Positions 1 to 64,000 are shown, counted from the first letter of the stretch. The stretch: DNA of 64,000 nucleotides from Massalongia carnosa (GCA_965645245.1 OZ287078.1:1612001-1676000); one strand, 5' to 3'. Made by a program: numbers and translations. Notes: generated by a model from the letters alone, not told the origin.

Positions 1-929
1 TTCTCTCAGCCCTCAGGCCATTAATAGGGCATCTGATTGAAGAGCTGTAGGCTTGAATACTCAGCTTTCGGGATTGTCGGACGGTTTTTTATAAATTGGG
101 CTAGACAACTAGGTACCTACCTACTAACTTAGTTAACTTACGTTACCACAACTCAGTCCTGGTTTATGTAAGGAATACTTTCATGCGGCCAATTACTGCA
201 TTGTCGAGGTTAGGTTTAGGGTAGGATAAGATGTGTATGATAGAATTGGATAGGACGGGGGAAAGGACGATGGGAAAAGAAAAGAAAGGAGAGGAAAGGC
301 GGTAGGGTACAATATGTTTTTATACCTACATAATATCTCCGCCTACCCAACCCTCCCCTCTTCCTCCAAATTCTCCGTCCCCCCTCCACCTCAACTACTA
401 AGGAACCTTCCCCCCCTCCCGGCCCACCCAAAAATACTTCTTTTCCTTCTCTTTCCTTTCCCCTAAAACTATTTTCCATTGCCCTTTACCAATCTAGTAC
501 CGATTACGGTGTAGTCATTTCTCTATCTATGACCTCACACACATATAGAGTTTGAACAGGGATCGGGAATGCAGATCTGCTGGATGGGTAAGGAAGAAGG
601 CCGGGGGGGGGGGTAAACCGGAATCTTGAGTTCGGAGGGATGGACGGCAGATGCTGAATGTTGGGTATGGAGTAGTGAGCAGGAGTGAAGGGAGTTTTGG
701 GAGGAAGGATGATTTGGGGGAGCAATGAAGAAGTGAATGAGAAGAAAGGGGGTTAATCCCAACTCCGGGAAAATGCCATGATGCAACCTACCAAAACATA
801 ACACACACTTGCTCAACCCATCCATCAATAAATCAGGTACAGCGGAAAAAAAACAATGAAGAGGAAAACCCACATAAAGAAGAAAAGCTAGCAAGCGCCC
901 CCCATGAACACAACATCTCCCAGATCCTT

Positions 930-1777
930 TCACAGCACCCCATCCGCCACCCCCGTGACTTTCTTCAAATCCCCCGTTTTCCCAACGGTTTTCCCCACAT
1001 CCGCCGCTTTCTTCGGGTCTCCCGCATCCAACCCTGCAGATTTCGTCGCGTCATTTACTTTGCTACCGCCGGGCACTTTGTTCACGGTCCCATTGAGAGC
1101 GGCGGAATCTTTCTTTTCGCTGCCAGCTTTCTTATCCGCGCTGGGTTTTTTAGGAGCCGGGGTGTGCTGCTTTTCTTCTTTCAGCGCGCCGTTTTGCCTT
1201 TCCGCCCCGTTCGGCGTCTGCTCCCCGTTGAAATCCTCCAACCCTACCATCTTTTCCAAGCCGCTCTTGAACGGGGTGTGAATACCCGGAATCTCCTTTT
1301 GATTGAACCACTTGATGATGTAATACCCCCCAACGCCCCACAACCAGATGAACGCCGCAGCAAAGGTCGTGACGAACAGCACGGGGAGGAGGATCAGGAG
1401 GGCGAAGCCCACGGCCACGACGATGAAGACGAGGGCGCCGAGCAGGCCAATCAAGAGGGCGCCAAGCAGAGAGAAAACGACAACGGTGATGGTCATGATC
1501 GCGAACAAGCCAAGCGGAACACCGGTGAGGGCGACTTGGGAGAGGATGAAGGACTATAGGGGTTGGCTTTAGTCATTTTGGGTAAGGAATAGAGGGGAGG
1601 AGCGGGGGCACGAACGGCTAAAAGGGGTTTCTCGGTGGCGAATTGGGAGAGTTTGGCCCATAGCTCGTTGCGCGTTTCGGGGGGAAAGATGCGGTCGAGA
1701 AAGGATTGGCCTGTGCTTATGGCGCTGGTGATGGTGCCTTGGAGGGCGCCGGTCATGCCGCTGACGAGCTCAGCCAT
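930..1777 (-). CDS. Promethin/LDAF1-like lipid-droplet membrane protein (2 exons)
   Basis: Exon 1 (MAELVSG...EKPLLA) joins via an intron (GTTCGT...CTAAAG..TAG, ~1554-1614) to a very hydrophobic 4-TM segment and a charged low-complexity tail, the typical fungal promethin layout. Confidence 0.7.
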
Positions 1778-2679
1778 GGTTAGGGATTTTGGGGGGGGGG
1801 AGGTTAAGGGGTGGGAATTATTATGAAGAGGTCATTTAGAGTGGGTTCTGGGTTCTTGGTGAATGCACTTAGTTTATTTTATAGAACATCTGATGCCGAT
1901 GTTTTCGTAGTGATATGAATGTTTTCCATCATGGTTATACGAGTGTGCTGGATGTTTTACTCCAACGGGCGGGAAAGTAGCAACGAACTAAAGCAGGAAT
2001 TTATTTGGTACATGAAGGGGAGGGGTTTGAAAATGACGTCATCTAAGAACCATCACGTGCTAAATCTCGGAATCTCGATGAAATCAGGTTCCGTTCCGCT
2101 CCGTTTGCTGCCGAATCTCGGGGAATAGTTACTCCGGAAAATCCCGTTTCGCTGTTACCCAAGCCACCCCAAGGCTAACCAATTCCGGTTTGATATCAAC
2201 TTTACTGTGTACTATGTACACAGTACTTATTAATAGAAGATATCCTGCCGGAACTAGTTAGCCTGTGGGGGTGAGTGGGCAACAGCGGAATCCTCCGTAC
2301 GTTTAATATATAATTTCCCCTGCATGTCCAGGCTGAAAAGAGGGCTGAAAGAGGCGCAAACCTTGATAGGCTTCCCAGAACCATGCTCCCATTCAATGAT
2401 TCGACGAGACTAATCTACACTATATTCACTGATCCCCGTTCGAGCAAGTTGGAATCTAGCCCTGTCAAATCACCTTCATTACCGAACCCTTCACTGCAGG
2501 CTGATGCCATTTCCAAGCTGGCTCGACGCCGTGTTGGAAGAAAGTAACTAAAATGTGAAACGTGCCACCAAATTGGTAGACATATCGTTGAGGAGTCCGA
2601 CGCCTTTGATATAGTTAATGCTCCCGCTTTTCGGCCATGATGTTGAAGCTTGTCGAGACGAGTTTATCTGAAGGTTGGG

Positions 2680-3650
2680 ATGATCACTGCTATGCAGCAA
2701 TTTCGGTCCTTTGGCCTCTTCGTTCTGTTCTGTTGGTGCTCGACGACTCGAGCAAGTTGCTATTTACCTAATGGCACCGACGTGAATGCACACCTATCGA
2801 CCGAGGTTTACCAACCGTGCAATGCTGGCGATACCGATAGCATGTGCTGCGCTCTCAACCGGCCCTATCCCGACAAATGTCGTAGCGACGGACTTTGTTT
2901 CAGCACATTTGATCTGAACGTATGGCGAGATAGCTGTACCGATCGCACGTGGCAAAGCTCGAGCTGCGTAAAGCTTTGCAGCTCCGGCACAGGTAACACA
3001 TGATGATTGGCTCGAAGCTGCCGGGCCTTGCTAATTTCTCTTGATGTTTGCAAGGTCAATATATCGAAGGCGATGACCTGGATCTGGCCACCACTTCAGC
3101 TACCATCACCCCTTGCGGCGATGGAAGTTACTGCTGTGGCAATGGAACTCTCGCTACCGGATGTTGCAACGACAAGAAGGGAGTTTTCCTTCTGGATGGA
3201 AAAACAACCCGAAAGAATCCTTCGGGAACATCGTCGACTACCTCAAAAACCTCAACATCTACTACCGATACGACCTCCAAAACTTCCGCTATATCTTCAC
3301 TCACAACTTCATCCACAACTTCACCTTTTGTTGGGTCCGTTGCTCCAGCATCCCTAAGATCTACGCCAACCGCCTCCACGTCAAGCACACCCACCCCGAA
3401 ATCTTCCAACAAGACCGGAGCTATCGTTGGAGGCGTTATCGGCGGCGTTGCTACTCTAGTAATAATCATTGGGGCTATTTTATTTCTCATGCGATGGAAA
3501 ACTCAAAGGGGAAAGGCACCCAACGACTCTTCTTGGGGACCACAATCTTATGCCGTGCATGAGGTTCCGGAAGATGATGGAAGAAAGGAGCTGGACGCCA
3601 GGCAGATGCTTGAGCTTGACACAGGAAGAAGTCAGCACGAATTGCAGTAG
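2680..3650 (+). CDS. Type I membrane protein: signal peptide, Cys-rich ectodomain, Ser/Thr stalk, single TM (Mid2/WSC-like sensor architecture)
   Basis: CYLPNG...SMCCA...C...WRDSCTDRTW...CVKLC motif; intron 2993-3054; TPCGDGSYCCG; S/T-rich stalk; GAIVGGVIGGV TM; short cytoplasmic tail with ELD repeats. Confidence 0.75.
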
Positions 3651-5622
3651 ACAATCTTGAATGAATTCCGAGCTCAATCTTGTCATGGTGACAAGAAATG
3701 GGGCAAGAAAGGCGATAACGATCGAGGAAAGGACAATAGACAAGGAAACCCAATGTTGAATGAACAACAGACGCAAGGTCCATGGTATGCGCATTCGCTT
3801 CATTTTGACCCATTCAATGGATGGCGTTGACCATCAGTCACTTTATGCGAATATTTCATACAATATATAAGCGTCGGTTTGTTTTTTCTTGTTTGCTTCC
3901 TTCTTTGCAAGGTCTCCATGTTTGAATAACTATTCAGTTTATATATACTCGAATCCCTTTCCAATATATCTTGGTCCATCAATCGCAATGGGGCTCGTTG
4001 ACTCTATCTCCAAGCCCGCGAAATTCTCTCATACTCTCAGCCGTACGATTAGGAGTATCTTCGCTAACAGGAGCATTACTCTCAAAAAGCTTCTTTGCGC
4101 ATGCGAGATTAATCACAATTATGGAAGAAGCTTCTTGTCTCGATTTGATGGTTTAGTACAACCTGTTCCAAATGTAACGATCTCCATTGCTTGGATCAAA
4201 TATTGGGCTCAAAGATATTTTATGAATCATCTTTGATAAGGGTTACAAGCTTGACCGATATAGCATGACTCCAAAGATAGCAGTCTTCCTCTTAGAAAGA
4301 GCAAGAGCAAAATCGAAAATCAAAAATGATGCTTCAATTTTCGATTGCAAACCAACGTTGATATCATTAACAAGATTTTCGGGAGTTTTAATAGAGCTCG
4401 TCCGCAGAGAGCGGGTCACTGCGTGAAAAGTATTTTCTGCACTACTATCACCGGTAATGTATGAAATACTTGGATTTTCCAACCGACAAATGGTATCTTC
4501 GATAAAGGGCTTGTTACCGTCCCTGGTACCCGGGTTCTGGATCCTAGTTGACAACCCAATAAGACAAATTCCTACCTGAATACCTTTGCTAGGCGCAAAA
4601 TCTCAGTAAATGACCTTTGAAAAACGTTTCTTGCGACCCAGCGGAGTCTCCAAACTATAAAGATTGTTCGAATAGAATCCTCGTCATCGCAAAACTTCCA
4701 AGCAAGCTATTCAGGACTCACAGCTTTTAATTACCCTACGATATTAGAGGCTCTAAAGACCGAAACAAGTTTATTCCACCTTTGAAGACTACGCCGTATA
4801 GCAAGCAAGCTGTTAATTTATTTTCTTCAACTCAGATCGTTTCGAATATATGATTTTAAACTGGAAGCACCATGTAGCGTTCTCAACTTGCCGTCATACC
4901 TTCGCAATCATAGGCATGGCCTTTTTGAGGGAGATCGGAGAGTGAGCTCAGTTTCCGATTTAATTGTAAATGCAGAACACAGACATTTGTTGATGGCAGG
5001 TTTTGTCTGTTGGAAGCAAGTGCCCTTATCCGTAAAGCAGTTTTCTATCTTCAATAATCAACGAGCATAACTAATATGTTAGACTAATTGCAGTTTTTGA
5101 CAGAAGATTTCTGATCACCAAGACCAGTGGTGGTGCAGACATCAAGCACTATGGTCAAGCACTCATCTCTGGAATTCTCGCAAAATGTCATTTGATAAAG
5201 TAAATTCTAGTAGCATCATGCACAGCAAGGATCAAAAGGTGTTTGGTATTGAGAATATATTAAGATTTGTTTTATCCTATGAATTGGATCTGATCAAAAC
5301 GGTGACTTGAAGCACCTAGGATCTTGCTACACCAGGAAATGGGATTTTTTCCCACTTCCAAGGTCTTGATTTCGGCGTTCACATGGCAGGTGCACTAGTG
5401 TGGCATGGAGATAAGACTTCCCTGCTATATGTGATCTTCCAGGAACTTATGGAAGCTACTTCTCTGTGGGATGCTTGATATCTTCAAATATAACTCATAG
5501 CGCTCGACAAATCTAACCTTCTGAAATCTCACACACAGCATATTAGCTGATCGTTGCTTCCTGTGCCCTTCAAATCATAAGTGGTCGAGATACATTAAGC
5601 TGAGACCTTTAGAAAACCCAGA

Positions 5623-7986
5623 ATGGCAAACGGTACCCCCATCTTGGATTGGATCTCAGCTCTTCAGTCCGAGTCACACTGGCCCAGCAGGCCAGCCGAA
5701 CATGCTATTCCATTGGAAACGATCTGCCCAGCTCGAAACGAAACAAGCCCAAGAACCTACACTGGCACAGCGCTTTGCCAGCAAATACAGAAGGGCATTG
5801 ATACTGGTGCATATGAGTGTGGCATATGCTACGAAGCGGTTAATGGCCGGACTGAAATTTGGCATTGCGACATCTGCTGGGGGGTATACCATTATGATTG
5901 CATTCTAGGCTGTGCTAGTGGGCTTCAACTTGTCACGGGAGAAACTCCCATGATTGGGCTCGGGAATGAGTGGAAATGTCCCTCGTGTCGGGATGAGTAT
6001 GCAGGTCCTCCTTTGCAGAGATGCTGTGAGTTAACCTTACAAAAACATGTGGGGAATCGACTAGCTAACATACCGCTCAACCCTCCAGGGTGCTTATCTC
6101 ACGAGGGAACACAAACAAGGGCTGGCTTGCCTTTTAACTCTTGCGGTGAAAAGTGTCTGGCAGAAGTTGAATGCCGACACGAGTGTGAAGAGATATGTCA
6201 TCCTGGGCCCTGTGGCGCGTGCCAAATGTGCGCACGAGGCGTCCCAAGGCCACCCAAGGTGAGGTCAAGCTCAGAGTTATCGTTCAGGGAGACCTTTGTG
6301 CCGTTGAGTCGCCTGGTAGCTGCACAGATTCGTCACCGCAATTTCGACGAGATGTACCCAGGTCGGACAGCGGTAAACGAGCGGTTTGACATGAGGGCAA
6401 TTGAGGCAGGGAATGCGGGCCCGCAAGTCCTTCCAGCTGGGATTTTCATGCTGCCGATGATCTGCTCGATCTTGTCCTTTTGCATAGCGATGTTCATCTA
6501 TGCGTTAATAAGTGTGGTCGTCGAACCGTACAAGCACCGAGCCATTGCAGAAAACAACCATACTATGCGGGCCATGTGGGTCTTAGTTAGCCTCGGGGCT
6601 GCTAATAACTCGATATTAAACGGACTCTCTGTATGGCCCTTCAAAGTGATTATATCCACTTACTATCGCAATCTAACCACTTCTCGATTCGCCGCGCGGT
6701 GGAGGGTGGTCGGGTCGCAAACCGGCGAGTTGGCGCCGTTTTGGGAGTTTATGAGAGGAGTGTGTGAGATGGTTTTATTTTTGATAATGTTTGTTTGGGT
6801 TTTAGGTCCATTTACAAGGTATGCCGAAGATAAAGGCCCGATGGATTGCAATCGTTGATCCCTTTCTCCAGTTCCATCGCCGCTCCACTTCTCGCCAGAA
6901 AAGCCGAGTTCACGGGTGTATGCAATAATTTCGACACACGGATTATTCTCGACACGGGTAATCATTCGCCAGCTTTTCTTTCCTCACTCGTCAAAAAAAC
7001 TAATTCATTGCATAACCTCAGAAAGCAAAATGCGCCAAAATCCTAGTTTCCGCAACCTTGACGGCTACAACCCCGCGCCTCCCTACACAATGGCCATCGT
7101 CGACCGCAGCACCACCGATACCGATATCACCACTCTCGAGCTGAACTACTATGATCCCTCTTACCGTGATTTATTCGAATACCACCCGCTCTACGACCTA
7201 AGCGTCCCTCCATTCTCCCCCCACACATCATTCTTCAACCGAACCCCACCCACGCGACAAACCCTCTATCACGACCCTTTTACCAACATGACCCACGTCC
7301 GCAGTCACACTCGCCTTCTAGATGAACCTAATCCGGCCGACGTTTGGCATCACATCACCTCCCGCCAGCGCAGCGACCCGGATTTCGGTTACATATCCTT
7401 CTCCGATACCTCGTTCGACCACGTGGTTGTTACGGAACGTCCCGGCTTCTTCCGCATCCTCTATAATTGGACCAACGGCACCTGGACTTCGTACGTCGCC
7501 GGCATAATCCACAACCAGGGGACCTTCCGGCAGCTAGGGCCCCACCTCGTGCTACCCTCCATGCTGCTCGTCATCCCAAACTACGCCCGCTTCGCCGCCA
7601 GCTGCAAGATGGAGCCGTTCCTCAAGGTCCACCGCAGCCCCGTCATGCTCCCGGCCGAGGACGCTGACACCGGCGTCGCCGTCCCCATCCCGCGTGCTGA
7701 GCTCGGACTGTTGGAAGCGTACGTGGTAAGACAGCTGGATGAGCTGGCGCGGCAACCCTACCGCGAGGATAGCACTCGGAGCGTGGTGCTTCGCACGGCG
7801 GCATTCGGCGAGAAGCAGGGCGAGCTGGAGATGTGTGCGCGACGGCGCATGACCAGGTTTTCGGACGGCCAGGGCATGTATGGGCTGGGGGTTGATTTGC
7901 CCGTTCTGGTCGGCTTGTTGGCGGCGGCAAGGGTCAGGGGTGAGAAAGATGGAGGGAGGGGCAATTGTAAGGGAGCTTGGCTGTAG
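5623..7986 (+). CDS. NF-X1/FAP1-like RING-PHD zinc-finger protein fused to ~3 TM helices and a C-terminal domain (4 exons)
   Basis: YECGICYE...IWHCDICWGVYHYDCI...WKCPSC, then CWC..SCG..C..CRHECEEICHPGPC. Introns ~6026-6088, ~6819-6870 and ~6958-7021 link the two long ORFs in frame. Confidence 0.65.
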
Positions 7987-9916
7987 AATGTTTCATAGTA
8001 GGTTGTGGTGAGGTTAGAAAATAGGAATTCTTGAAGACAACAACGGTCAGACCCTCTTGCACGGAAAATTCTATATTGTTGCACCGTATCCTCTTTTTCT
8101 TTTACCGTTTCTAGTTCGATGTTGAACCGCACCCCTGCGTGTCTTTCTCTTACCTCTGACCGTTAGTTATCCCTTTCTTCTCGTCTTCTAATCTTCCGAC
8201 CAATCATTCGTACTCGCCCATTCTATTTCCACTTTACCCACACTTTCATCCATCTTTACTTCGCTCTTTCTTGCCTCCCTTCTCCTTTCATATACCCTTC
8301 TCCATCGTTATTGTAGTTCGGCTTTAAACATGGAACTCTTTTTTTTTTTTTTTTTCAAAGAACAAAGGAAAGAAAGAAAGAATTCCGTTATTTACCGTTC
8401 ACTCCTTCAGGGCGTGGCGTGGCGGACTATCTTGGGACAAAACCGAACGTTGATATGAGAGGTGGAGAGCGAGAGGGGGGGGGAGGGGGGTGAAGGATAA
8501 GGATACATGAGAGAACGTAAATTTATCGGCGTCTATCCCTTTTTTCTCCCTTTCTTTCTTTCTTTCTTTCTGGTGGTTTTCCTCATTTTCATTTCCTTGG
8601 GGAAGGGGGGAGGGGAGGGAATGTTGATAGTTTAAACCTTCGGATTGGGGGTTAGGTACGGAGTAGTTGGCGGATCACATGACAAAACGGAGTTTTATTT
8701 ACTCTATGCCCGATATACATAGGTTGCCACCTGGTTGCTTATTCCTTTCGCCTCGAAAGTTTTTATTTTATTTTTTCATTCAACCCGATTCTCGGTATGG
8801 AAAAGAATATTGGTTTGTTAATTTATGAGGAATGATTAATTTTTTACACTGCTTTTTATCGAGACATCTCTCGCTCGCTCCCTGGAACAAGCGACCTGTT
8901 GGTATTGTAGTTTACTTATTATTGTGTTATCCAGTCATCGGTTACGTTAATTATCGTGAATCACTACCAGCTACGAGTACTCGACTAATAAATCCAACCC
9001 TAACGTAAACAGCCAAACACGTACGTGCTTCATGCTTTTTGAATAACGTTTACTGCTTTCATCCTCGTGAGATTTAAGGGGGATACAGTATTTGCAGCCT
9101 AATAAGATCTCACTTTACTTACAAAGCACATACCTGTATTCCCTATCACATCATTCCGTCTTGATCCTCTCTTCTGCTCGGCCTCAAGGTTCTCTCAGAT
9201 ACTCATGCGCTCTTTCAACTCGGTCCGAACTTCGACAACGGTCTAGCCTGCATTCTTCGGGACCAAGACATGGCTCACAGTTTTAGGGGCAAAGTATATG
9301 AGGCATACAAAACGAAAGGTGTGAAGACAAAGTTTATTTTATATAAAAGACCAATTTCCACGACTCTCATTGACTGCAACATAAGACTTCGTCTGCAAGG
9401 GAAAATGGATAAACAACTGGGAGGGTTTTAATATTGTTCGAGATCGATTAATAGATCTGAAACGAGGAAGTGGCTAGACTCCCCTATTTGATTAGGCACC
9501 GTAAACATTAAATGACATGTGGAATGTGTAGAACTGTACTTAAGTAAGATGAATGGAGTAACTGAACAGAATAAATCTATAAGAAGCTGTGTCTGTATCC
9601 TATTATAGCGCTCTCAAAACATTTTTCGATCACTCGGCGTCACTGTTTAGAGGGGCTTCTTTACATTTCAGAAATCACTTACCTGAGTAGGTAAAAAACA
9701 TACTTCTAATTCCGTTGCTGAATTAATCAGTGCCAACGACGTCTTGCGTATGTATTGAGTTTACCTTGCAGACTCAAGTGCTTATAGTATGTTCCAAATG
9801 AGATGATTATAGAGAGAAAAATTGATGTTGTCGATAAAAATTGTTCACTTGCTCCAGTGATTGGTGTGCTATAAATGTGAGACTGACGACGATACATTAA
9901 AACCTGAACCGAAACT

Positions 9917-11043
9917 TGAACCGATCAGAAAAGTCTACATGAAAGGCCATTCAACAAGCTATACGCAGTCGAATGTTCAAGGGGGTCATTCTTCATGCGC
10001 GTGTCTTTACCCGTTGAGCCGCACTTCAAGACTGAGAGAGAAGTTGCCACAATCCGATACCTTCGATCCCGAACATCAGTCCCTGTACCGAACATAATTG
10101 CCAGCCAATCCTCAAGCGACAATGAGTTGAGATTCGAATGGATCTTCATGGAACGTGTTCACGGGCAGCCTCTCGCCGATGTTTGGGCTTCGCTTACGTA
10201 GGATGCAAAGGTATCTTGCGTAAAAGATGTGGCGATAATAATGGCGCAACTTTTCGAGGTGAGATATGATGCTATTAGAATCTTTTCAACGCGGAAGACC
10301 AGCCGGTCGAATAGGAGCGTCTGCAGGAGAACGATGCTACCGAGACAAATTCTGTAGTCGTTAATCGGATGGTATCAATGTTTTTTTTCTGGAACAAACA
10401 TCTCAATAGAGATGTTCCTTGTGGCCCTTTCACTTCTAACAAAGAGTGGTTGGAAGCTAGGTTTCAACTGATGGAAGAGGATTGTCGTCGTGTTCCAGGA
10501 TGCTGACGAAGACGATATTGAAGACATGGAGATGGCACAAAAACCGCTCAAGCAACTTCTGGGGCACCTTCCCTCCTTTTTCCATTCAAATACCGCCGAG
10601 CGCGAAAAGTGCGCTCTACATCACGATGAAATCTCTCGATACAACCTGATTGTCGATTTAAAAGGAAGGCTGCAGGCCCTGGTCGACTTGGAATGCGTCT
10701 CCGTCATGCCGTTGTAGGTAGGATGTCAGATTCCCTCTTTCACCGAAACGGCCGAAAAAACCAAAGCCAGAAATGTACACCCTATCTTCGCAAGAAAGCA
10801 CTAATTCTCTTTATCAAGAGCATCTCGATGAATACGAGTGTACCTGTCTACGAGAATGCTTCCTGGAGGAAATGGCAAGGCTGGCACCGGAGGTGGTTCA
10901 CAGAGGATCGAACCTCAAGGGCCAAGGCGGATTTCGATGAGGCTTCGGCAAACTGCGACGGCGGATTCGGGGCAGAGATGGTGAAGAGGTGGTTAGATCA
11001 CCTTGAGGCTGGAGGGGAGTATGGAAGTTTCCATGATTTCTGA
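9917..11043 (+). pseudogene. Degraded aminoglycoside-phosphotransferase (APH)/kinase-like gene
   Basis: Fragments in several frames: AFNKLY, FFMRVSLPVEPHFKTEREVATIRYLR...VPVP, WIFMERVHG, LHHDEIS..NLIVD, ALVDLECVSVMPL. In-frame stops and frameshifts separate them. Confidence 0.75.
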
Positions 11044-11713
11044 AATATTCCGATCACGTCTACTTCTACCAAAAGACATCCACGACCTAGCTTTCCGCCG
11101 TCCTTGACGCATGCGATAAGTTTCGAAAGTGGTTTCGGGCGAAACTAATTCAGGACAAACCCCCCATCCTTCACAGTTCCTCTTAGTTCTTTGGCACGTA
11201 TCCTCTCGTTCCCTACACCTCGTTGAATCCCATACTCATTCATCCCAATTGACCATCCTTCTTCACCCCAAGCAGCAAATAAGCGCTCCCTCTAACTGCC
11301 TTCGTGGCAGACAAGATGCCTTGGGATAGGATAGTGAGATCGGAAATGATCATTCTACCCCCCTTAATTACCATCATAATTATCTTCAAAGATGATTGAT
11401 TATAACTAGAGACGCAGCGCCCAAAACGCCCTTTCAAACAGCCTGCAACATTCCACCTCCTTCAATCAGGAAAGTTATTTACCAAAAAATACGTTCCCCG
11501 TTAGCCCTGAAATATAACTAAACCCTCCCCTAAAGCGACTTCCTACGTTATTTAAATATTTCTTTCATTCATTCAATCGAACAAGAAAGAAAGAAAAAAA
11601 AAACAGCCAAACCAAGATTGAAATCCAACATATCACAAAGCAAGGCAACCGACCGCAACCTAACTACCCGTATGAATCCACAACCCAAAACCAGCAAGAA
11701 TATAGTAAAGGGA

Positions 11714-11746
<33 letters not shown>

Positions 11747-12690
11747 AACCTGCTTGACGATGATAGGTTTTCCCAACCTCGAACCCGTTCATCCCATCCC
11801 CCTACCTATCCTTTTTTTTTAACGATGATTCTAGGAGTCGTTCCAGGCTAGCAGGTGCAGGCCGGCGGCAAGCGCCCACCGATCAATCCATCTCGCCGTT
11901 TTGTGCAATACCTATCTATGTAAGTATCCGAAAGCACAAGCTCGGTACTTACCTACCTACGTAGATAAAATAAGCTAGCCAGCCCCCCCCCCCCCCCTCC
12001 CGGCTACTCTACCTAGTCACTCCGGTTCTGTCGGGAAGGGGGAAAAAAGGGGGGAAGTAGATAATAACCTCAAAATAAACAGACAGGACTACCTAGTGCC
12101 TTAGTACGGTAAGTAGTCTTTCGTAATACCTACACCCATACCTACCATACCTGCAATATTCCAAAACCGTGAACTCTCGAGAGTGATACAAACGGAGGTG
12201 GAGAAACACTCATCCCTACCTAATCCACGCATAGATTCTCCTACTCTACATAACTAATAGGTAGGAAACTGCCTGCCCGCCCGCCTGCACTAGAGCAGCT
12301 ACACTATATATAAAACATCAAGAACATTGTCGGACCCCTCCCCCCCTAGCTAGATCTAGTTAAACAGTATTGGGGGGGGAGTTTGGAGGAAACGAACTCA
12401 TTGCATGCATGGGGAAAAAGAGCACCTCTTCAACGCGTATGTCGCCTACTAATCGTAGCTAGCTACCTTGAGTCAGGGTAAGAGAGGACATCAAGGTTCG
12501 AGTTGCTGTCCGAGGAGCAGGGGCTATTGGCATTTGCGCTGGAAATATCCGGTCAAAAGAGAGAAGGAAAAAAACAACCGGCTCCAGTTAGCCGCAAGTG
12601 CCGATGCCATGACAAATCCACCGCCCAGGCTCGCCATGCAAACTTCATTAACACAATCTATAACAGGAGCCATATTTCAAAGAGACCTCA

Positions 12691-15356
12691 TCACCCCTGC
12701 ACCTCCTTCAGCTTGTTTAGAAACATCCTCTTATCCTCCTCGGATATAAACTCAATCCGTATAGCCGTAATCTTCTTCTCCGCTTTCGATTTCGCAGGCT
12801 TATCCTCCCCGACGGGCGACTCCTTCTTCTTCTCGTCGATGGACACTTCGAGTCCCTTAATCTTGACGTGCCGCTCGCCATCGCCGCGGAAGTGGATCCG
12901 TTTCCGCGATGTGAACCCCACGTTAAAGGCCAGGTAGCCGTCACGGAAGTGGGGGGAATAGTGAACCATAGCGAGGACGTCGCCTGAATCGAGCCGCCAC
13001 AGCCGAATGTTTTCGAGGCCGCAAAGTTGTTCTTGGAAGGCGAAGGCGCCGCCCAGGCCGTCATGAACACGGAGGGTGCGTTTCGTTTTGAGGCTGAGGA
13101 TGAGCGATTGGCCCATTAAAACGCTCTGGAAGAGGGCAGATCCTACATCGAATTTAAGTGACTTTGATTTCATAGAATTATTAAGGAAGTCTACCTGTCT
13201 CGTCGGCAAACACATAATTCACCCATTGGGTCTTGACGATATTGAGTGGCCGAGAGTTGTGCACTATATCATGGAATTTCAGTTCTGCGCCTACGCGGAG
13301 AACCACCTTCAGATTGTTTCCCCAAATGGTGTAAGGAATTATCTGAGAACCGTCGGGCACTATTTAGTCATTAGCGGAGACATTCCATCTAAAAGTTTCG
13401 TGCGTACATTTCTGTTGAAGGCGAATCTTTCGATCGTCGCTCATGATCCAGATGCTGGTGATAAAGTGCGAGCCCGTGGTATATTTTTGCATCCTCGTGA
13501 TGATGCTAATCTTGCATGACGAAGCCGCTTCCGTCATTTTCCATTCTCCTGGGTTGTCTTCGTCAGGGGCGGTATACTCTACAAGGGTTCCGTTGCTAAC
13601 CCTTCTGTTAGTAACCGTAACACATGTTCCAAAAGACGCCTTACGCTTCACAAAGAGTCGCAGAATCACGAGTAAGCTCACTCTCAAACAAGGCTTGTTC
13701 GGCCTCTGTTGCCAGCGCCTGCATGGATGGTAAATCCGTTGAATCATAGGCCGGCATGAACGAAGTAATCGAGCTATTTAGATGAAGAGGCTGAGCGTCC
13801 TGGGTTGGGGGTATGAGTGGGGAAGGAAGCATCACAGGTAATCCAAGGGATAACTCAAAAGATGGTCTTGCTCGTACGCTGAAGGAAGAGCTCTCCGATA
13901 CCCTCAGTGTTTGGTCTGATTGAACCTGGCTAGTATTTGGGCGTGATGGTCCATGAGATCTCTCCGACGCCTCATAGAGAATGCTTGAATAAGACGTTTC
14001 GTTGGAGGTAGTCGAAGATGCATGGGACACGCGCGAAGGCGTAAGTCTAAGAGGAGACCTGGGAGGTATCTGAGGAGTTTCTTGAGGCGAAACTGCAGCA
14101 GATACTACGGAAGTAGTATTCGATGAGGCTGAGGGCGGCATAACCACAGACGGGACTGAAGGAAAGTAGGTTGAATTTGACGGAAATCTTCCAGATGATA
14201 CGGGAGAAGCTTGCGATGTCGCGGGTGATGAGATATCTATGGCTGGCTCTATTGAAGTATCCAGATTGCTAGGGCGCGCCGTCTGGATCAACTCGGCCGC
14301 TTGTCCAGCATGGTTTGCAACAGATTTCCTCCATTTGTAGTCGTATACAGGAGGAGGTTCATCGGTAGACCGTACGCGAGGGGGCCGTTCGACACGATCG
14401 GGGGCTCTTCCTTCCTCAACTCCATTCCCAGGTGTCTCTCTTGGTTGTGGTGCTGATATTTCCCTGCCAGCCAGCTCCGGTGTTCTCCCAGGGGTAAGTG
14501 GATACTGATACTTGTCGGTGTTGACGCGTCGAAGGTTGTAGATTGAGACAGGATCCGGATTAGATGCTTGCTTCTTCACTTCCTTCGGAGAAGCCGACCC
14601 ATTATTGTCCATGGGCCATGTTTTTGACGAATCACCAATCCCTGACATAGTCTCCATCAAGTCATGGATCTCGGTAATCTTGGCATCTAAATCGCCATTA
14701 AATTTTTTGCGAATACTCGTAACTTTGTCTGCCATGGGCTCAACGGTATTCTCGAGCCGTGTAAGAGATTTGCTGGGCAGATGTAAGTTTTATCGCCTAG
14801 GTCTTCCTTGCGCATCTAAACAAACCTTTGCAATGCTTGCATTATCAAAGAAATAGAGCGAACATGCATCTGAAGCGTGTCCCTCAAAACCTGGATATCC
14901 CCACCTTCGGACGTCCACCAGATCTTTTTATAGTTGCGAACGAATATCGGCCTCCAGATTCGCTGAACCGCAATGCTCCCATTTCCATCGGGTCTTATCA
15001 CATCTTGATATTGATCGACGAGGGCGTTAAGATTCTCAAGAGTCTAGATAATTTGATTAGCAAACTTGCGAAGAGGACACCATCGGTCAGAATAGAATTT
15101 AACTTGCCTGCCGACAGCATTCTAAAATTTTGTCTAGACCATCCTTGGTCTTTTCGTCCGCTCTCGCAAGTATACTATCATCCTTGTCAAGAACTTCAGC
15201 GAGCAAAGTTATAGCTTTCGTTAGACTTGTCAACTCATTCTCGATTTCGCGAAATTCGGCCGGAGCGCCAGGTCGTCCGGAGGTAAAAGTGCATCCTATC
15301 TTCCATGCTAGCTGCGATAGCTCCATGATATCTGCAACTGATGAAAGGCTCGCCAT
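12691..15356 (-). CDS. Conserved fungal hypothetical protein (helical N-terminal HeLo/SesA-like domain, long S/P-rich linker, C-terminal globular domain); multi-exon
   Basis: ORFs 15099-15356, 14816-15001, 13641-14735, 13364-13747 and 12691-13215 join through introns. The N-terminus (LSQLAWKIG..FTSGRPGAPAEFREIENEL) resembles fungal N-terminal helical domains. Confidence 0.65.
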
Positions 15357-16405
15357 TTCGCTTTAGATCTACAGGAACCCGTGATGGGATGAGTATCTAA
15401 ATTCTTTGGAAGATTTGGTGCCAAATGCCCACTCTAGCGCGTTCAACTCGATGTTGATTGGGAGTGATCACAAGAGAAATCTAGCCCAGTTCAAAGGGCA
15501 GCACAGACCAATATCAAGTACTGTGGAGTTCATGCAGGTTCGATGAATGGAGGTCGCAGGTCGGCAGCCGACTCATGGCGGATGTCATCAAAGCCGAACC
15601 AGGGAAAGGTCACTGGGGTGGTCCCAGCTCGGGATCACCACTTGCGGCTTGACCTTGAGTGACATTGAACGTTCGGGGAGTGCTGATACATTTCGTGTGT
15701 AAAAAGTGTCGACGACGATGAGAGGACACCTGACACACGGGATAGAATCCGTAGGGATGATTGGACACTCCATTCCCGCCTAAACTTCCTGGTCTTATAA
15801 AGAGAAATGGCGGAATTAACAGATTTAATGCTCGATGCTTGAAAGCGATCCCACTATCTTGAACCAATGAATTAAGCACAGAATGGCGTTGGGTTGTCAA
15901 ACCGTATCTGTGGCTGATGACAACAGAGGAAGGATTTTCGGCTTCAAAAGACGAAAATTCCAATTGGACCAAGAATGAATGCATGGCTTAAATGATGTAG
16001 GTTAGACTCAACCTTGTTTGACAGGCGCTCAATCATGTTATTGTCGCATGGCTAAGGGAGGCCAGTGTTAGGCCGCACTCTAGCGCTTCATCCACCAGGA
16101 AAAAGGGAAAAACCTGGTCACTCACGTCCTCTATATTCCACCACCAAGCTAAAATCAGAAGCAAGCGGGCACAAGACAGAACCAGGTGTGCGACACTTGT
16201 TAGTCTAAGCTATCGTCTTTTTCTAAAACTGAACGCCTCTAAATAGTTACTCGCCTCCTTTTCCGAGGCATGACAAGGACGCAACCCCCATGTATTTCCT
16301 CCTGTTTCGTGGTGATATAGAATCGTTAATGATAGAGCCCAACTCAGTGACCGCCGCACAATCTCTCCGAGTCCTGTGCCAAGCCCACAAATAACCCTGG
16401 AAGAC

Positions 16406-18430
16406 TTAGACTTGCCCCATTGTAACCATTTTCTTTCGCAAGTAGTTTTTGTACCCTCCAATCGAACCGTCCCATCGTCGAATCGTCTTGTTCTCGCATA
16501 CCATGATATCCTTTGCAATTTTATCCAGCAGTCTGTAGGCTTGTGGTTAGTATTTCGCACTAGGGACGACCGAAGCCAACAAATTGGAAAGACTGACCGA
16601 AAGTCGTGAGATACAACAACTACCCCTCCACTAAATGCGTTGATAGCATCGGCCAGAGAATCAATGGTAGGAATGTCTAATCCGTTGGTTGGTTCATCCA
16701 GCAACAACATGTTCGGCCCATCGATGGCCAACAGCGCAAATACGATTCTGCTCTTCTGGCCTTCGGACAAGGTACCCATCAACGCCGTTTGGGACTCTCC
16801 CGAGAGACCATATCGGCCAAGCTGTTGCCTCCAGTATTGGTAATCCTGGCTCTTGTCACTATACTTGTCTCGCACAAAGTCCAGCGCTGATTTGGTTAGA
16901 TCTAACTGTTCCGCGGAATGCTGGCTGTAGACGCCCAGCTTGAGGTGTGTATGTCTCGATACGACGCCGGCTGTCGGCGAGAGCTTGCCAGTCATGAGGC
17001 GTAGAAGAGTGGATTTCCCGACACCATTGGGGCCAACAAGGGCTGTCCGAGAATCCATGTCAACACCAAGATCCAAGTTTTCGTATAAATTATCTTTCGC
17101 CTTTCCAGAGTATGAGAACGTCACATCATCGAAAGAAAGAACGGGCGGTGGAAGCTTCTCTACGTCGGCGAAGCGGAACGTAAAAACCCGATCTGAGGCG
17201 ACGGGCTGAATGAAGCCCTCAGCTTCCATTTTGTCGAGAATCTTTTGCCGAGACTTTGCTTGTCGGACGAGATTTGCATATGTACCAGCGGATGCAATGA
17301 ACTTTTTTATGTGAGAGATCTCTTCCTGTTGCTTAGCATACGCCTTAGTTTGATTGGTCTCCTGTTCTGTGCGGGTTTTGGTATACGAGTCGTAGTTACC
17401 ACCATAATATATCAATTTTTTCATTCGCATGTCGATCATATTGGTACATACGCCATTGATAAAATCCATACTGTGTGAAACGAGGATTAGGGTACGATCC
17501 CACTTTTTCAAGTACTCTTCTAGCCATACGCAAGCCTCGAGATCCAAATGGGCCGTTGGGTCGTCAAGCAGAAGAAGGGAAGGCTTGACGAATAAAGCTT
17601 TAGCAAGCGCCACACGCATACGCCATCCACCCGACATATCTTTTGTGAACTTGTGAATCGTCTGTTTGTTAAACCCTAGGCCAGTCAAGATGAGAGATGC
17701 CCGGGTCTGGAATGTTGAAGGATCCATATTTTCCATTCGCTACAAGGGTCAGCTTTATATACGAATGGTGCAGAAAATGAAATACCTCATATAAATCCTC
17801 CAGCACCGGATTCTCCGGGCCATCCCTTTCCAATATCTCCTCGGCCAGCTTATCTAACCTCTCCATCTCATTTTCTGCCTCTTTCACCACCCACTCTAGA
17901 GCACCAAGATCACTTGGAGGGGCACCTTCGTTTAATAAGTAAATGTCAACATGTTCGGGTATTGGGTATTCCCGTTTGTCGATTGCTTTGAGGAAGGTCG
18001 ATTTGCCACAGCCGTTCTCGCCCAGCAGGCCATATCTTCTACCATAGTTTAACTCGAGTGTGGTGTCGGTAATGAGAACTTTTCCATGAAAGACCAGCGA
18101 TGCAGAATTAATTTTGACATCGCGGCTTGCAGGTAATGATGCTAACACGCCAGTTGTAACTCTATCCGACAGGCCATGCTTATCAAGTTGCTCGGTGAGT
18201 TTCTTCACACTGGACATCTTCTCCTCCGTCGTCGCCGGCTGCTCATCGTCAGCCAAGGCATTGCCGTCACCGTCGATTAATGGCGGGGTTTCATCTCCGT
18301 TAACAGATGATGCAGAGGATGCAGTTTTAGAGGCAGATTTGGAAGTAACCCTTGAGGCTGCCGTCTTCTTTTTCTCGGTTCCGGTATCAGCACGCTTTGC
18401 CTGGCGTGCAGCCTTAGAAGCTGAGACCAT
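16406..18430 (-). CDS. ARB1: ABC-F family ATPase Arb1/ABCF2
   Basis: Two NBDs ([49 protein letters not shown]), no TM, N-terminal [13 protein letters not shown]; two introns; ends KKMVTMGQV*. Confidence 0.92.
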
Positions 18431-19020
18431 ATTTGTTGTGCTATGAGACGGAAACGAACTTCAAGACTTGTTCTTGATGGTGGGGGCGGGAAGTGGGCTG
18501 AATATCTATCTGCCTTATCGATTAGCGTTTTCAGCCAAGGGCGACAAGTGAAAAATTTCGAGATAATGTGGCGAAAGTAATCAAGACAAGGAGGCGGCCG
18601 TTCAATGAGACAGGCCTGAATGATGAAAGCGCTTTGTTAAATGTTTGGCTGTGGTGAATTTTCATCAACAGAGAGCTGAGAATTAATTTTGTGGGGATTT
18701 TAGCGCTTTCAATTCAGCCTTGTGTTCGCCAAATGCTGGATATCCTCTAGATATGGGTTTTCAGGGTCAGACATTCTTCCAATATCTGTCTACCTCTAGA
18801 CACGAGGTGTACGTATGCTGGCTTTCTTCCCAAGTATCTCAAAGTGTTCTGTCGCTGAGAATGTCGTGGGTTAACCGCTTTAGGCTGCATGTAGTAAGGA
18901 TGCATGATCTCAGGCTCCATAGTCCATCGGTATCGTCGAGGTGACTTGGATCCTTTTCTTCTTCTTTCAGAATCGCTATCATTTCAACTTAATCTCTTTC
19001 TATAAGAATCACCTTAAAGA

Positions 19021-19888
19021 TTGCCAACGGATCGAGTCGTCTCTAGCCAGCGCACTTACAGCACACGATCGTCTACCTATGCCGACTCATGGCATCCAGC
19101 CCTTGCTGCAGACTACATAGAGTGGACATGCCCGCTGTCGGGTCAATATGTGCTGGACTTGACATGTGGCACCGGGCTTGTCTCGCTTCTGGCCAGAAAG
19201 CAGGTCGGGCCCACTAGCACAGTCACAGGTATAGATGTTAGCGATGGCATGATGCAGGTTGCAAAACACAAGGCTCAGGCACAAAGACTGCATGTAGAGT
19301 TCATTCATCAGGATATCATGGATCTGGAGGAGCTGAAAGGGAGGATGATACATGATGATTACGATCTCATAAGTTGCACTATAGCATTGGTGTTGCTGGA
19401 TGATCTAGCCAATGCAATCACGCAATGGGCCGCATTACTGAGACCGGGGGGAAGATTAATAACAGATGTGCTGACCGAGAAATCACTGCTGCCGGGTTTG
19501 ATTTTTGAAGAGGTGAGAGGAATTTGGAGCGAAACTGCCGTATTGCCATGCTTGGGTTAAGGGTGTTAGGTCCTTGCATAAGCTGACGACAGACGCGGGT
19601 TTGGAGATCGAGCAAGCTTTGATGACACAGGGTTATTCTCAGCCAGCTAATGAAAATGGCGATGCGGGGGGTGCACTGTTCGATAGAAGGGTCCTCCACA
19701 AGCCAGGAGGCGCTGAACAGAGTGAACACGATAAATTATTAGGGGTGTTTGTGGAAAAGCTTGCAGTGCCTGATATACGCAAGCAAGCCAGAGCGCTATC
19801 TGTGGACACGTTCTAAGCCAGAGTAGGTAGTGATGGTGTGGTCCGTAACCAGAATCGCTTGTATGTGGTAATGGGCACGAAGCTATGA
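19021..19888 (+). pseudogene. Degraded class I SAM-dependent methyltransferase (UbiE-like)
   Basis: VLDLTCGTGLV motif I, GIDVSDGMM, LLRPGGRLI. No ATG start seen, a frameshift near 19520-19560 and an internal TAA at 19814-19816. Confidence 0.75.
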
Positions 19889-20899
19889 AATAGGTGAAAA
19901 CAGAGTTGACGAGGTAAGATTGTTACATAAAACCAATTCTATTGAAATTGATACAGGTCTGAGCTCTATTGTGTCCGATCGAATCAATCGTAACGCCTTA
20001 CATCTAGCGTCCTGCCTTCCTTAGAACTCGCCCTGGCTAGCTCAACAAGTCGTATTATTGAAGCTGCATCGTTTGCCTTGACCGGGACGTCACCTTCCCC
20101 TGATAAAGCCTGGGCGAATTGACTGTAGAAGGTCCTGTATGTAAGTGGTTCGATATTATGATGGACTGCTCGAGTTGGTTCGCCATCTTTTATTGTGGTC
20201 AAAATGCCTTGAACCAGTCAGTCTAATCATCACAGATATATTCTAAGATTGACACACCATGCCGCTCTTCCGCTTCCATCCCAAATCCAGCGTCTCCCGG
20301 TCTCTTCCCTTCCTTGAGCTGATCTTCTTGACAATCCAAATGGAACTAGCAGGTACATTAAAATAATGCGTAAACCTAAAGCCGAACACCCACCTTTCTG
20401 TAGCTTCCTTTGTCCCCTCTAACCCAATATCTTAGCTGCTCCTCCTCGATGCTGATAACAGCAGCCTTCACTGTTGCGAGCATACCATCATAATGGAGCA
20501 GTACTGTGCAGGAATCCTCGTAGCTATTGATATTACTCTCCCTTTGAGATCCAATAAAGCCAGTGATCTTATTTGGCATTCCAAACGTTAGTACTATTTG
20601 ATCTATCAAGTGAGTCCCGAGATCATAGATAACTCCTCCGCCAGGTCGCTTCTCTGTCTTCCATCCTCCACTGGTGGCTACTGGCCGATGACGATCAAGG
20701 TGCGTTTCGAACGAGATGCTTAGGGACAGTCCCCCCCCTGTGTAAATCTTTGCTAGTAAACAGCCATTTCACTGCTCAAGGGTGCGTACAAGCTAGTACT
20801 CTAATGCAACTGCCAACAGCACATTAAACTCTTTTCGGTTTAAATCGTATGACGTGTTTATTGCTAATAATAATTACCCTACTCGGTCTGATAACTCAA

Positions 20900-21765
<866 letters not shown>

Positions 21766-21869
21766 ACACTTACCATTTGCCCTTACCCTTGTCCTAACCC
21801 TTTTCCCTGTCTAAATCTCTCCTTCCACTTATGCTATACCTCATTATATTTTTTACTACTCCTCATCGC

Positions 21870-22720
21870 GATGGAGTTCGATCCCACTTCTTTGGATGCA
21901 CGAAAGCAACATGTCATTGCCCTTCTATCCTCATCTCACCTCCTTCCTCCGCAAGAAAATGAGTTATTTTCGTCTTGAAAGAAGGCAAAGACTCGTCTTC
22001 AAGACTATGCCTTCACTCAATGCTTCGCGTTGGTCACAGAAACTCACGATAAGAAAAGCCATTTAATCGTATTAGACTACACACGCCATCACAAAAGAGT
22101 TAGAAACACTAGAAAAGTAGAGGAGGAAGACCGGGTGCGAGCCAATACCAAAGTTTCGTTCAATGAGTGCCCTTATCGCCTCCGTCTCAAAAAAAAAAAA
22201 AAGACAATGCATGGAGACCAATAGTCACTAACTCCGAGCACAATCATGAGATGGCCACTGATCCCTTTGCATTCAGAGAACATAGTAGGGACCCTGATCG
22301 AACAGATGCCCTAGATCAAGGGAAGAGTCTCCGTGCATCGTCAACCCAATATGGCCAAGCAGCGAGAATATTAGGAATCCAAGGACTCCGTCTGTCGAGG
22401 AGCGATTAGTATAATCTCGCTCATTCGGAGGGAGCTCACACACCTGAAGAAGAGCTTCTTTTTGCCTTGGGCTCGTTGAAAGACAGGGGCTTTCATGTAC
22501 GGTGCAAGGAAAATATATTGTTAAGAATAATGTGCGTGAGAGACGGGTGATAGAACATTTTTTATTTTGCAATGCGGAGCAAATTAGGCTGGCTCGACGT
22601 TTCGTGGGTGGATTTCTATTAGAGACGGGATGCAACGTTCAATACTAATATATTGAAGCTGCCTTTATTCGTTTTGGTTGGAATCACTAACACCGACCTT
22701 TCGTTTCTCGTCGCTTATTG
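21870..22720 (+). pseudogene. MULE transposase remnant (FAR1/WRKY-GCM1-type DNA-binding region plus start of the DDE domain)
   Basis: LQDYAFTQCFALV...ECPYRLRL...WRPIVTNSEHNHEM, later TFNTNILKLPLFVLVGITNT-like; stops, frameshifts and an internal deletion. Confidence 0.8.
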
Positions 22721-24269
22721 CTATATAACTTAATCCTACCTCAGGCAGCGCAGCCACTATCTCTTTATAGTCTTAGCCAAAACGTGCGCGCCAGTCAAAT
22801 TCTCCCTACTTCCTCTGCAACAACGCGAAGGTCTCGGGGTGTGGCGAAGAAATCAAAGGCTCAGTTGGAGTTGGGATATCAGCAAAGAGTCGAGAGATCA
22901 GTCAAACAGGCTAGGGCTCAAGCGAGAAAGGAAACGGCGATGAGAAAGGTGGCTAAAACCATGAAGCCTAGAAAAGATGATGTATCGCAATTGGCTGACG
23001 AGTTTTTGGAGTTGAGGTCATCGCAATCGTAGATTTGTAGGTGTTCAATACACTTAGTCAGTAACAGCAACATTATTAATACGTAGTGTAACTGCTAGCT
23101 TGTACGCACCCTGGATGAGTAGTAAAATGGCTGTTTACTAGTAAATATTTACACAAGGGGGGGACGGTCGGGGGGGGACTGTCCCTAAGCATCTCGCGTT
23201 TCGAACTCCAAGAGCCCCATCCCGGATTAAACTCATCAGCGTGATGAAATCCGTATCCCACCTCCGATCTTTCGAACTTATTAGTAAGATCAGACCAATA
23301 ATGAAGGTTTCTCACTCTGATAGACCGTAATGAGTCGCTGGTTTCGTTCTGCGATGCTTATTAGCTCGTTAGCCTCATCATAAGTTGGCGTAAACGGCTT
23401 TTCTACGATCACTAAGGCCAAAATCAGGTTCCATAATCAGAATCAGAATCAAGTGCTTCTCTTTCTGCACTACCATGCTTTCCATTTTCCAACGCCAGTT
23501 TTGTTAATGAAAAGTGCGATTCTGGTGTAGTTGTAATAACAGCCACATCAATAGCTGCATCTTTAACCACCTCTTCAGTTGATCTGTAGGTCTTAATACC
23601 TGGATGGTCTATCTTTGCATCATCTGGTGGCTTTGGGCTCCTTTGAATAACAGCATACAACCTGAATTGGGAGACAGCTTCTATTAATGGAATATGGAAC
23701 ACTTTAGCAGACAAGCCGTAACCAATGACGCTGACATTGTACTTTGGAGAGGTCATTTTTCAGCATAAGAAATCGATAGCCAAGCAAGGTGAGTTTCTTC
23801 GAAGAAACCTTCAATCATGTTCCACCGCAGCAACGTAACATGTCCCGAGCGATGACAGCATTGGGACGCCAACGCCGGGCCGGCCAAAACTACGCTCTGC
23901 AGGGCACGTATAAAGGCATACTTGAGATTTATGCTGGATCCTTCCTGGGCGTTTGAATAGGTTATGTACAACTAATGTCACATGACTAGAGTCACTGGGT
24001 TTGCTAAGCGATTCAGCTGGATTGGTGTCTCTCTTAGGGTCAGTGTACGGTAATGTCATTGCTCCAAGCTGTTTAGGAGGCCTAATCTAAGGAGCGATGG
24101 ATTATCTGCTTACACCTCTTTAGTCTCTCTTATGTTGCTTCCACGACAATCATACCCATTGATGGCTTCGGCCTATAAAGTGGGAGAACCGGATCGACTC
24201 AATGCACGCTATTGTCATGGAAGGCTGCCTCATCATCGACCGACGTCCGCTGAATGGCAGCACGGCCAC

Positions 24270-25248
24270 TCAAGCTTCACTTCCGATACATCGTGTTATT
24301 TCTATTCCATCCTGGAATGAATTAATCACACGACCTCCCAACGGATTACAACACACTTACTGGCACTCCGGTTGGTTCATAACTATGAATGAGTTTGCTC
24401 TCGTAGATCAAATTTGGATTTCCTTTGATCTCTGTGTCCACTTTCTCTGCTCCGACGCTTTTGATGTACTGATCCTTGTATCTGGTCGAAAAGGCTTCAA
24501 TGCTTTCCCCGTTCGTGTTCTCTGATTCATGTTTCCTGCGCTTATCTTGAACACTACTTCGAACGTAATCCAAATAGGGCGGATTTCCAGGCTTGATGCA
24601 GTTATCCGCGGCCAATACGCTTCCAGGAGTGATGAGACTGAGTTGTTCGCACAACTTTAGGTCGGCAATGTATGCAGGTTTCCAATGGTCAAGAAACATC
24701 AAATCAATGTGCTCAAGATTACCTTCCACATATAATCTTCCAATTGAGTCCGCACTGGGGCCCACGATGATCTTGACGTAATCATCCAAACCAGCGAGAT
24801 TTACCATCGACATGATAACTGCGGCAAATTCTGGATTCCTTTCCAGGCTATAGTATCTCTTGCCTCCTGCTCTACGCGCAACGTCACCGAACAATACCGC
24901 AGAATATCCAATATAGCCTCCAAGCTCGACCATTACTTTCGGCTTAACATTTTTTATTAGGTCTACCACAATCTTGCCCTTGTCCTCACCGACGTTCATC
25001 AAGTACTTTTTCGTCCGGCCGAATTCATCGATCGCCTCTAGTAATCGACTTGGAGATCCTCGAATATCTGCAATCATCGGATGGTTATAGACGAAATGCA
25101 AAAGTTCAATCTCTCGCCCATCATCGAACTTGGCAGTCTCAGCTGAAAAGTAAACTGGGTTTTCTTGGCTGTAACTTACAAAAGTGCTTTCTTGTTCCGC
25201 GTAAGCTTTTTTGTCGTCGAATTTGGGTGTCTCCGTCGAGCCTGCCAT
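24270..25248 (-). CDS. mysB: Catechol-type O-methyltransferase, MysB-like (4-deoxygadusol forming)
   Basis: LMNVGEDKG, VELGGYIGYS, MFLDHWKPAY, ADNCIKPGNPPY. A terminal intron (GTAAGT, 24312-24360) adds DGIEITRCIGSEA*. Divergent from the DDG synthase. Confidence 0.85.
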
Positions 25249-26153
25249 TTTTTGAGTTTTTCTTTGTAATAGTTGATTTAATCTTTTGCTGTTTTTCGAC
25301 GTCACTTATCAGTCTTCATCGTCGGCCAATCAAGCAGCACGTGTGGTGATCTAAGTGTTCTGTGCCTATTCCTAGCAATTATCTTGACATCGATGATTAG
25401 AAGCGATAGTTATGACGTGCATTATCAGCGGGGTTAAATTCCCCCTTTTCACTTTTTCCTGCCTAAACCCCTCTTTTAACTTCTCAACCTTGGGGGGCTG
25501 AAGCTAGAATCTGGGGAAAAAGTCAATTCTTGGCGCATAACCTGCCATCCCCCACAGAGTCGAAGTTGACTTTACACGACTTCATTACCTTGTTGCGCAT
25601 TGATTTCTTTGCCTAGGATCCTAACGAAAACGGTCGGGTGCATATGGTTTTGATGGCATAATCGCTTAGTAGCCCGGATGAGGATCCAAGTTTATGCATG
25701 ATCGACGACAGCAATTTATCTTAAGAAAATAAAAGGCTTACGAAAAAGCCCTCATGAAAACTCAATCTATCCGAGATCTGGCACCATTGTACCGGTAGTC
25801 AGATCTGTGGGGCAACCGGTAATTTTTATGTGTGAATCATGTTGTCAAACCTGCACTTGCATAACAAGGTTACACAATCAGAGCGGAATTAAAATTTTTT
25901 GCTTGTATTCGGGTGCCGCTCCGTCGAATTCTACCCGTTCGCGCTACATTGACATCCGGCTTTTTCAAACTCAAACCTTTCAATCGGAGGTTCGGCCGGG
26001 CCCCAGTGCGGATCATATTTAGTTTACATCAATCGCTCTTCACCTTCCCGGAGAATCGTCGCCATTGAGCATGAGACTAGGCTGTGAGTGGCTCATATGT
26101 CTCGTCATGTATGTTCGCACGACTGCTCTTGAAACTGCGGACGATCATATGGA

Positions 26154-26222
26154 AATTTGACGTGCATACTGGCCAACAGCTGCTTGCATGCATATGTGCA
26201 TGCGAATTTCGAATTTGACGTG
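26154..26222 (+). promoter_or_regulatory. Duplicated AATTTGACGTG (CRE/ATF-like TGACGT) motif in the divergent mysB/mysA promoter
   Basis: Identical 11-mer at 26154-26164 and 26212-26222; a third TGACGTG lies near 25412. Confidence 0.35.
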
Positions 26223-26426
26223 ATCCCCATGCTATGGACTCATTTTAGCGGCGCGATTTGGGTAGTTCATTTCGCCTCGTTTGGATGATGCGGTAGAGCG
26301 TCGTGTGGTTGAGGATGATATAATAGGGGAGGCCCCCACTGCTTTAGTTGAATACCATCAGGAATTTCTTGTTAACTCTTCCCTGTTCTTTTTTTCTCTT
26401 TTTCAACAGCATAAGTCCTTTTCATC

Positions 26427-28049
26427 ATGTCTGACATGAAGGCCTCTGTCCTTGAGACAAAGAATGGATTTCACGTTGAGGGATATGAGAAGATCTCATA
26501 CGATTTCACATTTCTGGATGGAGTCTTCGACCCTAAGAATCCCCAGCTAGCTGCCTGTTACGAGCGCTGGGGTAGAGTGTTAGCCGTAACGGACTTGAAC
26601 GTTTACAACGTCTATGGGGAACAAATTGAGAAGTATTTCCGACACCACAACATTACGCTCAAGGTCCACAAGACGAAGATTGGAGAAAAAGCAAAGACCA
26701 TCCCTACCTTTCTGAGTATTGTTGATTCCATGACCGATTTCGGCATCATCCGCAAGGTACTCGCTACCTTTTTGCTACCTTTCGATGACGTTGTCGACTA
26801 ACACGTTCCAGGAGCCCGTCCTAGTTGTTGGTGGAGGGCTTGTCACCGATGTTGCTGGGTAAAGGCTTCCTATTTTATTGATGATATCAGGGCATGTAGC
26901 ACGCCCAACGCAAGTGCTAATTCTTCCTGTCTGCAGATTCGCTTGTGCTGCATACCGCAGGAGCACCAACTTCATTCGCGTACCAACCACGGTCATTGGT
27001 CTTATTGACGCCTCGGTCTCCATCAAAGTGGCCGTCAACTATGGCAATTACAAAAACCGCCTTGGTGCCTATCATGCACCTATGCATACCTTCCTTGATT
27101 TTACGTTCCTCCGCACCTTGCCAACTGCCCAGATTCGAAATGGGTTTGCCGAACTGATCAAAATATCAACTTGCTCGCATTTAGATACATTCAATTTACT
27201 GGACAAGTACTGTGAGGAGCTTATCAGCACCGGCTTCGGAAGAAGCGATGGCGCCTCGGAGGAAGTTCGGGTGGCTGCAGATAAGATCAATAAAGAGGGC
27301 ATTCATGAGATGCTGAAGTTGGAGACTCCGAACCTTCACGAAATTGGGCTGGATAGAATAATTGCGTACGGCCACACGTAAGCGAATTGATCCCGCTCGG
27401 CCTATCGCATTCTAACCGCCATAGATGGTCGCCGATGCATGAGCTTTTACCAGAGACGCCCCTCCGTCATGGCCACGCCATATCTATCGACATGGCTTAC
27501 TCGGCTACCTTGGCAAACAATCGCAAATTGATCAGTGACGCCGAGCACCGACGTATCCTGAATTTGTTTTCGCGGGCTGGCTTATCCATGGATCACCCCT
27601 TATTCGACGAAGAGATTCTGGATAAGGGAACAGCGGCCATCCTCAAGACGAGAGACGGCATGCTTCGCGCGGCCGTACCGAATCCCATTGGGTCTTGTAC
27701 TTTCCTCAATGACGTGGAGGCACCTGAACTCAACGCCGCTCTGCGACGGCACAAGCAACTGATGAAGGAGTATCCTCGCAACGGCGAAGGCCTTGAAGCC
27801 TATGTAGATGCAAGCGATACAGGCTATACCGAGAATAACAAAACTGAGGTTGAAGCCATTGAGGTTGCCGCCGAGGAAGCAGGGAAGCTAAACGAAAATG
27901 TGACGATTTATGGTGGCAGCGCCCCCAATGGCCATACGAATGGTTATACGAATGGCCACACTAATGGCATGAAGGAAAAACTCGCGAATGGCTTTGCCGA
28001 GGACCTTAGCAACGGGGCGAACGGCTTCATCAATGGAGCCACAGCGTGA
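26427..28049 (+). CDS. mysA: Demethyl-4-deoxygadusol synthase (sedoheptulose-7-phosphate cyclase, DHQS-like), MysA
   Basis: [90 protein letters not shown] motifs; three introns. Confidence 0.92.
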
Positions 28050-28522
28050 GGCGGTGCAACCGGCATGGAGTTGCTGAACAGAGTATATGCAAGAGGCGCA
28101 AGAAATGGGGCATCAGCGAAGCACGATAAGAAGTTCACAAACCGCGCATTGGGTTGGTAATTAGATTAGTATTGATTATCTCAAGGCAAAGTTAGCCGTG
28201 GGTATCACCCAAATTAATTGAATGTGTCGGTCATGCATCGCATGAATCTTGTTCTCAATCGTTTCTCTAGCATCGTGCACAGTGCAAGTCGAAAGGTGAC
28301 GTAGGGACGGTTCGAATACGTTTAAAACTAGGTCGGAGAGAAGGAACCGCCAGATATTCTTCATTCTCTATCACATCGAGACTTTGATGTATCAGTCCAT
28401 CATCCTCTCTGCTCGTTGAGCTCCATCGATCATATTAAACAACTAAGTAAGCCTTGGTCCAATCAAAAACTCAAAGACATTCCACATTCTTGACCTAACC
28501 CCTCCAAGCTTCCCTTCTCGCC

Positions 28523-30085
28523 ATGCTCGATGCAACATCTCCAAGGTGGCATCACATCCTCCAGAATTTATCGCTCGCCGTCATCTCTCTATTCTTCCTC
28601 CCTCTCTCAACTTTCATCCTCTTGTCCAATTACATCCTCCACCCCATCTCCGCGCACAATGCTCCCCGCCGGCGGATACGACGCTCCCCCATCTTTCGTC
28701 CGAAGACAATCCTCGTCACAGGAGTGGGAATGATCAAAGGGCTATCGCTAGCGAGAACATTTTACGATGCTGGTCACGACGTCATCGGCGCTGATTACGA
28801 GCGTTACGGCATCCCCAGTGTCGCCCGCTTCTCTCGCGTTCTGCGCAAGTTCTACGGTTTGCCCCCGCCCACAGCGAAAGATGGACTGGCGCGTTATATC
28901 GATGCGTTGCTAGGGATTGTGAAAAGGGAAAAGGTACAGCTGTGGGTCAGTTGCTCTGGGGTTCATTCGGCCGTGGAGGATGCGCACGTGAAGGAAGTGC
29001 TGGAGCGCCGTTCGAACTGCATTGCTGTGCAGTTTGATGTCGAAACCACGGCCATCTTACATGAAAAACACGCGTTCCTCCAGCGCGCCCAAAGCCTCGG
29101 GCTTCCGGTCCCAGAAAGCTACACCGTCACCTCACGAGCTGCGGTGCACAAAGTGCTCAACGCAAGCCCGTCCTCGGCGGCAGGCGGTGAGAAGAAGAAA
29201 AAAAAGTACATATTGAAAACAGTTGACATCGACGATGCCCGTCGAAACGACATGACTCTCCTCCCCCGCCGGACCCTGAGCGAAACCTACCAGCATCTGT
29301 CCTGCATCCCCATCTCCAACTCCAAACCATGGGTGCTGCAGCAGTACATTCAAGGGGATGAATATTGCTCACACGCCCTCGTCGTTCATGGGCGTGTGAA
29401 AGCGTTCGTCGCCTGCCGTTCGTCGGATCTCCTCATGCACTATGAAGCACTCCCCCCGGAGTCTCCGCTGAGCAAGTCGATGCTACGCTTCACGCAGGAG
29501 CTCGTCTTTCGTAGCCAAGGGACGAACATGACGGGCCACCTGAGCTTCGACTTCCTCATCAATGAAGCGGTTTCAGAAAAGGGGGTGGAAATGGTGCTGC
29601 AGCCGATCGAGTGTAACCCGCGCGCCCACACTGCCGTCGTCTTGTTCACCGGTTTCACGAAATTAGCAGCCGCCTACCTCTCCGCTCTTGACCCACCACC
29701 ATCCAACATGAACGGATCCATGCAGCGGGCCATTTCCGACTCCCGTATCCCTGCTGAGGATGACAACAACGACAATGACGAAATTCTCACACCGGTCCAT
29801 CCGGCCAGATACCACTGGCTCGGCCACGACATCGTCACCCTCCTAGTCCTACCTCTCATCGCACTCCTCCGCTGCCAGATCAGCGCGAGGACGTTCCTGC
29901 ACAGCGTGCGCGTATTCGCGAGCCGCCTGCTATTCTGCAAAGACGGCTCCCTCGTGGGTTGGGATCCGCTGCCGTGGTGGTGGCTGTATCACGGGTATTG
30001 GCCCTGTGTGTTCTTGGCGTGCGTGTTTAACGGGCAGCGATGGAGTCGGGTGAATGTTAGCACGGGGAGGATTTTTGTGTTGTGA
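28523..30085 (+). CDS. mysC: ATP-grasp ligase, MysC-like (mycosporine-amino acid ligase)
   Basis: KTILVTGVGMIKGLSLAR...GHDVIGAD...RFSR, LHEKHAF, PWVLQQYIQGDEYCSH, TGHLSFDF, IECNPRAH, DPLPWW.YH.YWP, SRVNVSTG; intronless. Confidence 0.9.
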   Translation: MLDATSPRWHHILQNLSLAVISLFFLPLSTFILLSNYILHPISAHNAPRRRIRRSPIFRPKTILVTGVGMIKGLSLARTFYDAGHDVIGADYERYGIPSVARFSRVLRKFYGLPPPTAKDGLARYIDALLGIVKREKVQLWVSCSGVHSAVEDAHVKEVLERRSNCIAVQFDVETTAILHEKHAFLQRAQSLGLPVPESYTVTSRAAVHKVLNASPSSAAGGEKKKKKYILKTVDIDDARRNDMTLLPRRTLSETYQHLSCIPISNSKPWVLQQYIQGDEYCSHALVVHGRVKAFVACRSSDLLMHYEALPPESPLSKSMLRFTQELVFRSQGTNMTGHLSFDFLINEAVSEKGVEMVLQPIECNPRAHTAVVLFTGFTKLAAAYLSALDPPPSNMNGSMQRAISDSRIPAEDDNNDNDEILTPVHPARYHWLGHDIVTLLVLPLIALLRCQISARTFLHSVRVFASRLLFCKDGSLVGWDPLPWWWLYHGYWPCVFLACVFNGQRWSRVNVSTGRIFVL

Positions 30086-30532
30086 GCTGGGGGGGAGGGG
30101 GATGTTAACTAGGGAAGGGGAAGATTGGGGGGCATAAGTTGAGACGATGGATATACCGTACCTACCCACCCAAGTGACGCAAATATGATGTATGAGGAGT
30201 GACAAAATTCTAGGTTTATATTTAGTTCTTTGGGGGGGGGGGTTATATTATACATATAGATACAAAGAACAAACAAAAGCAAATCGGCTTGTTCCCTTGA
30301 TTAAAATCTTTCGACCTTCTTTCTGTCTCACCCCATATATATGACATATATATCCTCCTGTTCTCACCTTCCCTAATTCCCTCGACGTTTTTCTTTCTTT
30401 CCTATTTTGCGACCTCAGCTATATATTTTTTTCGTTTTGATTTGCCTATATGTCTGTTTATTTGACTTGATTAGTTATCTCTCTATCCTATCCCCCATCC
30501 TTCCCATCCCCTTTCTTTCTTTCTTTTTCTTA

Positions 30533-30538
<6 letters not shown>

Positions 30539-30586
<48 letters not shown>
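30539..30586. repeat. (CT)n microsatellite
   Basis: ~23 CT units within a pyrimidine-rich intergenic block. Confidence 0.9.
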
Positions 30587-30591
<5 letters not shown>

Positions 30592-32185
30592 CCACTCCAC
30601 CCCCCCCCCTCCCTTATCCTCCTCTCTTGTCTCTTGTCTAGTGCACACCACGTAAAAATCCACAACTTCTCACTTTCTGCTTTCTGCTTTCTGTTTTTAT
30701 TTCAATTTTCCCGCTTTAAGGGTTTACTTTACTGTAGACTTGACCCATCCACTACGATCCCCTTGATTTGAATTTTTTTTTTTTCCTTTTCGTTTCGTTT
30801 CGTTTCGTCCTTTTTTCCCCTTCTCTTTTCTTCTCTTCTGCTCTTTCTGGATTCGGGCCCAGTTCGAGTTCGAGAATCCGAATATTGAATTTGCTGGTAA
30901 AAAAAACATGCTGACAAAAACAAATCGGACGAACGGACATACGCTCAGATAAAAAGATACATCGGTAGAATTTCTCGTTGAATTGAATTGAGTTGACTGA
31001 TTCTGTTTGTTGATGATAGGTAGTCTTTCCCCCCTCCCTTCCCCGCCTTTTCTCTGGACCCATCATAATATATAGGTATCCACTTTTATTTTATTTTTAT
31101 CTATCGCTCTGGAAGTCGGAAGCCAGAAGATAAAAATCGAAAAAAAACACAGGGGGGGGGGGGGAGGGGAGGGGAGATATGAACGACATAATAAATAAAA
31201 AACACATAACCAAATAACGAAAACTTAAGAAAAGAAAGGAAGGGAAGCTGAAGATCGGAGATTTCTGTTAAGAGTTTTTTTTTTCTTTGAAAAGAAATGG
31301 GAATGAAGAGGTTTTTTCCCTTTGGGGGGATGAGAGAGGTGGAAGATTGAAGGAAGGGGAAGGATAACGATAAGGAGGATAGGTAAGTAGGAGAGGAGAT
31401 GGAAGAATAGAGAATGAGAGAATGAGAGGAAAATATATGAGATGAGAGGATAGGATAGGAAGGAGGGAAGTAGGTCGCGGGGGGGGGGGGGGTTGGAAAA
31501 GGGGTTCAGAGAAGGGGAGGTATATTTCACCGTGATGAGAAGCCATATGGTGGAGGATAGTTCCTTTTCATACTATCACGAGATAGAAAGATGGAAAGAA
31601 ATGCGTTTGATCGCCCCGTTTTCGCTTGTACTGGCATATCTATTGATTTTGTTCTTGATGCTGTGTACGATTCCCGACTCTTCCCCCGTTTTTTTCCTCT
31701 GCCCCTTATAATTCTCCTCACCTTTTTCCTCCAACCCCCAAATCGCGACCTATCTTCGTTGATACTCTCTTTTCCCCCCTCCATTTCTACTTCTACTTTT
31801 ACTTCCCATTTTAACTACTATCTTCCTCTTCAAGCTGGAAGAAAGAAACGGGAAGTTAAGCGAATGAACAACCAAACAACTAAATAATGTGTAGAAAATG
31901 TGATTTTAGGTTTTTATTTTAGGTCGTGCCAGAGGAGATAGATAGGGAAGGGAGTTGTGAAAGAGGAAGGTATAAGGATTAAATGTTTGCTTAAAGTATG
32001 CTAGAGAAAGGGAGATAAGTGAGTTAGCGATGAGGTGGGGAGATAGATAGAAAGGTAGATACATGGGATGACAGTAACAATGATGAGAGTCATAAAAAGT
32101 TTTTTTAAGGTAAATGAGTATATTCTCTAAAATAGCCTATAGGAAAGTGAATTACCGATAACTGAATTTTGAGCGCGGGGGAGGG

Positions 32186-33780
32186 AATGGATTATACATA
32201 CCCTACTTATGGCAGAATTTCTTATGTCAAAAAACTGGAATGTAGACGGGATTCGGTGTCCATGTTCCGGTGACAGCGTCATAAGAGATTTCTGCCACCA
32301 TCGAAGCATTAAAAGGATATTTAACATAAATGATCGAACTTGGATATTGTGATGTAGCACTAAAATGGGTGGATGATATCCTCGTGGAGAAGCGTACATT
32401 AGGTTTTTCTTATGGTAGTTGGAAATGAATCGGTGATGATCACGGCAATCGAGTTATTGGTATGTTGATAAACAATCGCAGTGTTATATACGGTCAGCAA
32501 GATGAGCGAGACATCTGAATATGCTGAAGCTGGACCTTAGAATACTGAAAGCGCATCTTAGCATGAGATTATACGTCACCGAAACTTGCATTCTCACCAA
32601 AATATTTTATAGGCTGAATGATAGGTACTTTATCCGATAGTGAAGTGCGGTAACGGTCGTACTCCCAGCGAAGATCTCGTATAAAAGTATCCGAAAAAGT
32701 TGAGCCAGTAGAACCGGCTGTGACACAACGCGTGTATGTTCGAGAGTTGTTGGCAAGAGCGACCTAATTATAAATACAAGCGAAACCAATATCAGTCATT
32801 TCTATCTGATCTGTACCTGCGAAACGAGATAAGAGGTTTTCATTGATAAGAGGAGCTCGAGGATTGTTGAAATAAGGACTAAGGTCGAGCATGATGAGGA
32901 AGCGATTGAACTGATAAATGGCACCAGTAAGCATGGACTTGAGGTCATATGGTGCTGAGATGGAAAGCTTGCTGTTTCCTGCAGGTGAAACAGAGGCCGG
33001 ATAGACTAAGGAGTCTTTCCAAACTCCTCCTTCAAGTACGGTCTGATAAAGATTGTCTGATTCATTTAAATAATTAAGGGAGAGCTATGTCGAGATTGAA
33101 TTAGTCGATTATTTCAAATATCACGCAGCGAGGGTTAATGAATACATGATCGTAACATGAATACTCACATAGGATCCCAAGGCTGCCTGATAAAAAGATT
33201 CCTGTGTCTCTTCTGTTATATTGCGGCAGGTAGCGCTTAAAGCAGTGCCAATCCTAGCTGTTGTGAAGTTATTTTTCTTTGCAGTGATGTTCCATGCCGC
33301 ATTTGAGTTGAAATAGTGTACTTCTTGTATACCGCCGGTAAGGTCCTGCATAAAAACCCATCGATCACCATCGGCACAGCTTGCAGCCGCAATCAAGGTA
33401 TTTGGCCATAATGCAGTTGCAGGGGAGGTACTAAAGGTTTTATGATATTAGACAAAACTTCAGTTGCAATAGCTGCATAGCATGTACTTCAAGGTATGCC
33501 GCTTTGAGCCTCCAACCCCTCCACCGACAGCAGAGCCAATGACAATTACCAGGAAAAGAGTGATTGATCTCCAGTTAAACCAACGACGGACAGGGTTTGG
33601 ACAAGGGAGCCAAGCCTTTCTATTGAAGTCGGTCTCATTTTCAGAGTTTATATCCTGGCCTAGGTTTGCATTCTCAAAGGCCTTGGCTTATTCTTATCTC
33701 TGGAGGAAAGTCTCGCGGGCCGTAAACAGCCTCTGCTGCATGAGACAAAGGTACTTCGGGTGGAAAAGCCTGTAAATCAT
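32186..33780 (-). pseudogene. Degraded type II membrane protein with a probable fucose-lectin-like beta-propeller
   Basis: TM ITLFLVIVIGSAVGGGVGG, then WVFMQDLTGGIQEVHY...W...ARIGTALSA; the frame is broken by stops downstream. Confidence 0.45.
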
Positions 33781-35286
33781 GAGCAGCCTCTGGTGCATTC
33801 GCGGAATTTCTTCTCAGTGGATATGCTTGAGGCCATTGAGCACCCTTTGGTAGGCTAGAGAAATGCTCCTCTGGCGTATTCAGAGGACATTGCTAGAAGT
33901 GCTCAACATCTGTTCATTTGAGGCTCGATTGTATGGAAGTTACCGTCATCGCCTGTCTTCAAGCTTTTGGATCTTGGGATAATCTCTCTCGTCCAGACGG
34001 CAAAACATATGTTTTTCGTATTCTGCTCAAATGGAAGTATACCGAGTAACAGAAGTTGTTGGTGCCTCAAGGTTCAACTTACAAATAGCGCGAACTTAAG
34101 CGGCATAGTACTGAAGCTGTTGAAACGTATGGATAAGGGGTTGATACAACAATGCCGCAACGAAACAGCTGCCTCTAAGTGGCATGGACTTCCAGACAAA
34201 ATCTAGAACACCATGCATGTTTGCGAACTTCATCCATTGGTTTTGTGCAGCTATTCCTGATAGATGGAGATGAAACATCTCGCGTCTACGTAACAGCATC
34301 GTTGAGCAACAACATGCGCAGTGAGCAACCACACGATACCAGACTGCAGTAGAGATCTCCTGCAAAATGGGCGCAGTATCGAGACTATTGCTGGAGATAG
34401 AGCCTTGACACTAACTCATTGGGCTCTGTAGGCCCTACCAACCCTGTAAAAACTCAACTCTTATGAGTCCTCCCAACGGCAATAGCAGCAGTAGAAACAA
34501 CAGAATCAGGACTCAGTGGTCTTAGTAATGTAAGGATAATAGAAACTTAGGAACGACCTAGTCGAAGGTGTTGTAGGTGGACTCGGTTCGGTTTGTTGTA
34601 GATATTATGCTCCAGGTGGTAGGGTAAAATGTGAACGTAGCACATGCTCGGGTGGTCAGAACGCCCTGGCATTTTTCAAAAGTCCGCTCAGTGGTGGTAA
34701 AATAGTAGAGAATGTCAGTGAAACGGAGTCTAGCCTAGGTAAAAGTGATCTAGATTATGACACTGTTCTAGCAAAAGTCCTCGTTGATCCATCGCACCGG
34801 GGCGCCAAATATCAGAGGGTAATGATGGGTAGTGCATATCGTGATGAACCAATGGAGCTGTTGCTAGGAGACGTCGGACGGTGACATCAAGAGAGAAAGA
34901 AAGAAGAAGAAAAAACGAAGCAATGAGAAAGAACCTTTCTTGCCAGCGTCCTGCTATACCCCGCTCACTCGTCGGATGTCGGGCATTCCTGTGACGGCTT
35001 CACTATCCTTCAGCAAGCTGATGCGTCTTTTTCTGTTTTTCATATAAAGATAATCACTCGTTAGTCACTTCTTCAGGGACCACTCTCACAAATTCTTCGG
35101 AAAATAACATAGATAAACAAGTTTTTACAATTATTCCCAATTCGCCATGTCCTAGTTGCAACCTTTCGCCATGTCATGGTTGTAATATTGTTGCATTCGG
35201 AGAGGAGGGGGAATCTACTATAATCGAGATCGCCGGCGGGGGTGCGTTAATTATCTGCTCTTGATTTCGATTCTCTGAAACTAATT

Positions 35287-36001
35287 TTGAAAAGAAAGAG
35301 TACTATTTTTGTAGTATTCGAGGCGTATGCAACAATGTCCCTAGTTCAAAGCGGCGGTAGCTGTATTACATCTTCAGGCTCGAGAACTAATCTTAAAAGT
35401 GCATTCTCGGTTGCGAGAGTGTTTTCGTCCTCTCATAACGAGACACAGTTTATAGAATCAGCCAAGTCCGATTTTCTAGATTTTTTGGCAATTTCAGCCT
35501 GTTCGGCAGAGGTCACCTCAACAGGACTCGTCGGTGTTGTCAACACTACGGTGACGTTTCAAATATCTACATTGTCATCCTCGCCTGTTTCTTTAAAGTC
35601 GCCCACAAGCCTAACATTGACGGCGTCACTACCATCCAGTTCAATTTCCCTAGTCTCTTTCTCTTCACTGAGAACTAGGACTAAGATCATCGTTGGCACC
35701 ACGATCCTGATTAGTCTTATTGCTTTGTTGAATCTCGGAATTCTTTCTTTGCGCAAATATCGAGCCAGCCAGCGTGCCTGCCGCTCGCGAAAAAGGGTCC
35801 ATCAAGGACGATGTTCCTCCATTTCTTCAACAGAAAGCCGAATTACACGGTGATTAGTCTAGGCACGAAATGGAAGATGAGCATAGAAGGCAAGAGACGC
35901 AAGCGGAGGAAATGCGGCATGAAGTGTTGATCGATGAAACCTGACTTGAGTTAGAGGGCGACCATTGTCGAGATGAACTTGAGACGCCCACAGGTCAATG
36001 A
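35287..36001 (+). pseudogene. Degraded single-TM S/T-rich membrane protein
   Basis: S/T-rich stalk, TM KIIVGTTILISLIALLNLGIL, then a frameshifted tail with LQQKAELHG / ELRGDHCRDELETP typical of this fungal family; stops present. Confidence 0.5.
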
Positions 36002-36601
36002 GGGGCCGACTGACAGGATATTACGACCTGCCAATTAATCGTCTTTGAATAATCTTGAATCTTTAACGTCTATTTTTTTTTTTAAAAAAAACAAACGCAT
36101 CAGCTTGCTGAGGATTAATGAAGCCGTTATCGTGACAATCAACCTTCGACGTGTAAACGAAATAGAAAACAGAAAAGCGAAAACTCTTCACTTTTTTCCT
36201 CATCAGGCGCCGGCCCGCCCTATCATAATTATGCAGTCATAATCATAGTAAAAAGCAATTGCAGTAGCAGATGAAATAACAGGTGAGCAGCAATTGAGCA
36301 ACATATAAAGTGCTATATGGACAACAAATGACGTTCAAAATTCGGCCAACTATTTTGTTACGAGGTGTAAACATCGTTTTTGTTCAATAAATCATAAATA
36401 TAATTTATTAAAAACCCCCGCCGTTGCGTGGCGTAATCACAGAAGAAACCGCTTATCTATTAGTTAAATCTCCATATCGTAATGTCTTCCAAATTCTATA
36501 ACTAAGAGGATATCGATCGTAACTGCTCCGCAAATTAGCTTCTCCCCAGACTCCATCCCCAATCCCGATTAACTACGTATCGCTACAAATCCATCCATCC
36601 C

Positions 36602-38371
36602 TCACGACGTCGCAAACTTCGACCGGGCTCTCAGCTTCGCGCCGCTAAAGTACAGCACAAACATGCCGATGACGCCCAAGGTGCTCAGGCCGGCCAGCAG
36701 CGACACACCTTTGCCCACGCCCAGGTTCAAGAACAGCGGACGCGCGAACAGAATGCTCCCACAGGCCAGAGCGGAGCGGAAGAAATCGTTGCCGGCAAAC
36801 AGCGAGGCGGCGTACTGCGGGTACGAGAGCGGGACGTAGACGAAAATACACTGCATGACGATGAAGACGGTGGCGCCGTAGATGGTGATGCCGACAACGG
36901 AGGCGATCCAGTGGATGTCCGGGTTGGCCGTCCAGGCGAAGAGAAAGAGACCGATGGGGGGGCCGAAGGCGGCGATGAGGGCTGGCTGTAGGCGGGATTC
37001 CTGAACGCGGAGACCGTGCGCGAGGATGTCAGGCACCAGGTAGAAGTAGAGGTATCCGATGTAGGTGGCCATGCCGATGCCGCAGGCGATGAGGATGCAC
37101 AGGAAGGTGATGCCGATCTGGCCGAGGGAGAAGCCATACATGACCGGGTAGACGAGGGGGAAGACTTCGAAGAAGGAGTAGTAGATGCCGTAGACGAGGC
37201 TGGTGTAGAGGTTCACGAACGCGATGGCGGGGTCCTTGATGGTGATTTCGATGGGCTTGATGAGCGCGTCGATGATCACTGAGGTGGGGTTGAAGCCTCT
37301 TTGGTTGATTTCGGACTGGGAGCGAAGGCGAGAGTCGCCGGTGATTTTGCGCAGGCGCGCCGCGCGGCGGAGGAGGATGTTGGGCGTCGACGTTTCGGGC
37401 ACGCAGATAAACATGGCGACGAAGACGGGCCCCGCGATCCAGACGATTTCCCACAGGGACCAGCGCCATCCTTTGGCGGGAACGGCAAAGCCCGAAAGCA
37501 GCGGGCCAAGAGCGGGGCCGCAGTAGGCGGCTGCGACCCAGACGGTGAGGGCGTAGGGGAGCTTGAGGAGCGAGTACATGTCCTGCACGGTGGCACCGCC
37601 GTTGGCAAGGCACGGGCTACCGAAGAAGCCTTGGAGGAAGCGAAGCACGAGGAGACCGGCGAAGGTGTTGACCGCCGCCGTCGGAATCGACAGGATGACG
37701 AAGAGCAGGAAAGTGACGATGTATACAGGACTTCGGCCAACGAGGGGGATTTCGCTAAGAGGAGCGAAGATCAGAGGCCCGATGCCATACGCCAAGACGT
37801 AGAGGGACAGAGGCAACGATGCGTCGGTAGCATTGACACCGAAGTGCTCAATCACGCCGAGTTCGCTGGACGTGTAGATTGCCGAGCCGGTGTACACGGC
37901 GAAGGTGTAGAGACATATCACGAGCGTGACGAAGCCACGTTTGGTGTTGGACCAGTTTTGAGGGTTGGCGGGATCGTCGGTGGTGTACCAGTCCACCAGG
38001 ATGTTGCCGTCCGCCGTCTTTTGCGGGGCGATGGGTATGGTTTTGGTCCTTTCCAGAGCCAGTTCGGCCTCCACCTCCAGACGGTCCTCGGTGTATGGAA
38101 CGGTTGCGCCGCGACTTTTTGTGCGTGTCAGACCTACCGCCTCGAGGTCATCCGTGGACCGTCGATGAGGGTAGGGCTTCTCCTTCTCCGTTTCTAGAGG
38201 AGTAACGCTTTCCGATCCTGACCTTGACGGCGACGACTTCCCGCCCAGCGCGGTCCGGTAGACTTCGGGTAACTCAAAGTCGGGCTTTTCTTCCGGGTAT
38301 TGTAAGACCCTGTTACGTGTGAGGAATCGAATTGCTTGCCCAAGCGGGGCCTCGCGGATGAGGTCGGACAT
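36602..38371 (-). CDS. MFS multidrug transporter, DHA1 family (Flr1/Mdr1/Caf5-like)
   Basis: MSDLIREAPLGQAIR, DWYTTDDPANPQNWS, PLSEIPLVGR, RFLQGFFGSP, GPALGPLLSGF, PETS, YPQYAASLFAGND; 12 TM; intronless. Confidence 0.93.
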   Translation of the reverse strand: MSDLIREAPLGQAIRFLTRNRVLQYPEEKPDFELPEVYRTALGGKSSPSRSGSESVTPLETEKEKPYPHRRSTDDLEAVGLTRTKSRGATVPYTEDRLEVEAELALERTKTIPIAPQKTADGNILVDWYTTDDPANPQNWSNTKRGFVTLVICLYTFAVYTGSAIYTSSELGVIEHFGVNATDASLPLSLYVLAYGIGPLIFAPLSEIPLVGRSPVYIVTFLLFVILSIPTAAVNTFAGLLVLRFLQGFFGSPCLANGGATVQDMYSLLKLPYALTVWVAAAYCGPALGPLLSGFAVPAKGWRWSLWEIVWIAGPVFVAMFICVPETSTPNILLRRAARLRKITGDSRLRSQSEINQRGFNPTSVIIDALIKPIEITIKDPAIAFVNLYTSLVYGIYYSFFEVFPLVYPVMYGFSLGQIGITFLCILIACGIGMATYIGYLYFYLVPDILAHGLRVQESRLQPALIAAFGPPIGLFLFAWTANPDIHWIASVVGITIYGATVFIVMQCIFVYVPLSYPQYAASLFAGNDFFRSALACGSILFARPLFLNLGVGKGVSLLAGLSTLGVIGMFVLYFSGAKLRARSKFATS

Positions 38372-39197
38372 GCTTTGAAAGGGAAATCACGATCCAGAAA
38401 GGCAAAATGAATCAGCACTAGCCACGATGGACCAGACGAACAGGAGAAGCAATTCTGAAAGGGTAAGGAATTTGCACGTTTCTTGATCAAGTGAAATTAT
38501 ACAGCAGAGGATGGATGAGACGAAAGAACAGGGAGCATGATCACGGTTAATATACAGTTTCCATGGACAGCGTTGCTATCAATGATGGACTTTACCATTC
38601 AGCTTAAAGTCCGTCTTCCCAATAATCTGCCATCCGCAACTTGCCACGCTTATATGCTTGATAATCTCATCCACCATTTCGCCTAGAGAAGGTAAGATGA
38701 TGAGTTTGACGGAGCAACATCCTTCCTGCGGCATGATCCTTTAGAGCTTCGACAGCGACACTAGCTGTTCTGATAGGCTAGCTCAGCTTTCTTGTGTGCT
38801 TAGGCATGAAGGTTGTTTCTATTTTGATTAATCAGATATGTTAGGACGATGTATCAACAGGAGTTATGACTCTTACTGGGCTTTTGTGTATTTGTCATGA
38901 ATCGAGACGCGGGTTTGTCAAGCGCATGAGCACGTCATCTTTCAAGAGAATTGTGATTTTATTCGTTCCAAGGTCCTCATCCCAACGAACTGTCCAATCC
39001 GATGAATTCGATCAATTAGTTCCTCGAATGATACAGTTATCTCCATATTTGAATAGAGTAGACGTGCGGAGATAGTGGTAGTTTATAAGTAATCAACCCG
39101 ACCTGACGGTCTTACTCCACCAGTACCGTGGTCCCACTCCACGCCACTGTACTTCGTACATACTCGTACTCACCCCATTTGCAACACGCTAGTTAGT

Positions 39198-39368
39198 AGT
39201 ACCTCAGACGTGCGTGGCTCTATGAGCCAGCTAAGCCCCTCCTGGTTAGCCTATTTATCTAAGCCCCTTCGGGTTAGATTCGCTGCTGACTAACATCGTA
39301 GTCAGCTAAAAGGCCGCTAACCCGGAGGGGCTTAGCTGGCTCATAGAGCCACGCACGTCTGAGGTACT
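39198..39368. mobile_element. Fold-back/MITE-like element nested at the inner edge of the pogo left TIR
   Basis: ~53-bp near-perfect inverted arms (AGTACCTCAGACGTGCGTGGCTCTATGAGCCAGCTAAGCCCCTCC.GGTTAGC) enclosing two small hairpins; absent at the right TIR. Confidence 0.7.
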
Positions 39369-39893
39369 GAGGCAAAAAAACCTTTACCTTTCAGCTTTGC
39401 ATGCCACCAAAATTGCTAGTAATCGCAAGCCAACTGCTGAAGTCGGTTCGGAATAATCTGAAGATTTATTGACCTAAAATATAACCCAATGGCTGCATCA
39501 AAAGAACTGGAATTGAGCTTTGTATGTACGTTTAAACCTCATCTTTTCACTTCCCATTCTTTTCCACCCCACTTTCCAGCTGTCTGACAGCAGCAGACTG
39601 TCCTAATAACTTTCCCTTAACCAATCGATGTCCTCTAATCAACGAGGTCTTCCGGTTTGAGCTTCGAAAAAGCGATACTGTTGATCAAGAAGGCGTTGCT
39701 TGTGTTGGATCGGAGGGAGTTTTTTTAGGATGAGTCCTGGAGTCCCATCAACATCATTTGACAGATAAACTTAGGGCAAATGAACATGTGAAAGGACTGT
39801 TTATACGTACAGAGACTTTTTATTGGCTAGTAAGAGGAGGATCATGCGTACGAGGCAAGTTTCGAGTTCTTTAATCAAGCCTTTGCGACGGCT

Positions 39894-41714
39894 TTATGTC
39901 CTACCACTTCGACTGATGCGCATTTCTTTCATTCTATTCGTCTCCGGCTCTATCATTAAAGTCTTTTTTGGCGATGAATTTCCTCTCGATCTCTTCTTGA
40001 TAGGACTGGGCGAGAGAAGTATGATTGAATCTGAAGGCGGAGGAAGCATCGGAGGCCTTTGAAGAGCTTTCATGATGGGACTGCGTTGTTTTGACTCCAT
40101 GAATAAATCGGGACTGAGTTTGTTGAAAGATTTCACCAAAAGATTGAACTCTTTGGTCATTTGTTTATCAATCTTTTCCTTTTCTTTGCTAGCTAGTTTT
40201 TGCTCTCGTTCCTCGAGAACCTCCGAATTCATGATTCTAGCAGTACCATAATGTCCCTTCGCTCGATTTGCTCTCTCGTGTTTACGACGAGCAGCTACAA
40301 GAAGTTCTTCGTTTGTAATCCTGAGAAGATGACTGCTTGCCAACGCGGATTTGCAGGCCTTTCCAAGCTTGTCGAGAATCAATTGATTTGAATCATTGTC
40401 AGTCAATTGCTCCATCAAATTATTGACTTGATCAGCATTTGCTGGAGTAAATGCCACTGAAACAGAGACATCATTTGAATTCGTGACTGTCATTTTCGGA
40501 GGCGTAGAAGGATGAGGTGGACTAGGAAGTTTTTGAATAACTATAGCAAGATTGAATGGAAACAACCCACTTTTGGACCAGGCATGTTGAATATTTTGAG
40601 TGGATAAAGCTCTGTTTCGAACCTTTTGATAAAGAAGCAGAAAGTCTGATTTATCAATTGAATAACCAACTCCTAGTCTAGTATACTTCTCCAGTTCCAC
40701 CCTATAGGCCGTAGACAATGGATGAAAAACACCAACGTCTAAAGGCTGAAGCATGTCCGTTGAATGAGAAGGAAGACATAAAAGAATGATGTCTTTTTCC
40801 TTACAAAACTGAATCGCTTCTGAAGTAAGATGAGAAGCATGTCCATCGAGAATAAGAAGTCGAAAGCGACCTTTTAAACGTGTTCGTGTTTCCGGTTCAA
40901 AACACTGCTTTAACCAATCTAGACCGATTTCATTGTTTGTCCATCCATTCTCACTGAGAGCAATGTGACCACCTTCTTTGATAAATGAACGCCAGGCCTT
41001 TTGCTGTTGTTTACCTTTGAAAATAACCAATGGTTTAAGAACCGCTCCATCAGCAGATACACATTCGATCAGAGAAACCCATTCTCTATTACCGCATTGA
41101 GTCAATAATGCTGGTCGATCATGCTTAGAGCAAATTACTCTGAGCTTGCCCACTAATCCCATAGCAAATCCCTTCTTATCCATATTGTAGCAGTCCTCCT
41201 CATTGAATTTATATTGATTAAAATTCTTTGCGTACAGCTGAAACCATTGATTGAGCATTTCCGCATTATGCATTAAAGCTCTTTCCTTGTCCAATGGCTG
41301 ACAAAACACAGTATCCAACTCTTTATGACGGGATAAAAATTTGCTCACCCAATTGACACTTAAATCATTGCGATCGTCTCGCTTTATCAGCATTTCTAAC
41401 GCTATAAAGCGAAGTTGTATTACACGAGGAGGCCAGCCCCATGCCTCCATTTGTATTGTCCAGTCCACGAGAGCTGATTCCTCCTCCGGAAGTAATCGCT
41501 GCTGTAATAGAGCAGCTTCTTTATGAGTTTTCGTTTCTGTAAGTCGTCTGGTAAGGGTGGAATAAACGATACCATGCTGATAGGCGATTTTTCGAACAGA
41601 TGGCTTGTCTTCGAAAGCTTTGGGGCCGGCTTCCCAGTCATTAAATGACTCTCTACAAGCAGCAATAGCAAGCTGAATGCGCTCCTCTTTAGGCAGTTCG
41701 TCTACTGAGTTCAT
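39894..41714 (-). CDS. pogo/Fot1 transposase (HTH-psq, CENP-B HTH, DDE_1)
   Basis: QRLLPEEESALVDW, WVSKFLSRH, YNMDKKGF, NREWVSLIECVSADG, SENGWT, LILDGHASH, LPSHST..LQPLDVGVF; the D-D-D triad is present; 606 aa open. Confidence 0.93.
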   Translation of the reverse strand: MNSVDELPKEERIQLAIAACRESFNDWEAGPKAFEDKPSVRKIAYQHGIVYSTLTRRLTETKTHKEAALLQQRLLPEEESALVDWTIQMEAWGWPPRVIQLRFIALEMLIKRDDRNDLSVNWVSKFLSRHKELDTVFCQPLDKERALMHNAEMLNQWFQLYAKNFNQYKFNEEDCYNMDKKGFAMGLVGKLRVICSKHDRPALLTQCGNREWVSLIECVSADGAVLKPLVIFKGKQQQKAWRSFIKEGGHIALSENGWTNNEIGLDWLKQCFEPETRTRLKGRFRLLILDGHASHLTSEAIQFCKEKDIILLCLPSHSTDMLQPLDVGVFHPLSTAYRVELEKYTRLGVGYSIDKSDFLLLYQKVRNRALSTQNIQHAWSKSGLFPFNLAIVIQKLPSPPHPSTPPKMTVTNSNDVSVSVAFTPANADQVNNLMEQLTDNDSNQLILDKLGKACKSALASSHLLRITNEELLVAARRKHERANRAKGHYGTARIMNSEVLEEREQKLASKEKEKIDKQMTKEFNLLVKSFNKLSPDLFMESKQRSPIMKALQRPPMLPPPSDSIILLSPSPIKKRSRGNSSPKKTLMIEPETNRMKEMRISRSGRT

Positions 41715-42174
41715 AATGAATTAATTGAGTTGATAAGAGAGGGAGAAATGTAAAAAATTTGATGTACCGGAGTTAACGGATTTTAATGCGGGTGCTTACT
41801 AACTAGCGTGTTGCAAATGGGGTTGAATACTCCGTACGAGTATCACTAACTCTGGAAATGGAGATTGACGATTCTAGAACACGTGATGCGTGCGTTGGCA
41901 ATCGAATACCCATTCTACATCTACCATTTCTCAACCATCTACGAAATAAAAAAGCTAGGTAGGTATATCAACCCTGATAGTACACATCGCCAAATCCAAG
42001 TGTTAACACCCTTGCCCAATAAAGCAATCTCCCATCTCGCCACCTGTCCTTTCCGCCTCCCATCAAGCCAAGCCAAGCCAAGCCCAGAACTTATCGACGT
42101 CCTCACCGCCCTCCCCCAAAACCCTCATTCTCACCGACCCACCAACACCCTCACCGCCCAGCCCAACCCAGATC

Positions 42175-42771
42175 ATGGACCCAACCTTCACCCTCCTCCC
42201 CCTCCACATCGATCCCACCAGCAAAACCGTCACGTCCCCCCTCCCCACCCTCGACGCGGCCCTCGCAGCCCTAACAATCACCCACCGCCTCCTCCTCCCG
42301 CTCCCCGCCCAAACCCCGCCTCCCCCCCTCCCCACGAACCCCAAACGGAGCGCGCAGGTCCAAAAAATGCGCGACCAAGGCAACACCTCCCTGCGGCGCT
42401 CCACCCCGGCCGCCACCCAGGAGGCCATCCAGCTGTACACGTACGGGCTCGAAATGGCGCTGGGCCGCCCCGGGTGGGAGCCGGCCAGCCTGGCGCGCGA
42501 GGAGGCCAGCGCGCTGCTGGCCAACCGCGCCCAGGCCCATATGGCCGTGAGCATGTGGCCTGAGGGCGCCGCGGACGCGGCCAGCAGCGTGGAGCTGAAG
42601 AGGGGCGGGAATGGCAAGGCGTGGTGGAGGCGGGGCAAGTGTTTGGTGGAGATGGGCCGGTGGGAGGAGGCCGCGCGGTGGGTGGCCGAGGGCTTGGAGG
42701 TGGAGGGGAACGAGGGCGAGTTGGCGGGCTTGGGGAAGGAAATTGAGGTCCATTTGGCCGCTGGGAAGTAA
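42175..42771 (+). CDS. SEC72: Translocation protein Sec72 (TPR)
   Basis: TFTLLPLHIDPTSK, PPPPLPTNPKRSAQVQKMRDQGN, MALGRPGWEP, NRAQAHM, KAWWRRGKCL. Confidence 0.88.
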   Translation: MDPTFTLLPLHIDPTSKTVTSPLPTLDAALAALTITHRLLLPLPAQTPPPPLPTNPKRSAQVQKMRDQGNTSLRRSTPAATQEAIQLYTYGLEMALGRPGWEPASLAREEASALLANRAQAHMAVSMWPEGAADAASSVELKRGGNGKAWWRRGKCLVEMGRWEEAARWVAEGLEVEGNEGELAGLGKEIEVHLAAGK

Positions 42772-43456
42772 ACTTTCTTGAAGTATGTAGTTTTTAAACC
42801 TCGAATCGAATCCTTTCTTCCTGCACAAAACGGTCTCCAGCAATCAATTCAACCAATCCAACCAATAGATTCAACGAACCAAGCAATCAAGCAACCAAGC
42901 AGGCTCTTCCCTAATTTTCCATTTCACATTCGCCTAATTCCACCCATCCTGCCATGCCACCTCCTATCCGGGCAGCAGCAGCAGCCACCAACAGCAATAG
43001 CAATACCCAGCAGGAAGAGGAAGAAGACGGGTAAACCTATTCCTAGAGTTTCTTGGGCTTTGTTGGGGCAAGGGGGAGGGGGGGGGGGATGGCAGGCATG
43101 CAGATATGTGTATCATATCATATATCTGGCGGCTGGAACATGTACACACCCACAGTGAGGGAAGGGAGTGAAAAGCAGGTAGGCAAGTATACCCAAAGCG
43201 CTTTAATTCGCTACATGAATGCCATACCATACCATACTATATCATACATAGGTACCTCACTTACCCAGTAACATGATGGGAAGTTTCCTCCTTACCAGCT
43301 GACCTACCAAGGAGAATCCAATGCCCCAAATACTTCGAAAAAAAACGCCTTTTTTCCCACGCCGCTCCTGCTCCTGCTCTATCGCCGGAGTCTCGAAACG
43401 CGTGCTTCAGTGACAATAAACAATCGCTCAGTGATATAAAGAAAAGGTCTTCTGAT

Positions 43457-44553
43457 TTATCGGTGATACTCCGCTTCCGGAAAATTCACTCGTCCGCCAC
43501 CACCGTTGGGGCCATGGCTCAACGCCAAATCGTCCCGGAAGGGATCGCCACTACGGTAGGCAGTGCCCGCGTCGCCCGCATCGTAGACATTCTTTCGCAC
43601 AGGAGGCACATGTTCCTTGAACGGATTGTTGGCGGGGGCTTTCCGGGATAATCGATCATGGTTGTTGGTGCGTCCGCCGTGATAGCTCGTATCGGCATCA
43701 TGTAGAACCTGGCCCACGCCCGGTGCGCTAGGACTGTGTTCGCGGCCCCAACTCAGTGGGCGGCCCGGGTGGGTGCCGTCTTCGGTGTCCGTGTGCAGGA
43801 GCGCGTATTGGTCGTCATCGCGGCGCCGGGGCGGACGGGCGGTAGAATTATCTTCGAGGTCTTCGTCGAGGTCGTCGTGCGGGTTGGCTGAAAAGGCGTA
43901 TTTGGTTTGGTCATCTTCCACCGGGCCTGAGGCACGGGTGGGGCCAGGGAGAACTCCGGTCCGGCGGAAGTCAAGGAGGTTCTTTATTGAGATGCCGGTC
44001 GTCGCGATGAAGAGAAAGCTGAGCCAAGCGTGTTAAGGATGAAGTAAGTGAACATAAGTCGAGGGGGAGGAAGGCACATACAATATCAGAACACCTGTCC
44101 ATACCGTAGCTCTACTAAGTGTACATTTACTATCAGGGCCGTACGCAAATGCTGCGCAACCGCCCTTGCCTTTTCCTTTGACATCTCCCGCCTTAATGCC
44201 GGAGTTCGTCCATGCCGCCACCGCTATCAGAGCTGCGAACCAAAGAATGGTGAGCAATATGTCGACGATGGCAAAGGCATACGGATTTACGAATTTCCTG
44301 GTTCGTTCGAAGATTGGGACGGCTGTTTGATAGATGAGAGCAGGGATACAGAACAGGCACTATTTATTCTCTTATGAGCATTGGGAAATTTCCTTGCCTG
44401 GAGAATGCTTACCAGCGTGAAATAATATTTGCTTCGTCCATCCGTTTGGCCGGTCTTAGTGAAAACGGCGATTGTTAAGACCCAAGATATGAAGATGATC
44501 AGCGCCTGAAGTCCATGAATGGCGTTTTTCCCTCTTTGCAGGTTATTGCTCAT
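43457..44553 (-). CDS. MARVEL-domain membrane protein (3 exons)
   Basis: Four TM segments (IHGLQALIIFISWVLTIAVF; ILWFAALIAVAAW; C..F.YG...KC), then a cytoplasmic tail QTKYAFSANPHD; two introns. Confidence 0.75.
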
Positions 44554-45349
44554 GGCCGTGAATTCTGAAGGTTGGTTTCTGATAGGGAATTGATGCTGTA
44601 GTGCCAGCTGACTTCCAGTAGAGGTAAAGAACCGCGTTGAGCTCAAGAGCAGGTTTTCACATAAAAACGCTGCACACCCGAACTTCACCGGCAGAGCCTT
44701 AAGTTATAGTTCCAATGATATCTTTGCGAGGAACGTAGAAGGAACGTGTTCACTGGAGGTAAGATGTATGCAGAGGCAGAGACGGGAAAAGAGAAGAGGG
44801 TGATGAAGGACGAAAAGCATAGACAGTTCCTTCACTCTGTGCACTCTGTGTGTTGGAGGCCCGAGTTGACGCTTGTAGTCTTTGAGGTTCAGCGCGACGT
44901 CTCCCTCTCTCCCTGAAATCTGCACCAGGCAGTCCCAACTTGGAGGAGGCTTAAGCCGCGCCTTGAAGGGCTTCAGGGCCCGGGCCGGACTAACAAACTT
45001 CCTTTCCGTCGTACTCGCTGCCTCGCGCCAAAAATAGAACAGCCAAGTTTTCACCATAATAGAGGAGAGCTTGAGGGAGACTTATGTAGCAGATGTTCTG
45101 TACAAGCTATCATTGGGTACTATGACCCAGTCATTGTAAATATGGTCGCTGTAAGATAGTTATGTGACTAAATAGTGTATTCAACTGCTACATCGCCAAT
45201 TCATATGTAATGAAGGATGTACTCGCACGCATTTGCATCAAACGGGGAGATTGCACATATGTACGTATGGCGGAGGGTATCTGATGCAATGACCCTTCCA
45301 TCCAGAAAAGTGAGAAACACAAGTCAGCGGACTCAACCCCCATAGCTCG

Positions 45350-46465
45350 TCACCCTTTCTTAATATCCGGCAACGTACCCTGCTTTGTGGACAGGCCATT
45401 CTCATGCTGCTTGAGGTCTTCGGGCGACTCGTCAAACACCTCTTCTTCAGTCATGATTCTCCCAAGCCCCGTTGGCACAACATCACTCTCTGCAGGCTCT
45501 TTCAAGCTCCGGCTGGTATAGTCCCCAGGGCCTTTGCTGCCGTCGGGGACGAAGAATCTTGTGTCCACTCTGACCACAACATAAAGTATAATGACAACGT
45601 ACTCCAGCGTAAAGTTGAAAATGTAAAAGCATGCTTTGGAATAATACCACGCAGGATCATTTCGAGGTCGTGGGGTTTTGTAATTGATGCCCACGCGAAA
45701 CGCCGCGCCCAGCGTGAGAATCCCTGTGGTAAAAAGGAGAATACGTATTTTGGAGCGGAACCGCCCACTACCAAACTTCTCAATCCGTGTTTTCCGTGGA
45801 ATGACGAGGCCTCCGAGAACCAGAGGAAAGGGTAGGAAAGCGATGACACAATAAAATGTTTGCCCGTAGAGTTGAATATCGCGGTCGATACGCAAGGTAT
45901 TAGGATTCAAGGTGTAAAAGCTTTGCACCACGGCCGTAATAAGCATGATAAGGCTGACGACAATCAAAACGTAGATCGCGAGGAAGAACTTGGCGAAGAG
46001 CGGGTGCCATCCACTGTGTGGATGAGATGCTCGAATAATCCGCTGAGCGAAGATAAGATTGATGACAAACAAGAGAACCACTCCCGCCGCCACAAAAACC
46101 TGCGCCGCTATAGCGATTGGGATCTTCGTCGGTCTTTCTGCCCACACAATCCTCATCACGCAGGCGGTGATCCGCGCCATGCAGAAGCCAAACATCATCC
46201 CTGACATGATGAACTTGTGGCCTCGCCGCATATTCAGCTGAAAAATGGTCATGTGTGCAATCGCGCCGAGAATAAACAGGACGATGAAGACGGAGAGAAT
46301 GGGAACATCGACCTTGTTTGTGGGAACGAGGCCAAGACTGGCATGAGTAGGAGGGTAGGGAGCATGCAGCTGGTGCACAGAAGCCTGGGAGACTTGTCAA
46401 TGATGCGACGTACCCATATCTTAGCCATATTTACTCACCTGCCTTGCAACTAGGCCGCTCTCCAT
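45350..46465 (-). CDS. 7-TM integral membrane protein (DUF3112-like)
   Basis: PYPPTHASLG..P...DVPI, HMTIFQLN..RGHKF, FGFCMARI, NLIFAQRIIRASHPHSGWHP, PAWYYSKACFYIFNF; short first exon. Confidence 0.75.
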
Positions 46466-47870
46466 ATCTGGTCACCTTCGAATGGGTGCTATGAGTGGTG
46501 TAACGTGAAGCAGTTCGAAGACAGGAAGTACCGACTGGGAACACTTTATATACCAAACTCGAATAGAATGGGCCCTTATGGTCAAGGAGCCCTCCATGAC
46601 GATCCTAGCGCATGGCCGCCTATGAGTTGTAAATCAAGATCATTGCTTGAGCCGGCACACCCGGAACCCCCCGATTTCGGAGTTCCGTTACTTCCGCGAA
46701 TGAGTCGGAGTCTCCTCGGATTTAACAGCAGGATGAAGCTTATGCCGAGACACCGATGTCAGGTGACACCTAGAGTGACGTAAGTGATTAGATGAGGCAG
46801 GTACTGGCAAACAATCAACATTGACAAATTCGACGTCGATGATGGAAAGAAACGATGAAGAATTGGCCAGATAGTAAAGCAAGAAATTATGCGCCGAGTT
46901 TATCTAGGGGCATCTGTAATGCTCCCCGTAACAATGTCGACTCCCGGGCACCGTATAATCTTCAGCGCTCAGGAAGACGATTGGTTCATATGTTGGAGAG
47001 AAAGGAGTGACATCTAATGCAACCTTGCATCCAGTAGACTCATGTACAGATATCCTCACTGTGTAAACGAATCAGAGGTGAACCAAGCACAGCTGGAAAA
47101 TATGAAAATGAGGAAGAAGGAGATGACCACCGAAAAGCCTAAATCTATTTCCCTTGATCCTTTCGCTACCATGCAAAAATGGAAGGAAAAAGCAGTTTTG
47201 TACGGAGGCACGTGGGAGGTACATCCGGTGGACTATCCGTGCCCCACACTTTCGCTCGGTCGGTCGCTTACCGACCGAGCGAAAGTGTGGGGCAGGGATA
47301 ACTAGTTTGGGTCAAATGTAGTAGATGCTCGCTAATGATGATGAATGGCATAATATAAGTTAGGGTAACTCAAAAGGGAACCCTCAAAGTATTACATTGG
47401 GCTCACTAGAGAAACACGAGATTATCAAAGCCTCATCCTTGACCGTGCCATGGTGTCTCCGTCCCATGCCAGACTAGGCCCAGCCACGTTCACAGAGCCC
47501 ATGATTACCTGATTACAGCATATCATGAGGATACCACAATGCCTCTACCTCAAAATATGTGGACATCAAGAAGCTTGAGGCGCTGGATCCGGAATTATAT
47601 CAAAAAATGCAGTTATTCAAATGAGGTTCTGGAGTTAGATGCCAGATGTAAATGCGCTTTCTTGCAAGTAAAATCCCAGGAGAAAGTCTTCTTCTGAAAG
47701 CCTCTCGGCCGCAACGAACCTGCCAGACTCCGTCTAGCTATATCCATGACCATGAGTACGTTGCTTATGCCTCTCGGGCTTGAGTCAAGACGAAGCATCG
47801 TGCAAAGGCTTGTGACGAGAAGGGCATGCAAAAGGCTACATAGATTTAGAAGTATGAAGAAGATAGAACC

Positions 47871-47900
47871 GAAGAAGAAGAAGAAGAAGAAGAAGAAGAA
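47871..47900. repeat. (GAA)n microsatellite
   Basis: ~10 GAA units. Confidence 0.85.
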
Positions 47901-49880
47901 GCAGAAAAAGAGGGGGGGATACACTGAAACATCGCAACGGAAGCTCTGGAGTATTAGGTACTCTAGCCATGACTTGATTGGTTTTCATTGCATAGGTATG
48001 AGCTCGCTCCTTCTCTCGTTCCTGCTTTCTATACCTAGATATTGGAGGACTTTCTTATGCGATCGTGTATAAACGTTGCTGCTCGATGTGTTACTCAGCT
48101 AGAATTAGAGACTCCTCGGAAAATGCACGGTGTGTATCGGACTTTTCTTAAGCACTTCCAAAATCCAAGACAGGCTAGAAGAATACTAAATTTAGAAGCG
48201 TGGTTATTGCGCCTGCCTTTTGCAGGCTGTTTCCCTCGTTTTCAAGATACATTATCATCTACTACGTAACTCAGCGACCATAAATCTACTAATTCCATAC
48301 AAAACCATACCCCTAATCCAAACCCTTGTCTGTCACCCTACTTACTGTACTGATCTCCCCTCTATTTTCTTTTCACTTATTTCCTTACCACCCTGGGTTT
48401 AAATAAAGCCTTTACTCCAACTAATGTTAGATGAGACAGCCATCCTATGTGCCGTGCTAGACGGCAACATAACGGCTTGGGAATAACGTTTCAAGTGATC
48501 CGCACACGGCTAGCTAATGAGGTGGTACGGCAGGGAGATTCAAGGCAAACCTGCCCTGCCGCTGTGCCTGCTCTCTATCTTATTCATCTCTCATCTATCT
48601 AGCTATATAAACATAGTAGATAGCCACCTAGATAGGATAATCAATCCTTCCCACACATACTATTACCTACCTATTTAACTCAACAACTAAGACAAAGTTC
48701 GAGTCCTCCCTCATACCTTGCTCATCGAAAATTTCTTGCGGTAAACTCGCGACCATGCACATCAGGAGGTTCACAAAACTTCGACAGCCTTCTTCATCAA
48801 TATCTTCATATTGTACACTGCTAGACACCTTGCCAACACCTTAGGACTATGTCTTCCGCTACCTGCTTGCATATCTGCAAGGTCTATTATTTGCCTGACT
48901 TGCTGCTCCCATTCTTGCCTGCGTCTCTATATATATATTCCCAATGCCATTGCCGCCTATCCCAAGATCTTCAATTTCGCAGAACATCTTACCAAACTTT
49001 CCAAGAAGAGTTACTTCAGAAATTAAAATCTCCCCCCCCCCAACCTATGCAGTCTTCCTTTTTAAACTCCCTCCAAGTTTTTATTGCAAGTCACGCATTC
49101 ACCTTTCTGATTTCTCAGAGTGGAAATCTCCTTTTTTGAGTTCTTGCTTTCTCTCTGCTGCTACAGCTGCTGCAAAAGGCGCCCTCCCCCTCCCCCTCGG
49201 CATCACTGGGGTGGGGTGATTTTTATGACGACAGAAAAACCTACCTTGTATTCTTAAACTTAACGACCCCTTAAACCATAAAAGATTTAAAAATCTGTCG
49301 TTGGAAGAAAAACTAATCAGCAGTCTACGACTCATTTTTTTTTTTTTTTGGCATTTCATTATGATGTTTTTTGTGGATTTTTTGGGAATTTTTTTCCTCT
49401 TCTTTTTATAAATAGTTTCTCTCCCCACAGCAGAGTAGACAGGTAGATTGATAGGTATGTAGATAGTTCCTGGATAGAGGCTATTTTCCCATCAAGTATC
49501 TGGGTAAATACAAGGCAAGGTCCTGTTAAGAAATCCTTGAAACACGATTCCTTTTTTTATATTGTTATTGAGGAACCTTAATTTTCGGTTACTTTTGCTC
49601 CTATTTCTAATCCCTACTACCTAAATTCTCTCTCTCTTCTCCCTTTCCCATTCCTACATAGGTACTCCCTTCTCCTTCATCGTCATCCTCCCTTTCACTC
49701 CTTTCATTCCAATCAAACCTCTAACCCGAACCCCCCCCCCCTTCTTTCCTACTCTCTTTCTTTCTTTCTCCACCTATCCATTACACATCTTTCTTCCTTT
49801 TTCCCCTTCCCCCAATCCATCCCTCGAAGCTCGAACGTATGTATTAATATAAAAAAAATCAAACCGAATATATTGGACAT

Positions 49881-49912
<32 letters not shown>

Positions 49913-50503
49913 ACAAAAACCAGATAGGCAGGAACCTCGGATAGTAGACGGGAAGGACCGAAGACAGGGGAAAACTAGATAAGATGAATATAGATGGGGA
50001 AGAGATGGTGATGATTATATAGGAAAGGGACATGTATATATATGTTTTATAGGAGGGAGAAGAAGGAGAAGAGGAAGAAAGCGGAAGAGAAAAGGCGATG
50101 AACGGATCGATCGGAACAAATGCTTGATCAATGGAAGGGAATTAACTAAATGCTCATGCCATGACCGGATACTTAGTTGATGACTGGGGTTAGGATGAGT
50201 TAAATAAAACGCACATACATGGGATATATAAGTAGGTAGGTAGATATTAGGATGAATCGGAATCGTCTGGTTTATCAAGCAAGATACGTAAAGAACATTG
50301 GAGGGGAAGGAGGGGGGGATTATTGACTGTTTCGTTTCCTATAAAATGAGATGGGGATGATGGACGCCAGCTGCAAGTAAGCAAACCAACAAGTCCAGAA
50401 GATTGGGAGCATGGCAGAGAAGTTCGTCGATTTCGCCTTCTTCTTCCCCTTTCATTCCACGCTCCAGCATTTTAAAGACCAAAAGACGACCTAACCTTCC
50501 CCA

Positions 50504-52761
50504 TCAAGCTACTCGACTCGTCTGATCTGCTGCTGCAGCTTCCACCGCCTCCTTTCCTTGCGCTTTCCCACTCGGCGTCACGCACCAACTCGGCCGTACG
50601 TCTAGCGCCGGGTTCCTCGCGAAGAAATGCCGCGGGCGCAAATACAGCGTCAGCGGCTCAGCGGGCATGAGCGGGAAATCCTCGGGGGACGGAAAATGGG
50701 TGAGGCCGAAGGTGTGCCAGAGCACGAGGTCGGTATTGGTGATGTTTTCGTCGCCGTGCTTGGCGATCCATTCGGGCAGGCCTAGGGAGGGTTCGCCGGA
50801 GGTTTGCGGTACGTGCCGGCCGGCGGGGTAGAGCTGGTCGTCATGGTCTGTGGCGGGGGCGAAGGGGCGATTGGGCGGGTTAGTAGAAATTATTAGGAGT
50901 GGGGACGAGAGATATAACTGGACTGAAATTGCTGGGAAGGGGGGAAGGGACACGTACATTTTGTCACGTGAATGGCGTGTCGTGCAAACCCGGCCCGTTT
51001 CCACACTAAGCCTCCTTCTTTCGGCAGCAAGGTAGGGACGTCCCGACTGACGAGCTTGTAGCTGACCGGCTGATGGCTGTATGGGTTGAGTTTGTTAGTG
51101 TTTGCGATATCCCAAGTCCGGCTGGAGCTTCCGTCGTAGTCGGCCATGGCCTCTTTCGGAGTGTTATATTTCGTTTTGTGCGAATAAAATGCGTTTCCAT
51201 AGCGGTTTTCTGTGCTGCCTATAGGGCTGGGGCTAGCCCTGGCGTCGACTTGGAAGATGGTGTTCTGGGGACCGTCGATGTTCGGGTTCACGCGCAGACA
51301 GAAAAGATGTTGATGGTTGTGTGCGTTGACCCCGGGGTACACCTCGGTGCCCCATCCCTTGGTGTTTTCGCCAGGGTTTAGGGCGTAGGTGTTCAAGATG
51401 CCGGTTAATTTCAACTCAAGCTGGACAGTCCCATCTTGATGAAAAATCCAATAGACGCAGTAATCGTAGTTCGCGGCGGTGAAGATGTGAGAGATAAGCA
51501 GCTTCCGGCCACGGGTGACGATGGCGGAATCGTCTCGAAAGTCGGTGTGTTTGAACAAGATTCCGGCGTCTTCTTCGTGAATGCAGATGGCATTTTTGAT
51601 GGTCTCGCTCGCTCCGGCGCGGTTCACAAAGGCCGCGTCTAGATAGTGAATCGCCCCTTTGCAGTCACATCCCAGCGCCAGGCTATTAGTCATGTAGCCT
51701 CCGCCGTACTCGCCGAGGTCGAAGGCATGCTTCCTTTGATGTGGATGTTCTGGGTTCCCATATGGGACCACCATCTCGGCGAGCGAAAGACGGTAGAAGA
51801 TGCCTCTCTCGTTACCTTTGTCTTTATATGTGATGTTGTTTAATACAATGCCTTCGCGGTAGTTGAACCCGACATGGACCTTCCAATTCTGCCATTCCAC
51901 CACCCTTCCATCGACCGTGAACGAAACACCTTCCGGTTGGGTAATATAGATAGGTTTCAAGTCATTCCTATAGCCACCCTCCGCTTCGATCGCGGTGGCA
52001 TGATAGTTAGAAACCGGGGCTTCGTTGATAGGCCTCCGGACGGCAGGAATATCGATATGAATGATTTCCTGCGTGTCGGCATTGAAAATCGGAGTGAAGT
52101 CCAAGGGGAATGTGTACTGGCAGTCATCGATGTGGGCTCGATAATACATGAGAGCTTGTTGTAACCGGACCTTGTTGCCGTACCTTTCATCAAAGCCTAT
52201 CGTCCAAGCTATCCAAGAATCAGCCCTGAGTAGGTTTTCCAGCTTATACTCTGTACATACCATCACAATAAACCTTGTGCATATCCTCTTTCGCTATCCC
52301 GCTGATAATGCACTGTTCAATGACTTTTGGATCAGCCCGAACAACATGCTCCACTGCTTGAAGATCTTCCATCGTAACCTTGTTCGTCATTAGCCGCAGT
52401 TCCTAGGTGGCGGAGACACTCATACAATAGGCTGAACTCCCTCCATATACTCCCACTTGACGATTCTCCCTTCGTCCAGATCCACCAGCCCATCGTACAC
52501 TTTGCTCCCCCGCGTAGTAGCCACCACGTCAGCCACGCGCGGTGGCCGGGGTTTATGGTCTGGATCGGCAAGCCAGGCAAGCATCTCCGCTTTTCGCGGC
52601 TCCCACGTGGTGACGGCGTTGTAGTAGAGCGATCCGTATTCTTGCCGCACGAGAGCAACTGCTTTCTCAATTTCGGAAGGGGATAAAGGGTCGAACGGGT
52701 GAGGCGGGGGAGCTGTACCCACGAGTTGCTGGGCCACTTGCTTGAGACGGTCGAGCGCCAT
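50504..52761 (-). CDS. AMO1: Copper-containing primary amine oxidase (peroxisomal AMO-like)
   Basis: HPFDPLS, RLSLAEMVVPYG, AFDLGEYG, LGCDCKG, TPQ consensus ANYDY, Cu ligands HQH and THFP, EDFPLMP; three introns. Confidence 0.92.
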
Positions 52762-52782
52762 TATGAGGACAACTCAATTCGA

Positions 52783-52828
52783 TTGAGCAAGATATCAAAC
52801 CTAGCTTGAGCAAGATATCAAACCTAGC
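52783..52828. repeat. 23-bp tandem duplication upstream of the amine oxidase ATG
   Basis: TTGAGCAAGATATCAAACCTAGC x2. Confidence 0.85.
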
Positions 52829-53319
52829 TAAAGTATAGACACGCGAAGAGAAATGATGACAATTACAGAAGAATTTTAGCTATAGATGAATATCGAGAGA
52901 TTTAAATGCTGCCAACGAAATTTTAAAAAGAGTAAAAGCAATGAAGAAAAAGCAGCAGATCAGACCGAGATATATACTTATCATCGATAAGTGCTCGGGA
53001 TAGTTTTGCCGAATCTGGCAGACTCTCCGGTCAGCATATTCTTGAGGGGCCAAGAAGTTTGTGACGTAGGATATACAAAGTTCAAAAGATGCATATCTAA
53101 CGGCTTTTTGAGGCTCAAAGGTACAAAATCGGTCAAGTGAAAGAGTTTCTTCATAGCTAATCCTCTGATAACCATCCTGCTCAAGACTCCCGCTAATATG
53201 CAGATAAAGTAATCTTTCCCGAGATCACCGAGATGACAACGCCGCAATATGTCCTTGATTACCAGGTGCATGTCTATAAGGTATAGCAGAGCTTACGACG
53301 ACGGGGAAAAAACACATCG

Positions 53320-54905
53320 TCATCCCTTTCCAAATCGAAACCCCCCAAAAACCCCTCCACCACCACCAGGCGTAAGGGATCCCATGCCTTGGTTTTGCTG
53401 ATTTGGAGTCATAGCCGGCGCTGTGTAAGCAGTTCCCGGTGTGCTTGGCGTTCCTTGCGTGCCGTTGTTAGGATAGATCGTAGCTCCGTTGAGATTGGGC
53501 GTGGATTGCTCGTCCGTATTACCATACGAGGTTTGGTTGAATGGACCCGACAGCATAGACCCAACCGATGAACCCACCCCGTTAAGCCCCCAAACTTGGC
53601 CGAGATATTTGTCATCATCAATCACGCCGTGAAAGATGTTCTTTTTGACCTCCCAAAAGATTTTCCCGGTGAGCAGGCTATCCGATCCTGCCTGATGCGC
53701 GACGCCGATCCTCTTGATACCAAGCTCGTCAGCAAGGTCTTGAAGTCCAGACTTTTGACCCAGGTTGTTGAGAATACTCGCCGCTTGCGGAGATAGAGGA
53801 GCGTCATTGACCGTTTGGTTCCTCTGAGCATGTTTAACCATGTACTTGATGTCATAAATCGAAGGAAAGAAAATAGCGAGGAGCTTTCGATACTCCGTTT
53901 CATCCTCGGGCAAAGGCTTGCAGAGCATGAGTTTGACGAGATAGCCGAAATCATAACCGGAGTGAAACGAGATCCAGTGAACGTCTTCCAGCAACACTAA
54001 GCCTGAACTTATCAACAAAGCACCAAATTGTTCGGGTTCAATGCCATTTTTTTCGTGTTGATCCAGGTCTAATCCAGCAGAAGTTAGAAACTCTATCGAA
54101 TCTTGGTTATACATGTCGCCATGGGTTGAGAAAGTGAAGTTGAATTGCCAGGTGCATGGGCAAGGAATGAGATTATTGGGATACGTTGATGCTGCCATGC
54201 CCGAGATATCGGCCGGATGAGTCGGCGGCATTTCTCCATCCTTGGAGAAGAGGGTGATTCCAAGCTGTATTACCCGTAAAAGGTCAACATTGCAGCGGAG
54301 CGTCTGATAATGATAGTCTGCCTTGGTTGTAAAAGCGCCCATGGGCCGAGCAACGATCCCAGGAAACTCGGTGTCCTGCGACTTTTTGTTAGCACAGCGA
54401 TTCCGGGTAGAGTTGTGATCATCAAAGGACGCACCATGCTGATGTAAGGGTATTTATCAACCAAGCCCCGTAAGATCTGCATCTCCTGCGCCAGATTTCC
54501 GCGCCACACATCTCGTATCCTACCTTTCATTTGCCCCTTTCCGCTGTTTGCTCCCCCACTTGTCCTTCTGATTGCATCTCTTGCTTGCTGCTGTTGTATG
54601 ATAGCCCCTTGCGCAAACCCCATTACCGCCGCCTGACTTGCCAAACCCGTACCTCCCCCAAGTCCATTCCCCGACCCAAAGCCCCCAGCGAGTCCATTTG
54701 TATTGGAGGATGGTGCGAATGGGCTGACATTTGAGTTCAGGTTACTCTGAGGGAAACCATGATGTGAATTAAATGAGGGCGGTGGGAGGCCGGAGGAGCC
54801 AGAGGCTTGATGTTGTTGGTTGTGATGCGGTAGATGTGACTGTTGGATATGTGAAAAGGGTCCCGAGAGAATCTGAGGACCGAATCGGCTGACTGCTGGC
54901 GGCAT
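53320..54905 (-). CDS. CAF1: CCR4-NOT deadenylase subunit Caf1/Pop2 (CNOT7)
   Basis: IRDVW..NL, YPYISM|DTEFPGIVARP, YQTLRCNVDLL, WQFNF, WISFHSGYDFGY, AHQAGSDS; one intron ~54377-54434. Confidence 0.95.
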
Positions 54906-55291
54906 AGCGCGAGGAGTCTCTGAGCTATTCTTTGGTGAAGGTTTGGTGTTATTGGAAGCTCACAAGCTGCTTCATTGAAGGGACGTTATAGACCTCGCCA
55001 TGTAGAAGCCGCCCACAGTTTTCAATGACAATCTCAATGTATATTTTATGGTTTATGAAGGTGACTCGGATAGCTACGGAACTTGCCGTAAAGCAGTTAA
55101 CAGCCTATGAATTAGCGTAGCTAGCAGCTAGTAAAGCTCGAGCTAAACCGTAATAGGGCCTTGGCTTAAGAGGGTATTTTGAGTGATCAATGCATCACCA
55201 TCGAGCATCGTGGATCTGTCTGGAGTTTATCTGAACCGTAAGTTTTTCTTCCTATTCTTTACAGTTTACTCATTGGTAGCTCTCTAGTATC

Positions 55292-55630
55292 ATGGCACCT
55301 CCTCGAGGCAACCTTACAGGCTTCGATCTGCGCAAGTTTGTTGCCGCTACTGGGCTGCCTGCCAAAGATCCTTGGGCACGAGCGTATGTAATCTTTTACA
55401 GCGCAGAAAATAGAGCCCTGTGTGAGACGTTTGGCTGATTTAATCGGGCACATAGAGAGCATTGGCGATACACGGGTCCTTTCACTAGGTTCAATCGATT
55501 TAAAGGTGCATTTCCTGGCCTGGGAATAGCAACTGTCGCTTTCACAGTATACTGTGGCTACGAATATCTTTTCCTATCCGGCAAAACCCATGGACATGCA
55601 GAATCGAGTCAGGACGAAGGGCATCATTGA
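55292..55630 (+). CDS. NDUFB3: NADH:ubiquinone oxidoreductase B12 subunit (NDUFB3)
   Basis: Not in the ORF track. Exons 55292-55383 and 55456-55630 give MAPPRGNLTGFDLRKF...DPWARAEHWRYTGPFTRFNRFKGAFPGLGIATVAFTVYCGYEY...HH*; divergent from CAF1. Confidence 0.88.
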
Positions 55631-57836
55631 AGTTGGCACCCGCTCGGTCGGGGAACATAAACCTGGAGGATACCCACGGAGGATTTGCCAGCATGTATAG
55701 CTCTATATTGAACTTTCAGAAACCAGTATTGTATATGTCAAATCTGTTGGTCACTCAATCATCGATTAGACGCTTGACCTTAGGCCCGAAGTCTAGCGAG
55801 CAGGAATAATGAATGAGCATGGAGTGAGAATTCTACTAACCCACTCTGGGATGGCTCAAGCGATGAGCGCTTCGCTGAGAGCTGGTCGAAAGAAAAGCCG
55901 ACGTTCGTATGAAGCAAATAGATGGTATCATGTATAAAGTAGATAACTGAACATACATCTTCAGGCTAAGGGATTGAGATCCTCAGAATCAAGGAAGCCG
56001 TGTGTTTCCTTGCTTTCATGCAGGACTTTTGTCAAGAAGACAGACACCTGCGCCGGTCTCACTCATGATTAAAGAAAATAATATGGTGTGTTGAGATATT
56101 CTCAGTTACGCTCAGGGGTAACTGCCTTACAATAGTTAGTCTAATGATGCTGAAACTTTTAACGATCATTAAGCCTACCAACTACATGACACAGAAAGAA
56201 GAAGAAAAAGAGAGATATCTCGTATTGCATTGATATGATTGGGCTGGCCGGATTGTACAAAGTACATAAATGTCTTTGTCTCGCGTCTCACCTATTCATG
56301 ACAACACAATCCCTTCATCACATTGTTTGGCTCATTTTATTTCTTCGGCTTCAGCTTCCCATGTTTTGAATCGGGGTAAATTTGCTGCTTCGATGTGGTA
56401 ACCCGCTTGAAGTAGGGTTCAAAAAGCTTACTTACTTCGTATTAAGAGCCGTTTCCTGCAACACCAGTTATAATCAATAGAGAGCAAGTCCTATAACGGA
56501 TTGAATGCCAGCCGGGTATGCAATTATCTCAAATGATTTCTTTGAAATCATGTACAAATACGGGTATACATCATCTGGAGTCAGAAATTGGATTTCTAAA
56601 GTAACAATCTGATCTTACATCATTTGTTTTTGAGCATGTACGCTTCTTGGAATCAAGATATTTCCATTGTGATAAGTCTTCTTATCTTGTCGAATGCACC
56701 TTGGAAGTTCTCTCTTGATCACTAAAATGATCATATCCTCTATTATTACCTTTCCTTCACTGTCAGCAATCTGTGTAAGTCTAAATTTCGCCTTGTGCGA
56801 ACTTACACTTCATTGCCGTTCCTACTTGTTTCGCAAAGCTACCTCCTCTCTTCAGCACGGTGTTCTGGGCTTCTTCCTACTTGCTGCTCTTCCAGCTGTC
56901 GTAGCAATGCCCAAGCCACAGAGCTTGGCTGCGGTTTTCCCTGACTCTGCGGATGACAGCACTTCTGACATCACAGCGATATTACCCCCCCAAACCGCCA
57001 TCAAACTGTGAGAGGTCTCCTCTATCATATTGCGTAGAGGGCGGCGAACTCCGTAAGCAACTTTCTTATAAACGGATGCTTCGCAAGTTCATCGAGACCC
57101 TTGTTTTTTCTCTTAGGTTTTTGTCATTCATATAGGACCAACGTAAAATATAGCCCGAAACACAGCTGTAGTCGTCGAACCTGGTGAACCCTGCAAATTC
57201 GACAGGCCGCAATCTGCTGCAATCAATCGCGACTTGAACGGGGGGATGATTAGGCGACTAGGTCTGGAACGAGGTCAACACGTGGGACTTTGTATATGAA
57301 GCCGCTGCCATTGTCGGTATAGGTGCACTTTATTATTCGATGTTGACGCTGCAACAAAAATCATAAGTAAATGGAAAGTCAAGAACGCGGTATCCTGAAT
57401 TCTGATTACTCTTTTGACTTTGCTCAGACAGAGAACTTCGAAACTGTTGCAACTAAAACTACTGGAGACGAAATCATAATGCTTTGACAATTGATAAATT
57501 TGTTTGAAAGATTTATATGTAAAAAGAAAACTGTTGAGAAATGAAAAAAAATAAGAAATATTTGATTCTATGTTTCCAAAAATTTATTAATAAAAGCGAT
57601 TTCAATAGGGGGCAAGAAAAACTCCGTTTCCCAACCAATTAAAGAGTGCCGCAACTGGATAGTGTGGTACTTGATGCCCTCCACTTCCTGATACCTTCCC
57701 CCTCCGTTGTTGGCTGCCATCGTAACTCTCAGCTGCTCCTCCCTCGTGACTGTGACTACAAATCCGTATTCTACCCTTCTTCTAACGTTCAATCTATACT
57801 CATCAAACCGCATCCAGGCTCTTAAGCTGTAAGGCG

Positions 57837-58640
57837 GTGTTACTGTTTTTGCTGGCCCGCTCTCTCCTTTCCTTATTTACCCTCAGCCTCTCTAACCCTA
57901 GCACATATTGTCAGACTGCATGCTGGCAAAATCACGAAAGGGGTAACCAGCTCGAGTTGTCCAGACTCAACTGGGAAGGAATTACCGGTCTGTGGATGCG
58001 TCCTAATCTGTCAAAAGATCTTACGATCGTTGGAAGCACAATAAACTGCACTGGGTCTTACTTCCCAATCGGTGACCAGCTGATGACCGACGCTACCGAC
58101 AAAGCAAATTAATTTATAAGCTTCAGCAGCTTCGTCCCCATATGCTATTCTTCAATGCAAGATTGGCCGTTGGACAAAGGTGCTTTTTCGAAGGCCATTC
58201 TCTTATGTATGCGGTGATAGTTGGGCAATGAGACAATAGAATTCTTCAGAGAAGCAAAATTCCAGTCTTAGGTCACAGTGGAAGATAGGAAGGGCGTAGC
58301 TGAAGCATGTCAACCCAGCTTTCAGCTAGATAAAGCTGCGCCAATTCAAGTCTAACAGGCCTTCTGCAAGCTCGGATAGCATTTTTCCAACGAAAATTAT
58401 TCGGGGGGAAGTTGATAGTCCAAAAACATCAACTTTATCGAAAACGGGATATTTACTGGGCTGACATGGACAAAATAGTTTCAGCGATATAGAAAGAATG
58501 GTAAGAGTTTAAATGAGATTAGCTGCTTCGTGTGCAACGAAAGCCCAATTAGATTGAAGATCGAAGGTCGACAAAAGGAGTTTATACACTGTTCTAGGTT
58601 CACTAAAGGAATAGGTACGGACTATGTCCAGAAGACGTGC
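57837..58640 (+). pseudogene. Possible decayed secreted protein gene
   Basis: Signal-peptide-like start (LLARSLLSLFTLSLS) followed by broken frames; family not recognised. Confidence 0.3.
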
Positions 58641-58867
58641 AAGAGATTCAATTTTCAGGATGATAGCCCAGTTAGATAATCTCTAGCCTAGTATATGACA
58701 GGACAGTGAATTAATGTGTGGCTAGAGATAGCTTACGATGTTTGACATCGATTTCATTGCCTGGGTACAAAGATAGCTCAGAAAAAAAACACACATAGTA
58801 ATACGTGATTTAAATCCTTAAATTAATTTTGAAATAAATATTGAAATTTGTATCAAAATATGTATAT

Positions 58868-59013
58868 GGTCGGGTGGTGTAGGTATGTCTAATCCCAAAT
58901 TTCCTTAGTGATTGAATGCAACGTAGTTAACAGTTGATAAAGTTGGTTATCACATCTCCTTAACATTTCGTGTGGCACGGAGAAGGTCTAGGGTTCGAAC
59001 CCCTACCTGATCA
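58868..59013 (+). tRNA. tRNA-Val(AAC): tRNA-Val(AAC) with two introns: 60-nt spliceosomal-type insert at position 15/16 (58883-58942) and 12-nt canonical intron at 37/38 (58966-58977)
   Basis: Spliced: GGTCGGG TG GTGTAG|TTGGTTATCAC A TCTCC TTAACA|C GGAGA AGGTC TAGGG TTCGAAC CCCTA CCTGATC A. All four stems pair, the B-box GGTTCGAACCC is intact, and a T5 Pol III terminator follows at 59014-59018. Confidence 0.9.
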
Positions 59014-59310
59014 TTTTTACATTTTTGATGCTATTTTTGAGCTTTTGCAACAATAACATCGCTATTTATTCAATCAACTTATGAAGGGGTCGAAGAGTCG
59101 GACTTTGTCCGGCTTTAGTGTTAGGATAAACTGCAAATCAGTCTTACTATATATTTCCTTGCTCCACTTCTTTCCGCCTCACCGCATCTCACGTGATTGA
59201 TTTAACTAGCTTGCTGCCAATGAGCTTGGTTTTCACACTATCGAAACTCTGGCTCGTCACTACTTGGAGCGGGCCCACCTTCTCGAACCTTTAAAGATAA
59301 CTCAGTAGGT

Positions 59311-61062
59311 ATGGAGGAGGACGAAATAACCATCGAAGAAGACGAGGCTGTCAAACAGTTTCTTCCTACCGGATTTGGCAAGCAAACGAAGCAGATAAAC
59401 GTTGTAAAACAGCTGGAGAAGAGCAAACGGGTGGTGGTTTCGGAGCAGGTTGAGCTTTCAAGTGCTATATCAGCAGGCGAAGAGAGTAATAAGAATGGCT
59501 CGGACAATGAGGATGAAGACGAGGATGCGGATGACGAAGACGAGTTTCCAGTGTCCCACGAACTGACCTTAAAAACCCACGAGCGCACTGTAACCACCTT
59601 GACGGCTGATCTCTCAGGATCTCGGTTAGTTACTGGCTCCACAGACTGCACAGTTAAATTCCACGATTTCGCGTCTATGACCCCGACTACGCTACGAGCC
59701 TTCAAGTCGGTCGACCCTACAGCGACAAAGGCTTCCGCGAACTCGGAAACACATCCTGTAAACCACGTGGAATTCAATCCGCATTCTCCAAGTCAACTGC
59801 TTGTCATCTCGGCCACGCCTCAAGCAAAGATTCTTAGCCGAGATGGCGAGGTACTCACGGAATTCGTCAAGGGTGACATGTATCTTAGGGATATGCACAA
59901 CACCAAAGGCCACATCTCTGAGATTACCACCGGCACATGGCATCCTACCGATAAAAATCTCTGCGTTACTGCTGGAACGGACAGCACGCTCCGGATCTGG
60001 GACACAAACTTTAAGCGTACTCAAAAGGACATAATTGTGCATAAATCCCGAGCAGCAGGGTCTGCGGGAAGGACAAGGATGACAGCTGTAGCATGGGGCT
60101 CTCCAGCTCAAGGTGGTAGCAGTATTCTTGTCGCGGCGGCTTTGGATGGCAGTCTTGTAATGTGGGGGGGAGATGGGCCGTTTACAAGACCTATGGCTGA
60201 GGTTAGAGAGGCGCACAAGAAAGGCACCTGGACTGGAGGACTGGCTATCAGTATGGACGGGAGAACTGTGGTTACCAGAGGAGGGGATGATCTAATAAAG
60301 CTTTGGGATACGCGGAAGTTCAAGCTACCCGTCAGCGTTGTTGAGCACCAGTCTACCTCTGACCAATACGCACAGACGGATATTCGATTCTCTCCGAATT
60401 CGTCGTGTATTATCACAGGCTCAGCGACGGGGCGTCTTCACATTCTAAATCCGGCGACCCTGAAACCCGAACTCGTCACTCCTGTCACGCCTGGATCACC
60501 GCTCATCACAGTTCTCTGGCATGATAAGTTGAACCAAATTGTTACTGGTTCGGCCAATGCAGAAACGCATGTGCTTTATAATCCGAGCATATCGACTCGT
60601 GGGGCAGCTATGGTCATGTCGAAAGCGCCCAAGCGACGGCATATTGACGATGATCCAACCCTAACAACAAATCTTACCCAAGGGATATCCGGGGAAAGCA
60701 TTATCACTCCGAATGGTCTTCTTACCAGTAATAATCAGGTATCGGCAAGTTACGCTGCGCGCCATCCTACGCTAGGTATGACGGCTTCGGGAAGATCTCG
60801 GGATCCAAGGCGACCGCATATCCCCATGACTACCCCATTTGCGAAAAGCCAGCCGGACGAGAACCACATAAAGAATAATATTCCGCTTAGTTCCATGCGT
60901 GACGAAGATCCAAGAGAAGCTCTGTTGAAATACGCCGAGAAAGCAGAGAAGGATCCCATGTTCACCAATGCTTGGAAACATACCCAGCCGAAAACAATAT
61001 ATGCGGAGTTGAGCGAAGAGGAAGATGAAGGACCGGAGAAGAAAAAACCGAAGCGGCCTTGA
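59311..61062 (+). CDS. WDR70: WD40 repeat protein WDR70/Gad1-like
   Basis: QFLPTGFGKQ, FPVSHEL, KGDMYLRDMHNTKGH, RGGDDLIKLWDTRKFK, EDPREALLKYA motifs. Confidence 0.9.
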   Translation: MEEDEITIEEDEAVKQFLPTGFGKQTKQINVVKQLEKSKRVVVSEQVELSSAISAGEESNKNGSDNEDEDEDADDEDEFPVSHELTLKTHERTVTTLTADLSGSRLVTGSTDCTVKFHDFASMTPTTLRAFKSVDPTATKASANSETHPVNHVEFNPHSPSQLLVISATPQAKILSRDGEVLTEFVKGDMYLRDMHNTKGHISEITTGTWHPTDKNLCVTAGTDSTLRIWDTNFKRTQKDIIVHKSRAAGSAGRTRMTAVAWGSPAQGGSSILVAAALDGSLVMWGGDGPFTRPMAEVREAHKKGTWTGGLAISMDGRTVVTRGGDDLIKLWDTRKFKLPVSVVEHQSTSDQYAQTDIRFSPNSSCIITGSATGRLHILNPATLKPELVTPVTPGSPLITVLWHDKLNQIVTGSANAETHVLYNPSISTRGAAMVMSKAPKRRHIDDDPTLTTNLTQGISGESIITPNGLLTSNNQVSASYAARHPTLGMTASGRSRDPRRPHIPMTTPFAKSQPDENHIKNNIPLSSMRDEDPREALLKYAEKAEKDPMFTNAWKHTQPKTIYAELSEEEDEGPEKKKPKRP

Positions 61063-62570
61063 ACTTCACGACGAGCGATGTCGTTGTCATGCTCTACGGG
61101 TCTCATAAAGGTGATTATGGTGAGGCCCTTTTGTGGAAAGACCACATACATCCGCTGTGGCTTTACATTGCCAAGCGGCCCAATTCTGTAAGTATCATCT
61201 CAAACTTCATTTACGAAAGTGCATTCATTCATCTAGCGCAGTGGCATACCTAGTATTCCAGGTTTTGGGATTCGTTAAGGTGTGGTTTTTGCTCCAGTTC
61301 GAGAGTGTTTGAAAAATTCTACTAAACCAGCAGCCAGCAGAAAAGTGCAAACTCTGCACGAGGGTCAAAAGAGACTGTATTCTGACGAAACACAAATCCG
61401 GTCCATTTACTTGTTGGCATCTCCGAAACTAGGATCTCTGCAGTAGCCAATGAGCGACTCGACGGATAACCCCATTAGTCAGAATGCGATATCAGAGGCC
61501 ATTTGGACTCGCTCAGCACTCCTTCCTTTGCCGTTTTCTTCCATACCCGATCGATGCCTGGGGGTTTTTACAGCTCGATAGGGTGAAGAATGAGAGTTAA
61601 CCCGGAAATGAAGTAAAAAACTTGGTTTCCTTAGCAAGCCTTAATTAGGCTTTAATCTAATTTGGGTGTAGATTAGTTGCTTACACGCTTTACGCTATCT
61701 TGTTAAATAGTATCTTAGACTCAAAACCGCCCTACTACATTGTCCTGTACAGTATCGATTTTCCACAACTACTTGTCCGCTGAAACCTATCTATCCATCC
61801 ATCCATCCATCCCAAAGCTCGCCTCTCGGAAAAATATCAGCATATCTTTGGTTTTATCTATAACTACCTACCTACCTTAAAATGGACTGAGCACACAACC
61901 CTCCCCCCTCTTCCCCTCCCCCAAATCACCCACCCGCCTGTACTACCTATCGATTAGTATTCGCTCACCAACAGGACTCGGAAAACAAGATGGCTAGCTA
62001 GCTGCGATTGGGGATTAGTTGATTACAGGAGCGGGGGTTGTGATATGAGAGACAATGGTGAGAGATGGATGGGGGTTAGTGGGGGAATGAAGAAGAAGGA
62101 GGAAAAGAAAGGATGTGGGAACCAGGGAGGATTGGGAAATTTTTGACTAAGGAAAGGCTTCTCCAATCCCGAGAGAGAGAGAGGGAGAAACTTATTCTGA
62201 AATCGTCAGGGCGGAAAGCGAAACCCTTGCTTTTCGTACTACATGTACCCCCGAACGACCAGGTGATATATATGTACCGGGAGCGAAAAAGAAAAGAGGG
62301 GTATATAAGTTCGGTATTTAACTATAGCACCGTACACATTTTATATGCAGGCCGAAGAGAATGATGGATGTGGACATATCAGGAGAAACCCCTGGCAACG
62401 CTCATTACACTCGAGAACAGCCCCGTCAATAAATATTTCATACCGCATAATCTTGCCGTGGCGCCAGGATCCTCGTCGATGTTCCGCGTTGCAGGAAAGT
62501 ATATATGTATGGAATAGGCCGTATAATAGGTGGATAAAGAGGTGAGGTGGTAGGTATGTTTGGCCTTGTC

Positions 62571-64000
62571 TCACGGACGGGTGTCAGTCCCCGAATAATC
62601 ATTATCATTTGTGTCTCCGCCGCTGCCACCATTGCTTTTCTGCCGGTTCCGCTCGATACGGAAGAATTCTCCTAGCGTCGCGTTCATGCTCTGTGATCGC
62701 GCTTGGCGAGATGACATGCGCGCCTCGCCCGCAGGCTCCTGAGCGCTCTTCAGGGGCGAGGAGAGACCGCCGTCCGCCTCCCCCGCAGCGGATTCCCCAG
62801 GGCTACGGTGCGACCTCAACGTTTGCAAGCCTGGCAGCCGTGACCGTCTCCGAAAAGTTGGCGAGTCCAAGCCCCGGCGTAACGAGTCCGCCACGATGGC
62901 GCTCAGGGGGGAAGATAGCGGCGCAATGTATGGCCCAGGCATCATTCTGGAAAGTGAGTTCCTCGATAACGTGGCGGGTCGATTGGCTTTCTCGTATGAT
63001 TGCCGTCGCGGACTTTGGCCTTGTGGCATGGTGAGGCATGAACGTTGCGCTTCAGAAGGTAGCAAGGGGGAGGAGATTGTATTGTCGAACGGTCTTGGTC
63101 TTGGGGGCGGGGTGGATACGTCTTCTAGTGTTCGCCAGGGGTTTTTAAGTAGAGGTGCATCCGGTCCTTCGGTTTCTTCCACAAGCGCGTTGGAGCCCGT
63201 GGAGGATATGGAGCGTGGCGTTTTTGAGGTTGACTCAGATTGTCGCCGAGAGGAGCTTTTGTAGTAATTGAGGCTCGGCCCCTCATGTGCAGATCCCATG
63301 GATTTTTGCCTAATGCGGTCTTCCTCGCTGTTAGCGTCTTCGTATTGCTCTTCGTCTACTAGACCAATTCCTTCTTCTTCATCAACACCGTCCATGTGGT
63401 CGTGCCCCTCCTTACCTCCCGTTCTTCCACTGGTGATGAGATATACCCCAAGAAATGTCAAAGCACAGCCACCGATGAACTTTCCAAACTGGTCAGCCGT
63501 GGCAGATTTGAAATCGCGGTACAGAACAGCACTCCCAATGATGACGGAAAGTGTAAAGAGGACAAATTGAGTAGGGATTACTTGAGTCGAATCAAATCTT
63601 TGAAGAGCTCGGTTGACATATCGAATCTGGAGAAATGCTGTAACGACAAGAACGAATACAAGAAGATAGGTAATAGGAAACGTGAGAGTACGCCAGAGAG
63701 TATCGGAAAGGAGGGATGCAACACCCTTGGTTGATAAAGCCGTATAACCTCCTATAAATACTTTAGCAGGGAAAATGCAAGGCAACAAGTTTTAATTACC
63801 AAAAAGCCCTACAAGGCCCAGGTCAATCAGAATCGACTTCTCTCCATATTTCCCACTAACCCACATTAAAACAATCATGAATGCAGCGGTAATGCCTAGA
63901 TATAGCTCAAACTCCCATCGGGTTATCGCAGACCATAGCTCATGCGGTCCCATCTTTGATTCCGAGTTGTTGGCACTCAATACAACAGTCACTGCTCCGC
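62571..64000 (-). CDS. NIPA/DUF803 magnesium-transporter-like protein, 3' part (5' end outside window)
   Basis: ILIDLGLVGLFG|GYTALSTKG, QIRYVNRALQRFDSTQVIPTQFV..TLSVIIGSAVLYRDF; intron ~63752-63798. Confidence 0.88.

Follow-up and report, generated by a model that had tools for sequence, protein, structure and literature searches.

Introduction

In textbooks, tRNA introns and spliceosomal introns are separate systems with separate substrates. Introns of the mRNA type have also been described in genes for non-coding RNAs, and these are the closest natural relatives of the case described here. Fungal U6 genes contain up to four spliceosomal introns per gene, with canonical signals and with insertions that are often species-specific (PMC5855946). 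The mRNA-type introns of U6 go back to Tani and Ohshima (1989, 1991) and were taken up again by Canzler et al. (2016), as summarised in the same paper (PMC5855946). Spliceosomal introns are also found in U1, U2, U5 and rRNA genes (PMC5855946); the examples it cites are the U1, U2 and U5 genes of Rhodotorula hasegawae and the rRNA genes of ascomycetes (Takahashi 1993, 1996; Bhattacharya 2000). According to this source most introns in ncRNA genes still need experimental validation, and its passages on the hosts of spliceosomal introns make no mention of tRNA (PMC5855946).

The introns of eukaryotic tRNA genes lie almost always at the 37/38 site, and they are recognised by a ruler mechanism (PMC4090602). 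Ectopic tRNA introns have been confirmed in nucleomorphs and in Cyanidioschyzon merolae, where they depend on a bulge-helix-bulge (BHB) motif (PMC4090602). Insertions in the D-arm or T-arm of one of many synonymous eukaryotic tRNA genes, according to the part of this 2014 review that deals with them, are usually regarded as pseudogenes (PMC4090602).

Full-text literature searches returned no published spliceosomal intron in any tRNA gene, with U6, U1, U2, U5 and rRNA as the listed precedents. This agrees with an earlier note on the DNA studied here, whose author knew of no established case. In this study, we analysed a 64-kb stretch of DNA, referred to below as the window, in which a tRNA-Val(AAC) gene is interrupted in its D-loop by a candidate intron of the spliceosomal type.

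A tRNA-Val(AAC) gene in three pieces

Reading the plus strand of the window, we found a complete tRNA-Val(AAC) gene in three pieces at 58868-59013. Exon 1 (58868-58882) covers positions 1-15, that is, the 5' strand of the acceptor stem, T8 and G9, the 5' strand of the D-stem, and A14 and G15. Between positions 15 and 16 lies an insert of exactly 60 nt (58883-58942), which begins with GT and ends with AG. Exon 2 (58943-58965) continues with the remainder of the D-loop, TTGGTTA, followed by the 3' strand of the D-stem, the 5' strand of the anticodon stem and the anticodon loop as far as A37, and it includes the anticodon AAC at 58962-58964. A second interruption of 12 nt (58966-58977) occupies the 37/38 site; it is the canonical tRNA intron and the expected substrate of the tRNA splicing endonuclease, TSEN. 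Exon 3 (58978-59013) consists of C38, the 3' strand of the anticodon stem, the variable loop AGGTC, the T-arm TAGGG/TTCGAAC/CCCTA with its B-box (58989-59005), and the 3' strand of the acceptor stem, with the discriminator A at 59013 as its last base. All of these features lie on the plus strand, as do two T5 runs directly downstream, at 59014-59018 and 59022-59026. Pol III terminates at T runs, which is our basis for calling these two runs terminator-like.

Overall, the exons carry not a single disruptive change. The stems measure 7/4/5/5 bp and all 20 canonical pairs are standard, while positions 13 and 22 are both T, here and in an independent Val(AAC) gene described below. The invariant residues T8, A14, G18, G19, T33, G53, T54, T55, C56, A58 and C61 are all present, and so is the B-box, GGTTCGAACCC. 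The insert cuts the A-box after G15 and parts A14-G15 from G18-G19, which now lie 60 nt further downstream. In promoters of the TFIIIC type, a split A-box should weaken transcription. The gene structure is as the earlier note had read it, namely a tRNA-Val(AAC) cloverleaf cut after G15 by 60 nt at 58883-58942 (ARAGORN calls Val(AAC) after excision), a separate 12-nt intron at 37/38 (ARAGORN -i likewise reports an intron of 12 nt), and an intact set of stems, B-box and terminator, of which we found all 20 stem pairs, the B-box and both T5 runs in place.

Contigs from four sets of sequencing runs cover the region with identical DNA and no joints, and they are uninformative about variation or conservation; three of the sets (X1-X3) belong to one study and may be the source of the window itself. 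The contigs of X1-X3 each span 2 kb in one piece, and the pieces of the fourth set (X4) stop at 58907 and resume at 58937, bridging neither junction under a 31-letter rule. Loose contig ends also appear at 59509-59543, where the neighbouring WDR70-like gene encodes an acidic low-complexity Asp/Glu run; we attribute them to this run, since it draws short unrelated contigs from the sequencing runs.

Gene finders and the identity of the tRNA

The intact locus is invisible to the gene finders that we used. ARAGORN reported no genes in the untouched 64-kb window, whether introns were allowed or not, and an Rfam scan by E-value over 55000-64000 gave no matches, neither for the tRNA locus nor for a small RNA within the insert. 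Once 58883-58942 had been excised by coordinates, ARAGORN -i found a tRNA with a 12-nt intron, and when both inserts had been excised, ARAGORN called tRNA-Val(AAC). The earlier note had proposed running tRNAscan-SE with and without 58883-58942, and had expected standard scanners to miss or mis-score such genes. In our runs ARAGORN is silent on the intact locus and finds a tRNA after excision, and ARAGORN and Rfam are both blank at the tRNA-Val locus.

When the D-loop insert alone was excised, ARAGORN -i slid the 12-nt intron two bases upstream and reported Ala(AGC). This misassignment arises because the placement of the 12-nt intron is ambiguous and a non-canonical placement was chosen. Placing this intron at 37/38 gives Val(AAC), which fits the likeness of the exons, 61 of 74 positions, to a second Val(AAC) gene that is described below. 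In addition, the 3:70 pair is T-A and there is no G3:U70, which argues against an alanine identity.

We scanned both strands of the 64 kb for T-arms, defined as a 5-bp stem with a TTCRA loop, and obtained two. In the 350 nt upstream of each we looked for a complementary 7-nt acceptor strand with a T after it, and the T-arm at 58989 alone has one. Its partner is the 15-nt piece lying 121 nt upstream, and this piece, exon 1, is the sole acceptor-complementary 7-mer plus T within that distance. The tRNA-Val locus is not a chance match. The same scan of both strands showed no other split tRNA within the window.

A comparison was provided by an independent gene from an environmental metagenome (locus L001), for which ARAGORN reports Val(AAC) and an anticodon-loop intron of 17 nt; this intron lies at 37/38. 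The two genes are identical at 61 of 74 positions. Ten of the 13 differences amount to five stem pairs altered on both sides with pairing preserved, and neither gene has lost any of the 20 standard pairs. Judged from this comparison, the exons of tRNA-Val behave evolutionarily like a tRNA.

Two features of the metagenome locus itself (L001:150-296, minus strand) deserve mention. It has A in place of T at position 54, giving the T-loop ATCGAGC. A stray piece ending in CCGTGGTGTAG is located 58 nt upstream of the gene and resembles the first 15 nt of a tRNA; either a 9-mer match by chance or a partial duplication of the 5' part could account for it.

Splice-like signals in the 60-nt insert

The insert opens with GTATGT (58883-58888, plus strand), a hexamer like a 5' splice site that is preceded by exonic TAG and fits GTRNGY. 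The earlier note had claimed that this donor is shared with the NDUFB3 intron at 55384, and both do begin with GTATGT; the same hexamer also starts a candidate intron on the minus strand, 44081-44019. Further into the insert, the branch-like TTAAC (58927-58931, plus strand) fits YTRAY and is a variant of CTRAY that is one off the consensus, and its A58930 is located 12 nt from the insert's end. In two local candidate introns, 44081-44019 and 30169-30087, the best candidate for the branch is likewise TTAAC. Within the insert, YTRAY motifs occur at 50, 12 and 5 nt from its end. The last three bases, AAG (58940-58942, plus strand), resemble a 3' splice site of a minority type: the AG is present, and the base before it departs from YAG. 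Fungi do use AAG acceptors, at low frequency. A decoy CAG at 58931-58933 lies 3 nt past the proposed branch A and 9 nt upstream of the acceptor, and its use would leave 9 extra nt in the D-loop. GTTAAC at 58926-58931 and the AAG end, both named by the earlier note, are read in the sequence as it had described them.

The candidate intron at 44019-44081 (minus strand, 63 nt) combines the donor GTATGT with TTAAC 14 nt from its end and ends in CAG. Beyond the donor and branch motifs, it has no sequence similarity to the tRNA insert.

The insert has 33% GC. Its longest T run is 3, so it contains no run of four or more, and T5 runs follow the gene. This makes the insert compatible with the passage of Pol III.

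As a yardstick we used 13 local candidate introns in mRNA genes, namely the NDUFB3 intron and 12 others picked by hand from a filtered search that joins ORFs; the set is not unbiased. A first version of the search that required GT...AG only was too noisy, and the filtered version still lists alternatives. Conserved protein motifs served as a check on two of the 13, the NDUFB3 intron 55384-55455 and the CAF1 intron 54434-54376, whose removal joins ...YPYISM to sequence of the DTEFPG type. The candidates range from 44 to 110 nt, and the insert of 60 nt falls inside this range, which bears out the claim that its size resembles that of local mRNA introns, as far as 13 hand-picked candidates can represent them. 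Their donors are GTATGT (2 of the 13), GTATGC, GTGCGT, GTACGT, GTACGC, GTGAGT, GTGAGC, GTAAGC and GTGGGT. The best YTRAY lies 9-32 nt from the end of the candidate introns, with TTAAC as the best motif in 2 of the 13, and the corresponding distance in the tRNA insert is 12 nt. All 13 candidates end in CAG or TAG, compared with AAG in the tRNA insert, although the picking by hand may have favoured YAG ends. Runs of four or five T occur in 4 of the 13, compared with a longest run of three in the insert.

The position of the boundary needed to be treated with care. Both exon 1 and the insert end in AG, and the boundary can therefore slide by 0, -1 or -2 nt, so that GT...AG is one of three equivalent registers. 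The earlier note had argued that precise removal of GT..AG restores the D-loop. This is true, but it is true of any insertion, and the informative part is that GT...AG occurs among the three registers. We then counted how often such a sequence appears in the window under a relaxed intron rule, according to which a 60-mer starts with GTRNGY, has YTRAY 6-40 nt from its end and ends with AG. On both strands, 5 of the 127,880 60-mers pass this rule, the insert among them, and 2 of the 127,880 have the form GTATGT...AG. Taken empirically from the 60-mers of the window, the chance of a match to the relaxed rule over three registers is about 1.2e-4. The ends and the size of the insert match those of local spliceosomal introns far better than chance.

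Surroundings of the gene and search for further cases

The tRNA-Val gene lies at the right end of a stretch of about 3.4 kb (55800-59200) between the NDUFB3-like and WDR70-like genes. This stretch has no ORF longer than about 110 codons, its GC content is lowered, at 0.37-0.46 per 500 nt, and its RIP indices are unremarkable. RIP-type mutation of the region was considered and dropped, as the composition indices were unremarkable. Elsewhere in the window, the 4-kb bin at 20001-24000 shows a GC skew of -0.339, with all other bins between -0.054 and +0.093.

The 64-kb window holds no second copy of the insert, and the best other match is 11 nt. At the ends of the insert no terminal inverted repeats are readable, and the flanking repeat is the 2-nt AG only. 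Within the 64 kb, an origin of the insert from a mobile or introner-like element is unsupported.

For cases outside the window, a metagenome collection was scanned with a pattern in which nt 7-15 and 16-25 of Val(AAC) are separated by 40-70 nt, with YTAACA downstream. In this collection, whose comparable fungal genes are uncounted, the scan gave one match, L001, which is not a D-loop intron. We rejected it as a second case: the Val(AAC) gene there is complete and ordinary, and the 9-mer that the pattern hit 58 nt ahead of it is a stray match. Prokaryote and viral collections contained no match to the split Val(AAC) pattern. A search of the prokaryote genomes for uninterrupted fungal-type Val(AAC) genes was equally blank, and the prokaryote and viral blanks are uninformative because no comparable uninterrupted gene occurs there either. 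The suggestion in the earlier note that a whole class of such genes may be hidden thus drew no support from these scans: the window has no other split tRNA, and the lone metagenome match is an ordinary Val(AAC) gene.

A possible route from gene to mature tRNA

By its signals and by its origin, the insert is probably of the intron type. A further step is to propose that a filamentous-type ascomycete has here a genuine nuclear gene for tRNA-Val(AAC), which acquired a U2-type GT-AG intron and still yields mature tRNA. From the sequence, we place this proposal just short of an even chance. The reading as a spliceosomal intron, made first in the earlier note, stands in part: the donor, the branch motif, the size and the absence of a BHB speak for it, and the AAG acceptor, the decoy CAG and the split A-box speak against it.

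Under this proposal, Pol III would transcribe tRNA-Val from the intact B-box and the split A-box and would stop at the T5 runs. In the nucleus, U1 would pair with TAG|GTATGT and the spliceosome would branch at A58930 in TTAAC. G15 would then be joined to T16 at the AAG acceptor, and the D-loop AGTTGGTTA would be restored. The L-shaped body could form only after the insert had been removed; TSEN would subsequently measure from this body and cut out the 12-nt intron. As for its origin, the insert would most likely have come in when an excised intron was reverse-spliced into the tRNA, or when repair captured it at AG microhomology; the site of insertion is the AG| of the universal A14-G15. Such an origin is also the one proposed for the introns in fungal U6, U1, U2, U5 and rRNA genes (PMC5855946). 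Several points tell against a working pathway: the AAG acceptor, the decoy CAG, the split A-box, a 5' exon of 15 nt with a short uncapped leader, the usual treatment of D-arm insertions as pseudogenes (PMC4090602), and the metagenome scan, which yielded no true second case.

Alternative explanations

The rival that survives best is that we are looking at a disabled copy. Reverse splicing, capture during DNA repair or an introner-like element would recently have brought intron-type sequence into one of many synonymous Val(AAC) genes; this copy would not be processed into tRNA, and its exons would be intact simply for want of time to decay. We regard this as quite possible, although clearly below an even chance. 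The loss of one copy of a multi-copy isoacceptor would be nearly neutral, and the split A-box, the weak AAG acceptor and the nearby decoy CAG count in favour of this reading. Neither the window nor the metagenome pattern scan has a second example, and the default in the field, as far as the review covers it, is to treat D-arm insertions in eukaryotic tRNA genes as pseudogenes (PMC4090602). The state of the gene points the other way. Its 20 stem pairs, its invariant residues, its B-box and both terminators are intact, and the insert is free of any T4+ run that would stop Pol III. Moreover, working copies far outlast dead copies that still look intact, so that an intact copy met at random is more likely to be a working one, if this argument holds. 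It also weighs against the disabled copy that fungal Pol III transcripts can carry spliceosomal introns, U6 being an example (PMC5855946).

The remaining explanations fare much worse. It is very improbable that the tRNA sits within a Pol II transcript, be it an upstream ncRNA or the WDR70-like mRNA with a long 5' UTR, in which case the 60 nt would be spliced like any other Pol II intron and the tRNA would either be freed afterwards by RNase P and RNase Z or have no bearing on the matter. The usual coupling of splicing to Pol II and the geometry of the locus are favourable to this idea: the tRNA gene is on the same strand as the WDR70-like WD40 gene (59311) and ends 298 nt before its ATG. However, between the tRNA and this ATG come two T5 runs and, near 59148-59156, a stretch that is AT-rich and TATA-like. 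They make it less likely that the tRNA lies inside the WDR70-like transcript, and suggest instead that the promoter of the WDR70-like gene is downstream of the tRNA, which has a B-box and a terminator of its own.

Still less credible is that the insert is a non-canonical tRNA intron cut by the tRNA splicing endonuclease or by another non-spliceosomal activity. There are parallels, in that ectopic D-arm introns with confirmed excision occur in the tRNAs of a few eukaryotes (PMC4090602, PMC3728597). The earlier note had named a BHB-like structure as the sign that TSEN cleaves the insert. We looked for the motif (3-nt bulge, 4-bp helix, 3-nt bulge) in three registers and two arrangements, and it was absent from all of them; the central helix reached 0-3 of 4 pairs and the flanking helices were poor. 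The fold of the 146-nt precursor was no better than that of shuffled controls (z = -0.56). In addition, published descriptions of fungal TSEN have it measure from the mature body (PMC4090602), and this body is unable to form while the D-loop is split.

Finally, a random insertion (filler DNA or a transposon footprint) that acquired splice-like ends by chance is hardly tenable: the three-register ambiguity triples the chance of GT...AG, and the branch motif and AAG are weak, but even so 5 of 127,880 60-mers pass the relaxed rule, or about 1.2e-4 over three registers, and the insert has neither readable terminal inverted repeats nor another copy in the window.

What splicing of this gene would mean

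We return to the proposal that the tRNA-Val gene has acquired a spliceosomal intron and is still functional. It would be a natural tRNA gene that needs two unrelated machineries, the spliceosome for its D-loop and then TSEN for its anticodon loop, and more cases that would escape tRNAscan-SE, ARAGORN and Rfam may exist in fungi and other eukaryotes; we put this forward tentatively, at somewhat under an even chance. If the insert is spliced, the spliceosome acts on a pre-tRNA in nature, and the reach of mRNA-type introns in ncRNA genes extends beyond snRNAs and rRNA to tRNA. The order of tRNA maturation would be imposed, with the spliceosome before TSEN, and the requirement of one small RNA for two splicing systems would be an unusual feature. 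Such a case would also matter for the idea that introns are gained by reverse splicing, and it would mean that all standard tRNA finders share a blind spot. If, on the other hand, the copy is dead, the locus would be a tRNA pseudogene that records a clean, datable insertion of intron-type sequence into a gene outside Pol II, which would help to estimate how blindly intron gain operates.

Comparison with known systems

Splicing of the U6 intron of Schizosaccharomyces pombe is established, whereas the tRNA-Val insert is known from sequence alone. With fungal U6, as the available account describes it, the locus shares a short GT...AG intron with a canonical 5' splice site and branch, in the gene of a small, structured Pol III ncRNA; in both, the intron interrupts a conserved part of the RNA, and reverse splicing is the proposed origin (PMC5855946). 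It differs in that its host, a tRNA, stands outside the spliceosome and has no special proximity to the active site, and in that tRNA-Val has a second intron, of the TSEN type. The snRNA genes of R. hasegawae and the rRNA genes of ascomycetes likewise have a spliceosomal-type intron in the gene of an abundant ncRNA, and rRNA is not a product of Pol II (PMC5855946). By contrast, tRNA-Val belongs to another RNA class and is assigned to another polymerase than U1, U2, U5 and rRNA, none of which needs a second splicing machinery.

Among tRNA genes, those of C. merolae, of cryptophyte and chlorarachniophyte nucleomorphs and of archaea resemble ours in carrying two or more introns, with one in the D arm (PMC4090602, PMC3728597). 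As described there, their introns depend on a BHB or are very short (3-24 nt in nucleomorphs), and they have no GT...AG and branch signals (PMC4090602, PMC3728597). The tRNA-Val insert, unlike these, is 60 nt long, has no BHB and has ends that look like splice sites. Eukaryotic tRNA pseudogenes are similar to it in that a D-arm insertion affects what is probably one of several synonymous copies (PMC4090602). The insert differs from the D-arm and T-arm insertions of such pseudogenes in its intron-grade ends and in having no T4+ run, and the exons around it are without a disruptive change.

There is also an engineered counterpart. Kohrer, Vogel and Domdey (EMBO J 1990) reportedly observed that an artificial yeast pre-tRNA carrying the actin intron was spliced by the mRNA pathway. 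That construct and the tRNA-Val gene would have in common a Pol III pre-tRNA as a possible substrate of the spliceosome. The construct, however, is said to have carried its intron in the anticodon loop, whereas tRNA-Val is a natural gene with its insert in the D-loop.
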